Source: an uncultured Candidatus Saccharibacteria bacterium (lineage in GTDB: Bacteria > Patescibacteriota > Dojkabacteria > J137). From it: a stretch of DNA of 44,956 nucleotides. The DNA is taken from NCBI GenBank assembly GCA_964437465.1, contig CAYTGI010000006.1, positions 1-44,956 of the forward strand, in the 5' to 3' direction. The notes beneath the pieces were generated by a model. That model worked only from the letters and a program-made list of their open reading frames with translations. It was not told the DNA's origin and did not search any database. Positions within the stretch are counted from its first letter, which is position 1; every line of letters begins with the position of its first letter. The position numbers and the translations under genes were made by a program. Of the stretch, positions 1 to 44,956 are shown one piece after another.

Positions 1-2
1 TT

Positions 3-200
3 TCATCTGTAAGACATTTAGCAATGATGGTTGAGGATCATCCGCTAGATTATAGAAACTTTGAGGGAGTTATTCCTGAAGGAAATTACGGAGCAGGACC
101 AGTCTTAATCTGGGATGAAGGGACTTATGAATGGTCAAAATCCTCAAATCCAAAAGAAATTCAAGAATTTGTAAAAAAGGAATTAAAGAGGGGGAGTTAA
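3..200 (+). CDS. ligD: LigD 3'-phosphoesterase (PE) domain, 5'-partial; frame stops at TAA 198-200 and continues into the ligase ORF only via a -1 shift
   Basis: Manual translation from nt 3: [42 protein letters not shown], the typical LigD PE motif. Not in the ORF track. Confidence 0.9.
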
Positions 201-2230
201 AGTTGGTTCTTCATGGAAAAAAGCTTAAAGGGCTTTTTGCGTTTGTTCGTTTTAAAAAAGCTGGAGAGAATGCATGGTTAATAATTAAGGATAAAGATGA
301 GTTCGAAGGAAAGGAGATTAAAGATGAAACTTCAGTTCGGTCTGGTAGAACAATTGAAGAAGTTCTGGAAGGAAAAAATGCAATGGATCTTTCAGATGTT
401 AGTAAAAAATGGAAATCCCATACTGTAGAACCAATGCTTGCTAAGCTAGTCGATGAGCCGTTTGATGATGATCATTTTATCTTTGAAGTTAAATGGGATG
501 GATATAGAGCTATTTCTGAAACAGGAAAAAAGACAAAACTTTACTCAAGAAATAATCAGGATTTTAGTAAAGATTATGAGCTGATTTTTAATGAGCTTAA
601 AAAGATAAAGAAAGAAATGGTTATAGATGGAGAAATTGTAGTTCTTGATTATAAAGGAAGATCGGATTTTGATGCTTTACAGGAATATAAGAAAAATAAA
701 GAGGGAGAGTTAGTTTTTTATGTTTTTGATATTTTAAGTTTTGAAGGAAAGGATCTTCGAGATTTGTCTGTAGTTCAGCGAAAAAGAATTCTTGAAAATG
801 TTTTACCTACAAATAATTTAATTAGATACAGCGATCATATTAAAGAAAAAGGTAAGGATTTTTTTAAACTTGCTAACATGGAAAAATTAGAGGGAATGAT
901 TGCTAAAAAAATTGATAGTAAGTACGAAGAAGGGAAGAGGAGTGGTTCATGGCAGAAGATCAAATTAGTTAAAACGGAAGAAGTAATTATCTGTGGCTAC
1001 ACTAAGCCAGAAGGCAAGAGAGATGCTTTTGGTTCATTAGTACTTGGAGTGTATCGTGATGGAGAATTGGTTTACGTTGGAAATACTGGAAGTGGATTTA
1101 CAGATAAAAACCTAAAAGAAGTTAAAGCAAAATTAGATAAATATAAAACTAAAAAATCTCCTTTTAAAGATGAGCCGAGTCTTAATAATTTAGAGACATG
1201 GTTGAAGCCTGAAGTTATTGCTGAAGTTAAGATAAGTGGATGGACTAAGAAAGGAAATATGAGACATGCAATATTTATGGGATTCATAAAAGATAAGAAA
1301 GCAGAAGATATTGAAGGTTATAAACCAGAAGTGGAGCATGATGGTTATGAAAAGAAGGGTAATAAATTAGAGCTTTCTAATCTAAATAAAGTCTATTGGC
1401 CAAAAGAAAAGTATACAAAGGGAGATATGATTAAATACTATGAAGAAATTTCTAAGATCATGATTCCTTATCTAAAAGATCGACCTCAGAATATGAACCG
1501 TTTTCCTAATGGAATAACAGGCAAAAGTTTTTATCAGAAAGATATTGATTCAGTTCCTAAATTTGTAGATGTAGAAACTATTCATTCAGAAAGTAATAAT
1601 CGTGATATCGACTATATTGTGTGTAATAACAAAGAAACACTTCTATATATGGCAAACCTAGGAAGTATAGAGATTAATCCATGGAATTCTCGGGTTGGAA
1701 GTTTAGACAAACCTGATTACTTAATTTTTGATTTAGATGCAAAAGAGAAATATTTTGAAAAGATTATAAAAACTGCACTTGAGCTAAGAAAATTACTTGA
1801 AAAATATGAGATTGATAATTTTGTAAAAACCTCTGGGAAAAGAGGGATTCATATAAACATTCCGCTAAATGCTAAATACGATTTTGATCAGGATAGAACT
1901 TTTGCGGAAATTATTAGTAGAAAAATTGAAGAAAGAATTCCTGATATTGTAAGCCTTGAACGTAATCCGGATAAAAGGAAAGATAAAGTCTATATTGACT
2001 ACCTTCAAAACCGAAGAGGGCAGACAACAGTTGGTGTATATTCAGTTAGGCCAGTGGACGGAGCGCCAGTTTCAACACCATTAAAATGGAAAGAAGTTAC
2101 AAAAAGACTAGATCCAAAGAAATTTAATATTAAGACTATGAGTAAGAGGATTGATAAGGTCGGGGATATGTGGGAGGGAGTGTTAGGTAAGGGAATTGAT
2201 TTGGGGAAAATACTGAAGAAGTTAAAATGA
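131..2230 (+). CDS. ligD: DNA ligase D (end of PE domain, ATP-dependent ligase, primase-like polymerase); the ATG at 131 is probably not the true start
   Basis: EVKWDGYRA (KxDG adenylation motif), [20 protein letters not shown]; POL domain [36 protein letters not shown]. Confidence 0.92.
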
Positions 2231-2238
2231 TTATTATT

Positions 2239-2278
2239 GAGTACTAAGGTACTAAAGTACTTAGGTACTTGAGTACTT
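2239..2278. repeat. Five tandem 8-nt repeats RRGTACTW between convergent ligD and sortase
   Basis: gagtacta aggtacta aagtactt aggtactt gagtactt. Confidence 0.9.
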
Positions 2279-3134
2279 AATTTACCGGTCTTGCAATCGC
2301 TACATACCTATTTGAATTATTACCAGCTGGATAACAGGTAAACAAAGTTAAAGTTCTCTGGTTTTCCTGTCCTGTAATTATTGAAATATCAGTCGGCTCA
2401 ACAATCTTACTTCTAAACATTCTAAATTTATGGGTCTCTCCTTCCATCTCAATTATAATTTCATCACCTACTTTTAAATTAGGAATAAAAGAAAACGCTA
2501 CCTCTGGATCACTTGCCCTAGGATTATAATTAGGACTAGCGCTATGACCATAAATAACAATATTATTATTAACATCTGAAATCGGTAATCCAGTGTTTTC
2601 AAAATGTGCTAGTGAATTTTTAAGTACAGCATTGTAAGCTGATTCTGTTGTTGAGTCGACATTAGCTTGAACAGGTAATCTTTCGATTCCAATTGAGGGT
2701 ATTGAGATATAAAAAGTTCCTCTATAGTTTCTACTTACTGAATCATCTTGCAGAATCTGTTGATCAAATGCTTCTGAAGATACCTCAGCTAATCCAGCAG
2801 GATTAGAGATAAATTTAGATCTATCAATATAATCTCCAGATGTTAGAGTAGTCGTTCCTTGAGCAACGAGTCCGTTTTGTCTTTGTATTTGGTACTGAAT
2901 CTCTGGATAAACGTATTGGAAAATAAAATATAGTCCCAAAGCAATAAAAAAACTAGGAATGATTAAATTCGCTAGAAAAGAAGAGTTAACCATATTCTGA
3001 AGAAAATTATAGCTTTCAGTCGCTCCTGACCATGCTGAAAGCTTACGCTCTTCAACCTCTTCGTCGTTTAACTCAAGGTATTCTTTTTTAGATTTTAAAT
3101 AGTTTTCTGCTTTTCTATAGCTATATAAAGACAT
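2277..3134 (-). CDS. Sortase-family protein with N-terminal membrane anchor
   Basis: His-Cys-Arg triad in IYGHS, LTLFTCYP and NRYVA; TM segment FLANLIIPSFFIALGLYFIF. Confidence 0.85.
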   Translation of the reverse strand: MSLYSYRKAENYLKSKKEYLELNDEEVEERKLSAWSGATESYNFLQNMVNSSFLANLIIPSFFIALGLYFIFQYVYPEIQYQIQRQNGLVAQGTTTLTSGDYIDRSKFISNPAGLAEVSSEAFDQQILQDDSVSRNYRGTFYISIPSIGIERLPVQANVDSTTESAYNAVLKNSLAHFENTGLPISDVNNNIVIYGHSASPNYNPRASDPEVAFSFIPNLKVGDEIIIEMEGETHKFRMFRSKIVEPTDISIITGQENQRTLTLFTCYPAGNNSNRYVAIARPVN

Positions 3135-3229
3135 AGTTTACTGAACACTTGCACATATATGATAAAATTACAGAGCTAAATTCTGCTGTAAAGTTTTTTA
3201 CATTTAACATATTAATAACAGTTTATCAT

Positions 3230-4501
3230 ATGGCAATATCTTCTGAAGACAAACAAAAAGTAAAAAGTCTTGTTATCCTTGGAAAAAAACAAGGTTATTT
3301 AACACAGGACGATATATTGGGTGTCTTTCCAGAAGTTGAAGATAATCTGCAACTTCTTGAATACATTATTGCCAATGCTCAAGATGATGAAATTGAAATA
3401 ATTGAGCCAGGGGATGATAATTCAACTTACGGTGAAGAGAAGAAAGGAAAACTAACTTTTGAAGAGAAAATAAAAATCTTAAAACAGATTAAGTCTCATG
3501 TAAGCACTGATCCTATTAGAGCTTACCTTCAAGAGATTGGTAGAATACCACTACTTAGCGCAGAAGAAGAGGTAATTCTAGCTCAACGTTTTGAGAAAGG
3601 AAATGAGGAAATGCATGAGAAGATTGAGAAATTAGCTAAAGAAAAATACCATGAAGTTTATGTAAAAGCCTGGGAAAGAATTAAAAATGATGAAAGTAGA
3701 CACATTGAAGTAGAAAAGGCAAAGCAAAGGTTAGTAGAAAAGGATAGAAGATACTCTAGTAAGGTAATTAGAGAAGGTGTAGAGGCTAAACACCTCCTAA
3801 CTACAGCTAATCTTAGACTTGTTGTTTCTATTGCTAAAAACTACTTAAAACGAGGACTAGACCTATTAGATTTAATTCAAGAAGGTAATCTTGGATTAAT
3901 GAAAGCTGTGGAAAAGTTTGAGTATAGAAAAGGTTTCAAATTCTCTACTTACGCAACATGGTGGATTAGACAGGCCATTACTAGGGCTATTGCTGACCAG
4001 GCAAGAACAATTAGAGTTCCGGTTCACATGATTGAGACTATTAACAAGCTAAGTAAGATCTCATCTCAGCTAGCTTCTAAATTAGGTAGAAAACCTACAC
4101 TAAAGGAAATTGCTAGAGCAATGGAACTTACTCCTAAGAAAGTTCAAGAGATTATAAAGATTGCTCAAAAACCACAATCTCTTGAAACTCCAATTGGAGA
4201 GGATGGTGAGAATAGTCTTATTGATATTATCCCTGACGAGTATACTGCTTCTCCTCAAGAGTTAGCTACGTTCTCATTCTTAAAGAAGCAGATCAATGAG
4301 ATTTTAGATGGTCTTTCAGATAGAGAGAGAAAAGTAATAGAGTTAAGATTTGGTCTTAGAGATGGTGTAACTAGAACCTTAGAAGAGGTTGGACATGAGT
4401 TTAATGTTACTAGAGAGCGAATTAGACAGATAGAAGCTAAAGCTCTTAAGCGAATGAAGAGTGAAGAAGTTGCACAAGCTCTTAAAGACTACTTGGATTA
4501 G
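3230..4501 (+). CDS. rpoD: RNA polymerase primary sigma factor (sigma70); probable start ATG 3230 (track ORF opens at 3149)
   Basis: [16 protein letters not shown] (region 1.2), [77 protein letters not shown]. Confidence 0.97.
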
Positions 4502-4509
4502 GAAAGTTA

Positions 4510-5214
4510 TTATTGTTCATCCCTAAATCGAGCATCTAACCTTGATCTTAGAGCTCTATATCTGTTTTTTCTTACCTGCCAATAGGTATTTAGTTCTTGA
4601 ATCTCCTCTTTAGTATATTTCGGAGGTTTTAATCCAAAAAATCTTCTTGATGTCAGATTATCAATCTCTTCATCAGGTATTTTAATAGTTGATGGAGTTA
4701 ATGAGATATTTTTTTCTTTGAGAATAAAATAGCATCGTCTTAAAGCTCTTGAGAGAATAAGCTCAATTGAACCATTAAAATCATCGATAGGCTTAGCATG
4801 AATTCTCCAAGCTCTAGAAATTTCAACGATATCACTTTTTTTATTATTTAGAACTCGAATTGCATCTTGGCTGTAGAAATGAATCTGGAAGACCCTAGGG
4901 AAATCCCCAGTAGATATATCTATGCTAAATGGAGGAGGAGATATACAAACATTTAGGTTGGTTCCTGTTAAGTTGAAAACTCTAACAAGATTATAGTAAG
5001 CTGGATACTGCTCATCTTTTATGTAAAATGGGCTAGGAGTTGTGCCTCTATTCACTATCAGTTCATCAAACCCATGTTTAGCAAAAACTCTAGTCACATC
5101 TTGTAATGACCTAATTAATACTTTTGGTCTTTCCTTTGATTGTAAGTAGTCGAACTGATCCATGAATAAAAGATTACTAGCGGATTCTACTACACCCATC
5201 GAAAATATCAACAT
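4510..5214 (-). CDS. Hypothetical protein (start may be ATG 5163, MDQFDY)
   Basis: 234-aa ORF filling the gap between rpoD and the HEPN gene; no motif recognised. Confidence 0.6.
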   Translation of the reverse strand: MLIFSMGVVESASNLLFMDQFDYLQSKERPKVLIRSLQDVTRVFAKHGFDELIVNRGTTPSPFYIKDEQYPAYYNLVRVFNLTGTNLNVCISPPPFSIDISTGDFPRVFQIHFYSQDAIRVLNNKKSDIVEISRAWRIHAKPIDDFNGSIELILSRALRRCYFILKEKNISLTPSTIKIPDEEIDNLTSRRFFGLKPPKYTKEEIQELNTYWQVRKNRYRALRSRLDARFRDEQ

Positions 5215-5233
5215 ACTTTGTTAGACTTACTCT

Positions 5234-6040
5234 ATGAGTAAAAAAAATGAAAGTAAAGAAAGGTTTAATGTTTGGTTACAACAAGGTAAACACGATTTGG
5301 ATGCAGCAAAAGTATCACTAGAAGGCGGTTTTTATGAATGGGTTTGTTATCAGTCAATTCAAAGCGTTGAGAAGATCATTAAAGCAGTAGTTGTTCATTC
5401 AGGATTTCGTCCCCCAAGAGTTCATAAACTCGGTGTCCTTCTTGGAATGGCTAATAAGGCTAATAAGGCTTTTGAGGATGTAAAGCTAGAGTTTAGAAAG
5501 ATTGAATCCTATACTTTTATCTCTCGTTATCCATTTATAATTCCTGGGCAAAATAAAACTCCTCACGAATTAATTACAAAAGAAGAGGCAGAAACCTGTA
5601 TTAGATTAGCTACAGATATTTTAGATAAGATCGAAACATTCTTATCTGGGCAAACATCTTCATCAGGAGATAAGCCTATAGAAACTGGAGACTATTATTT
5701 TTCAAAAGAAGAGATAACTTCGAGAATAGAAAACTTGATCGAATCGATTATAAATTGTGAACATATTAAAACAGAGAAGATTATACTTTTCGGAAGTTTT
5801 GCTAGAGAGAAGACTAGGCCACGAACGTCAACTATGGATATTATGGTAATAGGGAGAACAGAACTACCTTTTCTTGAAAGAATTAGTTACGTTCGAGAAA
5901 TAACTAGAGGAAGTGAACCAATTGTTGAGCCATTAGTCTATACTCCAGAGGAGTTTGATCAGCTTCTTAATGAGGAGGGTGAGGGGTTTTTAGAGACAGC
6001 TTTAGAGGAAGGGAAAGTTATTTGGGAAAGATTTAATTAA
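5234..6040 (+). CDS. HEPN domain fused to a C-terminal minimal nucleotidyltransferase (MNT) domain
   Basis: WLQQGKHDL..A, QSVEKIIKA, RPPRVHKL, SRYP (HEPN); KIILFGSFAR and VYTPEEF (MNT). Confidence 0.85.
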   Translation: MSKKNESKERFNVWLQQGKHDLDAAKVSLEGGFYEWVCYQSIQSVEKIIKAVVVHSGFRPPRVHKLGVLLGMANKANKAFEDVKLEFRKIESYTFISRYPFIIPGQNKTPHELITKEEAETCIRLATDILDKIETFLSGQTSSSGDKPIETGDYYFSKEEITSRIENLIESIINCEHIKTEKIILFGSFAREKTRPRTSTMDIMVIGRTELPFLERISYVREITRGSEPIVEPLVYTPEEFDQLLNEEGEGFLETALEEGKVIWERFN

Positions 6041-6068
6041 TAACTTGTAATTAAAAATTAATAATTGA
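6034..6068. repeat. Degenerate heptamer run (TAATTAA-like x5)
   Basis: taattaa taacttg taattaa aaattaa taattga. Confidence 0.55.
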
Positions 6069-6072
6069 GTTT

Positions 6073-6552
6073 ATGTCCTCAGAGAGAATAACTAAAGAAG
6101 ATTGGGATAAACTTAGGGTTGCTGACTTAGATGATTGGACTTTGATTGTAGCTGGAGATCAACATACATTAGGTTCAGTAATAATTTTTCCTCCTGGAAA
6201 TATAGAAGCATCTATAGCCCATCTTCCTGATGAAGAACTTATTGAATTCGGTAAAGTTTCAAGAATAGTGGAAAATTTATTAAAAAAGTCTTTTGGAGCA
6301 GAGTGGTTTAACTACTCACAAGCAGGAAATAGAATTAGAAAGCTTCATATTTTAATACAGCCTAGATATTCCAAACCATTTGAATTTGTAAATAAAGTTT
6401 ATGTTGATGAAGGTTGGCCAGGACCCATTAAAGCTCTTGATGAGGATGATTTACCTGATAGAGAGAATGTATTTAACCTAGTTGAAGAATTACGAAATCA
6501 GATAAATAATATTGATAATGACGGCATGCATTTAAATATTTACAATAATTAA
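6073..6552 (+). CDS. HIT-fold protein with degenerate histidine triad
   Basis: W..IV..DQH.LG, HLPDEELIEF, FGAEWFNYSQAGN, KLHILIQPRY (HxHxH reduced to one His). Confidence 0.75.
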   Translation: MSSERITKEDWDKLRVADLDDWTLIVAGDQHTLGSVIIFPPGNIEASIAHLPDEELIEFGKVSRIVENLLKKSFGAEWFNYSQAGNRIRKLHILIQPRYSKPFEFVNKVYVDEGWPGPIKALDEDDLPDRENVFNLVEELRNQINNIDNDGMHLNIYNN

Positions 6553-6582
6553 TTGTTGCTTCTTAAAGAGAATAAACTAATT

Positions 6583-6600
6583 AATTCGTAATTCGTAATT
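6583..6600. repeat. Heptamer repeat AATTCGT x2.5
   Basis: aattcgt aattcgt aatt abutting the stop of the giant ORF. Confidence 0.6.
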
Positions 6601-9600
6601 AATCCAAACTTTCTCTAATAGAGTAGAACCTTGAACCGAAGCTGTTCTCGTAAATCTTCTTGTATCTTCCATCATGAACAAATAGATGTGCAGGTCTTTC
6701 AAGATTTCCGTTACCATTACCATTCATGTTTCTTTGAAGGTCTAGTTCTCTTGCGTAAACCCCTCCTTTAATCATTAACCCATCCCATTTAAATGTATCT
6801 CCAGATTCGTTATCAAGCTCAGCCCTGAAAGTCCCATCTACAATGAAGAATCCCTCTATGATATCATAGTCTGCTGGATTATTAGTGAAGATATTAGTAT
6901 TTGTTTTACTTTCCCCAGTCTTAATTATTACATCTCCTTTCACAACGAATATACAACCATTTTGATTATGTCGAGTTGTTAAATCTGGTTCAATAATTAA
7001 GTTCCCTTCTACAAATATTATTCCTTGTTGATCACATACAGCACCGCTTCTAATTGATACATCATTTTTTACAACAACAGGTCGAATAACATCTCTGTTT
7101 TCAGGTCTTGGGCAGAATCCTTCAGCAGTTGCTGAACCACAACCATTTGCATTTCGTGATGATCCTTGAGGACATGATGTACCTGGATTGATGAATGGCT
7201 CGCAAGCATCTTCATCGTATTTATCTGGTGTACATCTATAACAAGTTGTAACTGTTTCAAAAACTTCTCCCGGAGCTCGTTGACTAAAGCTTGTTGGACC
7301 ACTAACAGTTCCACTAGGACATGTAGCTGCCTTGTAATTAAAAGGATTACATTGGCTTAAGTCTGTAACTCCAGTTTCGCAGATAAAACATGTAATTTCA
7401 GATGGACATGTACCACCATGGATAGTTGAGCAATTAGGGTTTGATGTAGATCCACTTGGACAGATACTTCCTTGATATATAAATGATTCACAGGCATTTT
7501 GATCTCTCTTATCTTCTGTACATTTATAACAAGTTATTTCCACAGGACAGTTATTACCACACGTGTTTGATCCATTTACCCATCCTGCAGGGCAGTTATA
7601 GTTGTTAGAAGATACATCGAAAGTACTATTCTGACATGTATTTCCATCATTTTGAGGGATTGTACACCTAGAACAAGGTATTTGAGCTGGACAGTTATTA
7701 CATGTATTTCTACCTTGAGTCCATCCAGATGGACAATTCGATGCATTGAAAGTTTGGTTTTGACAAGCACCTTGGTCAGTTGTTGAGTCAGTACACCTAG
7801 AGCATGTTACATTTGCAGGACATGATCCACCATTAACTTGAGCACATCCATTATTGTTTGGGGTAGATCCTGCAGGGCAACTTGTTCCTGTGTGAATGAA
7901 TGATTCACAGTTATTCCCGTCTTCCAAAGAGCTAGTACATCTATAACAGGTAATTCTCAAAGGGCAAGTGCCACCAACTGCACCTGCACAACCATTACCT
8001 GCTGTAGAAGTGCCACCTGGACAAGAAGGTCCACTATACCACCTACCTTTACAGGCATTTCCATCGGTAAATGATCCTGTGCATGTGTAACAAAGAGAAT
8101 CTATAGGGCAAGATCCCCCAACAGCACTTGCACATCCACTTGATGATGTGGATGTTCCACCTGGACAGTTATTTGAATTTACTGTAAAAGCTTCACATGT
8201 ATTTCCATCTCTACGGCTTGAGGTACATCGATAACAAGTTCTGCTTACTGGGCAAGATCCTCCTACTGCTGCAGCACAGTTTGAACTTAGATTGTAAGCT
8301 CCTGGATTTCTTAAATATTGATTATAGTAATCTACATCATAAGCTTCACAGTTATTTCCATCATTTGTTGCAGAAGTGCATCTATATGCCCTTACAAAGT
8401 AAGGACATCTAGCACTTCCTGAGTAAATTTGTAAATTACTTGAATATCCCCCCCTTTGTTCGCAAGTACCGGATGTAATTGTAAATGGTTCATTTGTATA
8501 TGGGCTATCATATACATTACTAGTACATCTATAGCATACTGTTGATCCTGGGCAAGTACCAGATTGACATCTGCTTTGATCAGTCCATCCTGCAGGGCAA
8601 ACTGATCCTCTAACTCTTATTCTATTGCATGCACTGGTACTATCGCTTGTAGTTGAAGTACATTGATAGCAATCAGTAAATTCTATCCTTTTTTCACAGA
8701 CATTACTGTTTTGACATTGACTAAGGCTTTGAAATACATTCTGTGGATTATTATAATAATCCTGAATTGAACCAAAGTACTGTTCACATTGGTTACCGTC
8801 GTATGGATTGGTAGTACACCTGTATAGACTTGTTGAATATCCAGAATAATGCCTAGAATAGTAACCTGAATAGCAAACTCCTTGATCTTGATACCATCCT
8901 GCTGGACATCTTTCAGCGAAATAACCTTCCTCACAATTATTCGAATAAAAGAAACTATCATTATAACTTGAGCTACTCGCAGGTCTAAAACACCTTAATG
9001 TCCTTGGAAACTGATTATGTAAAGGAGGTTTTGGATTTCTGCAATAGCCTGTTTCTGAATTGCATAAATTGCTATTACTATACAGTCCATAATCCGCTTC
9101 ACAAAAGTAACTGAATACTCCTATATATTGACAGCTATTTGAACCACATCTATAACATCCTGTAAGTTCATCTCCGTAATATTGTTGAAAGCTAGCAGTA
9201 TTAGATGTAAGTACTTCATTAGGTATGAATGCTAACTCATCTTTTCTATCAAGATTTTGAATTTTTTCTAAGTTGACTGGGCTAAAACTAACATCATCTT
9301 GAGAAGAATTATTTTTCTTGTCTTCAGCAACAGTAGAAATCCCTCTAACATCAGGGAAAAGTGCTGAATTTGAAAAGAATTCATCAATAACTACAGGTTC
9401 ATCTATTGTTGGTAGTTCACCTCCATTATTTCTTTCAACTCTGTCTAAGATATGGTTATACCAATCATCAAAATTAGCTTCTCCTGGAACTTCAATAGCC
9501 TCATCAGTATACTGAGTAAGAATATTACTTCTCAATGATACTCGATCTTCAGGTAAAACATTATTCCCTATAATTACAGTTTCAGTAGATAAAGTAGCTG

Positions 9601-12535
9601 AGCCTTCGTATATATCGGGAATTTGCAGGCTGGTATTAGGTATCTCAACATTATCTATACCCTCGCTAGCTGATATTGAGCCACCAACTGACATTAACCA
9701 TGCGGGTTCTAATGCTTTAGCCTCAATTTCTTTTATAGCAACTCCAACATTACAAGCTCTATCTGTTACATAAAGAGCATGGCCCACTGGAATCTCTAAT
9801 TCGTTTCTTAAATCATTGAATGTAAATGTCCCTGTCAAAGATGCATTAATATTTGAATCTCTTTTAGGATTCCTTGTATATAAACTATCGTTACTATTAT
9901 TTTGGTAGATTAAATTTACGTTTTGGAAAGCACCTGCACCTGCATTTGGCTTATATTGATAGAGGGCGTTATTATTTGGTGTATAAAGATAAGCTCTAGT
10001 TTTACTATTATCAATTCCGCTTTGATTTACAGCGGTAGATTCTCCCCCCGACCTTGTTACTTGATATTCACTATTTGTAATAAAAGTAGGGTCGGTTAAT
10101 AGGACATCTGGTTCATCCATATCTATTCCCCAGTCGCCCCATTTTGTTAGTCGAATTGCATTTACATCTCTCGTCCCATCATTAGCAGGAGTAGCATTCC
10201 ACTGGTTAATTACAGTGTAATAAACACTATAAGTACCGTTAAAGAAAGAGTTACCAAATTCTATATCAAAGTTAACATTAGGGTTACTTGAAGATCCTGA
10301 CATTCTTGCAGTTACAGTACCTCTATATGTACTTAGATCTTGCCCTGTATTGCCGGAGATTGTTGTTCCTGAAGGATTGTATGTATACACAGTTTGATTT
10401 CTTGGATCAATTGTAACCATTATTCCCTCACTATTTCTAACCTTTTCTCGTACTGAGTTTCTTAAAGGTGTATTACCATTTTCAAATACACCGTTTCTTT
10501 TTCCATCGTTACCTGTTTTAGGTACAAAATAAACCTCTATTGATTTTATTTCACCTCTTGGTTCGTTTGCTCGAATATTAAATTCTAGTGGATTACTTAC
10601 GCTTGGATCGATACTACCAGCAAGTCCAGATATTCCATTACCACATGTATCATTAGTAACACCTACATTTGGAACGGTTGGTCTATCGATACAGGTTAAA
10701 GTGTCTATAGTCCTTGGAGAATTATTCAATAGAGGATTACCTCCGTTTGGATTAATAGCAAAAGCATATATGTCCTTTATATTTCCATCTATAGTACTAT
10801 CTGGAAGAGGGATATCAAACCCATGATTTCTGTTGCCACCACATTGATTTCCTACAGCTACTTCTCTTTGAACATTAGCCGTACCTGTAGTTATTAAGCT
10901 ACCTCGAGGTCCTCCTTGAGGTCCTTCGTAGACATGAATTGCTAAGGATTGGTTATAATTATCAGCATCACATGTCCATCCGACTAAACGGTTACAATCA
11001 ACCCCATCATGAAAACCTATAGGTGAGTGATTAGTTACATTTGTGCAAGAGTTACTGCAATAAGAGCAAGTAGCGCCAAGGGCTGCTCCTGGTGTACAAC
11101 TTGAGCCATTACTTCCTCCATTATCACACTGTTCAGATCCTTCACGATTATCATCTCCACAACAAGCAGGAGCAGTAAAAGCAAGTGAATTTGATGAAGC
11201 TCTCCCTGTAGAACTGTCATAGACTGATGCGTAATAGGTTGAACCAGCATTTAAAGTGAGTCTTGAACCTGATGTTGTACTTGGTTCACCTCCACTATAT
11301 TGTCTAAAACTATTTGCTAGTTTTCTTACAAATGATGTATTTGCATTTGTATTAAACCAAGAAAGTACTTTAGGATTAGTAGTATCAATATCCACCCAAT
11401 AGTTATTCCCAGTCCCTGACCAATCTACTTCTATAACTTTTTGACTATTACTATCACAATATGCCCTTGCAGAGGTTACTTGTGGTATTTCACAGTTTGG
11501 TGCAACGAAGCTTCGAGAGTTTGTAGATCTTTGGTCTTTAGTTCCATTATATACTGTAGCGTAATATCTAGTTCCTGGAGTTATATTAAAAACAGTTCCT
11601 GGATTACTGTTATATGGGTTTGCTGTTCTTTGTCTAAAATTAGTAGAATTGGCATTATATCCTATCGTTGCTCCAGCTCTATAATTCCAAAAAGTTCCTG
11701 CAGGGTTTCCTGAAGTTGTATCTAAATCAATATAGTAATCTTGGCCATTTGGACCTGTCCAATCAATATCTAAAAAAGTTTGCCCATTATTACAGTATGC
11801 ATTTGCACCAGTAACTTCAGTTACTTGTTCTGCAAGAGAAAATTGAGAAGTTGCCCATACAGCTCTCTGTCCATTACTTTTATAAACACCCCAACAATAT
11901 GTTCTTCCAGGAGTAAGTGAAACAGATATTGGTGCTTTACTTGGAGAACCTCCATTTTGATACATTAGATACCAAGTTCCTGGAACATTCATTGTTGGGC
12001 TTGAAAGTATAGGTTCAGTATTACCGGCTGTACAAGTTCCTGTAAATAGGTATAGTGAGTAACTTCTTGAACCAGTACAATTTACACCCCAATCTGTTAC
12101 TGTCCAATTGAATTCAATGTTTGAAGTATTAAAAGGTAATACTGCTCCGCTAGATGGATATTTCATCCCTGGTGCAGTAGGATTTGTCGGGGAACAACAT
12201 GTGCATCCTCTAGTTGCTCCACAAGAATTCCTCTGGATTCCAGCAGGGCATTCGCAACCACCCCATCCTCCATCGGTATCATTTAAACAACAAGCATTAC
12301 TATGCCATCCACTTGCACAAAGTATCTTTGGGGGAGGACAATGGTCTCCAGGTGGATTTGAACATGTTTCATCAGTTCCACAACCACTGCACTGATTCAC
12401 ATTTGCATTATTACAACATGTTCTTCCAGATTGAGCTTCTAAATTTAATTCACCTACTGAATGAGAATAAGTAATAAAGGCAATAGAAAAAAGGCAAACA
12501 AATAAAAATGTGTGAATAATATTATAAATCTTCAA
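6599..12535 (-). CDS. Giant secreted/surface Cys-rich multidomain protein (1978 aa)
   Basis: N-terminal signal/TM; two ~110-aa beta-rich repeats; CGD..REGSEQCDNG motif; about 12 CYRCT..DGN.C..CP.G..C..GG.CP repeats; C-terminal IFVEGNLII/IIEGFFIVDG/LMIKGGVY domain. Confidence 0.9.
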   Translation of the reverse strand: MKIYNIIHTFLFVCLFSIAFITYSHSVGELNLEAQSGRTCCNNANVNQCSGCGTDETCSNPPGDHCPPPKILCASGWHSNACCLNDTDGGWGGCECPAGIQRNSCGATRGCTCCSPTNPTAPGMKYPSSGAVLPFNTSNIEFNWTVTDWGVNCTGSRSYSLYLFTGTCTAGNTEPILSSPTMNVPGTWYLMYQNGGSPSKAPISVSLTPGRTYCWGVYKSNGQRAVWATSQFSLAEQVTEVTGANAYCNNGQTFLDIDWTGPNGQDYYIDLDTTSGNPAGTFWNYRAGATIGYNANSTNFRQRTANPYNSNPGTVFNITPGTRYYATVYNGTKDQRSTNSRSFVAPNCEIPQVTSARAYCDSNSQKVIEVDWSGTGNNYWVDIDTTNPKVLSWFNTNANTSFVRKLANSFRQYSGGEPSTTSGSRLTLNAGSTYYASVYDSSTGRASSNSLAFTAPACCGDDNREGSEQCDNGGSNGSSCTPGAALGATCSYCSNSCTNVTNHSPIGFHDGVDCNRLVGWTCDADNYNQSLAIHVYEGPQGGPRGSLITTGTANVQREVAVGNQCGGNRNHGFDIPLPDSTIDGNIKDIYAFAINPNGGNPLLNNSPRTIDTLTCIDRPTVPNVGVTNDTCGNGISGLAGSIDPSVSNPLEFNIRANEPRGEIKSIEVYFVPKTGNDGKRNGVFENGNTPLRNSVREKVRNSEGIMVTIDPRNQTVYTYNPSGTTISGNTGQDLSTYRGTVTARMSGSSSNPNVNFDIEFGNSFFNGTYSVYYTVINQWNATPANDGTRDVNAIRLTKWGDWGIDMDEPDVLLTDPTFITNSEYQVTRSGGESTAVNQSGIDNSKTRAYLYTPNNNALYQYKPNAGAGAFQNVNLIYQNNSNDSLYTRNPKRDSNINASLTGTFTFNDLRNELEIPVGHALYVTDRACNVGVAIKEIEAKALEPAWLMSVGGSISASEGIDNVEIPNTSLQIPDIYEGSATLSTETVIIGNNVLPEDRVSLRSNILTQYTDEAIEVPGEANFDDWYNHILDRVERNNGGELPTIDEPVVIDEFFSNSALFPDVRGISTVAEDKKNNSSQDDVSFSPVNLEKIQNLDRKDELAFIPNEVLTSNTASFQQYYGDELTGCYRCGSNSCQYIGVFSYFCEADYGLYSNSNLCNSETGYCRNPKPPLHNQFPRTLRCFRPASSSSYNDSFFYSNNCEEGYFAERCPAGWYQDQGVCYSGYYSRHYSGYSTSLYRCTTNPYDGNQCEQYFGSIQDYYNNPQNVFQSLSQCQNSNVCEKRIEFTDCYQCTSTTSDSTSACNRIRVRGSVCPAGWTDQSRCQSGTCPGSTVCYRCTSNVYDSPYTNEPFTITSGTCEQRGGYSSNLQIYSGSARCPYFVRAYRCTSATNDGNNCEAYDVDYYNQYLRNPGAYNLSSNCAAAVGGSCPVSRTCYRCTSSRRDGNTCEAFTVNSNNCPGGTSTSSSGCASAVGGSCPIDSLCYTCTGSFTDGNACKGRWYSGPSCPGGTSTAGNGCAGAVGGTCPLRITCYRCTSSLEDGNNCESFIHTGTSCPAGSTPNNNGCAQVNGGSCPANVTCSRCTDSTTDQGACQNQTFNASNCPSGWTQGRNTCNNCPAQIPCSRCTIPQNDGNTCQNSTFDVSSNNYNCPAGWVNGSNTCGNNCPVEITCYKCTEDKRDQNACESFIYQGSICPSGSTSNPNCSTIHGGTCPSEITCFICETGVTDLSQCNPFNYKAATCPSGTVSGPTSFSQRAPGEVFETVTTCYRCTPDKYDEDACEPFINPGTSCPQGSSRNANGCGSATAEGFCPRPENRDVIRPVVVKNDVSIRSGAVCDQQGIIFVEGNLIIEPDLTTRHNQNGCIFVVKGDVIIKTGESKTNTNIFTNNPADYDIIEGFFIVDGTFRAELDNESGDTFKWDGLMIKGGVYARELDLQRNMNGNGNGNLERPAHLFVHDGRYKKIYENSFGSRFYSIRESLD
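7110..8830 (-). repeat. Intragenic array of about 12 six-cysteine repeats (43-53 aa each)
   Basis: Units such as CYRCTSSRRDGNTCEAFTVNSNNCPGGTSTSSSGCASAVGGSCP and CYRCTSSLEDGNNCESFIHTGTSCPAGSTPNNNGCAQVNGGSCP; boundaries approximate. Confidence 0.85.
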
Positions 12536-12614
12536 GTTATAAATAGAGTTAATCTTAATCAGTATACAGTCTTTTTCTTATACTACTCAAGTTTTTGAAT
12601 AAAAAATATTTAAT

Positions 12615-12648
12615 CAAAAACAAAATCCCACACCTCATGGTGCGGGAT
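12615..12648 (-). terminator. Intrinsic terminator downstream of rny
   Basis: Minus strand AUCCCGCACC-AUGA-GGUGUGGGAU (10 bp, one G-U) followed by UUUGUUUUUG. Confidence 0.75.
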
Positions 12649-12705
12649 AAGTATCTATAGAATTTCCCCACGAAGCTTGTGCTTCATGGCTCAATTTATC
12701 TCTAC

Positions 12706-14235
12706 TTATTTTGCTTCTTCTGTGGCCCGGATCTCTCTAATAACATTTACTTTAATTACACCAGGGTAGGACTGGGTTTCTTCAATTCTTTTCGCTATTT
12801 TGTGTGCCATAACTTTAGTTTCGTTATCGTCAACATCTTCAGGTTTAACTATAACTCTAACTTCTCGTCCAGCTCTAATAGCATAAGCTTCTTTTACTCC
12901 TTTATTTTCAGCAGCAATTTCTTCAAGAGCTCTAATTCTCTTAATATAGTCTTCATAGCTATCTTTTCTAGCTCCAGGCCTCGCTCCGGATATTGCATCT
13001 GCAATTCTTACTATTTCAGCTTCAACGTATTTAGCTTCTACATCGAAGTGATGAGCTTTAATTGCATTAATTAACTTGTCATTTCCCTTAAAATGTTTTG
13101 CTGCAATCTCAGCTGAAATATGGTGATGTTGCTTTCCTTCTTCAGGAATTACTTTGCCTATATCATGTAGAAGGCATGCAAGTTTTGAAGTCTCAACATC
13201 TGCACCAATTTCTTTTGCAAGGTATTCAGCCATTTTTACCATCTCAAGGGTATGTTTAACCAGATTTTGTCCATAACTGAACCTATACTTGAATCTACCT
13301 AAAAGCATTATGATTTCATCTGGTAGATCGGATATACCTGCTTCGTAAGCCATATCTTCCCCTGTTTTCTTAATTTCCTTAAGAATATCTTTCTTAACTT
13401 TCTCGATTGTTTCTTCTATTGATGCAGGATTAATTTTTCCTGTTGACACAAGCTTATTCATTGCAATTGCAGCAACCTCTCTTCTAATTGGATCAAAACA
13501 GGAGATTGTTATTTCTGTAGGTGATTCGTCAATTATCACATCAACACCTGTCATCCTCTCAAAAGTTCTAACATTTCTTCCGTTCTTTCCGATAATTCTA
13601 CTTTTCATTGATTCATCTTGAATATCAATTGTAGTAGTTGTAGTGTCCGCAACGTAATCAACTGCACTTTGTTGCATGGCATCAAGTAAAATAACTTGGC
13701 TTTTTTCTTCTATAGTTTCTTCTATATTTTTTTCAGCCTCTCTAATTTTCTTAGCGGTCCAATCATGCATATCTTTTTCAACCGCAGCTTTTAGTTGTTT
13801 CTCAGCTTCAGCTTTTGTAAGCTTAGCTATCTCTTCTAACTTAGTACTGAGCTTATCGTTGAGTTGTTTAATTTCATCTTTACGTTCACGAATATCTTTT
13901 TCTTTGTCCTCAAGGCTATCAAACCTTTCGTCTAAAGTTTTTGAACGATCGATTAACTTTTTCTCTCGTTCAGTTAAGAGTCTTTCTTGTTCTTTAATTT
14001 GGTTCTTTAATGATTCAGAAGCTTTTTCTGCCTCTTTTTGAATTTCGGCTGATTTTTTTTCAGCTTCTAATATTTTCTCCTTTGCAATATTACTAGCTTT
14101 TTCAATTGCCTCTAGTTCAGATAGCTTCTCAGATCCTCCTTCGTCAATTTTTTTTCGACTATCTACATAAATATATCCAGCAAATCCTGAGACAACTAGT
14201 AGTAATAAAGCAAGGACGGCCGATATTGGGTCCAT
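12706..14235 (-). CDS. rny: Ribonuclease Y
   Basis: N-terminal TM, coiled coil, KH domain RIIGKNGRNVR, HD motif LLHDIGK, ADAISGARPGAR, AIRAGREVRV. Confidence 0.97.
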   Translation of the reverse strand: MDPISAVLALLLLVVSGFAGYIYVDSRKKIDEGGSEKLSELEAIEKASNIAKEKILEAEKKSAEIQKEAEKASESLKNQIKEQERLLTEREKKLIDRSKTLDERFDSLEDKEKDIRERKDEIKQLNDKLSTKLEEIAKLTKAEAEKQLKAAVEKDMHDWTAKKIREAEKNIEETIEEKSQVILLDAMQQSAVDYVADTTTTTIDIQDESMKSRIIGKNGRNVRTFERMTGVDVIIDESPTEITISCFDPIRREVAAIAMNKLVSTGKINPASIEETIEKVKKDILKEIKKTGEDMAYEAGISDLPDEIIMLLGRFKYRFSYGQNLVKHTLEMVKMAEYLAKEIGADVETSKLACLLHDIGKVIPEEGKQHHHISAEIAAKHFKGNDKLINAIKAHHFDVEAKYVEAEIVRIADAISGARPGARKDSYEDYIKRIRALEEIAAENKGVKEAYAIRAGREVRVIVKPEDVDDNETKVMAHKIAKRIEETQSYPGVIKVNVIREIRATEEAK

Positions 14236-14461
14236 AACTTCATATTGTTAATAAATACACTAAAGAATAATTAGAAGCTTTTTCCTATTGTAATAGGGTG
14301 GATGAATACCTTTTTGTATAAGTCAAATTCTTGTTTTTATCTAAATTTTTCTTATTTTTTTTAATATTTATAAAAAGTTTCATTAAATTTTAAGTCTCTA
14401 ATTATCCTACTTTAATCTATAATTATATCATATAAGAATTTTCTTCTGTTTTCTATTAAAA

Positions 14462-15586
14462 CTATCTAATTCTGTTAGGATCGAAGTATTCACCGTTTTT
14501 TATAATACCTCTTCTAGCAAGCTCGTTCATCATCTCCTTTATCTGTTGATTTTTATGAGCTAATAAATTGTTAAGATTTGTTTGCATACTTTCTTGATCT
14601 TTAACCTTAGTTCTTAGCTCATTTAATTCAGCCTCCATTCTATCGAATTTGGTTTTAATATCGCTACATTCTTTTGCATCTTCAACCATCTGCTCAAAAT
14701 CTTTAGACTCTGTTAGTTTTTTTATGAGTTGATCTTCACTTACTCCGATATTTAAGTAATAGTTTAGATCATTTTGAGCAGGTTCTTTCCCAAGAATTTT
14801 CTTATATATTTTATTAATCATCTCCTTTCTCTGTTCTCTATCCATCATTAAGTTGTCAGATCCACTAGATGATGAGCTAGGGCTTGAAAGTGAATCAGAG
14901 GAGTTAGTAGAAGAGTTATTGGCACCAAAGTTATCTCCAAAAGGGTTTGAAAAATCAGGTAAGTCAAAATCACCAAACATATCATTACCTCCAGGTTTTT
15001 TCTTTACTTCGTGAAGTTTTGGAGGATTGTCTATATATTTTTTTATAGCGATAACTACATTTTTAGAAAGTTCATCTAGTTTAGTTTCATCCTTTAGAAT
15101 TTTGTAATCCTCTTCGTTATCTATGTATAGTAGTTCAAAAGCTACTGAGATGGGATTTGTTTGATTAAGTATTAAAAGTGAACCAAGATCATGATCGTAT
15201 TCAGAATGGATTCCTTGGCTCTCAAACTTTGTTAATGAAGTAATCTCTTTTATTAGAACTTCAGCAAAAGCTTTAGCATTATTTGTTCCATTATCTTCAC
15301 CAGCATACCAACCTTCTATCCCCCTTTCCCCTCCATCATTAACGTGGATTTCTAAAAAAAGATCGCCATTCTCTTCACTAAAGCCAGTATCATTTATCCA
15401 ATTGATTCTATCAAGTAGCTGTAGATCAACAGGAACAGCTTTATGTTCTATCTTCTCTTCATTTAAGTGTTTGACTACAAGGCTCAATATCTTTCTAGTT
15501 AGATCAAACTCTCTTAAATCTTTAAAAACTGCTCCAGGACTCATACTAGTATGAGCAGCTGAAACTACAAGTCTTGGTTTTGCCAT
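14462..15586 (-). CDS. N-acetylmuramoyl-L-alanine amidase (Amidase_3 type) with Ser-rich linker, DUF4214-like helical domain and coiled coil
   Basis: VVSAAHT, REFDLT, LEIHVNDGG, FELLYIDN match the Zn-amidase H/E/H/E pattern; KIYKKILGKEPAQNDLNYY tail motif. Confidence 0.75.
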   Translation of the reverse strand: MAKPRLVVSAAHTSMSPGAVFKDLREFDLTRKILSLVVKHLNEEKIEHKAVPVDLQLLDRINWINDTGFSEENGDLFLEIHVNDGGERGIEGWYAGEDNGTNNAKAFAEVLIKEITSLTKFESQGIHSEYDHDLGSLLILNQTNPISVAFELLYIDNEEDYKILKDETKLDELSKNVVIAIKKYIDNPPKLHEVKKKPGGNDMFGDFDLPDFSNPFGDNFGANNSSTNSSDSLSSPSSSSSGSDNLMMDREQRKEMINKIYKKILGKEPAQNDLNYYLNIGVSEDQLIKKLTESKDFEQMVEDAKECSDIKTKFDRMEAELNELRTKVKDQESMQTNLNNLLAHKNQQIKEMMNELARRGIIKNGEYFDPNRIR

Positions 15587-15649
15587 AAACTACTTAATTA
15601 TTACCTAGATTTTATAGTATATTATTGTATTAGTCGATTAAAGTATTAA

Positions 15650-15916
15650 ATGAATAAGAAAAAACTTATTATTATTACATTAGTTTTAACAATTATTTTA
15701 TTACTATACCTATTTATAAGCTCATATAGGAAATATAACCTAGATCCTGAAATTCAATGTGAAGTCGCTAATGAGATATGTACCTGTTTGGGATTTGCTT
15801 CAAGGACATCAGCTTTAGGTTATCCTCCTATTCATTTCTATGAATGCTCTGGTCTTGAACTGTGTGTATATACAGGTGAAGAAATAGGTACTTGTTATTC
15901 TTCTGTTATAGAATAA
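15650..15916 (+). CDS. Small membrane-anchored 6-Cys protein (paralog 1)
   Basis: N-terminal TM then DPEIQC-x6-C-x-C-x-G...C-x-G-x-E-x-C...G-x-C. Confidence 0.75.
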   Translation: MNKKKLIIITLVLTIILLLYLFISSYRKYNLDPEIQCEVANEICTCLGFASRTSALGYPPIHFYECSGLELCVYTGEEIGTCYSSVIE

Positions 15917-15922
15917 TATCTT

Positions 15923-16186
15923 ATGGTAAAAACTAAGAAATTTAATCCATTACCAATTCTTATACCTTTGTTTTTTATAGGATTATTTATTTTTGTAAAT
16001 GGATACAGAGTTTATGAGCCTGATCCAGAAAGTGCCTGCTTTGTTTCAACTGAAGCTTGCTTGTGTTTTGGTGTAAGAAGAGAATTTAGTGAAATTACTG
16101 ATGGGGTAGAGCAAAAGCTAGTTAATTGTGAAGGGCCTGAGATCTGTATACCGTTCTTTGAACAGCAAGGAGATTGTTTTAGATAA
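15923..16186 (+). CDS. Small membrane-anchored 6-Cys protein (paralog 2)
   Basis: N-terminal TM then DPESAC-x6-C-x-C-x-G...C-x-G-x-E-x-C...G-x-C; same pattern as the upstream ORF. Confidence 0.75.
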   Translation: MVKTKKFNPLPILIPLFFIGLFIFVNGYRVYEPDPESACFVSTEACLCFGVRREFSEITDGVEQKLVNCEGPEICIPFFEQQGDCFR

Positions 16187-17047
16187 CTACAAAAGCTTAC
16201 CCATTAAATCGTCTAGCTCCTCTTCTGTTTTGAAAGGGATTGTTATTTTACCTCCTCGTTGTGATCTGAAGAACGCGACATTATCTCCGAACTTGCTTTT
16301 TAGATTTTTTTCAATCTCTACTGTTCTATTATCCATAATTCTATTAGTAGGTTTCTTATCTTTCATCTGTCCTTTGTTTAGTCTTCTCACTAATTCTTCA
16401 ACAGCTCTGACTGATAGATGATCCTTTAGAATTAGTTTATATGTTGCTATCATTCCATCTTTTGTTTTAAGACTTAAAAGAGCCCTTGCATGTCCCTCAG
16501 AAATTTTCTCTTCTACTAATCCTTTTTTAATCTCATCTGGAAGAGCTAAAAGCCTAATTTTATTAGCTACTGCCGGTCTACTAATTCCAACTCTCTTAGA
16601 AATTTGCTCATGGGTCATTTTAAAAGCTGTGTAAAGCTGCTCAAAAGCCATAGCTTCTTCTAAAGCATTTAGATCTTCTCTTTGTAGATTCTCAATTACA
16701 GCCAACTCAAGCATGTCCTGAGGTGTAGCTTCTTTAATTACTACTGGTACATACTTTAGACCTGCAAGCTGGGCAGCTCTCCATCTTCTTTCTCCGGCTA
16801 TTAATTCATATATATTGTCACTTTTTTTTGTTACAAGTAGTGGCTCGATTACACCGTGCTCTCGAATTGAATCAGCTAGCTCAACTAGCTTGTCAGGGTT
16901 TACTTCAACACGGGGTTGATAGGGATTGGGCACTATTACGTTTGTCGGTAGGTTAGGGATATATCCAGTTTTTGATGTTATCTCAGAAACAGTAGAGTCA
17001 CTAATTAGCGCTGATAATCCTTTTCCAAGTGCAGGTTTTTTTGCCAT
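16187..17047 (-). CDS. parB: Chromosome partitioning protein ParB/Spo0J
   Basis: ALGKGLSALI, PNPYQPR, YELIAGERRWRAA, ENLQREDLN, SEGHARALL. Confidence 0.97.
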   Translation of the reverse strand: MAKKPALGKGLSALISDSTVSEITSKTGYIPNLPTNVIVPNPYQPRVEVNPDKLVELADSIREHGVIEPLLVTKKSDNIYELIAGERRWRAAQLAGLKYVPVVIKEATPQDMLELAVIENLQREDLNALEEAMAFEQLYTAFKMTHEQISKRVGISRPAVANKIRLLALPDEIKKGLVEEKISEGHARALLSLKTKDGMIATYKLILKDHLSVRAVEELVRRLNKGQMKDKKPTNRIMDNRTVEIEKNLKSKFGDNVAFFRSQRGGKITIPFKTEEELDDLMGKLL

Positions 17048-17104
17048 AAAATAAATAATGTATATAGTATTTTATAATGTCACAATCCTCATACGACTTC
17101 AATA

Positions 17105-17917
17105 TTAATTACCTCCAAAATTAGGTCTAACTAGTGAATCCGGATTCTTCTTCTCAAATCTTTCAAGTATTTCTTCTGTTAGTCTTCCGTATGCTTGGGC
17201 ACCAGATGATTCAGGTTCGTACTCTACAATTGCCAATCCATGTGAAGGTGCTTCTGAAAGTTTGATATTTCTTGGAACAAGAGTATCAAAAAGTTGATCA
17301 TCAAAATGATTTTTCAGTTCAACTGCGATATCTTTACTCAAATTTGTTCTTGTGTCGAACATAGTTAAAACAACACCTCCTATTTCTAAATTAGGATTTA
17401 AGTTGTTCTTTACTAGTTTTATAGTATTAACAAGCTGTCCTAAGCCCTCTAAAGCAAAATATTCAGCCTGAACAGGTATTATGACTTTGTCTGAAGCTAC
17501 CTGACTATTAATCGTTAAAAGTCCTAGTGAGGGTGGACAGTCTATTAAAATATAATCATATTCATTTCTAAGTTGGTCAATCGCGTTCTTTAGAACACTT
17601 TCTCTTGACATAGCATTCACCATTTCAACTTCAGCTCCAGCTAACTCTATTGAGGATGGAATAATATGTAGATTTTCAATTCTTGATTCTAAAACAGTAT
17701 CTTCAGCTTTAGTCTGATTAATTAAAATATCGTATACACTTAACATTCCATCATCTTCAGTATCTCTTTCAATACCAAGCCCTGAAGTTAAATTGGCTTG
17801 AGGATCGATATCTATCAATAGAACTTTCTTACCTTTTCTAGCAAGAAATACTCCAATGTTTAAAACACTGGTTGTTTTTCCAACACCGCCTTTTTGATTA
17901 CTTATAGCTATAACCAT
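17105..17917 (-). CDS. parA: Chromosome partitioning ATPase ParA/Soj
   Basis: NQKGGVGKTT, DIDPQANLTSGLG, IDCPPSLGLLT, VPRNIKLSEAPSHG. Confidence 0.97.
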   Translation of the reverse strand: MVIAISNQKGGVGKTTSVLNIGVFLARKGKKVLLIDIDPQANLTSGLGIERDTEDDGMLSVYDILINQTKAEDTVLESRIENLHIIPSSIELAGAEVEMVNAMSRESVLKNAIDQLRNEYDYILIDCPPSLGLLTINSQVASDKVIIPVQAEYFALEGLGQLVNTIKLVKNNLNPNLEIGGVVLTMFDTRTNLSKDIAVELKNHFDDQLFDTLVPRNIKLSEAPSHGLAIVEYEPESSGAQAYGRLTEEILERFEKKNPDSLVRPNFGGN

Positions 17918-17979
17918 AATTTATTGATATATCTCAGTATACACCAAATGCGTTAAGTCCAAAGTTAAAAGTCAAAATT

Positions 17980-20900
17980 CTATGCTTTAGTTATTTTGAA
18001 ACTAATCTCTTCATCTCCGATTTTTGCCTTTAATGCTTCTTCGTCTAACTCAGATTCTTTAATACTTTTTGCCTTAACTGATTGTGATAGATCATTATTA
18101 AGAGTGATGAATAGATTTTTTAGGAACTCGCTATCAGTAGAATATTGAAGGTTAATTTGATCATTCATCTGAAGTTTCATTTTCTTCCTTGCTGCTTGAA
18201 TATTTCTTGTTAATTCTCGCAATGCACCTTCCATTCTTAGCTCATCATTTATCTCAAGGTTTAATCCAACCTGTATTCCAAGGGTAGTATCTCCAATAAC
18301 TTTTACAGTCTCTGATTCTTCAAATTCAAATTTCTCCATCGCTTCCTTTACATTTAATTCTTTTTGAATCAGTTCTTTCATCCATCCAGTTAATGCACCA
18401 AGATCTTCATTAGTTGAATGAACGTATAGCTCTGATAAAGGTTGTCTTACTTTTTGCCCATTCTCAACTCTTAGATTATGTCCAAATTCAACAATCTTTC
18501 TAATAAGTGACATTTCAGTTTCAATTTTTGTATATTCCTCTATGAACTTCTGATCATGAGTAGGGAAGTCAGTTAAGTGAATTGATTCTTCCTTATCTTG
18601 TAATTCTCCAAATATAATTTCTCTGTAGATATGATCAGTGATGAAAGGAGCAAACGGAGCAAGTAGCTTTAATGTTTCTACTAAAACGTAGTAAAGAACC
18701 TCTAAAGCTCTATGATCTCCAGCTCCAAATCTATCTCGATTAGATCTAATGTACCATTTTGAAGTTTCAGATATTAGATCGGAAATTGGTTTCAAAGCCT
18801 TTGGCACAATGTAACTTTCCATATTCTCGTTAACTTCTTTTATAGTTTTTTGGAGCTTTACCAAAATCCATTCATCTAAATTATTCTCGATATCATCAAA
18901 AGGAATGTGATCCCAAGGGTGTGAATCACCAGTTACATTTCTTTTATTGTAGGCAAGATCTTCAGTTGGTTGCCAGTTATGCATATTTGCATATGTTGTT
19001 AAGTAGCTGTAGATGTTCCAAAGAGGAAGAGTAATTTCTTGAACCTGTAGTTTTAAATCTTTCTCATTGAAGTTAATATCCTCTCCTACTAATAGAGGGC
19101 TTCCTAAAAAATATAATCTTAATGCGTCTCCACCGTATTTTTCAATAGTTTGTTTAGGATCAGGATAATTTTTAAAACTCTTACTCATTTTTCTTCCATC
19201 TGTTCCTGCCATATTCCCTGTTACTATGACATTTTTGAAAGGTGCCTTGTCAAAAACGATTGTAGAGACTCGAATTAAAACATTAAACCAAGCTCTAATT
19301 TGCCCTACATATTCAGCGATATAATCAGCAGGAAAATTATTTTCGAAAATTTCTTTATTCTCAAAAGGGTAGTGCCATTCAGCTACAGGGACGGATCCTG
19401 AGTCTAGCCAGTTATCTAACACATCAGGAATTCGATGATACTCTTTTCCATCTTTAGTTAAAACGATCTTATCGCAAACATCTCGATGAAGCATAACCCT
19501 CTCATCTCCAAAGTACCAAACTCCATCTTTCTCTTTTATCTGATCATTGTACTCGCTCATCTCTTCAATACTTCCAACTACAATCTCATCTCCATCTTCA
19601 GATCTCCAAATTGGCATAATCGTTGCCCAGTATCTTGTTCTTGAAATTCCCCAATCTGGAGCATTTTTGATTACTTCAGCCATTCGTCCTTCCTGAAAAT
19701 GATCTGGAATCCAATTTATATCTTTATTAACCTCAAGCATTCTATCTTTAACCTTATTTATATTTACAAAATATGAATCTTGAGCTTTATATATCAATGG
19801 ATTATCTCCTCTGAAGAATGGTAGTCTGTGTCTGTAAATTTCTGACTTTAAGAGATTTCCTTTCTTTTTAAGATCCTCTTTAATTGGCTCAGCAGCATCC
19901 CTAAGATAAGTTCCCTTAAATTCTCCAACGGTTAAATTTCCTTCATCGTCAATATCTTGATGATCACTTAATTTGAACTTTTCTCCTAATTCAAAGTCTT
20001 CTGCTCCGAATCCAGGAGCTACATGAAGTACACCTGTTCCATCATCTGTAGTAACTCCTTCATATAGATAAACCTTAAAATCATTATCAGTAGTGTCTTT
20101 TACAAAATAATCATAAACTGGTTCGTATTCTAATCCCTCGAGATCTTTACCTTTGATTTCGTTTTTAATTGTTAAATTTTTATGATCATCTCCGAAGATA
20201 TACTCTAATCTTTTCTTAGCAACAACAAGGTTACCTTCTTCATGTTCAATGACTACATAATCTTCTTTAGGGTTGACTGCCAGGGCAAAGTTAGAAGGAA
20301 TTGTCCAAGGAGTTGTTGTCCATGCAACTATAAAAGTATTTTCTGATCCTTTGATTTTTTCTGGTTTTTTCAATTTAAATTTCACAAAAATACTTAGATC
20401 ATCAACATCTTGGTAGTTATTAGATTCAGCAACCTCAAATTCTGAAACTGGTGTTGCAGTGTCTGTAGAGAAGAGCGAGACTCTTTTTCCTTTGTATACA
20501 AAGCCTTTTTCATGCATTTGTTTAAATACCCAGATGACTGATTCATTGAATTCAGGATTCATTGTGTAGTAGGCATTTTCCATATCCACCCATCTTCCAA
20601 CTGAATCGATATACCATTCCCATTGGCTAGTTACCTCTTCAACATGTTTTCTACATTCCTTTACATAGTTATCAATTCCAAATTCTTCTACATCAGCTCG
20701 GCTCTTAAGATTAAATTTCTCATTAACTTTTGCTTCAATAGGTAATCCATGACAGTCCCAACCCCAAACTCTTCTAATCTTTTTACCTCTCATTGCCCAA
20801 TATCGTGTAACTGGGTCTTTAGTAATTGAGGATAGTAAAGAACCGTAATGAGGCATTCCGGTTACAAAAGGTGGTCCATCAACAAAAGTATATCGATTAT

Positions 20901-21012
20901 CTTCATCTTTGGATTCAATCGATTTTTCAAAAATTTTATTTTCTTTCCAGAACTTCAAAACTTCCTGTTCTAAATCAAAGAAATTTTGTCTTGGGTTTGG
21001 TTTGTTAAACAT
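17980..21012 (-). CDS. ileS: Isoleucine--tRNA ligase, type 2 (archaeal/eukaryote-like)
   Basis: DGPPFVTGMPHYGS, GWDCHGLP, WTTTPWT, DWGISRTRYW, GRKMSKSFKNYPDP; no C-terminal Zn finger. Confidence 0.97.
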   Translation of the reverse strand: MFNKPNPRQNFFDLEQEVLKFWKENKIFEKSIESKDEDNRYTFVDGPPFVTGMPHYGSLLSSITKDPVTRYWAMRGKKIRRVWGWDCHGLPIEAKVNEKFNLKSRADVEEFGIDNYVKECRKHVEEVTSQWEWYIDSVGRWVDMENAYYTMNPEFNESVIWVFKQMHEKGFVYKGKRVSLFSTDTATPVSEFEVAESNNYQDVDDLSIFVKFKLKKPEKIKGSENTFIVAWTTTPWTIPSNFALAVNPKEDYVVIEHEEGNLVVAKKRLEYIFGDDHKNLTIKNEIKGKDLEGLEYEPVYDYFVKDTTDNDFKVYLYEGVTTDDGTGVLHVAPGFGAEDFELGEKFKLSDHQDIDDEGNLTVGEFKGTYLRDAAEPIKEDLKKKGNLLKSEIYRHRLPFFRGDNPLIYKAQDSYFVNINKVKDRMLEVNKDINWIPDHFQEGRMAEVIKNAPDWGISRTRYWATIMPIWRSEDGDEIVVGSIEEMSEYNDQIKEKDGVWYFGDERVMLHRDVCDKIVLTKDGKEYHRIPDVLDNWLDSGSVPVAEWHYPFENKEIFENNFPADYIAEYVGQIRAWFNVLIRVSTIVFDKAPFKNVIVTGNMAGTDGRKMSKSFKNYPDPKQTIEKYGGDALRLYFLGSPLLVGEDINFNEKDLKLQVQEITLPLWNIYSYLTTYANMHNWQPTEDLAYNKRNVTGDSHPWDHIPFDDIENNLDEWILVKLQKTIKEVNENMESYIVPKALKPISDLISETSKWYIRSNRDRFGAGDHRALEVLYYVLVETLKLLAPFAPFITDHIYREIIFGELQDKEESIHLTDFPTHDQKFIEEYTKIETEMSLIRKIVEFGHNLRVENGQKVRQPLSELYVHSTNEDLGALTGWMKELIQKELNVKEAMEKFEFEESETVKVIGDTTLGIQVGLNLEINDELRMEGALRELTRNIQAARKKMKLQMNDQINLQYSTDSEFLKNLFITLNNDLSQSVKAKSIKESELDEEALKAKIGDEEISFKITKA

Positions 21013-21071
21013 TTCTAAAGATATAAGATTTAAGATAAGAGATCTAAGATTTCTTGGATCTGAGATTTTTA
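21013..21071 (-). repeat. 3' heptamer arm (xxATCTY) of the four-helix-bundle gene
   Basis: Minus strand: aaatctc agatcca ag aaatctt agatctc ttatctt aaatctt atatctt, running up to the ileS start. Confidence 0.8.
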
Positions 21072-21406
21072 ATTATGGTGTAAATCATTTTTTTAAGCTC
21101 ATCAATTTTCATCTCAGTATGTTCCCAGCTTTTATTTTGTATATATTTAAGATCATGAGAAATCTCAATCATAGTTGATACTTCGTTTAGTGAACCCAGT
21201 GCTATATTTAGGAAATTTGCGAATTCTTTATCCGTTTGCCTTACTGCTCCTTCAGCAATATTTGCAAGAATTGAAACGCCAGCTCGTCTAATTTGATTGG
21301 TTAATCCAAATTTTTCTTCTTCGGGAAATGTTGAAGTTATTGTATATATATCTTTAACTAAGTCCTTAGATACTTGCCATATTTTTAACTGCTTGTAGTT
21401 ATGCAT
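21044..21406 (-). CDS. Four-helix-bundle protein (23S rRNA IVS protein-like, TIGR02436-type)
   Basis: YKQLKIWQ, FPEEEKFGLTNQIRRAGVSI.ANIAEG, FLNIALGSLNE. Confidence 0.93.
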   Translation of the reverse strand: MHNYKQLKIWQVSKDLVKDIYTITSTFPEEEKFGLTNQIRRAGVSILANIAEGAVRQTDKEFANFLNIALGSLNEVSTMIEISHDLKYIQNKSWEHTEMKIDELKKMIYTIIKNLRSKKS

Positions 21407-21445
21407 TGTTTCTTTTGTCTAAATTCTTTTATCTGGTGTCTTAAA
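21407..21445 (-). repeat. 5' heptamer arm (xxAGAxx) of the four-helix-bundle gene
   Basis: Minus strand: taagaca ccagata aaagaat ttagaca aaagaaa directly before the ATG; reverse-complementary in character to the 3' arm. Confidence 0.7.
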
Positions 21446-21537
21446 GAGGACTGGATCGCCCAGTGGTACCACCTCATTTTCCCGATGAAGAAATCGGGAC
21501 GCTCATTTTAGCTATTTCGGGCTCTCCCGCCTAGGTC

Positions 21538-21567
21538 TAGTCTCCTACGCTAAAGCTTCGGAGACTA
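21538..21567. repeat. REP-like palindrome (CCTACGCTAAAGCTTCGG type) inside the T-box
   Basis: TAGTCTCC-tacgctaaagcttc-GGAGACTA, perfect 8-bp stem. Confidence 0.7.
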
Positions 21568-21605
21568 AACTCCAAAAACTTTAACAGCTTGCCAATTTCG
21601 TCTTG

Positions 21606-21631
21606 ATCTACGAAGCCTTGGCGAAGTAGAT
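21606..21631. repeat. REP-like palindrome (CGAAGCCTTGGCGAAG type) inside the T-box
   Basis: ATCTAC-gaagccttggcgaa-GTAGAT. Confidence 0.7.
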
Positions 21632-21700
21632 TTCTTCTAAGTGCTCTGGAGTGATATCTCGTCTGCTTTTGGCATGAGCTCCTTCTACGCGTTCATTTTG

Positions 21701-21709
21701 ATTTTATCA
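21701..21709 (-). promoter_or_regulatory. Putative extended -10 promoter for the T-box/ileS leader
   Basis: Minus strand TG-A-TAAAAT about 7 nt upstream of the first T-box motif. Confidence 0.5.
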
Positions 21710-21713
21710 CAGT

Positions 21714-22529
21714 TTAATAGTCAAATTCCTCAAATGGAGGATTAATTAATCTCATGTCCTGATTAAGGGAATCCATAATTTCAGTTTGTTCTTTCGATAG
21801 GTGGATGTCCTGACTTTTAAAGTTTTCTTCAATATGCTCTTTAGAGCCTGCTTTTGGAATTGTGATTATGTCTTTGTCAAGTAACCATGACAGAATTGCC
21901 TGGGCTGTGCTAGCTCCAATTTCTTCAGCAATATCTTTAATCTCCTTTATATCTAAATCTTTTCCCCTTGCAATAGGGGAATATGCTGTTAAATAAATAC
22001 CATGATCCATACAGAAATCATAAAGATCCTTTTGGTAAAGGGTAGGGTGGAATTCAACTTGGTTATTTGAAATTTCAAATCCTTCTTCATGAATTCTCTC
22101 AATATGTTTAATAGTGAAATTAGAAACTCCATAAGAATTAATTAGACCTTTTTCTTTAGCTTTTTCCATTGCTTCAAGAGTATCCATGATCGGAATATTG
22201 CTATCTGGCCAATGAACAAGATAAAGATCTAGGTAATCTAAGCTAAGCTCATCTAAATTTCTTTTTAATGAATCTATGAGTTGGTCTTTTTTTAAGTTAT
22301 CTCTCCAAACTTTAGAAGTTACGAAAAGCTCAGATCTTTTAACATTACTGTTTTTAATTCCTTTCCCAACTTCATTATGATTGCCGTACATATCTGCAGT
22401 ATCAATATGTCTATAGCCAACTTCTAGGGCGTATTCAATAGACTCAATGCAATTGTCTCCAGTTAATTGCCATGTACCAATCCCAAGAAGTGGTATTTCG
22501 TTGCCATGTTTAAGTTTTACTTTACGCAT
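21714..22529 (-). CDS. Aldo/keto reductase
   Basis: LGIGTW, GYRHIDTADMYGN, LFVTSKVW, YLDLYLVHWP, GVSNF, AYSPIARG, IPKA. Confidence 0.95.
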   Translation of the reverse strand: MRKVKLKHGNEIPLLGIGTWQLTGDNCIESIEYALEVGYRHIDTADMYGNHNEVGKGIKNSNVKRSELFVTSKVWRDNLKKDQLIDSLKRNLDELSLDYLDLYLVHWPDSNIPIMDTLEAMEKAKEKGLINSYGVSNFTIKHIERIHEEGFEISNNQVEFHPTLYQKDLYDFCMDHGIYLTAYSPIARGKDLDIKEIKDIAEEIGASTAQAILSWLLDKDIITIPKAGSKEHIEENFKSQDIHLSKEQTEIMDSLNQDMRLINPPFEEFDY

Positions 22530-22574
22530 GAAGAGGTTTTTAAGAAGTAATCTATCTAATTGTATCAGATCGAA

Positions 22575-23393
22575 TCAGTTATTCTTAAGTAAAGCTTTTC
22601 CTTGGCCGTTAATCTTGCTCATTGGTTTAGCTTTTTTCCAAAATGAATCAAATATCTGTCTTTGCATGTCAGCTAGTTCTTTATTGTAAATTTCTACAAT
22701 GAATACATCATTATTTCTAAAGTTGTACATTGTATAAACATTGTTATAGATTAGTATTTCAAAATTGATTTTAAATTCATTAGGGGCGATGTATTTAATG
22801 TCCCAGTATTTAATTAGATCTTTTATTTCAGTGTGTTCATGGATCTCGGTGTAGTTGGTTAGTTGATTTATTTTAACCTGATTTTTTACGAATTCCTTTC
22901 TAGCTCTTTCGCTAAACTCTCTTGGCATGAATTCTTCCATATTTGAAGCAAGCTCGAATATTCTTAGTTTATCTTTCGCTTTTGTAGAGTTCCAAGTAAC
23001 TTGTTTTAGCCCCTCAATGCCTTGGTAATGAAGTATTTTTGAGTTTTTACCTGAGATTTTCTCTATATTATTTAGATCATTTATAAGTATCGGCGCTGTA
23101 TTTTTAAGAATGTTTAATTCATCTTCTTTTTGCTTCACAATTTGCATTAGTTTTTCTGGGGATTCTGCGACGAATCTTTTTCCATAACCCTCAACTTGCT
23201 CAATTACAAAGCTCTTCTCAATCAGTTTCTCAATTACTCTATAGATTTTTGTTCTGGCTATTTTTAATTTTTTACTTAGCATAAGTGCGGATGTTCCTGG
23301 CTCTTTAAGTAAGTAGTAGTAAATCCGTGCTTCATCAGTACTTAAGCCATAAAAAGAGAGGCTTTTAATGTAGTTGTCTGCTTCTTCGGACAT
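22575..23393 (-). CDS. TrmB-family transcriptional regulator
   Basis: GLSTDEARIYYYLL, IARTKIYRVIEKLIEKSFV HTH; YQGIEG; C-terminal effector-like domain. Confidence 0.85.
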   Translation of the reverse strand: MSEEADNYIKSLSFYGLSTDEARIYYYLLKEPGTSALMLSKKLKIARTKIYRVIEKLIEKSFVIEQVEGYGKRFVAESPEKLMQIVKQKEDELNILKNTAPILINDLNNIEKISGKNSKILHYQGIEGLKQVTWNSTKAKDKLRIFELASNMEEFMPREFSERARKEFVKNQVKINQLTNYTEIHEHTEIKDLIKYWDIKYIAPNEFKINFEILIYNNVYTMYNFRNNDVFIVEIYNKELADMQRQIFDSFWKKAKPMSKINGQGKALLKNN

Positions 23394-23456
23394 ATCATTT
23401 TAAAAGTAAAAGCTTGTATATAAAATCGTAACATAACTTTTAATAAATGGATAACT

Positions 23457-24323
23457 ATGGATTTTTTAGGGATAATTTTTGGTCTAAGCTATGCAGTGTT
23501 TGCAGGGTTTGGAAAAGTTGTGTTGAAAAAAAGTTTAAATTCCTTTCCTAGCTCTGTTTCTTTCTTTTGGGAATCGGTTTTTGGGATGTTTCTTTGGGTT
23601 CCTATTAGTATGACTATAGGGGTAGATTATGCATCTATTCCTAGTATTTTACCTATTATTATCCTAGGTGCGGTTCTATCCGAAGCATATATTTTTTATA
23701 TTTACTCTAAGGGTGATATAAGTATTATAGGCGCAATCTTTCCCTCTTATTCATTATTTACAATTCTTTTCTCTATTATTCTAATTTCAGAAAGGCCTAC
23801 GTTGTTACAAGTTCTATCTGCTCTTGTAATTTTTGTCGGAGTAATCTTGATCTCATTATCGAGTTTTAAAAAGAATTTATCATTCGTTAAGAATATATCG
23901 CCTTCGCTGTGGGCGTTATCTGGAGCGATTGCAGTTGGTGTAGCTGATTCGCTTGGAAAAGGAGTAATTAATGAAACTTCATCATTCACATTGCTCTTTA
24001 CTTTAGCATTTGTTCAGATTCCAGTGTCTCTTATTTTTCTAAGGATTGAAAGACAGGATTTTAAAGATACGTTTACTGCATTTAGAGATTTTGAAAAATA
24101 TCGTCTAAGTTTAATTGCTGCATTCTTAATAGCTTTAGCTCAACTTTTCTTTTGGTTGAGTTTTGAAAATACTCTTGCCTCTGTTGCCTCACCAATAACA
24201 TCTTCAGTTAGTATGTTTACAGTAATATTTGCATATTTGTTCTTAGAAGAGAGTCTTGGGAGGGTAAAGATTTTAGGTGTTCTTTTTGTCTTTTTTGGAG
24301 TAGTACTATTGGGCTTAGTTTAG
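23457..24323 (+). CDS. EamA/DMT-family transporter
   Basis: About 10 TM helices in two repeated halves; ERPTLLQ and EESLGRVKILGV end motifs. Confidence 0.88.
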   Translation: MDFLGIIFGLSYAVFAGFGKVVLKKSLNSFPSSVSFFWESVFGMFLWVPISMTIGVDYASIPSILPIIILGAVLSEAYIFYIYSKGDISIIGAIFPSYSLFTILFSIILISERPTLLQVLSALVIFVGVILISLSSFKKNLSFVKNISPSLWALSGAIAVGVADSLGKGVINETSSFTLLFTLAFVQIPVSLIFLRIERQDFKDTFTAFRDFEKYRLSLIAAFLIALAQLFFWLSFENTLASVASPITSSVSMFTVIFAYLFLEESLGRVKILGVLFVFFGVVLLGLV

Positions 24324-24355
24324 GCTCAGTAGTTTTGAAAGTGTTAAAATCAATC

Positions 24356-25303
24356 ATGGATAAAGTTAAAACAATATTTATAGGTACTAGCGAATTCGCT
24401 GTTCCGATTTTAGAGGAATTGGTAAATCTTGAATTTATAGATTTGAATTTGGTGATTACTCAGCCAGATAAACCTGCTGGAAGAAAGCAAAAGTTACTAC
24501 CTTCTCCTGTGAAACAGTTTTTGGGAGGCTCAAATGCTAATATTAAAATTCTGCAGCCACAAATAATACGAAAGAGTGCTACAGAAATTTTAGAAAAATT
24601 TGAACCGGAGTTAATTATAGTTGCTTCTTACGGTCAGATAATTCCAAAAAAGATTTTAAACTATCCTAAATATGGATGCTTAAACTTTCATGGATCTTTG
24701 CTACCCAAACTCAGAGGAGCAGTACCGATACAAATGAGTATTTTAAAAGGTTTAGAAACAACCGGCGTAACTCTACAGAAGATGAGTTTTAAGATGGATG
24801 AAGGTGACATTATTTCTCAACGAGAAATTGAATTACAAAGAAATGAGACATCAGAATCATTAACTGAAATATTAAGTGAACTCTCAAAAGATATACTGAA
24901 GGAGGATTTGGAGGACTGGATTGCTGGGGAAGTAGAAGCGATCCCTCAGGATCATAACGAAGCTACTTATTGTTTTAAAGAGGATATTCGAAAAGAAAAT
25001 GCTGAAATTAATGAAAAAACTTCAGTTATTATCGCAGAGAAGATGGTTAGGGCTTTTTATCCATGGCCAGTAGTATGGTTAATGGTGCCAAATGGTAAGA
25101 ATGCAGGTAAGAGGCTCAAAGTTTTTAAGTCTAGAATACTGGATCAAAAATTAGAACAAGAAGCAAGGGGAAATTTTAGAATTGTCGAAATTGACGGTCA
25201 GCTCTGTATTATGCTTAAGGATGGCGCTTTAGTACTTGAAGAGGTCCAGCTAGAAGGAAAAGAAAGAAGAACTGGAACAGAATACTTATGGATAGTAGAA
25301 TAG
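24356..25303 (+). CDS. fmt: Methionyl-tRNA formyltransferase (ATG 24356; track ORF from 24335)
   Basis: IFIGTSEFAVP, VITQPDKPAGR, ASYGQIIP, NFHGSLLPKLRGAVP, MDEGDII, VRAFYPWP. Confidence 0.96.
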   Translation: MDKVKTIFIGTSEFAVPILEELVNLEFIDLNLVITQPDKPAGRKQKLLPSPVKQFLGGSNANIKILQPQIIRKSATEILEKFEPELIIVASYGQIIPKKILNYPKYGCLNFHGSLLPKLRGAVPIQMSILKGLETTGVTLQKMSFKMDEGDIISQREIELQRNETSESLTEILSELSKDILKEDLEDWIAGEVEAIPQDHNEATYCFKEDIRKENAEINEKTSVIIAEKMVRAFYPWPVVWLMVPNGKNAGKRLKVFKSRILDQKLEQEARGNFRIVEIDGQLCIMLKDGALVLEEVQLEGKERRTGTEYLWIVE

Positions 25304-25307
25304 AGGT

Positions 25308-25430
25308 ATGGAAATAATTACATTTTTACTACATTTCATTTACATATCTGGAACTTTTCTGGGAGGTGTAGCTATTGGTTACATTTTCAAAGAAAAGATT
25401 AGTACAGTGCTATCTAGATTCTTTAAATGA
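25308..25430 (+). CDS. Small single-TM protein, 40 aa (below the ORF-track cutoff)
   Basis: MEIITFLLHFIYISGTFLGGVAIGYIFKEKISTVLSRFFK; GAGGT directly before the ATG; its TGA overlaps the next ATG (ATGA). Confidence 0.65.
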   Translation: MEIITFLLHFIYISGTFLGGVAIGYIFKEKISTVLSRFFK

Positions 25431-26914
25431 AAGTCCTCCTGAAAGGTTGTGCTATTTTTTTAATTGGAATTATCCCAATTCTTTTTGTATTTGGGTATTT
25501 TAATTATCCAAGATATTACTATTCTCAAAATGAGGCAGTAATTATTGAGGTTAATGAATATCTAGAGATTTTAGGTCAACGTCAAATTGATACATATATG
25601 ATTTCTGAAACGTATCCCAGCAACTCCTTTGCTGAATATCAATATGCTAGAGAGAATGTAGATAACATCGATGACTTGAGAAATCAGATTGAAGATTTCG
25701 GTAGAAATGAGATCAATACTTACCTTGAAAAAATTAATTCCTATACCTCGATTGGTTTTGAGGAGATCAGGATTGATTTAACTGAGTTGGGCTTTAATGA
25801 ATTAAGAAATTATGAAGAAATAATTGAAAAGTCTAAGGCTGATCTTAGGGAGACAGTTGATGGAATCCCCAATGCTTACTATGAAATAAATGAACAAATG
25901 ATATTAGATATGAGTATTGAGGAGAAAATTGGCCAGTTGTTTTCTTTTGCTTTAATTACAACTAGTCTTACAGATTCTGAGATTTCTTATCTATCTGAAA
26001 ACTACATAGGAGGAGTTGCTCTTTTTGGAAATAATATTACTTCAGAAGAACAACTAATTAATCTTACAAGTGAACTGCAATTTTTAAACAATAGCTATCC
26101 TATATTTATTTCAACAGATCAGGAAGGTGGAGCAGTGAAGAGACTATCTTGGGATCCTACCGGAAGTCATAGAGACATTTTTGAACTTTCGGAATCTGAA
26201 CAGTGCAATGCATGGGAGGAGAGAGAAGAAGTTCTTATTGATTCAGGTATAAACTGGAATCTTGGATTAATTGGAGATGTTACCGACAATCCTAGTTCAT
26301 TTATTTACCAAAGAATTTTTACAGAAGATTTTAACGAAGCAGCTAAATCCGTTTACATTGCAGCTGAATGTACAAATAATACACTTCAAACTCTAAAACA
26401 TTGGCCTGGACACGGGGCTACAACTGTTGATACTCATACAACAATTGGAACTTTGGATGTTATTTCAGAAGAAGTATGGCTTGAAACGGATAATCTTCCA
26501 TTTCAATCTGGGATTGAATCTGGGGTAAATTCAATAATGATTGGACACTTAATTATTCCTTGGTTGAATGAAAGTGAACCTGCTTCTTTATCATCTGAAG
26601 CAATTGGTTATTTGAGAAATAACTTAGGATATGAAAATATGATTGTTACAGATGACATGATGATGCCTGTTAGGGCAGGAAGGGATTATGATGATTCAAT
26701 TAGAAAGGCACTATTAGCTGGACACGATCACCTATTCATCGTAACGATTGATCAAAGTTTAATGAATAGGGCATTAGATATTGCAAGAGAGCTAGTATTT
26801 ACAGGAGAAATTACAGAAGAAGATTTGAATGAGAGATTATTTAGAATTTTTGAACAGAAGAACAGATTGATAACTAATATGTACGGAGGCATTCCTTCAT
26901 CTCTTATCTACTAA
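25427..26914 (+). CDS. Membrane-anchored GH3 glycoside hydrolase (NagZ-like beta-N-acetylhexosaminidase)
   Basis: STDQEGGAVKRL, LKHWPGHG..TVDTH, IMIGHL, IVTDDMMM; N-terminal TM plus ~140-aa extension. Confidence 0.88.
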   Translation: MKVLLKGCAIFLIGIIPILFVFGYFNYPRYYYSQNEAVIIEVNEYLEILGQRQIDTYMISETYPSNSFAEYQYARENVDNIDDLRNQIEDFGRNEINTYLEKINSYTSIGFEEIRIDLTELGFNELRNYEEIIEKSKADLRETVDGIPNAYYEINEQMILDMSIEEKIGQLFSFALITTSLTDSEISYLSENYIGGVALFGNNITSEEQLINLTSELQFLNNSYPIFISTDQEGGAVKRLSWDPTGSHRDIFELSESEQCNAWEEREEVLIDSGINWNLGLIGDVTDNPSSFIYQRIFTEDFNEAAKSVYIAAECTNNTLQTLKHWPGHGATTVDTHTTIGTLDVISEEVWLETDNLPFQSGIESGVNSIMIGHLIIPWLNESEPASLSSEAIGYLRNNLGYENMIVTDDMMMPVRAGRDYDDSIRKALLAGHDHLFIVTIDQSLMNRALDIARELVFTGEITEEDLNERLFRIFEQKNRLITNMYGGIPSSLIY

Positions 26915-28354
26915 TGTTTTATCTTTAATTGTAAGCACTCTCGTCGGCTCTATCTGTTCAGCAAAATATCTATCGTGAGAAACAAGAATTATTGCACCTT
27001 CATATTCTCTTAATGCTTGTTCGATTGCTTCTTTTGTCTGAATATCTAAATGATTTGTTGGTTCATCTAAAATTAGACATTGGTATTGGTTTTGAACAAA
27101 GATAGCAAAAGTTAATCTAGCTTTTTGCCCAGGGCTCAAACTTTTTACTGATTGATTTTTAAGTTCATCATCAAAAAGAAATTTATCAAGAATTCCAAAA
27201 GAGCTTCCCCAAGAAGCTTGGGTCATTTTAAAAAAATAGTCTTGCACTTTATCATCAATATTAGAAAAATCATTTTCCTGAGCAAAATATACCCAATCTA
27301 GATTATTACCCCATTTGATTTCTCCTGAATTTTGTTTAAGTTCGCCTACAAGTAATTTTATTAAAGTAGATTTACCTGTTCCATTTGGTCCTAAGAGCCA
27401 AATTTTTTCACTTCCATAAATTTCAAGATTTACATTTTCTAAAACGGTGAATCCTTCATTGTACTCAAACTTAAGATTCTCTATCTGAAGTATTCGTTTT
27501 CCTTGATGAACCGAACCCTTTATATCAAGTCCTTGTAATCTAGTTTCTTCATAAGTTGAGATCTCATTTCGTAAAACTTCTCTTTCAATTCTCTTTTTAG
27601 CAGCTTCTACAGCTTTACCTCTTCTTTTTGCATCACTTATCTTTCTAGCATTTGCTAATAATGTCTCTAATTTCTTTCTCTTTTGTTCTTGAAGATTGTA
27701 TTGTTTTTCTCTATCTTCAATATCCCAAGCTTTTTGTTCTAAGAAACTTTCATAGTTTCCTTTGTAGACTTTTAGAGTTTCTTCATCAATCTCAAAAACA
27801 TGATCAATTGTATTATTCATAAACTCTCTATCGTGAGAGATAATTATGCAAATTCCATCAAAGTGTTTAACAAATTTTTCAAACTCAGTTATCCCTGCTA
27901 TATCTAAATGATTAGTAGGTTCGTCAAGTAATAAGATTGTAGGTTCGTCTAACAAGAGTTTAGTTAAATATAGTTTCATCTTTTGGCCCGGACTTAGAGT
28001 TGAGATATGTTTAAACTCATCTATTTCTCCGAACTCAAGTTTTCCTAAAATCTTATTTACCTTCCAAATTTCACTATAGGGATCGTCAATTAAGCTTTCC
28101 AAATATTCACCAAGGTAATCAATTCCATCTATATTCAGATCAAATTCTTGAGGAAGATATGCAATTTTTTCATTAACTAGATGAATCTCACCAGCAAGGG
28201 GTGTCTCTTCACCAGAGATAATTCTAAGAAGCGTAGTTTTTCCAGTTCCATTAAGACCAACTAATCCAACTTTCTCTTTATTACCAAGAATAAAAGAGAT
28301 ATCCGTAAATAAAGGTCTAGCATATTCCATTGTAAGTTTTTCACCTTTGATCAT
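26897..28354 (-). CDS. ABC-F family ATPase (ribosome-associated)
   Basis: Two NBDs (GLNGTGKTT, GPNGTGKST), LDEPTNHLD x2, ISHDR/VSHDR, YKGNY linker; no TM. Confidence 0.93.
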   Translation of the reverse strand: MIKGEKLTMEYARPLFTDISFILGNKEKVGLVGLNGTGKTTLLRIISGEETPLAGEIHLVNEKIAYLPQEFDLNIDGIDYLGEYLESLIDDPYSEIWKVNKILGKLEFGEIDEFKHISTLSPGQKMKLYLTKLLLDEPTILLLDEPTNHLDIAGITEFEKFVKHFDGICIIISHDREFMNNTIDHVFEIDEETLKVYKGNYESFLEQKAWDIEDREKQYNLQEQKRKKLETLLANARKISDAKRRGKAVEAAKKRIEREVLRNEISTYEETRLQGLDIKGSVHQGKRILQIENLKFEYNEGFTVLENVNLEIYGSEKIWLLGPNGTGKSTLIKLLVGELKQNSGEIKWGNNLDWVYFAQENDFSNIDDKVQDYFFKMTQASWGSSFGILDKFLFDDELKNQSVKSLSPGQKARLTFAIFVQNQYQCLILDEPTNHLDIQTKEAIEQALREYEGAIILVSHDRYFAEQIEPTRVLTIKDKTLVDKR

Positions 28355-28404
28355 TGGGAGTTTTTCAGCAAAACATTATCTCACGTTTTACTTAGAGTTG
28401 AGGC

Positions 28405-28938
28405 TTATTTTCTTGACCTACTTCTAAAGAGAAGCTTTTGTTTATCGCTCTCAATAGGAACAAAGTCATCAGCCGCCTCCATAAGCTCCTTATTAGCTGT
28501 TTTTTCAAAAGCGACAACCTCAATTAAACAACCAGCTTGTTGAAGATAAGTTACAACTGGATTAAAGTCACCGTCTCCTGAACAGAGTATTATAGAGTCT
28601 ACTTTAGGAGCTAATCTTACAGCATCCATAGCTATACCTACATCCCAATCTCCTTTCTTAGCTCCACCGAAAAAAGTTTGGAGTGGTTTCTCCTTAGTCT
28701 CAAAACCTGCAGAATTGACTGCATCAAAAAATTCATTTTCCTTCCCATCAGGATCAGCATTTATCACATATGCGATAGCTCTAGTTAGAATTCTATCTTG
28801 AACACAAAAATCTAAAAGATTTTTAAAATTCACTTTTGAGTTAAATAGGTTTTTAGCAGAGTAGTAAAGGTTTTGTACATCTACGAGTACTGCGACTCTT
28901 TGGTTTGGATTTCTTACGATCATGAATAAGTTTAGCAT
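28405..28938 (-). CDS. NYN domain (LabA/DUF88) protein
   Basis: VLVDVQNLYY, KKGDWDVGIAMD, SGDGDF..V, G..IEV.AF. Confidence 0.92.
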   Translation of the reverse strand: MLNLFMIVRNPNQRVAVLVDVQNLYYSAKNLFNSKVNFKNLLDFCVQDRILTRAIAYVINADPDGKENEFFDAVNSAGFETKEKPLQTFFGGAKKGDWDVGIAMDAVRLAPKVDSIILCSGDGDFNPVVTYLQQAGCLIEVVAFEKTANKELMEAADDFVPIESDKQKLLFRSRSRK

Positions 28939-29024
28939 TAAATAGAAAAATAGGTTTATATGTATGGAATTTTTTTACATGCTACAATCTTTTAATATTT
29001 CATTTCATAACAACTAAAATCGAT

Positions 29025-29288
29025 ATGGACAAATTAAATAAAATATTCACCCAAGCGTTTATAGATTTTTCTGAAAGTGAATTTCTTACTGAGCAAAGAT
29101 CAGTTGGCTTCATTAAATATACATATGAGGAATCTTATGAAATTATTCGAAAGACTATATCTTATCTTAGGGATAATGATATTAAAAAGGGGGATAGAAT
29201 TTTAATTTGGTCTTCAAATAAACCTGAATATCTTTTCTTATTTTTTGCATGCGTACTTGAGGGTATTGTAGTAGTTCCAATGTTTTAG
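29025..29288 (+). pseudogene. N-terminal fragment of an AMP-binding (long-chain acyl-CoA synthetase-like) enzyme
   Basis: YTYEESY..I...YL....IKKGDRILIWSSNKPEY...FFAC...GIVVVPM matches the family N-terminus; stops at 87 aa, before the AMP-binding motif. Confidence 0.7.
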
Positions 29289-29339
29289 AAATTTATTAAT
29301 ACTCCGCCTGCTGGATTCGAACCAGCAACCTACCGGTTA

Positions 29340-29740
29340 CACTTAACCTGTAATTTTCATTACAGCGTGGACTATCTCATCACCATACGATTTCTCATTT
29401 AGGTGTCGGGCGCTCTAGGGTGTAAATCACCTAGTCTCTGAACCTTTTCCATTTTGTTGGAACTTGGCTGCGGATTACCTTAGAATTTCCTTAGGCTTCC
29501 CGCAATTCACCCGATGTTCATTCCTGATTTTCATCAGGAAGCTGCGTGATTCCGCTATGTATTTCCCGATGACAGTTTGAATATACAAGAATGCACTTAT
29601 CTAACTCTGTTTTAACCTTTTGCCAAGATCTTGTTAGCCCTCTTTGTGAAAGCCCAAAATCTTTATTTGCACGATCTTTGTATTTTCTATTGTCAATCTT
29701 TCCCATATATAAAAATGGGGATTAATAATAGCTAGTGAAC
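29340..29740 (-). mobile_element. Group I self-splicing intron (401 nt)
   Basis: P GAAUUGCGGGAAG (29496-29508), Q AAUCCGCAGCCAAG (29463-29479), R GUUCAGAGACUA (29432-29444), S GAGAUAGUCC (29369-29380); terminal G; exon U paired to GCAGC guide (29541-29545); GAAA-capped P2 and P9. Confidence 0.93.
29518..29706 (-). pseudogene. Degenerate HNH homing endonuclease ORF inside the intron P1 loop
   Basis: KDFGLSQRGLTRSWQKVKTELDKCILVYSNCHREIH resembles the C-terminal half of Zn-HNH endonucleases; the central CxxC/His segment is missing. Confidence 0.75.
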
Positions 29741-29836
29741 ACAGCCGGTTGCTCTACCGTTGAGCTAAGGCGGATCATTTATGAAATTTAAAAGAGCTGC
29801 TGGAATTATACCAATATGTAGGCAGTTTTAGAAAGT

Positions 29837-30883
29837 TTATTTTTCGTTTAGTAGATAATTTTTAATTATTGGTGAAAAAAGTGATACATTTCTATCCTTT
29901 AATCTTAACAATCCAGTCTCAATTAGAAAATTAGTATCCCAACCACCTTTTATCATTTCTCCATTGGCCACCTTTCTAAGCAAGTTCTCTTGATGCTTTG
30001 TAAGTGAAGAAATTAGTTTTTCTGAAATATTTCTTAAAGCAGGATCTAAACTCACATTCTCAAAAGAATTTAGAGAGCTTGTAAGATATTTCTTGAAAGG
30101 TAAATAGCCACCAGATAGGTTTTGTATTTTGTTTATCTTATTTTTATAAGAGGGACTTAAATATTTTAGTTTTCTTGGAATAAAGCTTTCCGATAATTCT
30201 GTCTCTCTGATATTCATTAAAGATAGTATTACAACTTTTTGAGCAATAAAATTTGCAATTTCCCCATGAGTTTTTTGTTTTATTTTCTTAAACCATTTAG
30301 ATGAGTCCATTGAAAATATAAACTCAATCTTTCCTCTATACCTATCCCTTATAAATTTTAGAAGATTGCTTATAGCTTTAGTATCTTCTGAAAAAAATTC
30401 TTCAGTATCATCTAATATAAAATAAAATTGTTTATGTGGAAAATCCTCTATTAAATTATCTATAGCACTTACTAATTTATCCTTTGACCATTTATCATTA
30501 TCTATTTCAACTGAATTTCTTTTCAATTTTTTTAACCTTTGATATTTATGTAATATTTTTCTATACAAAATCTTTTCAAAAGCAATTGCTCCGGGAGAGT
30601 AGTCTTTTAGCCATATAACTGTTGTATTGCCAGTAGCTTTTTCAATAAGGACTTCGTGAATATCAGTGTAAATAAATTCTATTCTGCTTAGTCTAAGGTG
30701 CCTTCGCCGATATTTAGTGTTAAATGTTAGATATCTTAGTATATGAGTTTTCCCAAATCCAGCTGGAGCTAAAATACAAATGGGGTTTGTGGGCCGGTTC
30801 GTTCTAAATTTGTCAAAGCTAGACATTATTTTGTCAATATTTGACTTGGCATAATTTGAAGGAAATTGCTCCTCTATGTTCAT
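29837..30883 (-). CDS. P-loop (AAA-like) ATPase-domain protein
   Basis: Walker A APAGFGKT, Walker B YFILDD, SGGYL motif and a C-terminal helical/wHTH-like segment with LIETGLL. Confidence 0.7.
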   Translation of the reverse strand: MNIEEQFPSNYAKSNIDKIMSSFDKFRTNRPTNPICILAPAGFGKTHILRYLTFNTKYRRRHLRLSRIEFIYTDIHEVLIEKATGNTTVIWLKDYSPGAIAFEKILYRKILHKYQRLKKLKRNSVEIDNDKWSKDKLVSAIDNLIEDFPHKQFYFILDDTEEFFSEDTKAISNLLKFIRDRYRGKIEFIFSMDSSKWFKKIKQKTHGEIANFIAQKVVILSLMNIRETELSESFIPRKLKYLSPSYKNKINKIQNLSGGYLPFKKYLTSSLNSFENVSLDPALRNISEKLISSLTKHQENLLRKVANGEMIKGGWDTNFLIETGLLRLKDRNVSLFSPIIKNYLLNEK

Positions 30884-31012
30884 TTATAGAGATTATACAC
30901 TGAAGAACTTATTCTGTATAGCTGGATTCCCTTGTCTGTATTGACAGTCGCTTCTTTTTAGCATCAAAGGATAAATATTAGACACCTTAGCTAATTTTAT
31001 CTATTATGAATT

Positions 31013-31816
31013 ATGGCAAGATCATTTCTCAAAGGTAAAGACAAGTTTCATAATATTAGAAAACTAAATATTTTTTTAGGTACAATTCACCTAATTCAAT
31101 CTCTAATTATATTCTCGGTTTCTAACAGTACGTTAGTACAATTCAACTCAGATTACTTTGGCTTACTATCAGGACAAGCTGCTAGGGAATTTGGAAATAA
31201 TTCCCAGGTTCTATTCGAGGTCAGATTAAGTGCATTGGTAGCTTTATTTTTGTTTATCGCAGCTTTAACTCATTTTTTGACTACTTCATCAGGGATAAGG
31301 GAATGGTATGATAAGAATCTTAAAAAGGGGATTGGATATGCAAGGTGGTGGGAGTATGCTTTTAGCTCCTCAATAATGATTGTCATTATCGCTTCTATTG
31401 TGGGAATTACTAACTTCTTTACAATATTAGCTATATTCACCTTAAATGCATTGATGAATATTTTTGGCTTGATAATGGAGAAGACTAATTCTGGGAAGAA
31501 GAAAGATTATGATTGGACCAGCTTTATCTATGGGGTTATAGCCGGGATTGTACCTTGGATAATAATATTTAGCTATTATTTTGGAGCACTTTCATTAGCC
31601 ATTCCAACTGCAGCTTTCCCTCTCGGTGGATATGTGATATGGATACTTGTCATTGATTTTGTATGGTTCTCAGCATTTGCTTTAAATATGTATGCTGGTT
31701 TCAGAAAAATAGGACCGTGGAAAAATTATTTGTATACTGAAGTTGTTTACAGTTTCTTGAGTTTATTCTCTAAATCAATTCTTGCTTGGCAAATCTTCTT
31801 AAATCTACTATCTTAG
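31013..31816 (+). CDS. heR: Heliorhodopsin
   Basis: 7 TM; LGTIHLIQ (helix A His), ALTHF (helix B His), RWWEYAFSSSIMIV (counterion Glu), YSFLSLFSKSILAWQ (retinal-binding Lys). Confidence 0.93.
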   Translation: MARSFLKGKDKFHNIRKLNIFLGTIHLIQSLIIFSVSNSTLVQFNSDYFGLLSGQAAREFGNNSQVLFEVRLSALVALFLFIAALTHFLTTSSGIREWYDKNLKKGIGYARWWEYAFSSSIMIVIIASIVGITNFFTILAIFTLNALMNIFGLIMEKTNSGKKKDYDWTSFIYGVIAGIVPWIIIFSYYFGALSLAIPTAAFPLGGYVIWILVIDFVWFSAFALNMYAGFRKIGPWKNYLYTEVVYSFLSLFSKSILAWQIFLNLLS

Positions 31817-32211
31817 AATGAATTTTTAAGTTTGTATTCTTTGTTTAACTGTATCAGGTATCCTATCCCACCAATAGAGAAGAGAAGAAAGAATATACCA
31901 AGTCCAGCTAATAGAAAAGAAGTATTTTCTAAAAGTGTAGGTGAGTTATCATCTTGATTAATACTAGTACTCATACCAGCAACTCTTCCATTGTCACTAA
32001 CCTGTACGTCAGAATTTTCTTCATCTCTATCAAATATTTGACTAATTGCTTCTATAGGTTCTTGCAATGCTTCTGGATCAGATTTATGAAGAGTAATTAC
32101 CTGTGCTGGAATAACCAAAAACACCATAACAGTTATTATTATAACTAATATTTTGGGAACGCTTATATCTATAAGTGGTTCTTCTAAATGGTATATATGT
32201 GTATGACGCAT
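31813..32211 (-). CDS. Hypothetical two-TM membrane protein
   Basis: Two hydrophobic segments flanking an acidic loop containing GRVAGMST. Confidence 0.7.
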   Translation of the reverse strand: MRHTHIYHLEEPLIDISVPKILVIIITVMVFLVIPAQVITLHKSDPEALQEPIEAISQIFDRDEENSDVQVSDNGRVAGMSTSINQDDNSPTLLENTSFLLAGLGIFFLLFSIGGIGYLIQLNKEYKLKNSF

Positions 32212-32267
32212 AAGTAAATATTAATACTAGTATATTAAAACATACTTAAAGTTTTTTTGTTAGATAA

Positions 32268-33338
32268 TTAACAACCTAAATCTCTACAAACTCCTACTAG
32301 ATGTGAGTCATAATCAACATTGAAAAAAGTTTGTCCATCAGGTGTATGGTAGAAAAAGTAAAACTCAGTATCTTTAGGATTTAAAGCAGCATCAATAGAC
32401 TCAATTCTAGGATTATTGATAGGTGTAGGCATTAATCCTGGATAAATGTAAGTATTATAAGGGCTGTCTATCTGCTGATCTACAAGAGTTACACCAGCAT
32501 CACTTTTTCCAGTTATGAAGTTAACAGTTGCGTCAGATTGAAGGGCTATTCCGTCACTCATTCGATTATGGAATACGCTAGAGATTTCTGATCTATCATC
32601 CCAAGCACTTGCCTCTTTCTCTATTACAGAAGCTAAGATTACAGCTTCATATAAATTATTAATATTTCCGCTTGGACTTGAAAAGCTACCTATATTCTCT
32701 TCGACTTTTACCTTAAAGTTTTTAACCATAATTTCAATAATTTGAGCAGTAGTCATACCTTGATCGATTCTATATGTATCTGGATATAAAAAGCCTCTTA
32801 GTGGCTTTCCTTCAGGTAGATAATTATCTAAAAAGCTTCTAATTGACTGATCAGAGAATTGAATCTGTGAAGGGTCCTCAACTAATTCAAAAAACTCTGC
32901 TTCACTGAATTGCGTTAGTTCAGCTAGTTCTGCACCGAGGATAGATGATACATCTTCATATTTAAGTCCTTCTTTAATAGTTACCCATATAGCAGGTTTA
33001 AATGTTCCTTCTTCAAGCGTTGTTATAAGCTCTGGTACGGTGTATCCAGCAGGTATTTCGTATGTACCTACTTTGATATTTGGAGAAACTCTCTCTGTTC
33101 GAAGGTATATCTGAATAGGGATCGTACTATTTATATATCCAGCTTCACTTAAATAGTTAACTACGTCTAAAAATGTATCCCCTTCCTCTACAATTAATTC
33201 GAAAGCCTTCGAATTAAACTCTCCATTTATTGAGTTTTTATACCAGTTGTTAATACTAAAGAATGCTAAAAGAAATATTCCAAGTATTAGTCCTATTATT
33301 AATAATAAATTTGATCTTTTTTTCTTTTTTTCTTCCAT
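32268..33338 (-). CDS. mltG: Endolytic transglycosylase MltG (YceG)
   Basis: N-terminal TM, VTIKEGL, GFLYPDTY, ILASVIEKEA, LQSDATV, SPYNTYIYPGLMPTPINNP, FYFFY. Confidence 0.95.
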   Translation of the reverse strand: MEEKKKKRSNLLLIIGLILGIFLLAFFSINNWYKNSINGEFNSKAFELIVEEGDTFLDVVNYLSEAGYINSTIPIQIYLRTERVSPNIKVGTYEIPAGYTVPELITTLEEGTFKPAIWVTIKEGLKYEDVSSILGAELAELTQFSEAEFFELVEDPSQIQFSDQSIRSFLDNYLPEGKPLRGFLYPDTYRIDQGMTTAQIIEIMVKNFKVKVEENIGSFSSPSGNINNLYEAVILASVIEKEASAWDDRSEISSVFHNRMSDGIALQSDATVNFITGKSDAGVTLVDQQIDSPYNTYIYPGLMPTPINNPRIESIDAALNPKDTEFYFFYHTPDGQTFFNVDYDSHLVGVCRDLGC

Positions 33339-33748
33339 TATGAATTTTTTGAATCTAAATATTCTTGCAGCATTATTCTTGCAGCTTCTCCATCTATATT
33401 TTTTCTCTTAAACCTCATTGTCTTTGAACTTTCTCTTGCTAAAGATGAGGTCATAGATTCATCAACTGCCTCTATAATGATATCAGAAAATTTCTTTTCT
33501 AGTTTTTGAGAAAAATCTTCTATTCGTTTAGAAAAAGGAGAATGAGTTCCGTCGAAATTATATGGAATACCGATTATGATCTTTTCTATTTCTTCTTGTT
33601 CAATAAGCTCAACTAACTTGGCTAGTGCTTCTTCCTCATTTTTAACCTTCATTAGTGGAAGTCTAGAAGCAATTAGTTGAGATTCATCTGAAAGTGCAAG
33701 ACCAAACTTTTTCGTTCCGTAATCGATTGATAATATTTTTTTGCTCAT
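33338..33748 (-). CDS. ruvX: YqgF/RuvX family RNase H-like nuclease
   Basis: ILSIDYGTKKFGLALSD, IIIGIP, VDESMTS, IDGEAARIMLQEYL. Confidence 0.93.
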   Translation of the reverse strand: MSKKILSIDYGTKKFGLALSDESQLIASRLPLMKVKNEEEALAKLVELIEQEEIEKIIIGIPYNFDGTHSPFSKRIEDFSQKLEKKFSDIIIEAVDESMTSSLARESSKTMRFKRKNIDGEAARIMLQEYLDSKNS

Positions 33749-34599
33749 GTACCTCGAATAAAGTTAACCAAAACTTCCCACCAGTTTTCTTTTACTTCTT
33801 CCTCTTTTTCTTCAGGTTCTTCTTGCGCCAATTCTTCAAGCTCTTTAACTCTTCCTTTTAGTTTACTATTTTCTTCTTCTAATTGCTTTTTTTGGTCTTT
33901 AAGTTTTGTAGTTAACTTTTTAAGATCATTTACTTCAAAAGGTGTATCTGCATAAGATTTAACTAAACTTTGAAGTTTTTCATTCTTATCTTTAATGATC
34001 TTATTATCATTTTCCAAGTCAGAGTTCTTCTCCTCTAAAGAGTTAACTCTTTCTTCTAGGCTAGCTATTTTTTCGTTAAGTTCTTTCACAACCATAGGAT
34101 CATCTGATTTTGTTTTAGCTATTTCAATCAGCTTATCAAGATCAACTCCATCTCCGGGACATCTTGATCTTGTTACTGAATTTATTTGATTATGACCTAT
34201 TATGTGATTTCGATCCAGTGGAATCTGGTATTTACTGCATAGCATTGCAATTAGCTCTCCTGAAGCCTCGTACATTTCTTTAGTCCATTTCTCTCCAGTA
34301 AACCCTTCATGTTCAATTCCAATTGTGTAAAGATTAGGGTTAATTCTAGGTTTTAGTAAGGCCCATCTTGGTTGATTTACACCCCCTGCGTGCCAGGCGG
34401 TGTCTTCATCAGCTACAAACTGCCAGATTACTCCGTTTTTCCCGACCATGTAGTGGGCAGAAGCGTTAGAAGCACTATTGTTAAACCACTCGTATGCACC
34501 ATTAAGCCAGCCTTCTGCAATATGTACCACTATTGCTTCAGGTTTATATCCAAACCGTCCGTTAGATAAATTTTTAACAGGTTTCCATACTATATCCAT
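33745..34599 (-). CDS. N-acetylmuramoyl-L-alanine amidase (Amidase_2) with long coiled-coil tail
   Basis: IVVHIAEG, SAHYMVG, AWHAG, NLYTIGIEHEG, IIGH, RCPG. Confidence 0.92.
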   Translation of the reverse strand: MDIVWKPVKNLSNGRFGYKPEAIVVHIAEGWLNGAYEWFNNSASNASAHYMVGKNGVIWQFVADEDTAWHAGGVNQPRWALLKPRINPNLYTIGIEHEGFTGEKWTKEMYEASGELIAMLCSKYQIPLDRNHIIGHNQINSVTRSRCPGDGVDLDKLIEIAKTKSDDPMVVKELNEKIASLEERVNSLEEKNSDLENDNKIIKDKNEKLQSLVKSYADTPFEVNDLKKLTTKLKDQKKQLEEENSKLKGRVKELEELAQEEPEEKEEEVKENWWEVLVNFIRGT

Positions 34600-34663
34600 A
34601 TATTGAGATTTTTCAAACCTTTTGGATTATATCAGGAAAACCCAAATATGCTAAACTGTCTTA

Positions 34664-35338
34664 GTGAAAAAGCTTTTTTTAAGCATTTTCTTCCCCAAAT
34701 TTTGCTTTATTTGTTCAAAAAAAGGTTCCCACTTATGCAATAGATGTACCTTGAGGTACTTAGATTTCCCAATGGTGCAATATTGTCATGTTTGTAGTGG
34801 GGAAGTTAGGTTGGGGTTTGTACATAAAGAATGCTCCTCAAAAACTAATCTTGACGGATTGATTTTCGTATCAGTATATAACAGATTGGTCAGAGATCTT
34901 ATTCATAAAGGTAAGTACAGTAAAGAATTTTCAATCTTTGAGGATTTGGGCATTATTATGAAACAGTTTGTAGAAAAATATTACTCATTTGATAATGTTT
35001 TGATATCATTTGTACCATCACATAGGTCAAAAGAAAGAATACGTGGTTTTAATCAAGCTAAAATCTTAGCCAATGCTTTTTCTAATGGTGCTGAAATAGA
35101 GCTAATTAAGAGAATAAAAAAGACAAAAACTCAGGTTGGAATGACAGAAGAGGAGAGAGCTAATAATTTAAAGGATGCTTTTAAACTTGAGAAATTTCAA
35201 TTAGGCAATGATGTAATTATCATTGATGATGTCTTTACTACTGGTTCAACACTTGAAGAGTGTGCAAAATTAATTAAATCTAAGTACCCTAAAATGAAGG
35301 TATATGGCCTAACATTTGCAAAGACTAGAATAGTATAG
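34664..35338 (+). CDS. comF: ComF family protein (phosphoribosyltransferase fold)
   Basis: FPKFCFIC Zn ribbon, RGFNQA, TQVG...ER..NL..AF, IIIDDVFTTGSTL. Confidence 0.9.
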   Translation: MKKLFLSIFFPKFCFICSKKGSHLCNRCTLRYLDFPMVQYCHVCSGEVRLGFVHKECSSKTNLDGLIFVSVYNRLVRDLIHKGKYSKEFSIFEDLGIIMKQFVEKYYSFDNVLISFVPSHRSKERIRGFNQAKILANAFSNGAEIELIKRIKKTKTQVGMTEEERANNLKDAFKLEKFQLGNDVIIIDDVFTTGSTLEECAKLIKSKYPKMKVYGLTFAKTRIV

Positions 35339-36058
35339 ACTTTATTTTATCAATCTCTTTTGCTGCTCTTATATAGCCATACTCATAAATTTCATCAGCT
35401 TTAGATTGATCTAAGAATACTTTAAACTGTCCTGCCATGTCTTTAAAAATCATATCTTGGGGATCCATTTTTTCATCTTGATCTTGAATGACACTCATCG
35501 AAAGTGTCATAGAGGCTAATATAGATTTGAGAATATTTTTATGATCAGATTCTTCAAACACGGGTTTTTCTGAGTTCGCTTTAAATCCAAAAATAACATC
35601 TGCCCTTTTTCTCTCAGAAAATTCACTCCATAGCCGGAAGAGACATCTCCATCAACATAATAAGTATTATTATATCGAATTGGTTTATATAATTCTGCCA
35701 TGGCCATTGATGAGACTAATGATTCAGTTAAGTCTCCATCTTCTAAGATTACACTTCTTTCTTGCAAAAGATCTGTCTTTTAGGAATTCATTTATGTAAC
35801 CTTTAGTTTTTTCATAGCTTAAAATTGATCTTTCAAATAAAGATTCTATTCCTGCAAAATGTTTGACGCTAAAGCTTTTTGTGAAATCTAGAATTTTGTT
35901 CCTAATGCGTAGGCTGTACCGATCAATGCTCCAGCACTTGAGCCTATGATCATAGAAACTTCAATGTCGTTTTCTTCTAGTGGATCTAGAAAACCAATAT
36001 AAGAAATACATCGAGCTCCACCGCCTCTAAAAGATAGTGCTAATTTTTTCTGATTCAT
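35325..36058 (-). pseudogene. Patatin-like phospholipase pseudogene (at least three frame breaks)
   Basis: GGGAR and GSSAG in the first fragment, YYVDGD in the second; frame-shifted bridging text ILDFTKSFS...FLKDRSF and KGADVIFGF restores a continuous patatin. Confidence 0.85.
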
Positions 36059-36168
36059 GTTATCAGCATTAATAAATGGCCAATTTATGATATAATATAA
36101 AAGTAATAAAAGCACATTAAAAAGAGAATTGGAGTTCCCCGAGCATCTATTAAACCCAATAGGTGCTC

Positions 36169-36609
36169 GGGGGATGCTAAATTCGACAATATATTAAAGG
36201 TTTTAAAGCAAGTCAGGGGATTGATTTGATCCTGCTGCGAACAAAAACAAATCGCCAAATAAATAACAACCCTGTTGTTAATGCTCTAAATAAAGCTGCT
36301 GATGCAGTTGGAAACTTCCTATTCGGAACACCTAACTACAACATCGCTTAATTTTAGGGTGTATGCTGAAAACAAAAAGTAAGCATGCCGTTTATATGAT
36401 TCTTTCCTGATGGATGAATATAAACGCCCAATTAGTCAGGATGCAATTAATATTTTTGATTTATAAATATTAATCAAGACTTTAATAAATCCTAAAAAGC
36501 TCATTTTTGCTTAGTTTTTATTAGCTTTTTAGAAAAATAAACTAAGATAAGCTTGTAACAACTTTATCTCATTTGATTTATTGGACACGGGTATCCGTCA
36601 TCTCCACCA
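36169..36609 (+). ncRNA. ssrA: tmRNA, one-piece, with reduced D-loop and T-arm; predicted tag (A)NNPVVNALNKAADAVGNFLFGTPNYNIA at 36265-36351
   Basis: Acceptor GGGGAUG/CAUCUCC-A-CCA with G3-U70; UUCGAC; helix 2 pairings CAAUA/UAUUG, UAAAGGUU/AACUUUA, GCAAG/CUUGU; pk1 GAUUUG/CAAAUC; tag ends IA-stop. Confidence 0.92.
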
Positions 36610-36610
36610 A

Positions 36611-36641
36611 AAGCCTCTGAAGAAATTCGGAGGTTTTTTTA
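36611..36641 (+). terminator. Intrinsic terminator after ssrA
   Basis: CCUCUGAA-GAAA-UUCGGAGG followed by a U run. Confidence 0.85.
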
Positions 36642-36656
36642 TTTTAATAAATTTCA

Positions 36657-37151
36657 ATGACAGATTTTGAAATTGTTCTCTTTAATCATAACGGTGAGAT
36701 AGCAACTACAGAAGAGCCCATATCGAAAAGGATGGGCATATACAGGGATGAGATTAATCAACCTTCAGAATCATTAAAAGATAAAATACCAATAATCTTC
36801 AAAACTCCTTTTTATACTGTTAAAGGAGTACTAAACACTGAAAATATATTCTGGATATGTTCGAGTGAGGGGAGCCATGAGCGTATAAATCTTGCGGGGA
36901 GTACCATTTATGGAAACAGACCTAAAACATATTCCGCCCAGTTCGAGCTATCAAAACATGTAAATAGAATTGATATTGCGATTTATGCTGATGATTTAGA
37001 AGAAGCATGTAAGGTAGTTAAGTGGCTGCAACATAGCTTTCCAAAGAATCAGAAAGAGGTTGCAACAGTCTCTGTTGGCTCTCCATTCTTAGGGTATGAT
37101 TTAGTCTATGAAGGATCATTATTTAAGTTTTATGCTAAGAAAGAGGCCTAG
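36657..37151 (+). CDS. Hypothetical protein
   Basis: 164-aa ORF filling the gap between the ssrA terminator and the yidC promoter; no motif recognised. Confidence 0.65.
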   Translation: MTDFEIVLFNHNGEIATTEEPISKRMGIYRDEINQPSESLKDKIPIIFKTPFYTVKGVLNTENIFWICSSEGSHERINLAGSTIYGNRPKTYSAQFELSKHVNRIDIAIYADDLEEACKVVKWLQHSFPKNQKEVATVSVGSPFLGYDLVYEGSLFKFYAKKEA

Positions 37152-37180
37152 GTGCAAATTTCTCATATTTAAACTATAAT
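37152..37180 (+). promoter_or_regulatory. Putative sigma70 promoter for yidC-rplY
   Basis: GTGCAA-17 nt-TATAAT. Confidence 0.45.
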
Positions 37181-37200
37181 TCTTCCAGTCACAAACTTTT

Positions 37201-38019
37201 ATGAACATATTCGAAGTACTTTTTTATCAACCCTTATACAACATTGTAATAGCTTTTTATCACCTTCTTGGAGACAATCTAGGCTTAGCTATAATTGCGA
37301 TTGCGATTGTTTCAAGAGTAATTTTAATTCCAGTTACTATGAGACAAGTAAAGATGGCTGAATCAAGTCGTGAATTTAATGAAAAGGCGAAGGAAGTCAG
37401 AGAAAAATATAAAAAGGATAAGGAAAAACAGACTGAAGAACTGTTAAAACTTCAACAACAATATCTCCCTGCACAGCTAGGTGGATGTCTACCATTAATA
37501 CTACAGTTCATAATCTTTATTAATATATACAACATAATCAGAAATCTAATTTCTCAGGGTGCTTCAAGTTTTAATGAGATAGCTTATCCATTTGTTGCTC
37601 CGATTACAGGAGAAGTTGATACTTCATTTTTAGGAGGTGTTTTTGATTTGAAGTTCTCACCTAATAACGTAGAAGGTGATGCTTTACCTTACTTTATCCT
37701 GGTTGTTTTAGTAGGTATAACTCAATATTTCTCACTAAAGATTCTGTCTGGAATAAGAAATAAGCAAAAAGCTAAACAAGAAAAAGAAAAGCCAAAGAAA
37801 AAGAAAAAAGAAAACGAACCGGAGGATTTTGCAGAGATAATGCAAAGATCAACTGGGCAGGCAATGATGATTTTTCCTTTTCTTTTGATGTTCATTTCTT
37901 ACGGATTGCCCGCTGGACTTAGTATTTACTTGATTACTACGTCCTTATTCGTTATACTTCAACAGTCTATTTTCTATAAGATAAAGGAAAGAAGAAAAGA
38001 GGCTAAAGAAAATAATTAA
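37201..38019 (+). CDS. yidC: Membrane protein insertase YidC/Oxa1 (short, Gram-positive-like)
   Basis: LGLAIIAIAIVSRVILIP, GGCLPLILQFIIF, LPAGLSIY. Confidence 0.93.
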   Translation: MNIFEVLFYQPLYNIVIAFYHLLGDNLGLAIIAIAIVSRVILIPVTMRQVKMAESSREFNEKAKEVREKYKKDKEKQTEELLKLQQQYLPAQLGGCLPLILQFIIFINIYNIIRNLISQGASSFNEIAYPFVAPITGEVDTSFLGGVFDLKFSPNNVEGDALPYFILVVLVGITQYFSLKILSGIRNKQKAKQEKEKPKKKKKENEPEDFAEIMQRSTGQAMMIFPFLLMFISYGLPAGLSIYLITTSLFVILQQSIFYKIKERRKEAKENN

Positions 38020-38034
38020 TTTACACAAATTTAT

Positions 38035-38691
38035 ATGAAGCTTAAAGCACAGAAACGAGAACTATTAGGTAAAAAAGTTAAACACCTAAGAGCCGAGGGT
38101 TTAGTTCCTGCTACTATATACGGACCTAAAAGAGAGGCAACAAACATTCAATTTGATGAGAAAACTTTTAAAAAGGTATTTGATAAAGTTGGATACAATA
38201 AATTTATTGAACTTGAAATTGAAGGTGAAAAGCCTACAAGGGTTTTGGTTAAAGAGGTGAATTTCGATCCAATAAAAGACAATATTATGGATATCAGTAT
38301 TTATGATGTTGATGAGGATAGAAAAGTATCTGTAGAGGTACCTATTGAGATAACTGGAGAATCTCCAGCTGTAAAACTAAAGCTAGGATTCTTAGTTCAG
38401 CAAACTACAGCAGTTGCTGTTTATTGTTTACCTAAAGATCTTCCTGGAGAGTTTAAGGTTAGTATAGAGTCAATTGAAACTACAAGTGATACTATATCTC
38501 TTTCTGACTTAGATCTACCAGAAGGTGTTGAATTTGATAGTAGCGTTGATCCAAATTCAGCAATTGTTTATATTGCTACTGATCAAAAAGAAATTGTAGA
38601 GGACGAGATTAAAGATGATGAGGCGGGTGAAGGAGAAGGTGGTGTTGAAGGAGAAAGTACAGAAGGAGAAAAATCCGAAGGTGAAGAATAA
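38035..38691 (+). CDS. rplY: 50S ribosomal protein L25/Ctc (long form)
   Basis: LRAEGLVPATIYG, VKEVNFDPI, VEVPIEITGESPAVK, CLPKDLP; acidic tail. Confidence 0.93.
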   Translation: MKLKAQKRELLGKKVKHLRAEGLVPATIYGPKREATNIQFDEKTFKKVFDKVGYNKFIELEIEGEKPTRVLVKEVNFDPIKDNIMDISIYDVDEDRKVSVEVPIEITGESPAVKLKLGFLVQQTTAVAVYCLPKDLPGEFKVSIESIETTSDTISLSDLDLPEGVEFDSSVDPNSAIVYIATDQKEIVEDEIKDDEAGEGEGGVEGESTEGEKSEGEE

Positions 38692-38712
38692 TATACTTTT
38701 AAGTTAAAGTTT

Positions 38713-38745
38713 GAACCCTGAACAAAATTGTTCGGGGTTCTTTTT
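38713..38745 (+). terminator. Intrinsic terminator after rplY
   Basis: GAACCCUGAACA-AAAU-UGUUCGGGGUUC followed by UUUUU. Confidence 0.85.
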
Positions 38746-38809
38746 ATATTATTGATTTAGTAAACTACAGGGTTTATGTTAGGGATTTTAGTTTTACCCC
38801 AGCTTAAAC

Positions 38810-38838
38810 GTGACAATTGTTTTGGAGGTCACTATAAT
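38810..38838 (+). promoter_or_regulatory. Putative sigma70 promoter, probably giving a leaderless mRNA for the Lon-like gene
   Basis: GTGACA-17 nt-TATAAT; ATG 5 nt after the -10. Confidence 0.55.
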
Positions 38839-38843
38839 GGGTT

Positions 38844-40040
38844 ATGAATCAACAGCAGCTTCAACATCAGTTACAACAACCCCAACAGCCACAACAACAA
38901 GCTGCTCAGACAGGTTTTAATATTGAAGACGAGATTGCTTTGCTTGAAAAGCAAGTTTTAGCTAACCCAATGCCAGAAGATTTAAAGCAAAAGGCTCTAG
39001 GAATGATTTTGAGATTGAAGAAAATGACTGCTGGGGGTAGTTATGGTAAGGAATTTGAGCCGGTTTCTGAGTATATTAGCTGGATTGTAAAGCTTCCCTT
39101 TGGTCAGTATACCAAAGATACTCTAGATTTAGATGCTGCTTATGAAGAATTAAATAGAAACCACTATGGTTTAGAACCTGTAAAACAAAGAATATTAGAG
39201 TATTTGGCTGTTCTGAAGCTTCAGGATCAGAGAAAACAAGAAAATCTAAAAACAGCTCAAAATGCTGCTGATCCATCAGCAGAGATGAAGAAACTACAAG
39301 GAAGCTCTTCTCATGCTCCGATACTTTGTTTTGTAGGCATTCAGGGTGTTGGTAAAACAACTATGGCAAAGTCTATTGCTACAGCATTAGGGAGAGAGTT
39401 TATTAGAGTTTCTCTTGGTGGCTTAGGAAATGTAGTTGAGCTAAGAGGTCGATCTAGAGGAGAGCCCGATGCTGAACCAGGTCAAGTTGTAAAATCTTTA
39501 GTTCGAACACAGGTAATGAATCCACTAATCCTTTTGGATGAAATAGATAAAGTAAATCTTCAAAGTGGATTGAGGGCTGACATTATGGCTGCTTTACTTG
39601 AAATATTAGATCCTGAACAAAACTCTGCATTTATGGATAAATATCTTGATTACCCTCTAAATCTGTCTCAAAGTATTTTTATTACTACTGCTAATAATCT
39701 TGGAGGTATATCCGCAGCACTTTTGGATAGGCTTGAGATTATTAGATTTGGTAGTTATACAGATAAAGATAAAGTGAATATAGCAAAAAGTTATTTATTA
39801 CCAAAGGTAAGAAAGGCGACTGGATTATCAGAAAATGAACTTTCGTTTGATGATAACGTATGGCCATTAGTTATAAGACCTCTTGGTTTTGACGCAGGAG
39901 TCAGGCAGTTAGAGAGAACGCTAACTGATTTAGCTAGAAAAGTAGCCTTACAAATTGTAAAAGGATCCACTAAAGGTGTAAGGATTTCTGAACAAAACTT
40001 TAGAGAGTTTATTCCTGAACAGATCGGGATAATGAGCTAA
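38844..40040 (+). CDS. Lon-type AAA+ ATPase module lacking the N-domain and the protease domain
   Basis: HYGLEPVKQRILEYLAV, ILCFVGIQGVGKT, LLDEIDK, LLEILDPEQN, FITTAN, LLDRLEII, AGVRQLER; ends right after the alpha subdomain; Gln-rich N-terminus. Confidence 0.88.
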   Translation: MNQQQLQHQLQQPQQPQQQAAQTGFNIEDEIALLEKQVLANPMPEDLKQKALGMILRLKKMTAGGSYGKEFEPVSEYISWIVKLPFGQYTKDTLDLDAAYEELNRNHYGLEPVKQRILEYLAVLKLQDQRKQENLKTAQNAADPSAEMKKLQGSSSHAPILCFVGIQGVGKTTMAKSIATALGREFIRVSLGGLGNVVELRGRSRGEPDAEPGQVVKSLVRTQVMNPLILLDEIDKVNLQSGLRADIMAALLEILDPEQNSAFMDKYLDYPLNLSQSIFITTANNLGGISAALLDRLEIIRFGSYTDKDKVNIAKSYLLPKVRKATGLSENELSFDDNVWPLVIRPLGFDAGVRQLERTLTDLARKVALQIVKGSTKGVRISEQNFREFIPEQIGIMS

Positions 40041-40128
40041 TATTTCAAATTCTAAATTACAATATCTAAATTCTAAAAATCTCCAAATACGTTTAGAATT
40101 TGGAGATTTGATATTTAAATTTTGCCTT
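40041..40128. repeat. ORF-less inverted heptamer-repeat element (AATTCTA arm / TAGAATT arm), possible bidirectional terminator
   Basis: tatttca aattcta aattaca atatcta aattcta ... tagaatt tggagat ttgatat ttaaatt; core inverted repeat AAATCTCCAAAT/ATTTGGAGATTT at 40077-40109. Confidence 0.75.
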
Positions 40129-40130
40129 TA

Positions 40131-40712
40131 TTATCCGTTTAGGAAATTCTTGTAATCCTTGTCTTTTTTAATTGCTTGTTCAATTGAGTTTCTTACAATT
40201 TGTGCTTTGTGCATTCTCTTAGTATTAGAAGCCCAATCTAAATATCTATCAATTTCAGGAGAGATAATTAGAATAAATTTTGTATCTAACTTACCTTTTG
40301 CATCTTCCACAGCACTGTTAACTACATCAACTATATTTTTTGAGTCATATTTTATAGTCATTAGGTGTTTAGATTTTGAGCCCTCGATAGGTAAGACATC
40401 TGAAAAGTTATCTTTTCCTTGTTTAAGTGCAATAACTATCTTTTTCTCTGATAGAGCATTAGCTATATCAAAACCAATTTTAGTGTCAGGATTTGTAATG
40501 TCAGCGATTACTATGTCAGTATCTCGCATAGCTTTTTCTAGTTTCTTTTGATATTTTTCAGAAGATTTAGAATCATTTTTCTTTAATGCTTGTCTAAAAT
40601 CTAAATCAGATTTAATGTTGTGTCCTTGTCTTCTTAAATTGTCAATTGCTTTTGAAAAAACTTTGTAATCAGACTCTTTATATTCGTTGTTGTAAATTAC
40701 TAAAATCTTCAT
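40131..40712 (-). CDS. Nucleoside 2-deoxyribosyltransferase-like domain fused to a ribbon-helix-helix DNA-binding domain
   Basis: DIVIADITNPDTKIGFDIANALSEKKIVIAL (NDT-like); KFILIISPEIDRYLDWAS..KRMHKAQIVRNSIE (RHH). Confidence 0.7.
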   Translation of the reverse strand: MKILVIYNNEYKESDYKVFSKAIDNLRRQGHNIKSDLDFRQALKKNDSKSSEKYQKKLEKAMRDTDIVIADITNPDTKIGFDIANALSEKKIVIALKQGKDNFSDVLPIEGSKSKHLMTIKYDSKNIVDVVNSAVEDAKGKLDTKFILIISPEIDRYLDWASNTKRMHKAQIVRNSIEQAIKKDKDYKNFLNG

Positions 40713-40887
40713 TTCTTTGTATTTAAATAAAATGTACTCTATAAATATATATCAATTATATTAATTAATTCTTTATAAAGCAAGTAAATTGTCAGATGTT
40801 TTCGGATAATACAGGATTTTTGTATCATGTCAATGTTTGAATTTACAAAGCTATATACTGTATTCTGTTATAAGTTATAAAATATAT

Positions 40888-42099
40888 GTGTTTAAATTCG
40901 GAAAAAACAAGAAGAAAAAGCAAAATGAAGATTTGACCTATCTAGCTATAGACATTGGTACTGAAAATATAAAAGCAGTATTATTCAAGAAAAAGAAGAA
41001 ATCTATTGAGGTTGTAGGATTTAGTAGAGTGCCTCAAAAACCCTTTTCAATGAATAAAGCTTTAATTATTGATACTGATAGTGTCTTAAATGCACTTGAT
41101 GAGAGTATAGGCATTGCAATAGGCGAGGCTGAGAAAAGGTTTCACGATATAGAACTACCAGATTCGGCTGTAGTTGGAATAGCAGGTGAGCTTGTAAGTG
41201 GAGTGCCTATTGTTGTGAATTTAGATAGAGACGATAAGGATGAACTAATAACTGAGGAGGAAATTAATGAAGTTGTAGAAAAGGTTAAAGATCATTCTTT
41301 TGAGTCAATAAAAGAAGAGATAGCTGAGGAACACGGTATACAGTCTACAGTTTTAGAAGAAATTGATACAGAAGTAGATAGCGTAATGATTGATGGGGTA
41401 AAAGTAAATAACCCTATTGGGCTTTCAGGAAGTTCAATTACATACAGAGTTTTTTCAAGTTTCGCGCCAAAAATTCAAGTTGATTCAATACAATATATTA
41501 TTGATTCATTAAAGCTTGATATTGAAAAGATTGTTGTTGAACCATACTCATTGTCTAACGCTGTAGAAGATGAATCAATAGAGACTGATGGTGGAATATT
41601 TATAGATGTTGGGTCAGGAACAACAGATATCTCGATAGTTAAAAATGGAGATATCCAAGGAATAAAAATTTTTGCAATCGGAGGAAGAGTTTTTACAAAA
41701 AGAATAGAAACATTATTTGATGTTGAATATGGTGAAGCTGAAGAGATGAAAATGAAGTATTCTGCTGGAAGTCTTGATGAATATCAGAAGAAAGAGATTA
41801 AGAAGGGTATAAAACCTGATATAGAATCGTGGTTGTTAGGTATAGAATTAGCTCTAGAAGAATTTGATGAGATAGATTCTTTCCCTAATAAAATATATAT
41901 TTGTGGAGGAGGAGCATTACTTCCAGATATAATGGAAGGCCTAATTGAGTATCCTTGGATTCAAAGATTAAATTTTCAAAAACATCCAAAAGTAAGTTTT
42001 ATTTTCCCTAATAAGATTAAAGATGTTAAGGATCTTACTAGAGAACTTAACGATCCAATGGATGTGACACCTTTAGCATTAACTAGAAGTATTTTATAA
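40888..42099 (+). CDS. ftsA: FtsA-like actin-fold ATPase (probable GTG start 40888; track ORF from 40837)
   Basis: AIDIGT, VVEPY, IDVGSGTTD, AIGGRVFT, AEEMK, ICGGGALL; no C-terminal amphipathic tail. Confidence 0.65.
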   Translation: MFKFGKNKKKKQNEDLTYLAIDIGTENIKAVLFKKKKKSIEVVGFSRVPQKPFSMNKALIIDTDSVLNALDESIGIAIGEAEKRFHDIELPDSAVVGIAGELVSGVPIVVNLDRDDKDELITEEEINEVVEKVKDHSFESIKEEIAEEHGIQSTVLEEIDTEVDSVMIDGVKVNNPIGLSGSSITYRVFSSFAPKIQVDSIQYIIDSLKLDIEKIVVEPYSLSNAVEDESIETDGGIFIDVGSGTTDISIVKNGDIQGIKIFAIGGRVFTKRIETLFDVEYGEAEEMKMKYSAGSLDEYQKKEIKKGIKPDIESWLLGIELALEEFDEIDSFPNKIYICGGGALLPDIMEGLIEYPWIQRLNFQKHPKVSFIFPNKIKDVKDLTRELNDPMDVTPLALTRSIL

Positions 42100-44130
42100 A
42101 TGGCAGCATTAGTAGCAGAAAAAATTTTTGTAGATCCTAATGAGGAGATATCCTTTCTAGTTGAAAGAATTATGAGATCTGGAAAGGAATATAATATAAT
42201 TATCGTTCCAAGTGCATCAGTGCTATTTGCTAGTAATTTAAGTATTAAAATTCTATATAGATCTATTATTAAGGCTTCGAAAGTAACAATAATTGTCACT
42301 GAAGATACCTATGGAGCAAAAATCTCCCAGAAGGTTGGATTTGTGGTTGTGCAGAAAGTTAGTCAGATAACTTCTGATTTATGGGAAGTAGCAAAAGGAA
42401 AGTTGTATGCTGCTCAATCAAACTTAAATAATAAAAAGGATGATCTACTAAAGAATATTAAAGGAGAGGCACCAACTCAGGAAGATAATACAGTTGAGGT
42501 TTTTGAAACAAGTGAAAGTAAGATAGAAGATGTTGCTGAAAAAGAAGATTCACAATATAATCAGATCTCTGAAGAAATAGAAGAAAAGAAAAGCGATGAT
42601 ACTAGAAAAGGGTTTGAATTAGCAACTGAGCCAGAACCTGAACCTGTTATAAGAGAGAGAGTAAAAGAAGTTGGTGGGATTACAATTTATTCCGGAACTG
42701 ATATTGCAACATTAAAATCAAGGAAGAATGATGATAAAATAGATGAGTTAGACAATTTAGATATGAATGGTGAAAACAAAGAAGATTTAAGTGTATTCAG
42801 CGAAAAACGATTCGCTGGTAGAGACGTGACTAAAATGACTCCAGAAAAATCTGGTTTGTCTAAATTTTTTGGATCAATTTTTGGCGGAAATAAGGTTCTT
42901 AGACCTGAAGATCGTATGGAAGGAGCTACTCCAGTTAAATGGTATAAACGAAGATCTGTAATTATTGCTTTTGTTTTGTTAATAGTTTTAATAGCAATCA
43001 CTTACTTAACTCTATTCCAATTCTCAAATGTCTCTATAAGAATTAATCTGCAATCTGAGACTGTAGTTGCTGAAGAAACAGTAGAGATAGATATAAGTGG
43101 TAGCGCAGAAATTGATGTCGATTCTCTAGTCATTCCTGGTAGGACTTTAGAAACTGAAGAAATAAGTACATCTACAACTGCTACTGCTTCAGGAGAAGGG
43201 AGAAGAGGAGAAAAAGCTACTGGAGCTGTTTATATATTTAATAAAGAACAGGAAGATATTCTTATTCCAGCAGGGACTGAATTGACAAGTGTTAGGACCG
43301 GAGAGGTTTATGAGACAGTTGAAGAGGTAACTCTTCCAGCTGCTACAGAGGCTTCTGATCTATCAATTAATCCTAGTAGAACAGACAACATTAGAGTTGT
43401 AGCCGTAAGTTTTGGAGAGGAATCAAATATTGACGATTCTGATCCTGATAGCGGATTCACAATCGAAGGTTTCGATACTATCAGTTCTCAAGATATTAAG
43501 AGGGAAGGGGCTTTTGAAGGGGGTTCAGGAGAAGATTTTGTATCTGTATCTGAAGAAAATTTTGAGCAAGTTAAAGAAGAAACACTAGAAACTCTTGAGG
43601 AAAGAGCAAAAGAAGCATTGTTAGCTTCTGTTCCTAATGGATTTAGTATTTTAGAAGAAACTATTGAGTTTGAAGAAGTTGATGCATTCTCAAATCCGGA
43701 AGTTGGAGAGGAAGCAAATTTGAATGCGGAAGAGGAATATATTTTTGATGTAACAATTGTAGGAAAAGCTACTGGAGTTATGGTTCGTGATGAGGATCTT
43801 GAGCAAATTATTCAGGCTGCAATACTAGAAAATGAAGAATCAGATGCAGGAGATGTTAACGATTTAAGCAACATTGGGTTTAAAGATTTTGTGGAGAATA
43901 ATACTGGCATTTTTATAACAGTTTTTGCTGAAGGAGAGGTTGTTTCTAGCTTCAATCAGGACGATCTATTCAATGAGATCAAAGGTAAATCAATAAATGA
44001 TGCACGAAGTATTATTGAAACTTACGACGAGATTCAAACTTTTGATTTAAGGTATTTCCCCTCAGTAATACCAGAATCACTACAATTCATTCCTAATTCA
44101 AACTCCAGAATTACATTCAGGATTGATTAA
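42100..44130 (+). CDS. Single-pass membrane protein with an extracytoplasmic baseplate-J-like beta domain
   Basis: TM VIIAFVLLIVLIAITYLTLF; GEKATGAVYIFN..IPAGTEL..TGEVYET..GEESNI motif; ATG abuts the ftsA-like stop. Confidence 0.65.
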   Translation: MAALVAEKIFVDPNEEISFLVERIMRSGKEYNIIIVPSASVLFASNLSIKILYRSIIKASKVTIIVTEDTYGAKISQKVGFVVVQKVSQITSDLWEVAKGKLYAAQSNLNNKKDDLLKNIKGEAPTQEDNTVEVFETSESKIEDVAEKEDSQYNQISEEIEEKKSDDTRKGFELATEPEPEPVIRERVKEVGGITIYSGTDIATLKSRKNDDKIDELDNLDMNGENKEDLSVFSEKRFAGRDVTKMTPEKSGLSKFFGSIFGGNKVLRPEDRMEGATPVKWYKRRSVIIAFVLLIVLIAITYLTLFQFSNVSIRINLQSETVVAEETVEIDISGSAEIDVDSLVIPGRTLETEEISTSTTATASGEGRRGEKATGAVYIFNKEQEDILIPAGTELTSVRTGEVYETVEEVTLPAATEASDLSINPSRTDNIRVVAVSFGEESNIDDSDPDSGFTIEGFDTISSQDIKREGAFEGGSGEDFVSVSEENFEQVKEETLETLEERAKEALLASVPNGFSILEETIEFEEVDAFSNPEVGEEANLNAEEEYIFDVTIVGKATGVMVRDEDLEQIIQAAILENEESDAGDVNDLSNIGFKDFVENNTGIFITVFAEGEVVSSFNQDDLFNEIKGKSINDARSIIETYDEIQTFDLRYFPSVIPESLQFIPNSNSRITFRID

Positions 44131-44141
44131 TCCCAAATTTA

Positions 44142-44171
44142 TTGACAAGTAAAAATGTCGCTTGCTAATAT
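44142..44171 (+). promoter_or_regulatory. sigma70 promoter of groESL
   Basis: TTGACA (44142-44147), 18-nt spacer, extended -10 TG-C-TAATAT. Confidence 0.7.
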
Positions 44172-44198
44172 TTAGCAGTCAAATTAAAATTCTGCTAA
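44172..44198 (+). promoter_or_regulatory. CIRCE-like HrcA operator (variant)
   Basis: TTAGCAGTC-N9-TTCTGCTAA versus consensus TTAGCACTC-N9-GAGTGCTAA, directly after the promoter. Confidence 0.7.
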
Positions 44199-44227
44199 TT
44201 TCATATTTTACTTGTTAATGTTTAAAT

Positions 44228-44533
44228 ATGGCTGCGAAATTGAATATAAAGCCAATCGGCGGAAATATCCTAGTTAAACCGGAACCAGAAGAAGAGACAA
44301 CAAAATCTGGACTTATTGTTCAATCTTCAACTAAGGGAGAAAGACCTCAAAGCGGGAAGATTGTTGCTTTAGGAACTGGAGCTATGGATGATTCAGGAAA
44401 GAAAATTGCCTTTAATGTAAAAGTTGGAGACAAAGTAATGTTTAAAAAATACTCACCTGAAGAAGTTGAGATAGACGGAGAAGAGTACTTAATTATGAAG
44501 GAAGCTGATATTTTAGCTGTTTTTGATAAATAA
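44228..44533 (+). CDS. groES: Co-chaperonin GroES
   Basis: IKPIGGNILV, TKSGLIV, GKIVALGTG, VKVGDKVMF, YLIMKEADILAV. Confidence 0.97.
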   Translation: MAAKLNIKPIGGNILVKPEPEEETTKSGLIVQSSTKGERPQSGKIVALGTGAMDDSGKKIAFNVKVGDKVMFKKYSPEEVEIDGEEYLIMKEADILAVFDK

Positions 44534-44545
44534 GAAAAAAACATA

Positions 44546-44956
<411 letters not shown>

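Follow-up and report, generated by a model that had tools for sequence, protein, structure and literature searches.

To our knowledge, most large surface proteins of the CPR/Patescibacteria have no recognisable domains, and these missing domains block inference on how the tiny, partner-dependent CPR cells touch their surroundings. A candidate of this kind is encoded in the 44,956-nt stretch of DNA analysed here (the window), where a regular cysteine pattern fills the C-terminal third of a 1978-aa protein. The locus thus raises three questions: whether the pattern belongs to a known family, whether its cysteines are paired with each other or bound to a metal, and what such an array would do for the cell.

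The gene, with a TTG start, spans 6599..12535 on the minus strand, as do all features of the protein given below, and its product consists, in this order, of a signal peptide, an uncharacterised body, the cysteine-repeat array and a conserved C-terminal domain. The hydrophobic segment at aa 1-26 (MKIYNIIHTFLFVCLFSIAFITYSHS; 12458..12535) was delimited by a hydropathy scan and the sequence itself and is a signal peptide or anchor with a presumed cleavage site. The four full-length orthologs have 1977, 1961, 1682 and 1683 aa. The 1978-aa protein and its four orthologs lack an LPxTG signal with hydrophobic segment and basic tail, and no recognisable anchor was found in the 1978-aa protein apart from its N-terminal signal peptide. 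Its attachment to the surface, with a signal peptide and without an LPxTG anchor, is assumed. A sortase gene in the window (2277..3134, minus strand) serves as context only.

The array consists of 12 clear and two degenerate units

To define the repeat, units were cut at each C-x-x-C-T and then aligned, which gave pieces of 43-52 aa, and a profile was built with 45 units from the 1978-aa protein and its four full-length relatives. Across the 1.18-Mb genome the profile matched exactly 12 times, always within the 1978-aa gene at 7106-8824 with E values from 7e-20 to 7e-11, in line with the earlier note, which had placed about 12 repeats at 7110-8830. Combined with the cysteine-based cutting, the 12 units occupy 7103..8827 and start at aa 1237, 1289, 1334, 1383, 1434, 1482, 1530, 1578, 1621, 1669, 1716 and 1765. 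The consensus, obtained from the 45 units and from about 150 family-wide units, is C1-Y-R-C2-T-x4-D-G-N-x-C3-E-x-F-x6-C4-P-x-G-x7-C5-x7-C6-P-x3-T, by which the unit consensus proposed previously was essentially reproduced. A canonical example is the unit at aa 1434-1481 (CYRCTSSRRDGNTCEAFTVNSNNCPGGTSTSSSGCASAVGGSCPIDSL; 8093..8236).

Family-wide, the cysteine spacing is C-x2-C-x9-C-x9-C-x10-C-x7-C, and the family is defined by a length of about 48 aa, C-[YSF]-[RKQ]-C-T, D10, C-E, C-P-x-G and G-G-x-C-P, together with a profile E value well below chance, which the 12 units have. Most units have C5-x7-C6, and shorter variants have C5-x2-C6 ('CSRC'). Among the approximately 150 units, D10 is conserved in 99%, position 12 is N in 72% or D in 15%, and E15 is present in 70%; the aromatic residues Y2, F17 and W28 (W/S28) are conserved as well.

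Two further copies precede the 12 units. Unit 0a (aa 1127-1178; 9002..9157) was recognised by its cysteine spacing, conserved in three orthologs; it has CYRC and all six cysteines, with the hairpin loop cut to 4 residues and without DGN, and it lies below the HMM threshold. Unit 0b (aa 1179-1236; 8828..9001) was recognised by its cysteine pattern and by partial HMM matches at orthologous positions in the orthologs P0003 and P0004; it keeps C1, C3, C4 and C5, and each of the three long orthologs has lost C2 and C6. Though too degenerate for the profile, both units keep their cysteine spacing across all three long orthologs. The array is a tandem set of 12 clear and two degenerate copies.

Tandem Repeats Finder detected no DNA repeat within the array, and pairwise identity between units was 34-66% (mean 49%) for DNA and 21-60% for protein. 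For ten of the 12 units, the best match is the unit in the corresponding place of P0003, an ortholog 59% identical overall, and not a neighbouring unit. The duplications are therefore old, their positions are stable and the array did not arise by recent slippage, as had been suggested before from the divergent DNA of the units.

The unit is an extracellular domain without a described family

No match was found for the whole 1978-aa protein in Pfam-A and NCBIfam at E<=1, and 25 three-unit segments searched against Pfam at E<=10 gave scattered noise only. The orthologs and the parts of the protein flanking the array were equally without a match in Pfam and NCBIfam. Against PDB sequences, the unit profile returned one chance 'CPSGW' match in collagen IV NC1 and the whole protein returned none, and we found no description of the six-cysteine repeat in the literature. 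The profiles of Giardia VSP, furin-like and Ly6-uPAR domains (PF03302, PF00757, PF00021) were not listed for the protein at E<=1 or for the segments at E<=10. The opinion of the earlier note that this is no named bacterial repeat, and that its likeness to Ly6 and VSP modules is superficial, thus agrees with the searches of Pfam, NCBIfam and PDB sequences, in which neither of the two families was matched.

With hmmsearch of 1.84 billion representative proteins, the unit profile returned 57 proteins, about 50 of them genuine with 1-13 units each, which amounts to about 150 units in about 50 protein clusters. The only named carriers are hypothetical proteins of 'Candidatus Dojkabacteria bacterium'. 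Of the 221 genomes examined from this class, 22 carry the unit, most of them from the family of the source organism, and a phylum sample of 400 genomes gave one marginal match, which is broken by a stop codon.

The carriers share the marks of exported proteins. An N-terminal hydrophobic segment (signal or anchor) is present in 48 of 52 carriers, and 27 of the 52 end with a sortase signal, in which a hydrophobic stretch and then a basic tail come after [LIV]PxT[GASN]; in 11 of these 27, the last unit is at most 18 aa from the LPxT motif. Another ending, a dockerin-like EF-hand pair, occurs in 9 of the 52. The Pfam domains found in carriers (DUF11, DUF4215, dockerin, cohesin, fn3, right-handed beta-helix and SdrD_B) are all extracellular modules. 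Because carriers have signal peptides, sortase signals, dockerins, cohesin, fn3 and DUF11, the domain is extracellular. The unit occurs as a single copy in more than 15 proteins, and Pro/Thr linkers separate the units in some others, so the unit is an autonomous domain whose six cysteines would have to pair within it. The best explanation is a mini-domain of about 48 residues that has not been described before, is autonomous and extracellular, and is limited to the class Dojkabacteria. This particular domain family is new; its general kind, a cysteine-rich extracellular tandem or stalk repeat, is ordinary and mechanistically unsurprising.

Paired cysteine losses point to three disulfides in each unit

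All six cysteines are present in 140 of the approximately 150 units, and the other complete units have four, never five or three. In the 12-unit array, nine units have six cysteines and three have four: units 1237 and 1383 (named by their first residue) are without C1 and C4, and unit 1716 is without C5 and C6. Comparison with the orthologs showed which cysteines are lost together. Co-loss of C1 and C4 occurs at two array positions in three orthologs, co-loss of C2 and C6 in unit 0b in three orthologs, and co-loss of C3 and C5 at unit 1334 in two of three orthologs. These three losses form a perfect matching, and we therefore propose the pairing 1-4/2-6/3-5. From the paired losses, this connectivity (C1-C4, C2-C6, C3-C5) is probable, with C1-C4 as the firmest of the proposed bonds.

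Loss of C5 together with C6 was also seen, as two separate single-lineage events, and the C1+C4, C2+C6 and C3+C5 losses are the evolutionarily older, retained set. The two C5+C6 losses misfit the 1-4/2-6/3-5 pairing and would need C2 and C3 to re-pair, which they could do because the AlphaFold model places them opposite one another at the hairpin base (model residues 10 and 20). The short C5-x2-C6 variant fits better if C5 and C6 have different partners.

Genes for a DsbA-like protein, which is anchored in the membrane and has a CGFC active site, and for a DsbB homolog lie 3 kb apart on one contig of the genome; VKOR was not found in the genome. Four sortases are encoded in the genome, one of them within the window. 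According to a published survey, CPR bacteria are enriched in DsbA/MdbA-type oxidoreductases, families next to VKOR (bioRxiv 10.1101/335083). The export signal, the even cysteine count and the oxidative folding machinery are all present for the array family.

The earlier note had considered rods that were either disulfide-bonded or metal-binding. For the latter, the cysteines would bind a metal in a zinc-ribbon-like CxxC...CxxC site or an Fe-S cluster and not form disulfides, and C1-x2-C2 at the unit start together with C5-x2-C6 of the 'CSRC' variants does resemble two zinc knuckles. However, most units have C5-x7-C6, and the degenerate units keep C2,3,5,6, C1,2,3,4, C1,2,4,6 or C1,3,4,5, so that no common ligand tetrad survives in all of them. 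Moreover, the domain is exported, the genome has the DsbA/DsbB pair, and no zinc-finger family was matched above noise by the three-unit segments at E<=10. A metal site is accordingly the least credible of the readings considered. The disulfide-bonded half of the proposal is the one that stood, with even cysteine counts only, with signal peptides and sortase signals or dockerins in the carriers and with DsbA/DsbB in the genome, and the unit is extracellular and very probably disulfide-bonded.

The predicted fold resembles Kunitz domains in a generic way

Three units (aa 1428-1581, beginning with the canonical unit) were modelled by AlphaFold2 from 25 rows aligned in unit register, and the model had a mean pLDDT of 81 and a pTM of 0.49. 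Each modelled unit opens with a six-residue hairpin; its first strand contains C1 and C2, its second strand begins with C3, and its loop of nine residues carries D-G-N just before strand 2. The CPxG loop follows the hairpin, and then a four-residue helix that starts at C5.

Foldseek of this model against the PDB gave nothing at E<=0.001, and its list consisted almost entirely of Kunitz/BPTI domains, with the tri-Kunitz protein SmCI at E=5e-3 (probability 0.91), bikunin at E=0.13, and single BPTI domains reaching E values of 3-8 and TM scores of 0.46-0.65 over about 45 residues. This weak list, headed by SmCI, could be read as a sign that the array is a divergent Kunitz/BPTI-like string and a multi-headed protease inhibitor. 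We consider this very unlikely, since PF00014 was not matched by the whole protein at E<=1 or by the 25 three-unit segments at E<=10, the single-domain hits lie at E 3-8, and the unit spacing x2, x9, x9, x10, x7 is unlike the Kunitz spacing. In addition, C1 and C2 lie in modelled strand 1, where Kunitz domains have no cysteine, and no cyclic register allows the joint loss of C1 and C4 to be reconciled with the 1-6/2-4/3-5 pairing. Membership in the Kunitz/BPTI family was rejected because the profile did not match, the cysteines are placed differently and the proposed C1-C4 bond does not fit, and the resemblance seen with the model is probably the generic one of a hairpin then a helix with three disulfides.

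The array appears to lengthen a secreted protein found across the class

The C-terminal domain (aa 1812-1978; 6602..7102) is all-beta and has about 170 residues. Within the protein, conservation is highest in this domain, with 84% identity to P0003 and 60% to P0004, while the units have 61% and 46% identity to the same orthologs, and their non-cysteine positions 56% and 39%. A search of the 221 class genomes detected the domain in 164, where it normally ends ORFs of 700-1300 aa, often as two adjacent paralogs, and it was found more weakly in other Patescibacteria. Upstream of the array lies the 'WYNHILDRVERNNG' module (9311..9448). In the relative P0023, this 'WY.HLLDR' module directly adjoins the C-terminal domain; in the 1978-aa protein the two are separated by the array. 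The array therefore looks inserted between the 'WYNHILDRVERNNG' module and the C-terminal domain.

The number of units varies, with 5 or 12-14 copies among the orthologs (five only in the 1682-aa orthologs) and 1-7 in other carriers. We therefore take the 1978-aa protein to be an extended form of a secreted protein that occurs across the class, with the cysteine repeats as the lineage-specific lengthening element.

An AlphaFold2 model of the C-terminal domain, built from 5 sequences, was of low quality (pLDDT 53). A beta-solenoid fold was considered for this domain from Foldseek hits to bactofilin, MinC, ice-binding proteins, ComZ and tapirin; all had E>0.2 and were not used. An association of backbone homologs with type IV pilus minor-pilin operons was likewise dropped: their small neighbour genes encode TM-anchored proteins without a prepilin motif or Pfam match, and the other neighbours are housekeeping genes.

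Stalk and binding roles of the array

In the 1978-aa protein, the junction from one unit to the next always has five residues, C6-P-x-x-x-(T)-C1, and this length is also modal across the family (61 cases). In the AlphaFold model, the strand of the next unit begins inside the five-residue junction, which leaves no flexible linker, and a rod is therefore favoured. A stalk or spacer is also what would be expected because the copy number varies and the array adjoins the wall anchor in many LPxTG-type carriers. We therefore regard the repeat as probably a lineage-restricted, disulfide-stapled module that acts as a rigid stalk or spacer, its rigidity and its stalk function being deduced from these features.

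The mechanism that we propose is as follows. Each unit would fold into a beta-hairpin with a CPxG loop and a single helical turn after it, and would be held together by three disulfides within the domain, which the DsbA/DsbB pair would make outside the cell. The array would then be a stiff, protease-resistant rod and not beads on a flexible string. Placed between the body and the conserved C-terminal domain, it would lengthen the secreted protein, and as a stalk or spacer it would set the reach of a functional head from the cell. At about 2.5-3 nm for each unit, our own estimate in line with comparable mini-domains, the protein would gain 30-40 nm from the array.

A stalk role is hard to separate from a ligand-binding role. 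The units themselves may be adhesive or ligand-binding, multivalent towards a host cell or a polymer, with the DGN loop as a possible Ca2+ site, as the earlier note had in part supposed. The domain does occur in surface proteins; D10, N or D at position 12, E15 and the aromatic residues Y2, F17 and W28 are conserved, and the surface residues among them (Y2, F17, W/S28 and D10) might form a binding site. The rapid divergence of the non-cysteine positions in comparison with the C-terminal domain is compatible with a changing interaction surface, and a partner-dependent lifestyle is plausible for Dojkabacteria as CPR bacteria with reduced genomes of 1.2 Mb. On the other hand, the unit has no homology to a known binding module, close orthologs have 5 versus 12-14 copies and tolerate degenerate units, and the usual place beside the wall anchor is typical of spacers and not of tip adhesins. 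In the model, D-G-N stands just before hairpin strand 2 and could equally well be a mere structural turn as a Ca2+ site. Adhesive units are thus a possibility that we hold to be rather unlikely.

A more far-reaching version is that the unit has a fold that is truly new and rich in disulfides, that its D-G-N loop binds Ca2+, and that the array is a host-recognition rod of 30-40 nm, tuned by copy number, which presents the C-terminal domain or variable faces to a partner. We think this improbable. If true, such a rod would be a molecular handle on host attachment in Dojkabacteria, a group with no known cultured representative.

For the stalk or spacer module that we prefer, the practical gain is a domain that can now be searched for, defined by a 48-position profile, about 150 instances, a predicted fold and a predicted disulfide map. 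It marks the exported proteome of one class, and it can enter domain databases and aid the annotation of CPR surface proteomes. The 1978-aa protein, an elongated version of a secreted family found in about three quarters of the class, offers a well-defined object for structural studies and could be localised in enrichment cultures.

Comparison with known systems

Several known families share single features with the unit. Kunitz/BPTI domains (PF00014; SmCI, bikunin) are similar in having about 50 residues, six cysteines, a hairpin followed by a short helix and the capacity to occur in tandem. They differ in the spacing and positions of the cysteines, the likeness lies below significance, and the array units are without a recognisable protease-binding loop. 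Pacifastin-type inhibitor domains (PF05375) have the disulfides 1-4, 2-6 and 3-5, the same as proposed for the unit; however, they are arthropod domains of about 35 residues with another spacing, and the array units have no Pfam match. The DUF4215/Myxococcus cysteine-rich repeat (PF13948, TIGR02232) is likewise short, cysteine-rich and extracellular with a D-D-G-N motif, and Dojkabacteria proteins can contain both repeats (3 of 44 carriers). It is nevertheless a separate family, with another cysteine pattern and no PF13948 match of the array units at E<=10.

Other systems resemble the array as a whole. EGF-like and cbEGF arrays such as that of fibrillin form rods, as proposed for the array, from units of about 45 residues with three disulfides and almost no linker, and they share with the unit an acidic D-x-N..E motif near the start, which in cbEGF domains binds Ca2+. 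These arrays are eukaryotic, whereas the six-cysteine unit is of a bacterial lineage. Membership of the unit in the EGF-like family was rejected: there is no Pfam EGF match, and the C1+C4 co-loss contradicts the 1-3, 2-4, 5-6 pairing. Cna-B and SdrD B-type stalk repeats of Gram-positive LPXTG surface proteins (PF17210 and relatives) are Ig-like domains of about 90-110 residues with isopeptide bonds or Ca2+, whereas the unit of the array has 48 residues and three predicted disulfides, and there is no sequence or fold relationship between them, although one repeat carrier also has an SdrD_B domain. Like the array, these repeats, which hold the protein out from the wall, are tandem, variable in number and covalently stabilised, and they lie between a functional region and a sortase anchor.

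Domains of the repeat protein and its orthologs

Two additional degenerate repeat units were found at 8828-9157 on the minus strand, upstream of the range that the earlier note gave for the array of six-cysteine repeats. One has a shortened hairpin loop, and the other lacks the second and sixth cysteines (C2 and C6) in all three of the long orthologs. The repeat gene ends in an all-beta domain of 170 aa (6602-7102, minus strand). This domain is a class-wide module, present in 164 of the 221 Dojkabacteria genomes searched, and weaker matches were obtained in about 22 further Patescibacteria from a 300-genome sample. It usually lies at the end of secreted proteins of 700-1300 aa, whose genes occur as pairs of tandem paralogs in the vicinity of rplS, RNase HII and EF-G. 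The domain has no Pfam family, and AF2 gave a poor model of it (pLDDT 53).

A second unnamed module at aa ~460-620 (10700-11150, minus strand) recurs in the unrelated repeat carriers P0008, P0037 and P0044, with the pattern 'CGDD..E.CD.GG.NG' followed by 'GFHDGVDCNRLVGWTCDADNY...HVY...QCGGNRNHGF', and seems to be a further extracellular domain specific to Dojkabacteria. The N-terminal ~100-140 aa of the orthologs P0003, P0005 and P0006 contain a thrombospondin-type-1-looking motif, 'W[GS]ACSVSCGGGTQT', which is absent from the window protein and was not matched by Pfam TSP_1 at E<=0.1. The record of the closest ortholog (CAZWRA010000010.1), placed in the same genus by genome search, was labelled 'Candidatus Saccharibacteria' by its depositor; this label is probably wrong, because other relatives are labelled Dojkabacteria.

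Neighbouring genes, sorting signals and oxidative folding

The repeat gene is 3.5 kb away from a sortase gene (2277-3134, minus strand), which is one of four in the genome, and many repeat carriers of other genomes have a terminal LP[NDE]T[AGS] instead of the canonical LPxTG. The nearby genes for a fused HEPN-nucleotidyltransferase (5234-6040, plus strand) and a LigD-type ligase/primase-polymerase (131-2230, plus strand) appear unrelated to the repeat gene. Outside the window, another contig of the same genome (C14:15002-19071) encodes a membrane-anchored DsbA-like protein with a CGFC motif and, 3 kb away, a DsbB homolog. A VKOR was not detected in the genome, although for CPR bacteria DsbA/MdbA has been reported to be paired with VKOR (bioRxiv 10.1101/335083).

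Follow-up and report, generated by a model that had tools for sequence, protein, structure and literature searches.

Inverted heptamer arrays around a four-helix-bundle gene in an ileS leader and at related loci of the same protein family

We have found, in a 44,956-bp stretch of bacterial DNA (the window), an intact gene of the PF05635 four-helix-bundle family that separates a T-box leader from ileS and is preceded by an array of tandem heptamers and followed by an array that is its reverse complement in character. We are highly confident that these three parts make up one cassette, and we consider it likely that the cassette was acquired by insertion. It looks like a widespread, little-described and insertable element. 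The riboswitch leader is a new context for a known kind of element, and the rule that genes of this family carry such arms seems to be previously undescribed; a description of the arms as a family-wide property was not found in the searchable literature. The inverted heptamer arrays, together with the operon setting, turn a "hypothetical protein" into an element with defined ends, and for annotation they provide a simple recognition rule for such insertions.

The mechanism that we propose has several steps. The cassette would travel as a unit of 5' phased heptamers, PF05635 gene and reverse-complementary 3' array. It would have inserted between the T-box leader and ileS, where relatives hold a T-box terminator and a short spacer, and transcription from the T-box promoter would run on through it. 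Within this transcript, base pairing between the arms in heptamer register (AGAUA:UAUCU, AAGA:UCUU, AGA:UCU, AAGA:UCUU) may loop out the ORF, by analogy with 23S rRNA intervening sequences (IVSs), whose stem is cut by RNase III. Taken as a whole, the account of an IVS-type cassette that sits in an operon, is read through and has arms able to pair in the transcript is one that we favor on balance. This RNA-stem model leads, and models in which the arms act at the DNA level or as protein-binding sites are serious rivals.

Architecture of the ileS locus

All genes in the region of the cassette lie on the minus strand (Table 1). The first 400 residues of IleS are at best 67% identical to IleS proteins of Patescibacteria, with which they have the N-terminus MF(N/K)(K/Q)PN in common; judged from this N-terminal similarity, the host is a member of the Patescibacteria closest to genomes labelled Dojkabacteria. 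No rRNA was found in the 44,956-bp window, and the cassette is flanked by a T-box leader and ileS rather than embedded in an rRNA helix. Promoter-like sites are fewer in the region than in shuffled sequence, so the match upstream of the T-box is counted as weak.

Table 1. Features of the ileS locus in window coordinates
Feature	Position	Strand	Content and basis
T-box leader	21443..21648	minus	Stem I, Stem III, T-box sequence GGTGGTACC, antiterminator; Rfam RF00230 and alignment with relatives
5' arm	21409..21443	minus	Five phased nnAGAnn heptamers; read from sequence, pattern count
PF05635/TIGR02436 four-helix-bundle gene (23S rRNA IVS protein family)	21044..21406	minus	Intact, 120 aa; profile searches
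3' arm region	21013..21066	minus	Five phased nnnATCT units, two out-of-phase units and TTAGAA
ileS, isoleucyl-tRNA synthetase	17980..21012	minus	1010 aa; ORF list
Promoter-like site upstream of T-box	21695..21724	minus	TTGACT-18-CAAAAT; consensus match only, weak

The units of the 5' arm read, 5' to 3', TAAGACA, CCAGATA, AAAGAAT, TTAGACA and AAAGAAA (21443-21409, in perfect 7-nt phase), and only 2 nt (CA) separate the end of the arm from the ORF's ATG at 21406. On the other side, the units GAAATCT, TAGATCT, CTTATCT, TAAATCT and TATATCT follow one another in phase (21053-21019), and the ORF's stop codon, TAG (21046-21044), lies inside the second of them. Two extra ATCT/ATCC units, shifted by 2 nt, fall within the last codons of the ORF (21066-21056), and the last 3' heptamer is separated from the ileS ATG at 21012 by the 6 nt TTAGAA. 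A sequence-only reading of this locus had counted five heptamers before the ORF and about seven that overlap its stop and reach the ileS ATG, and both the count and the overlap are correct.

Chance or low complexity could make the AT-rich flanks of an ordinary small gene look repetitive, and such an origin would be in keeping with an AT-rich genome and with an arm duplex energy that does not exceed that of composition-matched shuffles. The pattern AGA-N4-AGA-N4-AGA-N4-AGA occurs exactly 4 times in the 44,956 bp, against 0.03 times in shuffles, which never reached 4. Two of the matches overlap on the minus strand at 21411-21441 and two lie on the plus strand at 21019-21049, so that the arms are the window's only such sites and are inverted around the ORF. 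In a window-wide pattern search, three successive ATCT-N3 units were matched exactly at 21019-21050 only, and TRF called a period-7 array at 21018-21050. A chance origin is already contradicted by this confinement of the phased pattern to the two flanks of one gene in 45 kb, and by the recurrence of the repeat-gene-repeat layout in more than 100 other loci; we give it almost no credence.

The encoded protein scores 137 bits against PF05635 (cut-off 33.8), with residues 5-109 aligned to profile positions 1-105 of 106, and 134.7 bits against TIGR02436 (cut-off 24). The PDB entries 2GSC (XCC0516; E 1.4e-22) and 2RLD (E 6e-10) were matched, each of which contains five chains; the XCC0516 structure, a pentamer, is the one that defines the family. 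In an alignment of 32 sequences, the protein and its 31 nearest relatives, the protein keeps all 17 invariant residues (17/17). Its nearest relative is just 58% identical, and a single-sequence search for the protein family returned 21,426 clusters at 50% identity. To our knowledge, the family has been without an assigned function since 1993, with the exception of Avd, its cousin in diversity-generating retroelements (DGRs).

A DGR Avd accessory gene would have a related four-helix-bundle fold and form a pentamer, and low-scoring hits to bAvd (34.8 bits) and the Avd equivalog NF033474 (38.2 bits) are in line with that identity. Both scores lie below their cut-offs (40 and 80, respectively), and no reverse transcriptase was present among the 12 flanking ORFs of at least 90 aa that were scanned between 12.7 and 30.9 kb, which include parA, parB, an amidase, RNase Y, an aldo-keto reductase, TrmB and fmt. 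Unlike a DGR, the cassette locus has neither reverse transcriptase nor template repeat, and heptamer arrays in the flanks are not a defining trait of Avd genes. The Avd identification was rejected, and we regard it as extremely improbable. A role as an anti-phage defence component was also rejected, as no PADLOC model matched.

Heptamer arms across the protein family

Relatives of the protein (39-55% identical) were sampled from 80 metagenomic loci, of which 71 are non-redundant, together with the loci of four of the closest proteins; a second, independent sample comprised 46 loci on viral contigs. In the first sample, almost every gene has, on visual inspection, tandem units of 7 nt (sometimes 8 nt) upstream and their reverse complement downstream, and the downstream arm often begins at the stop codon. 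The sequence of the unit varies by locus, as in GTGGTCA/TGACCAC, GTTACGA/TCGTAAC, GGCAAGG/CCTTGCC, TTAGTCC/GGACTAA and TGAGACA/TGTCTCA. A typical array spans 29-33 nt, or about 4-5 units, and many arrays have at least 9 units.

Counts across the 71 loci agree with this impression. Mean self-match peaks at lags of 7, 14 and 21 in both flanks, with lag-7 values of 0.42 and 0.44 against a background of about 0.28; the best lag was 7 in 40 and 45 loci for the two flanks, and 8 in 12 and 16. The two flanks of a gene have a median of 9 inverted 6-mers in common, versus 2.1 between loci, and at least 3 in 61/71 loci. When the two flanks of one gene are paired with each other, the median duplex energy is -27.9 kcal/mol, versus -16.1 kcal/mol for pairs made with other loci. 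As a control, the flanks of other genes at the same loci were found to have a faint lag-7 excess, with a best lag of 7 in 20-27%. Among the 46 viral-contig loci, lag-7 self-match was 0.38 and 0.40, the best lag was 7 in 26 and 29, and inverted 6-mers were present in 35. The suggestion that other four-helix-bundle genes might carry such arms was thus borne out in the metagenomic and viral-contig loci alike.

The closest protein relatives (52-58% identity) occupy the trpG-trpD gap (L164 and L166) and the fadJ-fadA gap (L162 and L165). In L162, L164 and L165, phased (T)AGA units occupy the interval between the stop codon of the preceding gene and the ATG, and L165 has, like the window, clear phased TCTA units up to the ATG of the next gene; in L166, the units are weaker on both sides. 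At least three phased AGA units precede the gene in 4 of the 6 nearest relatives, as in the window copy. Over the whole sample, protein similarity and arm type are uncorrelated (rho 0.05), and proteins 45-50% identical to one another carry wholly different heptamers. In nine cassettes with AGA-type arms, that of the window included, AGA stands in phase and the other four positions are variable (0.14-0.53 bits); the AGA triplet was the selection criterion for these units, and the 2-bit value of the core is therefore built in by selection.

The proposal that these genes lie inside operons also held, with short gaps to neighbors on the same strand. Both neighbors are co-oriented with the family gene in 46 of the 52 loci at which both are visible, versus a baseline of 66% in the loci retrieved (p 2e-4), and the median gaps to them, 70 and 52 nt, are roughly the size of an arm. 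The settings comprise rRNA genes, cas operons, trp and fad operons, phage contigs and, in the window, a riboswitch leader. On the sense strand, the purine content is 0.62 in the upstream arm and 0.42 in the pyrimidine-rich downstream arm (54/71 loci, p 2e-8). This polarity of the arms, along with an orientation that follows the host operon, points to transcription or translation. A role of heptamers with TAA, TAG or TGA in closing all three reading frames before the ORF was considered and dropped, the effect being weak: all frames are closed in 31/71 loci versus 31% in shuffles.

For one family locus, L142, assembled RNA contigs of three RNA-seq runs (about 97% identical) extend unbroken from the upstream gene across both arms and the ORF between them to the downstream gene. 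A fourth contig passes through both arms into the downstream gene, with no joints reported. This is as expected if the L142 cassette is co-transcribed with its operon, with the proviso that DNA carry-over is possible and that such contigs are blind to partial cleavage. The window sequence was present in no RNA run in a search of such runs.

The ileS leader with and without the cassette

The T-box leader matches RF00230 over the full model (positions 1-219) with 50.4 bits (E 6e-10). This is below the Rfam gathering cut-off of 93 bits, and the ileS T-boxes of relatives also score just 46-57 bits. At the specifier position of Stem I, the leader reads GUAG-AUC-A. It resembles the T-box leaders of aminoacyl-tRNA synthetase genes in its Stem I, Stem III, T-box sequence, antiterminator upstream of ileS and AUC specifier, and differs from them in having no terminator or sequestrator, in whose place the cassette is found. 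Neither a terminator search nor alignment with relatives revealed a terminator or sequestrator after the antiterminator on the minus strand between 21443 and 21012. The terminator 3' strand that follows the T-box in relatives, GAGGGGC-TTTTT, is absent from the window.

With the T-box terminator missing, tRNA-Ile control of ileS is unproven, and the earlier description of the cassette as being under tRNA-Ile control finds no support, as no visible terminator or sequestrator follows the T-box. That it inserts neutrally, as was also proposed, is doubtful, since it occupies the position of the relatives' T-box terminator. The loss of the terminator half probably leaves ileS with constitutive read-through, or else under a control that is not visible in the sequence. 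The expression platform of the T-box appears, from these comparisons, to have been lost to insertion at the ileS locus. Such a leader amounts to a natural experiment, in which an essential synthetase gene would tolerate the loss of its T-box expression platform.

Leaders that are free of the gene exist in relatives, as a history of insertion would lead one to look for. None of 80 ileS loci of relatives (0/80) has a family gene in the leader. At four loci (L007, L008, L010 and L011), the T-box is followed by the terminator 3' strand with its T-run and then by the ATG, within 72-80 nt, compared with 430 nt in the window. In the closest reference genomes (L002-L006), ileS has no T-box at all. A family copy 0.7 kb upstream of ileS in L059 was taken as a coincidence; it is a pseudogene with an in-frame stop, and another gene stands between it and the T-box.

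The closest comparison comes from a compost metagenome (run X3), in which a 3,416-nt contig matches ileS (20374-21012) at 83% and Stem I (21536-21646) at 95%. The two matches are 226 nt apart in this contig and 523 nt apart in the window, so that the X3 leader has no room for the 363-nt ORF. The 226-nt interval is known from its 30-nt ends, which hold homologous T-box sequence before 21536 and, in the sense direction, TTGTCCTTTATTCTTTTTTCCTTTGAAATT before the ATG; it ends T-rich, 10-25 nt before the ATG. Because the 30 nt adjoining 21536 are homologous, the interval includes the remaining T-box. The two intervals differ by 297 nt, less than the cassette's length of about 433 nt, which means that the window lacks about 130 nt of the relative's sequence. 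Most simply, the missing 130 nt or so would be the terminator and spacer. The mismatch in size speaks for the replacement of about 130 nt, or for an insertion plus a deletion, and not for a clean insertion.

Pairing of the arms, rival explanations and known elements

In the window copy, the duplex formed by the arms alone has an energy of -11.2 kcal/mol, as compared with -10.1 ± 2.6 kcal/mol for dinucleotide shuffles, 150/500 of which do as well. At about -11 to -12 kcal/mol, it belongs to the weakest 11% of the family, and other cassettes with AGA-type arms are far stronger (-16 to -42 kcal/mol, z -2 to -6). The minimum free energy (MFE) fold of 20990-21460 leaves the arms unpaired and is no more stable than shuffles (z +0.99). 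In the partition function of a 478-nt transcript, the arms prefer each other, with 16 pairs in heptamer register at p 0.37-0.63. The expected number of arm-arm pairs is 12.3 versus 1.1 ± 3.0 after shuffling of the 3' arm, and 2/60 shuffles reach 12.3.

The helix modelled for this copy would be interrupted and marginal, made of 3-5-bp blocks, and would be a poor RNase III substrate. Since it is both interrupted and weak, efficient excision by RNase III is unlikely there, and RNase III-type cleavage of the window copy is, in our estimation, doubtful. The sequence-only reading had envisaged a transcript helix that loops out the ORF. What stands of this is that the cores are reverse-complementary and that the ensemble favors pairs between the arms; the stable pairing that folding was to reveal did not appear, with the arms unpaired in the MFE fold and a duplex at the level of shuffles. 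Of its broader suggestion of a small mobile or excisable cassette, the architecture, the family-wide arms, the empty sites and the insertion into an operon are borne out; a stable helix in this copy, excision and control by the T-box are not. We prefer to see the window copy as an old or relaxed family member in which the AGA/UCU cores alone survive. For the family as a whole, functional pairing of the arms in RNA is a real possibility, at slightly less than even odds.

The layout matches that of the IVS in the 23S rRNA of Coxiella burnetii, which bears out the kinship to stem-bounded 23S rRNA IVSs that the sequence-only reading had put forward. The Coxiella IVS is bounded by a terminal inverted-repeat stem of 28 bp that is cut within the stem by RNase III, and the ATG of S23p is directly preceded by three tandem copies of GACAGAT and one degenerate copy; the number of heptamers differs between strains (PMC4990558). 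The 28 bp of the stem equal four heptamers, and GACAGAT is related to the nnAGAnn unit of the window. ORF-containing 23S rRNA IVSs (Coxiella S23p; Leptospira) have in common with the window element the protein family, the heptamers before the ATG and complementary arms around the ORF. The window copy differs in its location in an mRNA leader and in having interrupted blocks of 3-5 bp instead of a near-perfect 28-bp stem, and its ORF is intact, whereas that of the Coxiella IVS is decaying. RNase III processing has been characterized for the Coxiella IVS and is hypothetical for the window element. Family genes have also been described within cas operons (PMC3936711) and in 16S/23S insertions of CPR bacteria, with the arms unmentioned in either case.

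Correia elements of Neisseria are miniature inverted repeats that are transcribed as part of operons and cleaved by RNase III. The cassette is similar to such elements in its inverted arms, its insertion within an operon, its probable transcription in the host mRNA and its possible use as an RNase III substrate. Correia-type elements have conserved terminal repeats that are recognized in trans, and no ORF, whereas the arms of the cassette differ from copy to copy and enclose a conserved gene. The cassette was likewise rejected as a transposon or MITE with conserved terminal inverted repeats, as the arm sequences differ between loci.

If the arms act instead as terminal inverted repeats in DNA, pairing in RNA would be a by-product that RNase III uses in the rRNA copies. 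Complementarity would then arise or be kept up through the way in which the cassette inserts, through repair on a hairpin or cruciform template or through slippage, and would serve mobility or recombination. Arm duplexes of the sense strand are no more and no less stable than those of the antisense strand (26 vs 26), with G·U counts of 264 vs 331, and the lack of a G·U bias on the sense strand means that complementarity is not visibly maintained at the RNA level; a constraint acting in RNA only is thus unsupported by G·U asymmetry. The complementarity of the arms looks like the product of creation or repair in DNA, or else of neutral decay from a perfect repeat. The variation of heptamer copy number between strains in Coxiella and Xanthomonas, the ORF-less convergent pairs of Xanthomonas (PMC4692102) and the weak lag-7 excess elsewhere in the intergenic DNA of the cassette-bearing genomes also speak for action at the DNA level. 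Several viral-contig cassettes have, in addition, an apparent promoter-like sequence inside the arms, after the 5' arm and before the ATG, which would yield transcripts without the 5' arm. Against action in DNA are the lack of conservation of arm sequences across the family, from which no common recombinase site is apparent, the strong co-orientation with host genes, the purine/pyrimidine polarity described above and the lack of any transposase or recombinase linked to the cassettes. A DNA-level role is, in our judgment, rather unlikely.

The heptamers may alternatively be phased binding sites, in RNA or DNA, for the homopentameric protein or for a host factor, with about five 7-nt units wrapped or coated, for example in control of the protein's own translation or in shielding of the mRNA. 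The DGR protein Avd, which is related to this family, binds nucleic acid, 2GSC and 2RLD have five chains each, and typical arrays have about 4-5 units. The phased AGA among variable positions in the nine AGA-type cassettes is as such a reading would have it, with the reservation that AGA defined the selection, and the window copy keeps its AGA cores in 5/5 units of each arm despite its faded helix, which fits recognition by a protein, possibly the pentamer, better than simple decay of a helix. Most Xanthomonas arrays have four units. The entirely different heptamers of proteins that are 45-50% identical, the many arrays of at least 9 units and the overall lack of correlation between protein similarity and arm type are at odds with a binding role, which we consider improbable. 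The RNA-stem model remains the one that we prefer.

Rehm et al. described arrays of GGGAATC heptamers in Xanthomonas, mostly of four units, in intergenic gaps between genes on the same strand, and proposed neither a function nor a link to a gene (PMC4692102). About 70 of their heptamer pairs are convergent and ORF-less, and copy number varies between close relatives (PMC4692102). These repeats, and the GGGGAYT and similar repeats of Nostoc and Calothrix, resemble the arms in their 7-nt units, in mostly having about four units per array, in their place in short gaps between genes of one strand and in often forming convergent pairs on opposite strands. They differ in that most are without an ORF and that they have been described as possible G-quadruplexes, which the A/T-rich heptamers of the window cannot form. 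The cassette offers a concrete origin for these unexplained heptanucleotide repeats of Xanthomonas and cyanobacteria. We speculate, with little confidence, that it is an undescribed self-propagating element without transposase, integrase or homing endonuclease, that the pentamer recognizes or maintains the 7-nt units, and that decayed or ORF-less copies are the source of the Xanthomonas GGGAATC and cyanobacterial heptamers. In the supplementary table of the Xanthomonas study, array #15 (GGGAATC x4) lies 6 nt from bccP and overlaps the start of XCC0516 (PMC4692102).

Heptamer arrays apart from the window cassette

A second, longer AGAT-type heptamer array, comprising about nine units in two stretches 9 nt apart, occurs elsewhere in the window's own microbial-mat community. 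It lies on a 158-nt contig from run X1, a sequencing run of the source sample, which matches window positions 21018-21052 and has different flanks; the array may represent another cassette arm or an array without an ORF. A short period-7 array is also present in the window itself (Table), for which no inverted partner was seen. In control intergenic flanks, taken beside other genes in the family-carrying genomes of loci L082-L161, a faint excess of self-matches at a 7-nt offset was found, with lag 7 being the best lag in 20-27%, compared with the 11% that equal chances for the nine lags would give. Such an excess agrees with scattered solo heptamer arrays.

Table. Coordinates of RNA features, arrays and family genes
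Feature	Position	Strand	Remarks
Group I intron	29348-29600, within 29296-29700	-	RF00028, 99 bits
tmRNA	36170-36609	+	RF00023, 52.8 bits, cut-off barely exceeded
AAGTCAA array, x3.3	17955-17977		Plus-strand reading; directly after ileS stop codon
T-box specifier position	21600-21590		GUAG-AUC-A, Ile
Family pseudogene, relative's ileS locus L059	2079-2440		In-frame TAA after codon 80
Family gene, Nostoc sp. PCC 7120 plasmid gamma (L168)	1440-1920		Amid IS elements

Family members at other loci

The start of XCC0516, the Xanthomonas campestris family member with a solved structure, bears an array of four GGGAATC units, and bccP adjoins this gene (XCC0516-XCC0517; supplement of PMC4692102). A catalogue of ~186 GGGAATC arrays has been published without a link to the PF05635 family (PMC4692102). 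Downstream of the Nostoc gene are CTTCTGC/CCTCTGC heptamers, to which the upstream ACTTCAA repeats are not complementary; plasmid alpha encodes this protein as well. In L059, the distance from the pseudogene to the Saccharibacteria ileS downstream of it is 0.7 kb, and the intervening DNA holds a thioredoxin-like ORF as well as a complete T-box and its terminator.

In six viral-contig cassettes (L185, L200, L177, L173, L205 and L193), the 5' arm is followed by a spacer of 25-35 nt before the ATG that contains a TAnnTTTG-like stretch resembling the Bacteroidetes -7 promoter element. If it is that element, some cassettes bring their own promoter inside the arms.

T-box specifier and other RNA features

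At the position equivalent to the window's T-box specifier, and in the same context, the ileS leaders of several relatives (L078, L012, L059, L067 and L010-L011) carry ACC, a Thr codon, reflecting either a different register or sensing of another tRNA. ARAGORN reported no tRNA over the window. Directly after the group I intron, a stretch reads as the 3' half of a putative tRNA (T arm GCTGGTTCGAATCCAGC, acceptor AGGCGGAGTA), whose 5' half was not located. An HNH-like coding stretch (..CHREIH..) occupies the 5' side of the intron. The tmRNA has long insertions relative to the RF00023 model.

Follow-up and report, generated by a model that had tools for sequence, protein, structure and literature searches.

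An isoleucine T-box leader with a minimal Stem I and a 23S-IVS-type cassette between sensor and ileS in a Dojkabacteria genome

The leader and cassette upstream of ileS

The window, by which we mean the whole 44,956-nucleotide stretch of an ultra-small Dojkabacteria/CPR bacterium that was analysed, carries on its minus strand the gene for isoleucyl-tRNA synthetase (ileS) and, 5' of it, a confirmed Ile (AUC-A) T-box at 21693-21446. The T-box ends exactly at 21446 with the CCUC of its discriminator and begins at about 21693; the transcript start is predicted at about 21695-21692 on the same strand. The segment between CCUC and the ileS AUG has been replaced by AGA heptamers, a four-helix-bundle (4HB) ORF and UCU heptamers. 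In the order of transcription, the features are as follows.

21701..21724, minus strand: promoter from a consensus scan, with TTGACT at 21724-21719 and an extended -10, TGATAAAAT, at 21709-21701
21643..21693, minus strand: Stem I, made up of a K-turn, a 4-bp helix, a mini-hairpin and the specifier loop
21690-21689 (GC), 21688-21683 (GUAGAA), 21647-21645 (AGA) and 21644-21643 (GC), minus strand: K-turn of Stem I
21682-21679 (GGAG) with 21651-21648 (CUCC), minus strand: 4-bp helix of Stem I, 4/4 pairs covarying in 30 leaders
21678-21658, minus strand: distal mini-hairpin CUCAUGCCAAAAGCAGACGAG, 21 nt
21657-21652, minus strand: specifier loop AUAUCA, in which 21655-21653 is AUC and 21652 the conserved purine A
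21530..21641, minus strand: Stem II, base helix CUUAG (21641-21637) with CUAGG (21534-21530), 5/5 pairs covarying
Within 21530..21641, minus strand: Stem II flanks AAGAAA / CUAGAC, S-turn-like
About 21628-21546, minus strand: branched apical insertion of Stem II, ~95 nt, mistaken for Stem I by Rfam
21501..21529, minus strand: Stem IIA and linker, CGGG (21529-21526) with CCCG (21521-21518), then AAAUAGCUAAAAUGAG
21480..21499, minus strand: Stem III, UCCCGA(U) ... (A)UCGGGA, compensatory changes at 6/6 pairs
21446..21475, minus strand: discriminator (antiterminator/anti-sequestrator), both helices covarying in 30 relatives
21475-21472 (GAGG) with 21449-21446 (CCUC), minus strand: discriminator helix A1
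21471-21465, minus strand: T-box bulge UGGUACC of the discriminator, 7 nt
21464-21460 (ACUGG) with 21454-21450 (CCAGU), minus strand: discriminator helix A2
21411..21445, minus strand: 5' cassette arm, five heptamers ending in AGA (UUUAAGA CACCAGA UAAAAGA AUUUAGA CAAAAGA)
21044..21406, minus strand: 4HB ORF, 120 aa, 23S_rRNA_IVP / S23p (PF05635, E 3.4e-40, full length)
21015..21049, minus strand: 3' cassette arm, five heptamers starting with UCU (UCUUAGA UCUCUUA UCUUAAA UCUUAUA UCUUUAG)
17980..21012, minus strand: ileS, isoleucyl-tRNA synthetase, 1010 aa (PF00133, PF08264)

Behind the -10, the leader reads AACGC-GUAGAA-GGAG, the mini-hairpin, AUAUCA-CUCC-AGA-GC and then the long Stem II region; its 3' half is composed of CGGGAGAGCCCG-AAAUAGCUAAAAUGAG, Stem III (UCCCGAU...AUCGGGA) and AAAAUGAGGUGGUACCACUGGGCGAUCCAGUCCUC, which runs to 21446. 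In five orthologs, the promoter element is conserved as TGnTAAAAT or TGnTATAAT, equally far from AACGC. The K-turn was assigned from sequence pattern only, relatives having GC-nnUGAA ... nGA-GC where this leader has GUAGAA / AGA. Stem I contains neither an AG bulge nor a distal-loop elbow platform, and above the specifier stands only the 21-nt mini-hairpin. Orthologs have no such hairpin, with the exception of one congener that has the same one as the window.

The minimal Stem I is readily followed through relatives: it reads GGAG-AUAUCA-CUCC in G017, GGAG-CUAUCA-CUCC and GGAG-CAAUCA-CUCC in congeners and, with a compensatory change, AGAG-CUAUCA-CUCU in G026. The xxAUCA specifier is kept in 13 ileS leaders of the order, valS leaders having GUCA, and AUC-A is conserved also in other Patescibacteria. 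In six ileS leaders of this GTDB family, GGUGGUACC stands upstream of the gene, and 27/27 family genomes have an ileS ortholog.

The Stem II insertion is shared by the window and L008 and is missing from L007, L019 and L024; it obscures the position of the S-turn, and the S-turn fold, like the IIB pairing, is putative. The conserved linker AAAUAGCUAAAAUGAG holds the predicted IIB pseudoknot partner and an F-box-like region. Stem IIA and the linker are nearly invariant in the 30 leaders, and the IIB columns, which do not vary, make covariation uninformative there. At 21478-21446, the T-box sequence AAAUGAGGUGGUACCACUGG...CCAGUCCUC includes the UGGNACC bulge. The leader contains the K-turn, Stem II, Stem IIA with its predicted IIB partner and Stem III, on all of which an earlier, preliminary description of this DNA was silent.

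Detection and conservation of the tRNA sensor

The preliminary description had proposed a check with Infernal and T-box models, which we ran. With Infernal and Rfam at E-value thresholds, RF00230 matched 21443-21648 of the minus strand with 50.4 bits (E 6e-10). The gathering score of RF00230 is 93 bits, and thus a standard annotation run misses the leader: at the gathering threshold, Rfam reported in the window a group I intron and a tmRNA only, and not the Ile T-box. Since all orthologs tested scored 49-61 bits with RF00230, the platform-less T-box class is left unannotated. The Rfam alignment placed Stem I at 21648-21570, which would imply an AUC at GUAGAUCAAGA. We rejected this placement because the segment, which is the Stem II insertion, is absent from L007, L019 and L024, while GGAG-xxAUCA-CUCC is conserved and covarying.

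Because insertions caused MAFFT to misalign full leaders, we instead used six trimmed cores and a hand-written structure to build a custom covariance model, which gave the window leader 120 bits and matched in 25/32 genomes of the order. Covariation was scored in the 30 best leaders of the order, Ile (xxAUCA) and Val (GUCA). In this set, 97.4% of cells formed pairs and 25/28 pairs showed compensatory changes with both sides altered, in an alignment that was fitted to the model and hence biased toward the structure, the effect being still far above controls: 0/500 shuffles reached the observed pairing and covariation, and sliding of the partner columns abolished the covariation signal. At the sequence level, covariation and the conserved specifier rule out a chance origin of the T-box.

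Several claims of the preliminary description could be evaluated against these data. The conserved AUC-A specifier, together with the location of the leader in front of ileS, bears out specificity for Ile, and the suspected CPR origin is supported by the closest IleRS loci in public genomes, which are labelled Candidatus Dojkabacteria or Patescibacteria. The antiterminator had been called canonical, and the UGGUACC discriminator at 21475-21446 has two helices that both covary in 30 relatives. Finally, a truncated, elbow-independent Stem I had been proposed, and GGAG-mini-hairpin-AUAUCA-CUCC proved correct, conserved and covarying in orthologs. The MAG (1.18 Mb, 29 contigs) has four T-box matches: beside the Ile leader, these are a fully canonical Ala leader (L001), which has a terminator, a Gly leader 5' of glyS and a Val leader whose Stem I is ultrashort.

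Which tRNA does the leader read? ARAGORN found tRNA-Ile(UAU) in the MAG and not tRNA-Ile(GAU), which is missing because the rRNA operon is unassembled. In relatives, tRNA-Ile(GAU) with discriminator A adjoins tRNA-Ala(UGC), the rRNA-spacer arrangement, and the UGGU bulge fits the discriminator A and ACCA end of these tRNAs; we infer that tRNA-Ile(GAU) is the cognate tRNA of this MAG as well. By homology to solved ileS T-box complexes (PMC10651847, PMC7583486), and judging from family knowledge and conservation, AUC-A, between the K-turn/4-bp helix and the mini-hairpin, would pair with the tRNA-Ile(GAU) anticodon, Stem II and IIA/B would buttress this codon-anticodon contact and so make up for the absent elbow platform, and the UGGU bulge would pair with the uncharged ACCA end to stabilise the discriminator helix. 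We regard 21693-21446 of the minus strand as a genuine T-box leader that presumably senses tRNA-Ile(GAU).

The sensor shows no sign of relaxation. Of 49 columns that show no variation among the nine other Ile leaders of the family, the window differs at 2, and orthologs differ at 0-5. In a rough, ungapped comparison, 39-50% of the four-fold degenerate sites of ileS are different from those of congeners. Thus, either the insertion is recent relative to this divergence, or the T-box is still constrained by selection.

Expression platform in relatives and at this locus

In the family, the leaders have no U-tracts, and the discriminator 3' strand is complementary to the ileS start region. In family orthologs, the predicted discriminator-start pairing amounts to -13 to -18 kcal/mol, with ≤3% of shuffles as good. 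In three congeners, CCUCAGUAA... pairs with ...UUACUGAG-AAACC-AUG, just 5' of the ileS AUG, at -15.5 to -15.8 kcal/mol (0 to 4 of 300 shuffles as good). Single leaders gave -15.8 kcal/mol (L033/L035; 4/300 and 3/300 shuffles as good), -15.5 kcal/mol (L037; 0/300), -18.4 kcal/mol (L039 of G007, CAUUGUCGU with ACGACAAUG, AUG inside the helix; 0/300) and -12.9 kcal/mol (L032 of G017, CUCUAAUAAA with UUUAUUAG-C-AG; 9/300). The sequences vary between genera; complementarity and its position are preserved, and the region that would be masked in orthologs is the AUG or positions -6 to -20. The three congeners have no cassette ORF, and other inserts, of 70-110 nt, sit in the sequestrator loop. L073, also from Dojkabacteria, pairs CCCCAUAC with GUAUGGGG and buries the start codon. 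Within the MAG itself, pairing of the start region in the Val leader is suggestive only (-16.6 kcal/mol; 78/500 shuffles as good), and the Gly leader has no discriminator-start-region pairing. We also considered AACCAUG at the ileS start as a mimic of the tRNA ACCA end that pairs with the UGGU bulge; it occurs in 4/9 orthologs only and is absent here.

What kind of output is this? The preliminary description had noted that no Shine-Dalgarno (SD) sequence follows the T-box. The leader does lack one; this is a genome-wide trait and not a property of the leader, as GGAG, GAGG and AGGA show no enrichment in front of 665 long ORFs. The output of the family is thus best described as SD-independent start-site masking, a mechanism that we infer from the predicted pairings. 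In the ancestral output, the discriminator 3' strand would, without tRNA, pair with a stretch that directly precedes the ileS AUG or contains it. Outside the family, ileS leaders of Woesebacteria, Microgenomates, Peribacteria, Gracilibacteria and others combine this minimal Stem I with a stem/U-tract terminator that often abuts the AUG.

Here, no helix of either kind was found. A scan of the minus strand from 21446 to the ileS ATG gave no terminator, in agreement with the preliminary description; two terminator-scan matches were on the plus strand, one corresponding to the complement of Stem III and the other to the hairpin that ends the ORF. In energy models that leave out proteins (including the 4HB protein), Mg2+ and co-translational effects, the discriminator 3' strand pairs with the 4HB start at -6.1 kcal/mol (278/500 shuffles as good) and with the ileS start at -7.2 kcal/mol (344/500). 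A terminator or sequestrator helix exclusive with the discriminator, which is present in orthologs, was thus not found in this copy. It is scarcely credible that this is a canonical transcriptional T-box with an overlooked terminator, or no T-box at all: the Rfam score under the gathering threshold and the U-tract terminators in most Patescibacteria ileS T-boxes outside the family would be in line with that view, but the minus strand at 21446-21012 has no stem-plus-U-tract, the sequence 3' of CCUC offers no GAGG partner, and covariation and the conserved specifier exclude chance. When we looked for transcript evidence, the sequence was contained only in DNA runs of a microbial-mat metagenome; among the contigs one form was seen, with no cassette-free variant.

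The actinobacterial ileS T-boxes are a close known parallel, and the preliminary description had drawn it. Translational ileS T-boxes with a short or ultrashort Stem I occur in Mycobacterium smegmatis, M. tuberculosis and Nocardia farcinica, according to the account of Sherwood et al. (2015) given in a review (PMC7583486), and structure and dynamics of an actinobacterial ileS T-box have been described (PMC10651847). As in these, our leader has Ile AUC in a truncated Stem I, a K-turn, no elbow platform, a Stem II, here with a putative S-turn and a predicted IIA/B pseudoknot, a canonical discriminator and no terminator, and in the family orthologs the region where translation starts is a predicted alternative partner of the discriminator 3' strand. 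Unlike these, it belongs to Dojkabacteria/Patescibacteria, has no SD to sequester, the genome being SD-less, and carries a ~95-nt Stem II insertion; in this copy, moreover, the sequestrator is gone and a protein-coding cassette stands instead. The analogy therefore holds for the short, elbow-independent Stem I but is incomplete, as this Stem I is outside the family mostly coupled to intrinsic terminators.

With canonical T-boxes (RF00230; Bacillus subtilis tyrS/glyQS type), the leader shares the UGGNACC bulge, a specifier codon followed by a purine, the K-turn and Stem III, as well as its place 5' of the gene for the cognate synthetase; it differs in having no AG bulge/distal-loop platform, no terminator and 50 bits against a cut-off of 93. 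Its decoding module is shared by five Patescibacteria leaders (L070, L071, L099, L117, L120) that combine a 4-6 bp hairpin bearing xxAUCA with Stem II, IIA/B and the discriminator, and that are likewise missed at the Rfam gathering score; those leaders end in U-tract terminators, whereas this family has none.

The cassette and the output of the switch

The cassette is small and mobile-looking. Its 5' arm abuts the discriminator with zero gap, and its 3' arm takes in the ORF stop codon (21046-21044) and stops 2 nt short of the ileS AUG; at 21061-21040 there is a small hairpin. PF05635 genes number 12 in this genome, and nearly all have tandem heptamers upstream and their reverse complement downstream, the heptamer differing from copy to copy; the Coxiella 23S IVS has been described with this layout too (PMC4990558). 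The order T-box, cassette, synthetase occurs in six leaders of five genomes: this Ile leader, the MAG's own Gly leader (glyS), the Ile leader of G006 (ileS), where contigs join via a (CCGAUAA)n array, and the Val leaders (valS) of G019, G017 and G007. The T-boxes of the five other leaders are intact, and the Ile leader of G009 retains a degenerate cassette remnant. With ~12 cassettes per ~1,100 genes, the 5/30 T-box loci that have one are far above random placement, by a rough binomial argument in which the events are not all independent. As judged from these sequences, the cassette recurs and is no accident. The tree built from 15 4HB proteins, which lacks resolution, neither supports nor excludes a single clade of T-box-associated cassettes.

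The arms of sister cassettes are strongly complementary (L041 -23.4, L060 -38.6, L061 -30.8 and the own glyS -39.5 kcal/mol; ≤1/300 shuffles as good), and complementary termini were found in the L004, L041, L060 and L061 cassettes. In L036, L041 and L060, the arm helix reaches the last nucleotides of the discriminator 3' strand and/or the synthetase start. At our locus, the arm-arm duplex amounts to -11.2 kcal/mol, with 197/500 and 97/300 shuffles as good, is weaker than 80% of random genomic flank pairs and is predicted to leave the ileS AUG and ~10 nt upstream unpaired. The preliminary description had left two options for the platform, unconventional by way of the heptamer arm or disrupted by the insertion, and the comparison with cassette-free congeners bears out this alternative. 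As for the arm option itself, the sister leaders (-23 to -40 kcal/mol) speak in its favour; the duplex of the present copy, which 97/300 shuffles equal, does not.

How does the cassette affect ileS? Our preferred reading, held with middling confidence, is that the ancestral switch is disrupted and that ileS is now largely unregulated or only weakly regulated by tRNA. The sensor is intact, and the partner strand of the sequestrator has been replaced by the 23S-IVS-type cassette; as no helix appears to compete with the discriminator and the cassette arms appear too weak as a substitute, tRNA-dependent control would be weakened or lost and ileS would be ON by default. Any residual control might act via arm closure or translation of the cassette ORF. 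Two observations go against this reading: the sensor is not relaxed (2/49 invariant columns changed), and five other leaders have this layout with T-boxes that are intact, which suggests that the cassette is compatible with regulation. In the main alternative, which we consider rather unlikely, the cassette is part of the switch: the arms would close, loop out the 4HB ORF and mask the 4HB and ileS starts; the tRNA-bound discriminator, abutting the first heptamer, would hinder closure; and translation of the 4HB ORF would hold the arms open, so that ileS follows tRNA-Ile charging. The strong sister arms, the helices of L036, L041 and L060 that touch the discriminator end and/or the synthetase start, and a T-box that is not decaying all fit this alternative, as do the AAGAU/AUCUU heptamer family that this locus shares with L060, the Val cassette of G017, and the perfect complementarity of UUUAAGA (21445-21439) to UCUUAAA (21035-21029). 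Against it, the arms here are no better than shuffles and fall under the genomic background, the helix must close a ~360-nt loop under translation, its predicted form leaves the ileS AUG and ~10 nt upstream free, and it overlaps the discriminator by zero nucleotides.

The conservation of the sensor despite the lack of a visible platform would also be explained if the T-box regulated via a factor and not via a competing helix, which we consider improbable. Three routes can be envisaged: (i) shielding of the long untranslated leader against Rho-dependent termination in response to tRNA; (ii) processing of the cassette arms by RNase III or another nuclease, in the way that 23S IVSs are excised; and (iii) binding of the 4HB protein, as a pentamer, to its set of about five heptamers. 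The genome has genes for Rho and RNase III, and in Coxiella RNase III excises IVSs that contain an S23p ORF and heptamer repeats (PMC4990558). On the other hand, no C-rich, G-poor rut-like tract was found after the T-box, and arms this weak are a poor substrate for RNase III. We know of no T-box that acts via Rho or RNase III-dependent gating.

The Coxiella 23S IVS has an S23p ORF, GACAGAT repeats and a 28-bp stem and is excised by RNase III (PMC4990558). As in the 23S IVSs of Coxiella burnetii and Leptospira (PMC4990558), a PF05635 ORF is found here with tandem heptamers directly 5' of its start. The inverted flanks of 23S IVSs can loop out the ORF, whereas the flanks of this copy are not significantly complementary; and the cassette lies not in an rRNA gene but in the ileS mRNA leader, between riboswitch and gene. 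It is conceivable, though quite unlikely in our view, that the IVS-type 4HB cassette is a recurrent, co-opted T-box expression-platform module in Dojkabacteria, in which the arms serve as sequestrator stem, translation of the leader ORF opens the stem and a pentameric 4HB protein binds its own ~five heptamers (TRAP-like, spaced triplets). If so, synthetase expression would have a second, protein-based input, and each cassette its own heptamer 'address'.

T-box reviews tie a short Stem I to SD-sequestering actinobacterial translational switches and treat the elbow platform as required for transcriptional control (PMC7583486), and TBDB searched translational Ile T-boxes in Actinobacteria only. 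In the searchable literature, we found no paper that pairs T-boxes with CPR or Patescibacteria, nor is the present variant, a platform-less Stem I outside Actinobacteria in an SD-less genome with a nested IVS-type cassette, described there. On the evidence of the leaders compared, the platform-less, short-Stem-I T-box type is widespread in Patescibacteria, below the Rfam cut-off; to this, the locus adds the association with the cassette and the terminator-less family. One minimal decoding module thus appears in Patescibacteria with three outputs: U-tract terminators in most lineages, probable SD-independent start masking in the family and, here, no visible competitor, because an rRNA-IVS-type cassette occupies the platform. 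All these copies score below the Rfam cut-off and are therefore absent from standard annotation. The layout of T-box, 4HB cassette and synthetase offers a concrete setting in which to test what the S23p/23S_rRNA_IVP family and its heptamers do.

Four-helix-bundle cassettes and empty arms

The metagenome-assembled genome to which the window belongs (G000, with the window as its contig C6) contains 12 PF05635 four-helix-bundle genes, and nearly all of them are flanked by tandem heptamers upstream and by the reverse complement downstream. The heptamer differs from copy to copy, for example (ATTACGA)x6, GTACTnA and TAAGCTn, and many of these genes also carry a TCCCC(A) motif 15-25 nt upstream of the start codon. 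The genes found directly 3' of the PF05635 genes are housekeeping genes: glyS, ileS, thrS-like, epmA-like, atpG and trmD. Examples of the PF05635 genes, and a Val T-box of the same genome (L002), are:

C18:18584-18868, PF05635 gene
C5:38575-38886, PF05635 gene
C9:24364-24678, PF05635 gene
G000:C5:67928-68087, minus strand, Val T-box L002 with ultrashort Stem I, GUC-A

In the roughly 90 nt 3' of L002, we found GUAC-type heptamer hairpins with no four-helix-bundle ORF among them, followed by CUUUGAACAUGG, which is able to pair with CCUCAAAG of the discriminator. This downstream region looks like an "empty-arm" form of the cassette site. Empty UCAAAG/CUUUGA arms also occur in L040, the ileS leader of the family relative G008.

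Small structured inserts in T-box leaders

The Stem II insertion of the window's Ile T-box (21628-21546, minus strand) contains a hairpin, CUACUUCGCCAAGGCUUCGUAG, that is repeated at two further sites of the genome (C5:36623-36644 and C13:8378-8399; 91-95% identity over 22 nt). Among the congeners, G014 has a near-identical insertion and G013 a diverged one, and G012 lacks it; G012 is the only one with which the window shares the Stem I mini-hairpin. Together, the distribution of these two elements is a mosaic of small structured inserts. Structured inserts of 70-110 nt also occupy the sequestrator loop, between T-box and ileS AUG, of two congener leaders (L035 and L037; CCCUGAG...UCGAAGGG... 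and GUCAUGGUUCGA...CUCACCAUGAC), and these matched no Rfam family at E<=0.1.

IleRS forms and gaps in the assembly

Two divergent IleRS forms occur in the family (L009-L013 versus L014-L029), one with ~70% and the other with ~40-44% identity to the N-terminal 182 aa of the window's protein, and both begin with the same ~35 residues (MFNKPNPRQ...). IleRS similarity is no guide to where T-boxes occur: outside the window's own genus, the genera with the nearest IleRS gave no T-box match. In the G000 assembly, only 34 tRNAs were found, tRNA-Ile(GAU) and tRNA-Ala(UGC) not being among them, nor were 16S or 23S rRNA signature sequences; this genome assembly is without an rRNA operon.

Translation starts and the T-box bulge

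Across positions -25 to -1 of 665 long ORFs of G000, we found no Shine-Dalgarno enrichment. The same regions are T-rich at -16 to -12 and A-rich at -11 to -8, a pattern that resembles a -10 box positioned for leaderless or very short-leader mRNAs.

In the T-box, the ACCA end of the tRNA is read by the bulge bases GUGGU. In only four of nine orthologs (L032 of G017, L033 of G012, L035 of G013 and L040 of G008), the window not being among them, ileS starts in the context AACCAUG, which is complementary to this bulge; minimum-free-energy folds pair the two. With this context, the start codon could mimic the acceptor end of the tRNA.

What the first reader, a model, noticed from the sequence alone, without database searches (positions are those of the whole stretch)
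36169..36609. tmRNA that has lost both halves of the tRNA elbow
Seen: after the acceptor 5' strand the D-loop is only CUAAA-UUCGAC (no GG), and the T-arm is ACGG-GUAU-CCGU (12 nt instead of the 17-nt 5-bp stem with UUCRANY loop). The acceptor stem with G3-U70, CCA, helix 2, pk1, tag frame and terminator are intact. Established: D-loop GG pairs with the T-loop to form the elbow contacted by RNase P and the ribosome, and SmpB binds next to it. Two matching losses 400 nt apart argue for co-evolved reduction rather than error or decay, reminiscent of truncated mitochondrial tRNAs. Inference: a minimal trans-translation system with compensating changes in SmpB or processing. Novelty could not be verified here.
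Basis: partly seen in the sequence, partly recalled or inferred. Interest (0 to 1): 0.85.

Follow-up and report, generated by a model that had tools for sequence, protein, structure and literature searches.

The report
tmRNA without a tRNA elbow
This is a real ribosome-rescue RNA (tmRNA) gene from an uncultured ultra-small CPR bacterium, probably Dojkabacteria, whose tRNA-like end has lost the T-loop and the matching D-loop guanines; at least nine related lineages share the loss, so it is an inherited, selected minimal form of a structure usually treated as invariant.

Summary
Rfam calls a full-length tmRNA at 36170-36609 (+), scoring 52.8 bits against a threshold of 47. ARAGORN does not find it. 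The D-linker is CUAAA with no G. The T-arm is ACGG-GUAU-CCGU, 12 nt instead of 17.

It is not an assembly error. Contigs from two other studies reproduce both sites. Eight further syntenic lineages (YceG-RuvX-ComF-tmRNA-YidC-bL25) from independent datasets carry 12-14 nt T-arms with AU-rich loops of 3-5 nt and G-less linkers of 4-5 nt.

It is not decay. The T-stem, helix 2a and pk1 show compensatory changes. The long tag frame (…FGxPNYxxA*), the terminator and the AUUCGAC/GGAC SmpB junction are conserved. The gene is more conserved than its coding neighbours. A tRNA in the same window keeps a normal elbow, so the loss is specific to tmRNA.

Other CPR tmRNAs show intermediate states: 6-nt UUCAAY loops with a single G. 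I found no published description of this form, although such sequences probably sit in the tmRNA database.

Best reading: a functional ssrA ortholog whose tRNA-like domain is a plain acceptor/T minihelix held by SmpB. SmpB compensation, alanylation and the absence of a second ssrA could not be tested. Verdict: a new variant of a known kind, of moderately high interest.

The parts
36069..36096 (+). Promoter-like site (TTAATA, 16-nt spacer, TG-TATAAT). It would give a leader of about 65 nt.
   Evidence: TATAAT boxes lie at similar distances in relatives. This is a consensus match only.
36137..36172 (+). Leader hairpin that ends flush with the mature 5' end. It has 12 bp within 36140-36169 and extends to 15 bp if CCC(C) pairs with G1-G3 of the acceptor strand.
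   Evidence: RNAfold: -16.2 kcal/mol, or -27.0 with GGGG included. The same architecture with different sequence occurs in L241, L256, L242, L254, L054, L247 and L250. Its role is inferred.
36170..36609 (+). tmRNA (ssrA) gene, 440 nt, one-piece form
   Evidence: Rfam RF00023: 52.8 bits, full model 1-374. It aligns with 8 syntenic orthologs.
36170..36176 (+). Acceptor stem 5' strand, GGGGAUG (G3 of the G3-U70 pair)
   Evidence: 7/7 pairs; 100% paired in 17 sequences.
36177..36181 (+). Reduced D-linker CUAAA with no G. E. coli has AUUCUGGA here.
   Evidence: The linker is 4-5 nt with 0 G in all 9 clade members.
36182..36195 (+). Conserved UUCGAC junction motif and the helix 2a 5' strand. Together with the preceding A36181 it gives AUUCGAC, the equivalent of E. 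coli A15-C21.
   Evidence: The SmpB Trp pocket (A15/U17/A334) and G19 are described in PMC8363625.
36214..36253 (+). Pseudoknot pk1. Stem 1 is CAGG(G)/(U)CCUG. Stem 2 is GAUUUG/CAAAUC.
   Evidence: Read. L241 has GACUUU/AAAGUC at the aligned place, a compensatory change.
36268..36351 (+). Tag reading frame: 27 codons, NPVVNALNKAADAVGNFLFGTPNYNIA, then UAA. The resume codon AAC at 36268 is inferred by alignment and could lie 1-2 codons upstream.
   Evidence: the open frame is conserved at the peptide level across the clade; the AUAAAyGUC/AAC context.
36575..36586 (+). Helix 2a 3' strand and the conserved GGAC
   Evidence: 8 of 9 helix-2a pairs show changes on both sides.
36587..36598 (+). Mini T-arm ACGG-GUAU-CCGU: a 4-bp stem and a 4-nt loop with no UUCRANY motif
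   Evidence: Runs X2 and X5 confirm it.
36599..36609 (+). Acceptor 3' strand CAUCUCC (U70), discriminator A and the encoded CCA
36609..36645 (+). Intrinsic terminator directly after CCA
   Evidence: Equivalent hairpin plus T-run in 8 of the 9 clade members (all except L242).

Best explanation
This is the functional ssrA ortholog of a CPR/Patescibacteria bacterium, most likely Dojkabacteria (WS6). An ancestor of this clade lost the tertiary lock between the D-loop GG and the T-loop.

What remains of the tRNA-like domain is:
- An 11-12 bp acceptor/T-stem minihelix capped by an unconserved AU-rich loop of 3-5 nt.
- A 4-5 nt G-less linker.
- The unchanged AUUCGAC/GGAC junction and helix 2.

Proposed mechanism (inferred, not shown):
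- AlaRS charges the RNA through G3-U70, A73 and CCA. Acceptor minihelices are sufficient substrates for AlaRS.
- EF-Tu binds the acceptor stem and the first T-stem pairs, which are retained.
- SmpB binds the retained junction and alone sets the geometry that the elbow lock normally helps to fix.
- The ribosome then switches to the 27-codon tag frame behind pk1.

What is shown here: the anatomy, its inheritance and purifying selection. What is inferred: charging, factor binding and tagging.
For: Identity as tmRNA:
- A full-length RF00023 match.
- The tRNA-like domain structure is 93.6% paired across 17 sequences, 13 of 21 pairs change on both sides, and the covariation score is 0.50 against at most 0.10 for slid controls.

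Inheritance:
- Nine lineages with the same gene order have T-arms of 12-14 nt and G-less linkers.
- Their ComF proteins are only 37-60% identical to the window's.
- They come from at least 8 independent datasets.

Selection:
- The T-stem pair C-G switches to G-C within the clade.
- pk1 stem 2 covaries.
- Tag peptides are conserved (…FGNFLxG…PNYxxA*).
- Terminators are conserved.
- In related strains the tmRNA is 97-99% identical, while flanking coding pieces are 88-95% identical.

Retained determinants:
- G3-U70, A73 and CCA.
- The AUUCGAC/GGAC junction, matching the SmpB contacts A15/U17/G19/A334.

Specific to tmRNA:
- The spliced tRNA-Asn in the window has a normal GG D-loop and a UUCGAAU T-loop.

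Graded series:
- Another lineage labelled Dojkabacteria (L247, L250) has a UUCAAU loop with 1-2 G in the linker.
- The Saccharibacteria- and Daviesbacteria-labelled tmRNAs L058, L097, L105, L071 and L092 have loops of 3-6 nt with one G.
Against: - There are no RNA-level data: every run found behaves like DNA.
- SmpB, AlaRS, EF-Tu and RNase P of this clade were not seen.
- A second, canonical ssrA elsewhere in the genome is not excluded, because only 45 kb is in hand.
[quoted passage not shown] Function without them therefore needs proof.
- The most reduced forms score only 48-55 bits in Rfam.
Confidence: 0.75

Rival explanations
1. The same functional tmRNA, but the lost elbow lock is actively replaced. 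Candidates are a changed SmpB (or another protein) that caps the mini T-arm, or a new AU loop-loop contact between the linker and the T-loop.
For: - Both loops are AU-rich in all nine members, so 2-bp contacts are always possible.
- In other reduced systems SmpB itself has changed: the central loop was lost in Carsonella, Hodgkinia and the hemoplasmas (PMC4131195).
- E. coli data say the D/T contact matters for SmpB function.
Against: - The loop sequences are not conserved and show no consistent complementarity: GUAU, GUUU, UAUAU, AAUA, GAUA, UUUA and UUA against CUAAA, CUAA, UUUA, CUUA, UUAA and CUUU.
- The RNA side of the known SmpB interface is unchanged.
- SmpB of the clade could not be retrieved (one search returned only Daviesbacteria).
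Confidence: 0.3
2. A decaying or non-functional ssrA copy, with rescue carried out by a second canonical tmRNA or by ArfA/ArfB-type factors.
For: - Low Rfam scores (48-55 bits) and no ARAGORN call.
- Reduced genomes do sometimes lose tmRNA (PMC4131195).
- The whole genome is not available.
Against: - Compensatory substitutions keep every stem.
- The tag peptide, the pk1 stem 2 pairing and the SmpB junction are conserved across lineages whose ComF is only 37-60% identical; the terminator is kept in 8 of the 9.
- The promoter is only a consensus TATAAT match at similar distances in relatives.
- The gene is more conserved than neighbouring coding sequence.
- Its syntenic position is fixed.
Confidence: 0.04
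3. An assembly or sequencing artefact: two small deletions in one metagenomic contig.
For: The source is a metagenome contig at roughly 6x depth.
Against: - Identical T-arm in X2 and an indel-free T-arm in X5, and an identical 5' end in X4, from other studies.
- Eight more lineages from other datasets have the same architecture.
Confidence: 0.01

Closest known systems
Standard one-piece bacterial tmRNA (Rfam RF00023; E. coli SsrA)
   Same: - A 7-bp acceptor stem with G3-U70, A73 and CCA.
- The AUUCGAC/GGAC junction with sheared G-A pairs.
- Helix 2, with pk1 just before the resume codon.
- A tag frame ending in Ala followed by a stop.
- A terminator.
   Different: - The T-arm is 12 nt (4 bp plus GUAU) instead of 17 nt (5 bp plus UUCRANY).
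- The D-linker is 5 nt with no G, instead of about 7-8 nt with GG.
- The tag is 27 codons, against the usual 10 or so.
- A structured 5' leader hairpin abuts position +1.
tmRNAs of other CPR lineages (L247 and L250 labelled Dojkabacteria; L058, L097 and L105 labelled Saccharibacteria; L071 and L092 labelled Daviesbacteria)
   Same: - Long tags.
- AT-rich sequence.
- Missed by ARAGORN.
- The linker is already shortened.
   Different: - These keep a 15-16 nt T-arm, mostly with a UUCAAY-type 6-nt loop.
- They keep at least one G in the linker.
- They look like intermediate states.
- L058, L071, L092, L097 and L105 were picked by a pattern that required short T-arms, so they are not a fair sample of their phyla.
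T-armless and D-armless mitochondrial tRNAs of nematodes and mites (from my own knowledge; review PMC7609411 was listed but not read)
   Same: Natural loss of the D-loop/T-loop elbow in a molecule that still has to be charged, delivered and moved through a ribosome.
   Different: - Those are organellar tRNAs with dedicated EF-Tu variants and altered mitoribosomes.
- Here the cell's tRNAs keep normal elbows and only tmRNA is reduced.
Reduced trans-translation systems of tiny genomes (Carsonella, Hodgkinia, hemoplasmas; jakobid and oomycete mitochondrial tmRNA)
   Same: Erosion of parts of the tmRNA-SmpB system in lineages with reduced genomes (PMC4131195).
   Different: - The reported losses there are the SmpB central loop or tail, the mRNA-like domain, or the whole gene.
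- The paper does not mention the T-loop, the D-loop or the elbow at all.
Acceptor/T-stem minihelix substrates (from my own knowledge: AlaRS minihelix charging by Francklyn and Schimmel; minihelix cleavage by bacterial RNase P)
   Same: They show in principle that G3-U70 recognition, and RNase P cleavage guided by CCA, need no elbow.
   Different: They are artificial substrates with reduced efficiency, not a natural full-length tmRNA.

Membership tests
tmRNA (ssrA), standard one-piece form | Covariance-model match at or above the Rfam RF00023 gathering score, covering the full model | tested here: met
   52.8 bits against a threshold of 47, model positions 1-374. Orthologs score 48-85 bits.
tmRNA (ssrA), standard one-piece form | 7-bp acceptor stem with the G3-U70 alanine identity pair, discriminator A and 3' CCA | tested here: met
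   G-U is invariant in 17 of 17 sequences.
tmRNA (ssrA), standard one-piece form | T-arm with a 5-bp stem and a 7-nt T-psi-C loop (UUCRANY) | tested here: not met
   4 bp plus GUAU, 12 nt in all. Burks et al. [quoted passage not shown]
tmRNA (ssrA), standard one-piece form | D-loop with a conserved GG that docks on the T-loop | tested here: not met
   The linker is CUAAA with 0 G. 34 of 35 control tRNA-like domains have GG.
tmRNA (ssrA), standard one-piece form | Conserved AUUCGAC...GGAC junction (the SmpB-binding nucleotides) and helix 2a | tested here: met
   The contacts are described in PMC8363625.
tmRNA (ssrA), standard one-piece form | Pseudoknot pk1 followed by an internal tag frame that ends in Ala and a stop codon | tested here: met
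   pk1 lies at 36214-36253 and covaries in L241. The tag frame is conserved at the peptide level. The exact resume codon is inferred.
tmRNA (ssrA), standard one-piece form | Orthology by position with undisputed tmRNA genes | tested here: met
   ComF-tmRNA linkage also occurs in the Daviesbacteria loci L071 and L092, which score 100-108 bits in Rfam. The full synteny holds within the clade.
tmRNA (ssrA), standard one-piece form | Alanylation, SmpB and EF-Tu binding, and tagging activity | not testable with these tools
   This needs biochemistry or proteomics.
tmRNA as defined by ARAGORN | Detected by the ARAGORN tmRNA heuristic | tested here: not met
   No call in the window or in any of 13 CPR loci. 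The Erysipelotrichaceae control L020 was detected.
Two-piece (permuted) or intron-containing tmRNA | Circularly permuted gene, or a group I intron in the T-loop | tested here: not met
   A single colinear RF00023 match. The only group I intron in the window lies in a tRNA at 29348-29600.

The most novel reading that the evidence does not exclude
A whole bacterial clade carries out trans-translation with a tmRNA that has no tRNA elbow. If so, the D-loop/T-loop lock, the T-loop modifications and the elbow contacts (uL16/H38/H89 as named in PMC8363625; uL5, the L1 stalk and the RNase P specificity domain from my own knowledge) would be dispensable for tmRNA. Alternatively they would be replaced by lineage-specific features of SmpB, of the CPR ribosome or of pre-tmRNA processing, for example the leader hairpin flush with position +1.
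Probability: 0.35. Interest if true: 0.8.

Novelty: new variant of a known kind. Interest (0 to 1): 0.6.

Why it matters
The T-loop/D-loop elbow is among the most conserved features of tRNAs and tmRNAs. In E. coli tmRNA it has been reported as necessary for SmpB binding and function.

A natural, selected clade without it would be useful in several ways:
- It gives a ready-made minimal tRNA-like domain.
- It allows a direct test of which partners really need the elbow: RNase P, AlaRS C-Ala, EF-Tu, SmpB, the ribosomal A/P/E-site contacts, and TrmA/TruB.
- It adds tmRNA to the list of translation parts known to be unusual in CPR bacteria.

There is also a practical point. ARAGORN misses all 13 CPR tmRNAs tested here, and the most reduced ones sit 1-8 bits above the Rfam threshold. 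Reports that CPR genomes lack tmRNA may therefore be annotation artefacts.

Tried and rejected
- **Phage origin.** blastn of the locus against 50,697 phage records gave no match. The gene content is that of a bacterial chromosome.
- **Genome-collection scan for short T-arms.** The pattern was too permissive. Only about 10 real tmRNAs came out of it, and those proved useful.
- **Metagenome scan allowing loops of 3-9 nt.** It was flooded by standard 17-nt T-arms (115 of 120). I reused these as a matched control. The 6-nt 'hits' L204 and L212 are chance matches in coding sequence.
- **Downstream ORF 36657-37151 as a synteny probe.** It is an orphan that matches only itself. An exact look-up of YidC failed.
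- **SmpB of the clade.** It is not in the window and not next to ssrA in clade loci. A search seeded with a Daviesbacteria SmpB returned only Daviesbacteria-type proteins.
- **RNA evidence.** The 'rna' run search returned only X2 and X3, which also cover coding genes at low depth and so behave like DNA. There is therefore no information on expression or on mature ends.
- **Viral contigs.** There was no mini T-arm match.
- **Short tag.** Rfam aligns GCC (36254-36256) to the resume codon, which would give GCC-AAA-UAA. I rejected this because the long frame is conserved at the peptide level in relatives that lack that GCC.
- **Literature.** Eight searches and five papers consulted turned up no description of a T-loop-less tmRNA.

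Full report
**What is at the locus**

The window is a low-GC (about 33%) piece of bacterial chromosome. Its genes include LigD, sigma-70, RNase Y, ParAB, IleRS, sortase, heliorhodopsin, YceG, RuvX, a ComF-type phosphoribosyltransferase, a short YidC, bL25 and GroES. Homologs of its ComF are named Candidatus Dojkabacteria by NCBI. The closest genome-collection locus is labelled uncultured Saccharibacteria. The source is therefore a CPR/Patescibacteria bacterium, probably Dojkabacteria (WS6), from a microbial-mat metagenome.

Rfam's tmRNA model matches 36170-36609 (+) over its whole length, at 52.8 bits against a gathering score of 47 and E 4.5e-18. ARAGORN reports no tmRNA and no tRNA anywhere in the window.

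- The 5' end reads GGGGAUG-CUAAA-UUCGAC.
- The 3' end reads GGAC-ACGG-GUAU-CCGU-CAUCUCC-ACCA.
- In the Rfam alignment three D-loop positions, including the consensus GG, are deleted.
- In the same alignment the T-loop insert is 4 nt where the model has 9.
- Measured directly, the acceptor stem has 7/7 pairs with G3-U70. The linker is 5 nt with no G. The T-arm is 12 nt (4 bp plus 4 nt). Helix 2a has 7/8 pairs.
- RNAfold gives the mini-hairpin both in an isolated tRNA-like-domain construct and in the full-length RNA.
- pk1 lies at 36214-36253 (stems CAGG/CCUG and GAUUUG/CAAAUC).
- A 27-codon tag frame ends in GCU-UAA at 36346-36351.
- An intrinsic terminator directly follows CCA.

**It is not an artefact**

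Public runs from other studies hold near-identical sequence.
- The X2 contig covers 36410-36607 with two substitutions, neither in the T-arm.
- The X5 contig covers 36550-36714 with indels only in the terminator loop.
- The X4 contig reads ...GGGGATGCT followed by AAATTCGAC at the 5' end.

In these related strains the tmRNA pieces are 97-99% identical to the window. Pieces of the neighbouring protein genes are 88-95% identical (table 8). The RNA gene is therefore the more constrained sequence.

**It is a property of a clade**

ComF lies 1.3 kb upstream of the tmRNA, so I used ComF homologs as a probe that is blind to T-arm shape. I then fetched their contigs.

The gene order YceG-RuvX-(amidase)-ComF-tmRNA-YidC-bL25-Lon-lid AAA+ recurs. 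Rfam or a simple end search finds a tmRNA in the ComF-YidC gap. Together with L054 from the genome scan, this gives nine distinct lineages. Their ComF proteins are 37-60% identical to the window's. They come from at least eight independent datasets.

| Lineage | T-arm | D-linker |
|---|---|---|
| window | ACGG-GUAU-CCGU | CUAAA |
| L241 | ACGG-GUAU-CCGU | CUAA |
| L256 | ACGG-GUUU-CCGU | UUUA |
| L242 | ACGG-UAUAU-CCGU | CUUA |
| L243 | AGGGG-AAUA-CCCCU | UUAA |
| L054 | ACGGG-GAUA-CCCGU | UUAA |
| L254 | AGGG-UUUA-CCCU | UUUA |
| L244 | AGGGA-UUA-UCCCU | CUUU |
| L251 | AGGGA-UUA-UCCCU | CUUA |

All nine have T-arms of 12-14 nt, no UUC motif and no G in the linker.

*Control.* I took 35 unique standard tRNA-like domains from metagenomes with the very same acceptor stem and T-stem start. 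Of these, 34 have GG, in linkers of 6-9 nt, and 33 have UUCRANY loops.

*Intermediates.* A second lineage labelled Dojkabacteria (L247, L250) was also found through ComF, and so without bias. It has a 16-nt arm with a UUCAAU loop and 1-2 G in the linker. Saccharibacteria- and Daviesbacteria-labelled tmRNAs have 15-16 nt arms and one G. Those latter loci were selected by a short-arm pattern and are not a fair sample of their phyla.

*Caveat.* The nine lineages are one clade, so the joint loss may be a single event. The order of the two losses cannot be read from these data.

**It is under selection**

Across 17 tRNA-like domains the proposed structure is 93.6% paired. Thirteen of 21 pairs change on both sides. 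The covariation score is 0.50, against at most 0.10 when the partners are slid by 1-3 columns, and 0 of 500 shuffles reach it.

Further signs of constraint:
- Within the mini-arm clade, the second T-stem pair switches between C-G and G-C.
- pk1 stem 2 is GAUUUG/CAAAUC in the window and GACUUU/AAAGUC in L241.
- Tag frames are conserved as peptides: window ...AVGNFLFGTPNYNIA*, L243 ...SFGNFLLGKNVAPNYAFNVA*, L242 ...ANMFGTPNYSLA*, L254 ...NVLFGQPNFAFAA*.
- Eight of the nine clade members have a terminator directly after CCA; L242 shows none.

**The loss is specific to tmRNA**

The window also holds a tRNA split by a group I intron. Once spliced, it folds as a canonical 72-nt tRNA-Asn(GUU)-like cloverleaf. 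Its D-loop is AACGGUA, with GG, and its T-loop is UUCGAAU. It matches the uninterrupted tRNA-Asn of L244. The cell's RNase P, EF-Tu and ribosome therefore still deal with normal elbows.

**How it most likely works**

What is missing is exactly the part that docks the D-loop on the T-loop.

What is kept is everything known to be read by the partners:
- G3-U70, A73 and CCA, for AlaRS.
- The acceptor stem plus the first T-stem pairs, for EF-Tu.
- AUUCGAC...GGAC. In E. coli these nucleotides are A15, U17 and A334, which form the pocket for SmpB Trp122, and G19, which packs on SmpB (PMC8363625).

I infer that the tRNA-like domain works as an 11-12 bp minihelix. Its angle to helix 2 would be set by SmpB alone, and the capping loop would be a passive AU-rich cap.

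[quoted passage not shown] 2002). [quoted passage not shown] That conflict is what makes the case interesting.

The T-arm normally contacts uL16, H38 and H89 in the A site. How those contacts fare with a shorter arm is unknown. Charging, factor binding, processing and tagging are all inferences here.

**Comparison with what is known**

By descent and by every retained feature this is an ssrA ortholog. It fails two features of the canonical tRNA-like domain: the 17-nt T-arm and the GG. I therefore file it as a variant form of tmRNA, not as a standard member.

The literature I could search does not describe it.
- The 2014 survey of degenerate tmRNA-SmpB systems never mentions the T- or D-loop.
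- The 2025 tmRNA database paper lists three gene forms (standard, intron, permuted) and discusses T-loops only as intron sites. Its table counts 5,252 standard-form instances from 6,765 Patescibacteria genomes. Sequences of this type are therefore probably already deposited without comment.
- Further searches found nothing.

The nearest analogies are the T- or D-armless mitochondrial tRNAs and artificial minihelix substrates. This comparison rests on my own knowledge.

**Limits**

- SmpB, AlaRS, EF-Tu and RNase P of the clade were not obtained.
- No RNA data were found.
- A second ssrA cannot be excluded from 45 kb of sequence.

**Verdict**

The compensation part remains open. This is a new variant of a known kind, with interest of about 0.6.

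Noticed in passing
window 29300-29774 (- strand); intron core 29348-29600: A tRNA gene is interrupted in the anticodon loop by a group I intron (Rfam RF00028, 99 bits). The intron carries a remnant of an HNH-type endonuclease frame (...CHREIHSG...). Spliced, it gives a canonical 72-nt tRNA that is most like the tRNA-Asn(GUU) of L244. The exact splice site is ambiguous: Thr(UGU) and His(GUG) joins also fold. ARAGORN misses it.
   Followed up: partly
window 36137-36172; also L241, L256, L242, L254, L054, L247, L250 upstream of tmRNA: A stable leader hairpin ends exactly at position -1 of the tmRNA. In several lineages an upstream CCCC can extend it by pairing with G1-G4 of the acceptor strand. 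The sequence differs between lineages but the architecture is kept. It is absent from the Daviesbacteria, Saccharibacteria and Erysipelotrichaceae genes, where a -10 box sits about 8 nt before +1. It may be a pre-tmRNA processing or folding element.
   Followed up: partly
window 36268-36351 and orthologs: The tag peptides are unusually long (about 27-33 codons) with a conserved C-terminal ...FGxPNYxxA motif. A Lon-lid AAA+ gene (38844-40040) is conserved two genes downstream. From my own knowledge this recalls the long, Lon-directed tags of Mycoplasma. This was not tested.
   Followed up: no
CPR loci L054, L058, L071, L092, L097, L105, L241-L244, L247, L250, L251: ARAGORN detects none of these 13 CPR tmRNAs, while Rfam finds all of them, some only 1-8 bits above threshold. 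Pipelines that rely on ARAGORN for tmRNA will under-annotate CPR genomes.
   Followed up: yes
L247 5964-6459: This tmRNA gene ends in ACAA instead of ACCA, so the CCA end is not fully encoded or has mutated.
   Followed up: no
window 35325-36059 (- strand): The patatin-like phospholipase gene is broken into at least three short frames. The N-terminal piece carries the GGGxRG and GxSxG motifs. The ortholog in L241 is an intact 273-aa gene. This is probably a pseudogene in this strain.
   Followed up: partly
window 31013-31816 and L243 1-663: A heliorhodopsin gene is conserved near the locus in this CPR clade.
   Followed up: no
L244 and L251 tmRNA 5' ends: The otherwise near-invariant UUCGAC junction motif reads UUAGAC in these two lineages and UUUGAC in L256 and L250. 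The position equivalent to E. coli C18 is therefore free to vary here.
   Followed up: no
window 21044-21406 (- strand): A gene for a 23S rRNA intervening-sequence protein (PF05635) sits on its own beside IleRS.
   Followed up: no

Follow-up and report, generated by a model that had tools for sequence, protein, structure and literature searches.

To our knowledge, Lon has been viewed as the prototype of the single-chain AAA+ protease, its ATPase and peptidase invariably joined in one polypeptide. A chaperone-like, proteolysis-independent activity of Lon has nevertheless long been debated for both the mitochondrial and the bacterial enzymes. LonA proteins, among them those of E. coli, B. subtilis, and M. 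taiwanensis and human LONP1, have a three-helix bundle, an AAA+ module with a Lon-type lid, a LON N domain, and an S16 Ser-Lys protease domain. In M. taiwanensis LonA, degradation requires both the pore tyrosine and a tryptophan of pore loop 2, Trp431 (PMC8503904). The helical region of LonA resembles the H1/M region of ClpB, and the fragment EcLon(235-584), which comprises the C-terminal HI(CC), NB, and H domains, packs as an open helical hexamer although it has no protease domain (PMC6722904; PDB 6N2I). A Lon lineage that has lost one of its two activities is represented by LonC of M. taiwanensis, which keeps the protease and has an inactive ATPase-like module (PMC3391209, PMC13069640). Outside the Lon family, ClpX provides the model for a stand-alone ring that docks on a separate peptidase by way of a short hydrophobic motif.

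Here we describe a gene that has the opposite composition to LonC: its product has an apparently active ATPase, judged from its motifs, and no protease. The gene lies in a stretch of 44,956 nucleotides of DNA, which we refer to as the window, and encodes a protein of 398 amino acids whose MNQ start is also present in close relatives. From its N terminus, the protein has a disordered, glutamine-rich head, then the three-helix bundle of LonA and a full LonA AAA+ module, and it closes with a tail of 10 residues (Table 1). Pfam matches were obtained to AAA (PF00004) at residues 161-301 (3.8e-19) and to Lon_lid (PF22667) at residues 324-376 (3.6e-11), while the protein gave no Pfam match to the substrate-binding domain LON_substr_bdg (PF02190) and none, at E<=0.1, to the S16 Ser-Lys protease domain Lon_C (PF05362). 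Only positions 250-571 of the 795 in the NCBIfam model TIGR00763 ('lon', 'endopeptidase La') were aligned; the score of 345.3 bits lies under the curated equivalog cut-off of 608, and that for NF008053 was 255 bits against a cut-off of 891. The models for ClpA, ClpB, and ClpX scored below 27 bits, compared with 345 bits for Lon.

Table 1. Features of the ATPase gene and its upstream region (positions are those of the window)
Feature	Position	Strand	Residues	Remarks
Intrinsic-terminator-like hairpin and T run after rplY (L25)	38713..38740	+		12 pairs, 6 of them G-C
Promoter-like site GTGACA-17-TATAAT	38810..38838	+		11/12 match to -35/-10; ends 5 nt before the ATG; consensus match only
Gene for protease-less Lon-type AAA+ ATPase	38844..40040	+	1-398	398-aa ORF; stop codon 40038-40040
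N-terminal disordered Gln-rich tract	38844..38921	+	1-26	13/26 residues Q; pLDDT ~43
Three-helix bundle (C-terminal part of LonA HI(CC) region)	38922..39092	+	27-83	AF2 helices 27-40, 45-64, 68-83
Walker A GIQGVGKT	39336..39359	+	165-172	clade signature G-[ILV]-Q-G; G-P-P-G in LonA
Pore loop 1 RGRSRGEPDAEPG	39444..39482	+	201-213	placed by alignment to LonA
Walker B LLDEIDK	39531..39551	+	230-236	D232, E233, K236 invariant in 120/120
Pore loop 2 region VNLQSGLRADI	39552..39584	+	237-247	2-residue insertion; Leu243 where LonA has F/M/W
Sensor-1 TTANN	39684..39698	+	281-285	N284 = EcLon N473
Arg finger LLDRLE	39720..39737	+	293-298	R296 = EcLon R484; present in 120/120
Lon-type lid domain	39813..39971	+	324-376	PF22667; sensor-2 GVRQLER at 352-358; R354 = EcLon R542
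Conserved C-terminal tail FIPEQIGIMS	40008..40037	+	389-398	family consensus [FY]-I-P-E-D-I-G-[VI]-[Y>F,V,L,M]-S at the extreme end

Structural comparison led to the same family. The best phmmer matches in the PDB were all LonA proteins (B. subtilis 3m6a at 3.9e-73, E. coli 6n2i and 6u5z, and human LONP1), and so were the top Foldseek matches of the AlphaFold2 (AF2) model of the protein (pLDDT 86, pTM 0.81). Identity to LonA is 39-42% over about 360 residues that span the AAA+ module, the lid, and the three-helix bundle, and the nucleotide-binding and hydrolysis motifs occupy homologous positions. The bundle aligns with B. subtilis and E. coli Lon, and with TIGR00763 from model position 250. 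The initial annotation had proposed that a glutamine-rich tract replaces the N-terminal substrate domain; the LON N domain is indeed absent, but the bundle that follows the tract is retained LonA structure. Closest in domain content is EcLon(235-584), which is nearly identical in this respect and has a Foldseek TM-score of 0.88, normalised to the target. That fragment, however, is a product of laboratory proteolysis, whereas the window protein is what a natural gene under selection encodes in full, with pore loops that have changed and termini of its own. It also differs from LonA in having the disordered Q-rich head and a new, conserved C-terminal tail. Any likeness to ClpB/Hsp104 and ClpX is one of function and not of family, the sequence being far closer to Lon: the window protein has a single AAA+ module and has no M domain, zinc-binding domain, or IGF loop, and its relatives encode ClpB separately nearby. 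By its sequence, then, the protein is a stand-alone LonA-derived ATPase with a predicted catalytically complete AAA+ module.

The same architecture is widespread. More than 120 relatives (58-83% identity) from Candidatus Dojkabacteria share it, and about 37 further Patescibacteria GTDB species genomes carry ORFs of 350-470 amino acids with the same arrangement. Lon_C is absent from more than 120 clusters of sequences 353-520 amino acids long, and by Pfam the distant members have neither Lon_C nor the LON N domain. Full-length Lon was found at this locus in none of the 120 close and about 37 distant homologues. The clade that these proteins form is defined here and is not a curated family; its members are 350-520 amino acids long, end at the boundary between lid and protease domain, have a Walker A of the form G-[ILV]-[QVA]-G-x-GKT and a pore loop 1 ending in ...[DGE]-x-E-P-G, and are monophyletic with respect to LonA. 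The window protein, which matches cluster P0001 at 100% identity and whose nearest relative is at 83%, has the length, end point, motifs, and placement in question. Against 45 canonical LonA proteins, the clade was recovered as separate in 200 of 200 neighbor-joining bootstraps, and divergence within it (0.70) is on par with that among canonical Lons (0.68). The closest 'full-length' relative without a Lon_C match (P0160) proved to be a canonical Lon with a frameshift and not an evolutionary intermediate.

We also asked whether the gene behaves as a functional one. Relative to its closest relative, dN is 0.13 and dN/dS is about 0.03, an order-of-magnitude figure because synonymous sites are saturated. 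Between Dojkabacteria genomes the protein is 55-70% identical, as is approximately the case for GroES, compared with 26-55% for most neighboring genes. The initial annotation had described an ORF that ends cleanly, with no protease domain after it, and this holds: when seven full-length Lons were compared with the 45-kb window by tblastn, only their AAA+ part was matched and no protease domain appeared in any frame. There is no sign of an assembly break either, as an independent unitig of 2,148 nt covers positions 38437-40584 at even depth and continues for 544 nt past the stop codon, and synteny around the gene is kept across independent assemblies. Together with the shared architecture and the invariant motifs, these data bear out the view that this is a non-proteolytic, Lon-derived ATPase and not a damaged lon. 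The gene is a functional, conserved core or housekeeping gene under strong purifying selection, and the LON N and S16 domains were cleanly lost at domain boundaries in an ancestor that much of the Patescibacteria (CPR) share. The sequence itself occurs only in DNA runs, from a microbial-mat metagenome.

All five ATPase motifs that had been read as intact (Walker A, Walker B, sensor-1, Arg finger, and sensor-2) are so, and they are invariant or nearly so across the 120 relatives. With offsets taken from the alignment to 6u5z, in which query residues 157-391 correspond to EcLon 348-580, they correspond to EcLon K362, D423/E424, N473, R484, and R542. The pore loops are another matter. Canonical Lon pore loop 1 reads [IL]RGHRRTY[IV]G[AS][ML]PG in about 90 representatives; in the alignment, RGRSRGEPDAEPG of the window protein stands opposite RGHRRTYVGAMPG, so that ...R-T-Y-V-G-A-M-P-G of LonA becomes ...R-G-E-P-D-A-E-P-G. 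Glu207 occupies the position of the LonA tyrosine (Y398) and Pro208 that of the following valine or isoleucine, and E211, in 'EPG', belongs to the clade signature. Pore loop 2 likewise lacks an aromatic residue. Loss of the pore loop 1 aromatic had thus been called correctly for this protein, and only 7 of the 120 close relatives have any aromatic residue in the loop, but many deeper-branching members of the clade keep F or Y there. On these alignments, the loss is lineage-specific and not a family-defining feature.

The two ends of the protein evolve very differently. The N-terminal tract ranges from 0 to 153 amino acids among the 120 relatives (median, 23) and is rich in Q, S, N, P, and T; one distant member of the clade has a Q/P-rich head of 320 amino acids. 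The ORF ends about 10 residues past the lid domain, in a stretch that corresponds by alignment to the LonA linker between lid and protease domain. Although the last block of this tail has a pLDDT of only about 60 in the AF2 model, its proline at -8 and glycine at -4 are each present in 120 of 120 relatives, its serine at -1 in 118, and its tyrosine at -2 in 92. Those 92 proteins end in an HbYX-like [VI]-Y-S, a likeness that is by analogy only, while the window protein ends in I-M-S, without the tyrosine. In a second Patescibacteria group, the tail ends in ...DQGPLS.

The gene had also been credited with a promoter of its own. The hairpin after rplY does set it apart from the upstream operon, with similar hairpins present in two other loci (L005, L007), and the promoter-like site lies so near the ATG that the mRNA may be leaderless; TATAAT-like boxes stand 5-8 nt before the ATG in three other loci (L004, L005, L036). 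Such sites were, however, not enriched over shuffled sequence (14 versus 12.3), and a separate promoter is plausible only. A GGAGG at 38826-38830 offers an alternative reading of the same stretch. The next gene (40131-40712) is on the opposite strand. A tmRNA at 36170-36609 (Rfam, 52.8 bits) ends 2,235 nt upstream, as far away as had been noted, but it is of a kind typical of the lineage, not aberrant, and that it lies nearby is a matter of ordinary housekeeping synteny. In Dojkabacteria, the ATPase gene belongs to a block tmRNA - yidC - (jag) - rplY and to one with GroES, GroEL, and ClpB. As the chaperone neighborhood is confined to Dojkabacteria and consists mostly of separate transcription units, it may be plain synteny. 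In another Patescibacteria group the gene is near PNPase, RNase J, and FtsK. Clustering the neighborhoods of 40 loci gave three unrelated synteny types with no common partner. Two candidate partners were considered and set aside: a VirB4/T4SS-like cluster beside the gene in one group, whose convergent orientation led us to judge it plain synteny, and a 440-amino-acid gene directly downstream in one locus (L001), which has no Pfam match and is absent from the window.

What does a Lon motor do without its protease? The initial annotation had named a chaperone, a DNA/RNA remodeller, and the partner of a separate peptidase, and the evidence does not choose among them; we consider a stand-alone, non-degrading hexameric protein remodeller or chaperone derived from LonA the most likely function, with a probability of roughly one half. 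Since its trans-acting Arg finger is invariant, the protein would form a hexameric ring of the Lon type, and by analogy with EcLon(235-584) it is plausible that such a ring forms without a protease domain. As a chaperone or unfoldase driven by ATP hydrolysis, the ring would remodel or unfold its client proteins but leave them undegraded, with the three-helix bundles and disordered heads as a probable site of entry or recruitment. In Dojkabacteria, the lineage to which the window belongs, the pore loop 1 tyrosine appears to have given way to a polar or acidic residue (Glu207 here) and the pore loop 2 aromatic to have been lost, so that the grip on polypeptide is probably weaker or altered in specificity. 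The channel would also be acidic, a poor match for nucleic acid. Read from the sequence, these changes suggest local remodelling rather than processive threading, and in a protein without the aromatic pore residue polypeptide translocation may be absent altogether. The near-invariant extreme C-terminal tail is a feature for which a pure chaperone model does not account.

That tail is central to the next reading, which we regard as rather unlikely: the protein could supply the ATPase of a protease built from two components, as a ring that unfolds substrates and feeds them to a separate peptidase (a split-off Lon_C, ClpP, or another self-compartmentalised enzyme). Docking would be by the flexible conserved tail, as with HbYX motifs on the proteasome, HslU C termini on HslV, and the IGF loops of ClpX on ClpP. 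The extreme C terminus is conserved well beyond what is expected of a disordered tail, and the second Patescibacteria group has a fixed DQGPLS tail of its own; yet the tail is also the counterpart of the LonA lid-protease linker and may be conserved for intramolecular reasons, and that of the window protein has lost the tyrosine. Deeper members with F or Y in pore loop 1 look like competent translocases, but the Dojkabacteria pore loops are without the aromatic that threading normally requires. As for the peptidase, a Pfam scan of all ORFs in the window found no cytoplasmic peptidase, no linked peptidase gene was found in about 40 loci of the three synteny types, and no significant match to ClpP or ClpX was obtained at any of 84 loci when ClpP of E. 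coli and a fragment of ClpX served as queries. ClpP is annotated in at least one member of the phylum, TM7x, but so is ClpX, the usual partner of ClpP. The broader proposal that Patescibacteria exchanged single-chain Lon for a two-component machine that docks by a G-[VI]-Y-S or DQGPLS tail is more doubtful still. If true, it would amount to a new ATPase-peptidase pairing, one that could clear proteins bearing the unusually long tmRNA tag of the lineage.

Less probable again is a remodeller of DNA, RNA, or RNP, building on the DNA binding of LonA and acting, for example, in ribosome assembly or tmRNA-linked rescue. Among AAA+ rings, those with nucleic acid as substrate can also have lost the aromatic pore residue, and both the tmRNA - yidC - (jag) - rplY block and the PNPase, RNase J, and FtsK genes of the other group would suit such a role. 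These neighbors, however, vary by lineage and are generic housekeeping genes, and in the window a terminator-like hairpin separates rplY from the gene. Moreover, acidic residues mark the pore loops (E207, D209, and E211 here; 'D-A-E-P-G' throughout the clade), which is unfavorable for binding nucleic acid, and the nearest structural relatives are all protein translocases. Finally, although P0160 illustrates that a frameshift can hide a protease domain, a recent truncation, a lon pseudogene remnant, or an assembly artefact is ruled out here by an end point identical in more than 150 independent assemblies, the unitig that crosses the stop codon, a dN/dS of that order of magnitude, catalytic motifs invariant in relatives, the deep monophyletic divergence of the clade, and the absence of Lon_C-like sequence from every frame of the window.

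These proteins provide a natural system in which to see how a Lon ATPase ring acts without proteolysis. We found no description in the literature of a protease-less Lon in CPR, Patescibacteria, Dojkabacteria, or Saccharibacteria, and here a bacterial radiation of minimal genomes keeps the Lon motor alone, conserved about as tightly as GroES. The clade also offers a view of pore-loop evolution after loss of the degradation chamber, the aromatic having been kept in some branches and repeatedly lost in others. Several pipelines (JGI, Prokka names) label proteins of this clade 'ATP-dependent Lon protease', and Lon proteolysis may for this reason be assigned in error to CPR bacteria in metabolic reconstructions.

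Comparative analysis showed the Lon-type ATPase to be a predicted catalytically complete, strongly selected and ancient derivative of the canonical Lon protease, LonA, without its protease and N domains. A Pfam scan found neither a LON N-terminal domain nor a Lon_C protease domain in the protein, which is built, in order, of a disordered head, a three-helix bundle, linker helices, the AAA+ α/β and lid domains and a 10-residue tail. TIGR00763, the NCBIfam Lon equivalog, scored 345 bits (cut-off 608), matching at model positions 250-571 of 795 only, while all significant PDB sequence matches were LonA (3m6a, 3.9e-73; 6n2i, 6u5z and LONP1). In an AlphaFold2 model with 68 relatives as input (pLDDT 86, pTM 0.81), only residues 1-21 had a pLDDT <50, and the last block averaged ~60; the best structural matches were LonA throughout, with a target-normalised TM-score of 0.88 to the E. 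coli Lon(235-584) fragment 6N2I. The initial annotation's account of the motifs, pore loop, Gln-rich head and missing domains was borne out on every point.

Features of the Lon-type ATPase, its mapped residues and other elements of the window (aa, protein residues; L handles, loci in other genomes carrying a homologous ATPase gene)
Feature	Position	Strand	Remarks
Lon-type ATPase gene	38844-40040	+	ORF, 398 aa
Head, disordered, Q-rich	aa 1-26		Gln at 13/26 residues
Three-helix bundle	aa 27-83		end of LonA helical HI(CC) region
AAA domain	aa 161-301		Pfam
Lon-specific lid	aa 324-376		Pfam
Walker A	K171		E. coli Lon K362; 6u5z alignment
Pore loop 1	E207		E. coli Lon Y398; 6u5z alignment
Walker B	D232/E233		E. 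coli Lon D423/E424; 6u5z alignment
Sensor-1	N284		E. coli Lon N473; 6u5z alignment
Arg finger	R296		E. coli Lon R484; 6u5z alignment
Sensor-2	R354		E. coli Lon R542; 6u5z alignment
LigD-type fusion	131-2230	+	ATP-dependent DNA ligase, primase-polymerase domain
HEPN + Pol-beta nucleotidyltransferase fusion	5234-6040	+	toxin-antitoxin-like module
Giant ORF, 1978 aa	6599-12535	-	no Pfam match at E<=1e-4
Group I intron, full-length	29348-29600	-	Rfam RF00028, 99 bits, E=1.5e-24
Heliorhodopsin gene	31013-31816	+	Pfam PF18761, 2e-71; Dojkabacteria-like genome fragment
Patatin-like phospholipase, N-terminal quarter only	35888-36115	-	75-aa ORF, GGGxR...GSSAG; abuts tmRNA gene
tmRNA	36170-36609	+	Rfam 52.8 bits, gathering score 47; 440 nt, large insertion in tag region
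tmRNA, L001	7707-8162		
tmRNA, L004	7674-8108		
tmRNA, L036	4364-4816		
tmRNA, L084	3686-4122		

Residues were mapped through an alignment to 6u5z, in which query 157-391 corresponds to E. coli Lon 348-580, and their roles are those established in the Lon literature. The proposal that the ATPase motifs are intact held: the Walker A Lys, Walker B Asp-Glu, sensor-1 Asn, Arg finger and sensor-2 Arg are homologous to the E. coli residues and invariant in 120 close relatives (58-83% identity).

In an exhaustive search against 50%-identity cluster representatives, matches below the protein's own family (639 bits) dropped to proteins of 350-507 aa at 44-58% identity. Their Walker A follows the pattern G-[LIV]-[QVA]-G-x-GKT and their pore loop closes with D/G-x-E-P-G; at these sites canonical Lons have GPPGVGKT and [IL]RGHRRTY[IV]G[AS][ML]PG. 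In a scan of GTDB species genomes, ~37 of the best 80 loci had a protease-less gene; their labels are Dojkabacteria, Nomurabacteria, Woykebacteria, "Patescibacteria group" or "Saccharibacteria" except in a few cases (such as Gammaproteobacteria or Methanoperedens), which are probably mis-binned. All of these ORFs are 350-470 aa long and end at an identical domain boundary. Pfam found AAA and Lon_lid only in ten distant members, two of which have extra sequence, a 320-aa Q/P-rich head in one and an S/N-rich C-terminal extension in the other. In a neighbor-joining tree (317 aligned columns, 200 bootstraps), every bootstrap kept 57 short proteins apart from 45 canonical LonA, and divergence was 0.70 inside the protease-less clade versus 0.68 among canonical Lons of many phyla. 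Because the clade separates so consistently and diverges as deeply as canonical Lons, both flanking domains were lost long ago, and their absence has been inherited stably since. Of the best 80 loci, 43 encode a canonical Lon, and not one of these came from Patescibacteria, which weakly suggests that canonical Lon is rare there. Separately, the cluster representatives P0121, P0123, P0124, P0129, P0130, P0132, P0135, P0140, P0142 and others are 900-1400 aa long and carry two or three Lon-type AAA+ modules in tandem, in some cases with variant pore loops (e.g., LRGHNRTW[RK].AQPG).

In M. taiwanensis LonA, pore-1 Tyr397 and pore-2 Trp431 touch the substrate and are needed for degradation (PMC8503904). 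Aligned to LonA, pore-1 of the Lon-type ATPase reads R-G-R-S-R-G-E-P-D-A-E-P-G, and pore-2 has a two-residue insertion, with Leu243 where LonA has an aromatic residue. Among the 120 close relatives, the pore-1 Tyr position is E, N, S, Q or T, the following position is V, L or I in 75 and Pro in 11 (the window protein among these), and just 7 have an aromatic residue anywhere in the loop. Deeper branches frequently retain one, as F exactly at the Tyr position (...K-A-F-L-D-A-E-P-G), as Y (...R-A-Y-L-D...) or as Y one position off (...P-R-Y-S-I-D...). The "rewired" pore loop first described is therefore a property of the window protein's lineage, but the family did not begin with it; the protease domain apparently went first, with repeated losses of the aromatic residue following. 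Two pore-1 changes are clade-wide, Met to Glu in A-E-P-G-Q and an acidic residue two positions earlier, and together they render the loop acidic.

The Lon-type ATPase would assemble as a hexameric ring, since its invariant trans-acting Arg finger is meaningful only in an oligomer and since the equivalent E. coli laboratory fragment, of which this protein is a natural counterpart, shows open helical hexamer packing without a protease domain (PMC6722904). Such a ring would use ATP for protein remodelling without degradation, and we favor a stand-alone remodeller or chaperone mechanism (probability about 0.5). LonC is the functional mirror image: its protease domain is present and its ATPase inactive. 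As the Lon-type ATPase lacks the defining features of LonA (protease domain, N domain and equivalog score) and also its pore-loop signature, the name "Lon protease," which some pipelines give these proteins, is inappropriate; NCBI uses only "AAA family ATPase," and our full-text searches found no description of a protease-less Lon family.

The protein could instead serve as the ATPase partner of a peptidase encoded by another gene, which we consider unlikely. Across the 120 close relatives the last ten residues follow the consensus [FY]-I-P-E-D-I-G-[VI]-[Y]-S-COOH, with P(-8) and G(-4) in 120/120, S(-1) in 118/120 and Y(-2) in 92/120, conservation far beyond what would be expected of a low-confidence (pLDDT) tail. 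By alignment, this tail is homologous to the LonA lid-protease linker. By resemblance, most relatives' ends fit the hydrophobic-Tyr-X pattern of proteasome activators, and the I-G-[VI] triplet is like the ClpX IGF motif; the window protein's own tail ends in I-M-S, D-Q-G-P-L-S is the uniform ending of a second group, and ...[FI]-[IL]-P-x-[YW] that of others. The gene sits in three types of neighborhood, the second and third being housekeeping settings very unlike the first. Dojkabacteria have the order tmRNA, yidC, (jag), rplY (L25), Lon-type ATPase, a 193-aa gene on the other strand, ftsA/pilM-like, a 676-aa unknown, groES, groEL and clpB; a second Patescibacteria group has dCTP deaminase and cysteine desulfurase upstream and a convergent VirB4/T4SS-like cluster downstream; a third has PNPase upstream and uracil-DNA glycosylase, RNase J and FtsK downstream. 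Across these types the gene has no consistently linked peptidase, neither ClpP nor ClpX lies near it at any locus searched, and a scan of the window's ORFs found no cytoplasmic peptidase. ClpP does exist in the phylum, since the Saccharibacterium TM7x is annotated with it, yet it occurs there alongside its usual partner, ClpX. The conserved T4SS-like cluster (VirB4-like ATPase, TraC-like, PrgI-like), 3' of the ATPase gene on the opposite strand at 16-18 of 40 loci, all in one group (L003, L008, L009, L012, L013, L016-L020, L022, L023, L026-L030), was judged to be synteny.

A nucleic-acid- or ribosome-directed role is improbable. The tmRNA 2.2 kb upstream, which the initial annotation called aberrant, is real by Rfam (ARAGORN missed it) and lies at that distance, but it is typical of its lineage, since tmRNAs of 435-455 nt occupy the same place, 5' of yidC, in four relatives; its closeness to the ATPase gene is ordinary synteny. 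Its putative tag frame would encode a long peptide ending in ...GTPNYNIA.

The gene 3' of the ATPase gene is on the opposite strand, and tblastn of seven full-length Lons against the 45-kb window picked up neither a protease domain nor an N domain in any frame. The source run, on a microbial-mat metagenome, yielded an independent 2148-nt unitig that spans 38437-40584 with even depth and zero differences, giving no sign of an assembly break hiding a protease domain. Nor was a full-length Lon seen in relatives at this locus: a search of 5.8 billion proteins returned at least 120 clusters at 58-83% identity (those named mostly Candidatus Dojkabacteria), all 353-520 aa long, having AAA and Lon_lid but lacking Lon_C, and the ~37 distant ORFs share their end point. 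Comparison with the closest relative (84% aa identity) gave a dN of 0.13 and a pS of 0.75, so that synonymous sites are saturated; as an order of magnitude, dN/dS is ~0.03, the lowest among six neighboring genes, indicating strong selection. Across six Dojkabacteria genomes, identity is 55-70% for the ATPase versus 26-55% for YidC, L25, FtsA-like and other neighbors, GroES alone matching it. With no protease domain, strong selection and complete motifs, the protein is, as proposed, a non-proteolytic Lon-derived ATPase and not a damaged lon, and an artefact or pseudogene is scarcely conceivable. Cluster representative P0160, seemingly a Lon without a protease domain, is really a frameshifted high-GC Lon of the canonical type, its Arg-rich C-terminus being nonsense sequence; it illustrates how frameshift artefacts can imitate protease-domain loss.

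The promoter proposed for the gene is plausible: a strong terminator hairpin follows rplY, and a -35/-10 site close to consensus stops 5 nt short of the ATG, but shuffled sequence yields promoter-like sites in comparable numbers. TATAAT-like boxes ending 5-8 nt before the ATPase start are present in the window (38826-38846) and at loci L004, L005 and L036, mostly without a Shine-Dalgarno sequence, which hints, by consensus match, at a leaderless, monocistronic mRNA.

Elsewhere in the window, the group I intron is flanked by an NYN-domain gene and an AAA_16/ORC-like gene; neither a tRNA nor an rRNA gene was identified as its host, and ARAGORN found no tRNA in the window. The patatin-like ORF has a 76-aa counterpart in the closest relative (L084, 3350-3580, minus strand), which makes the short form a conserved one, not an isolated truncation.
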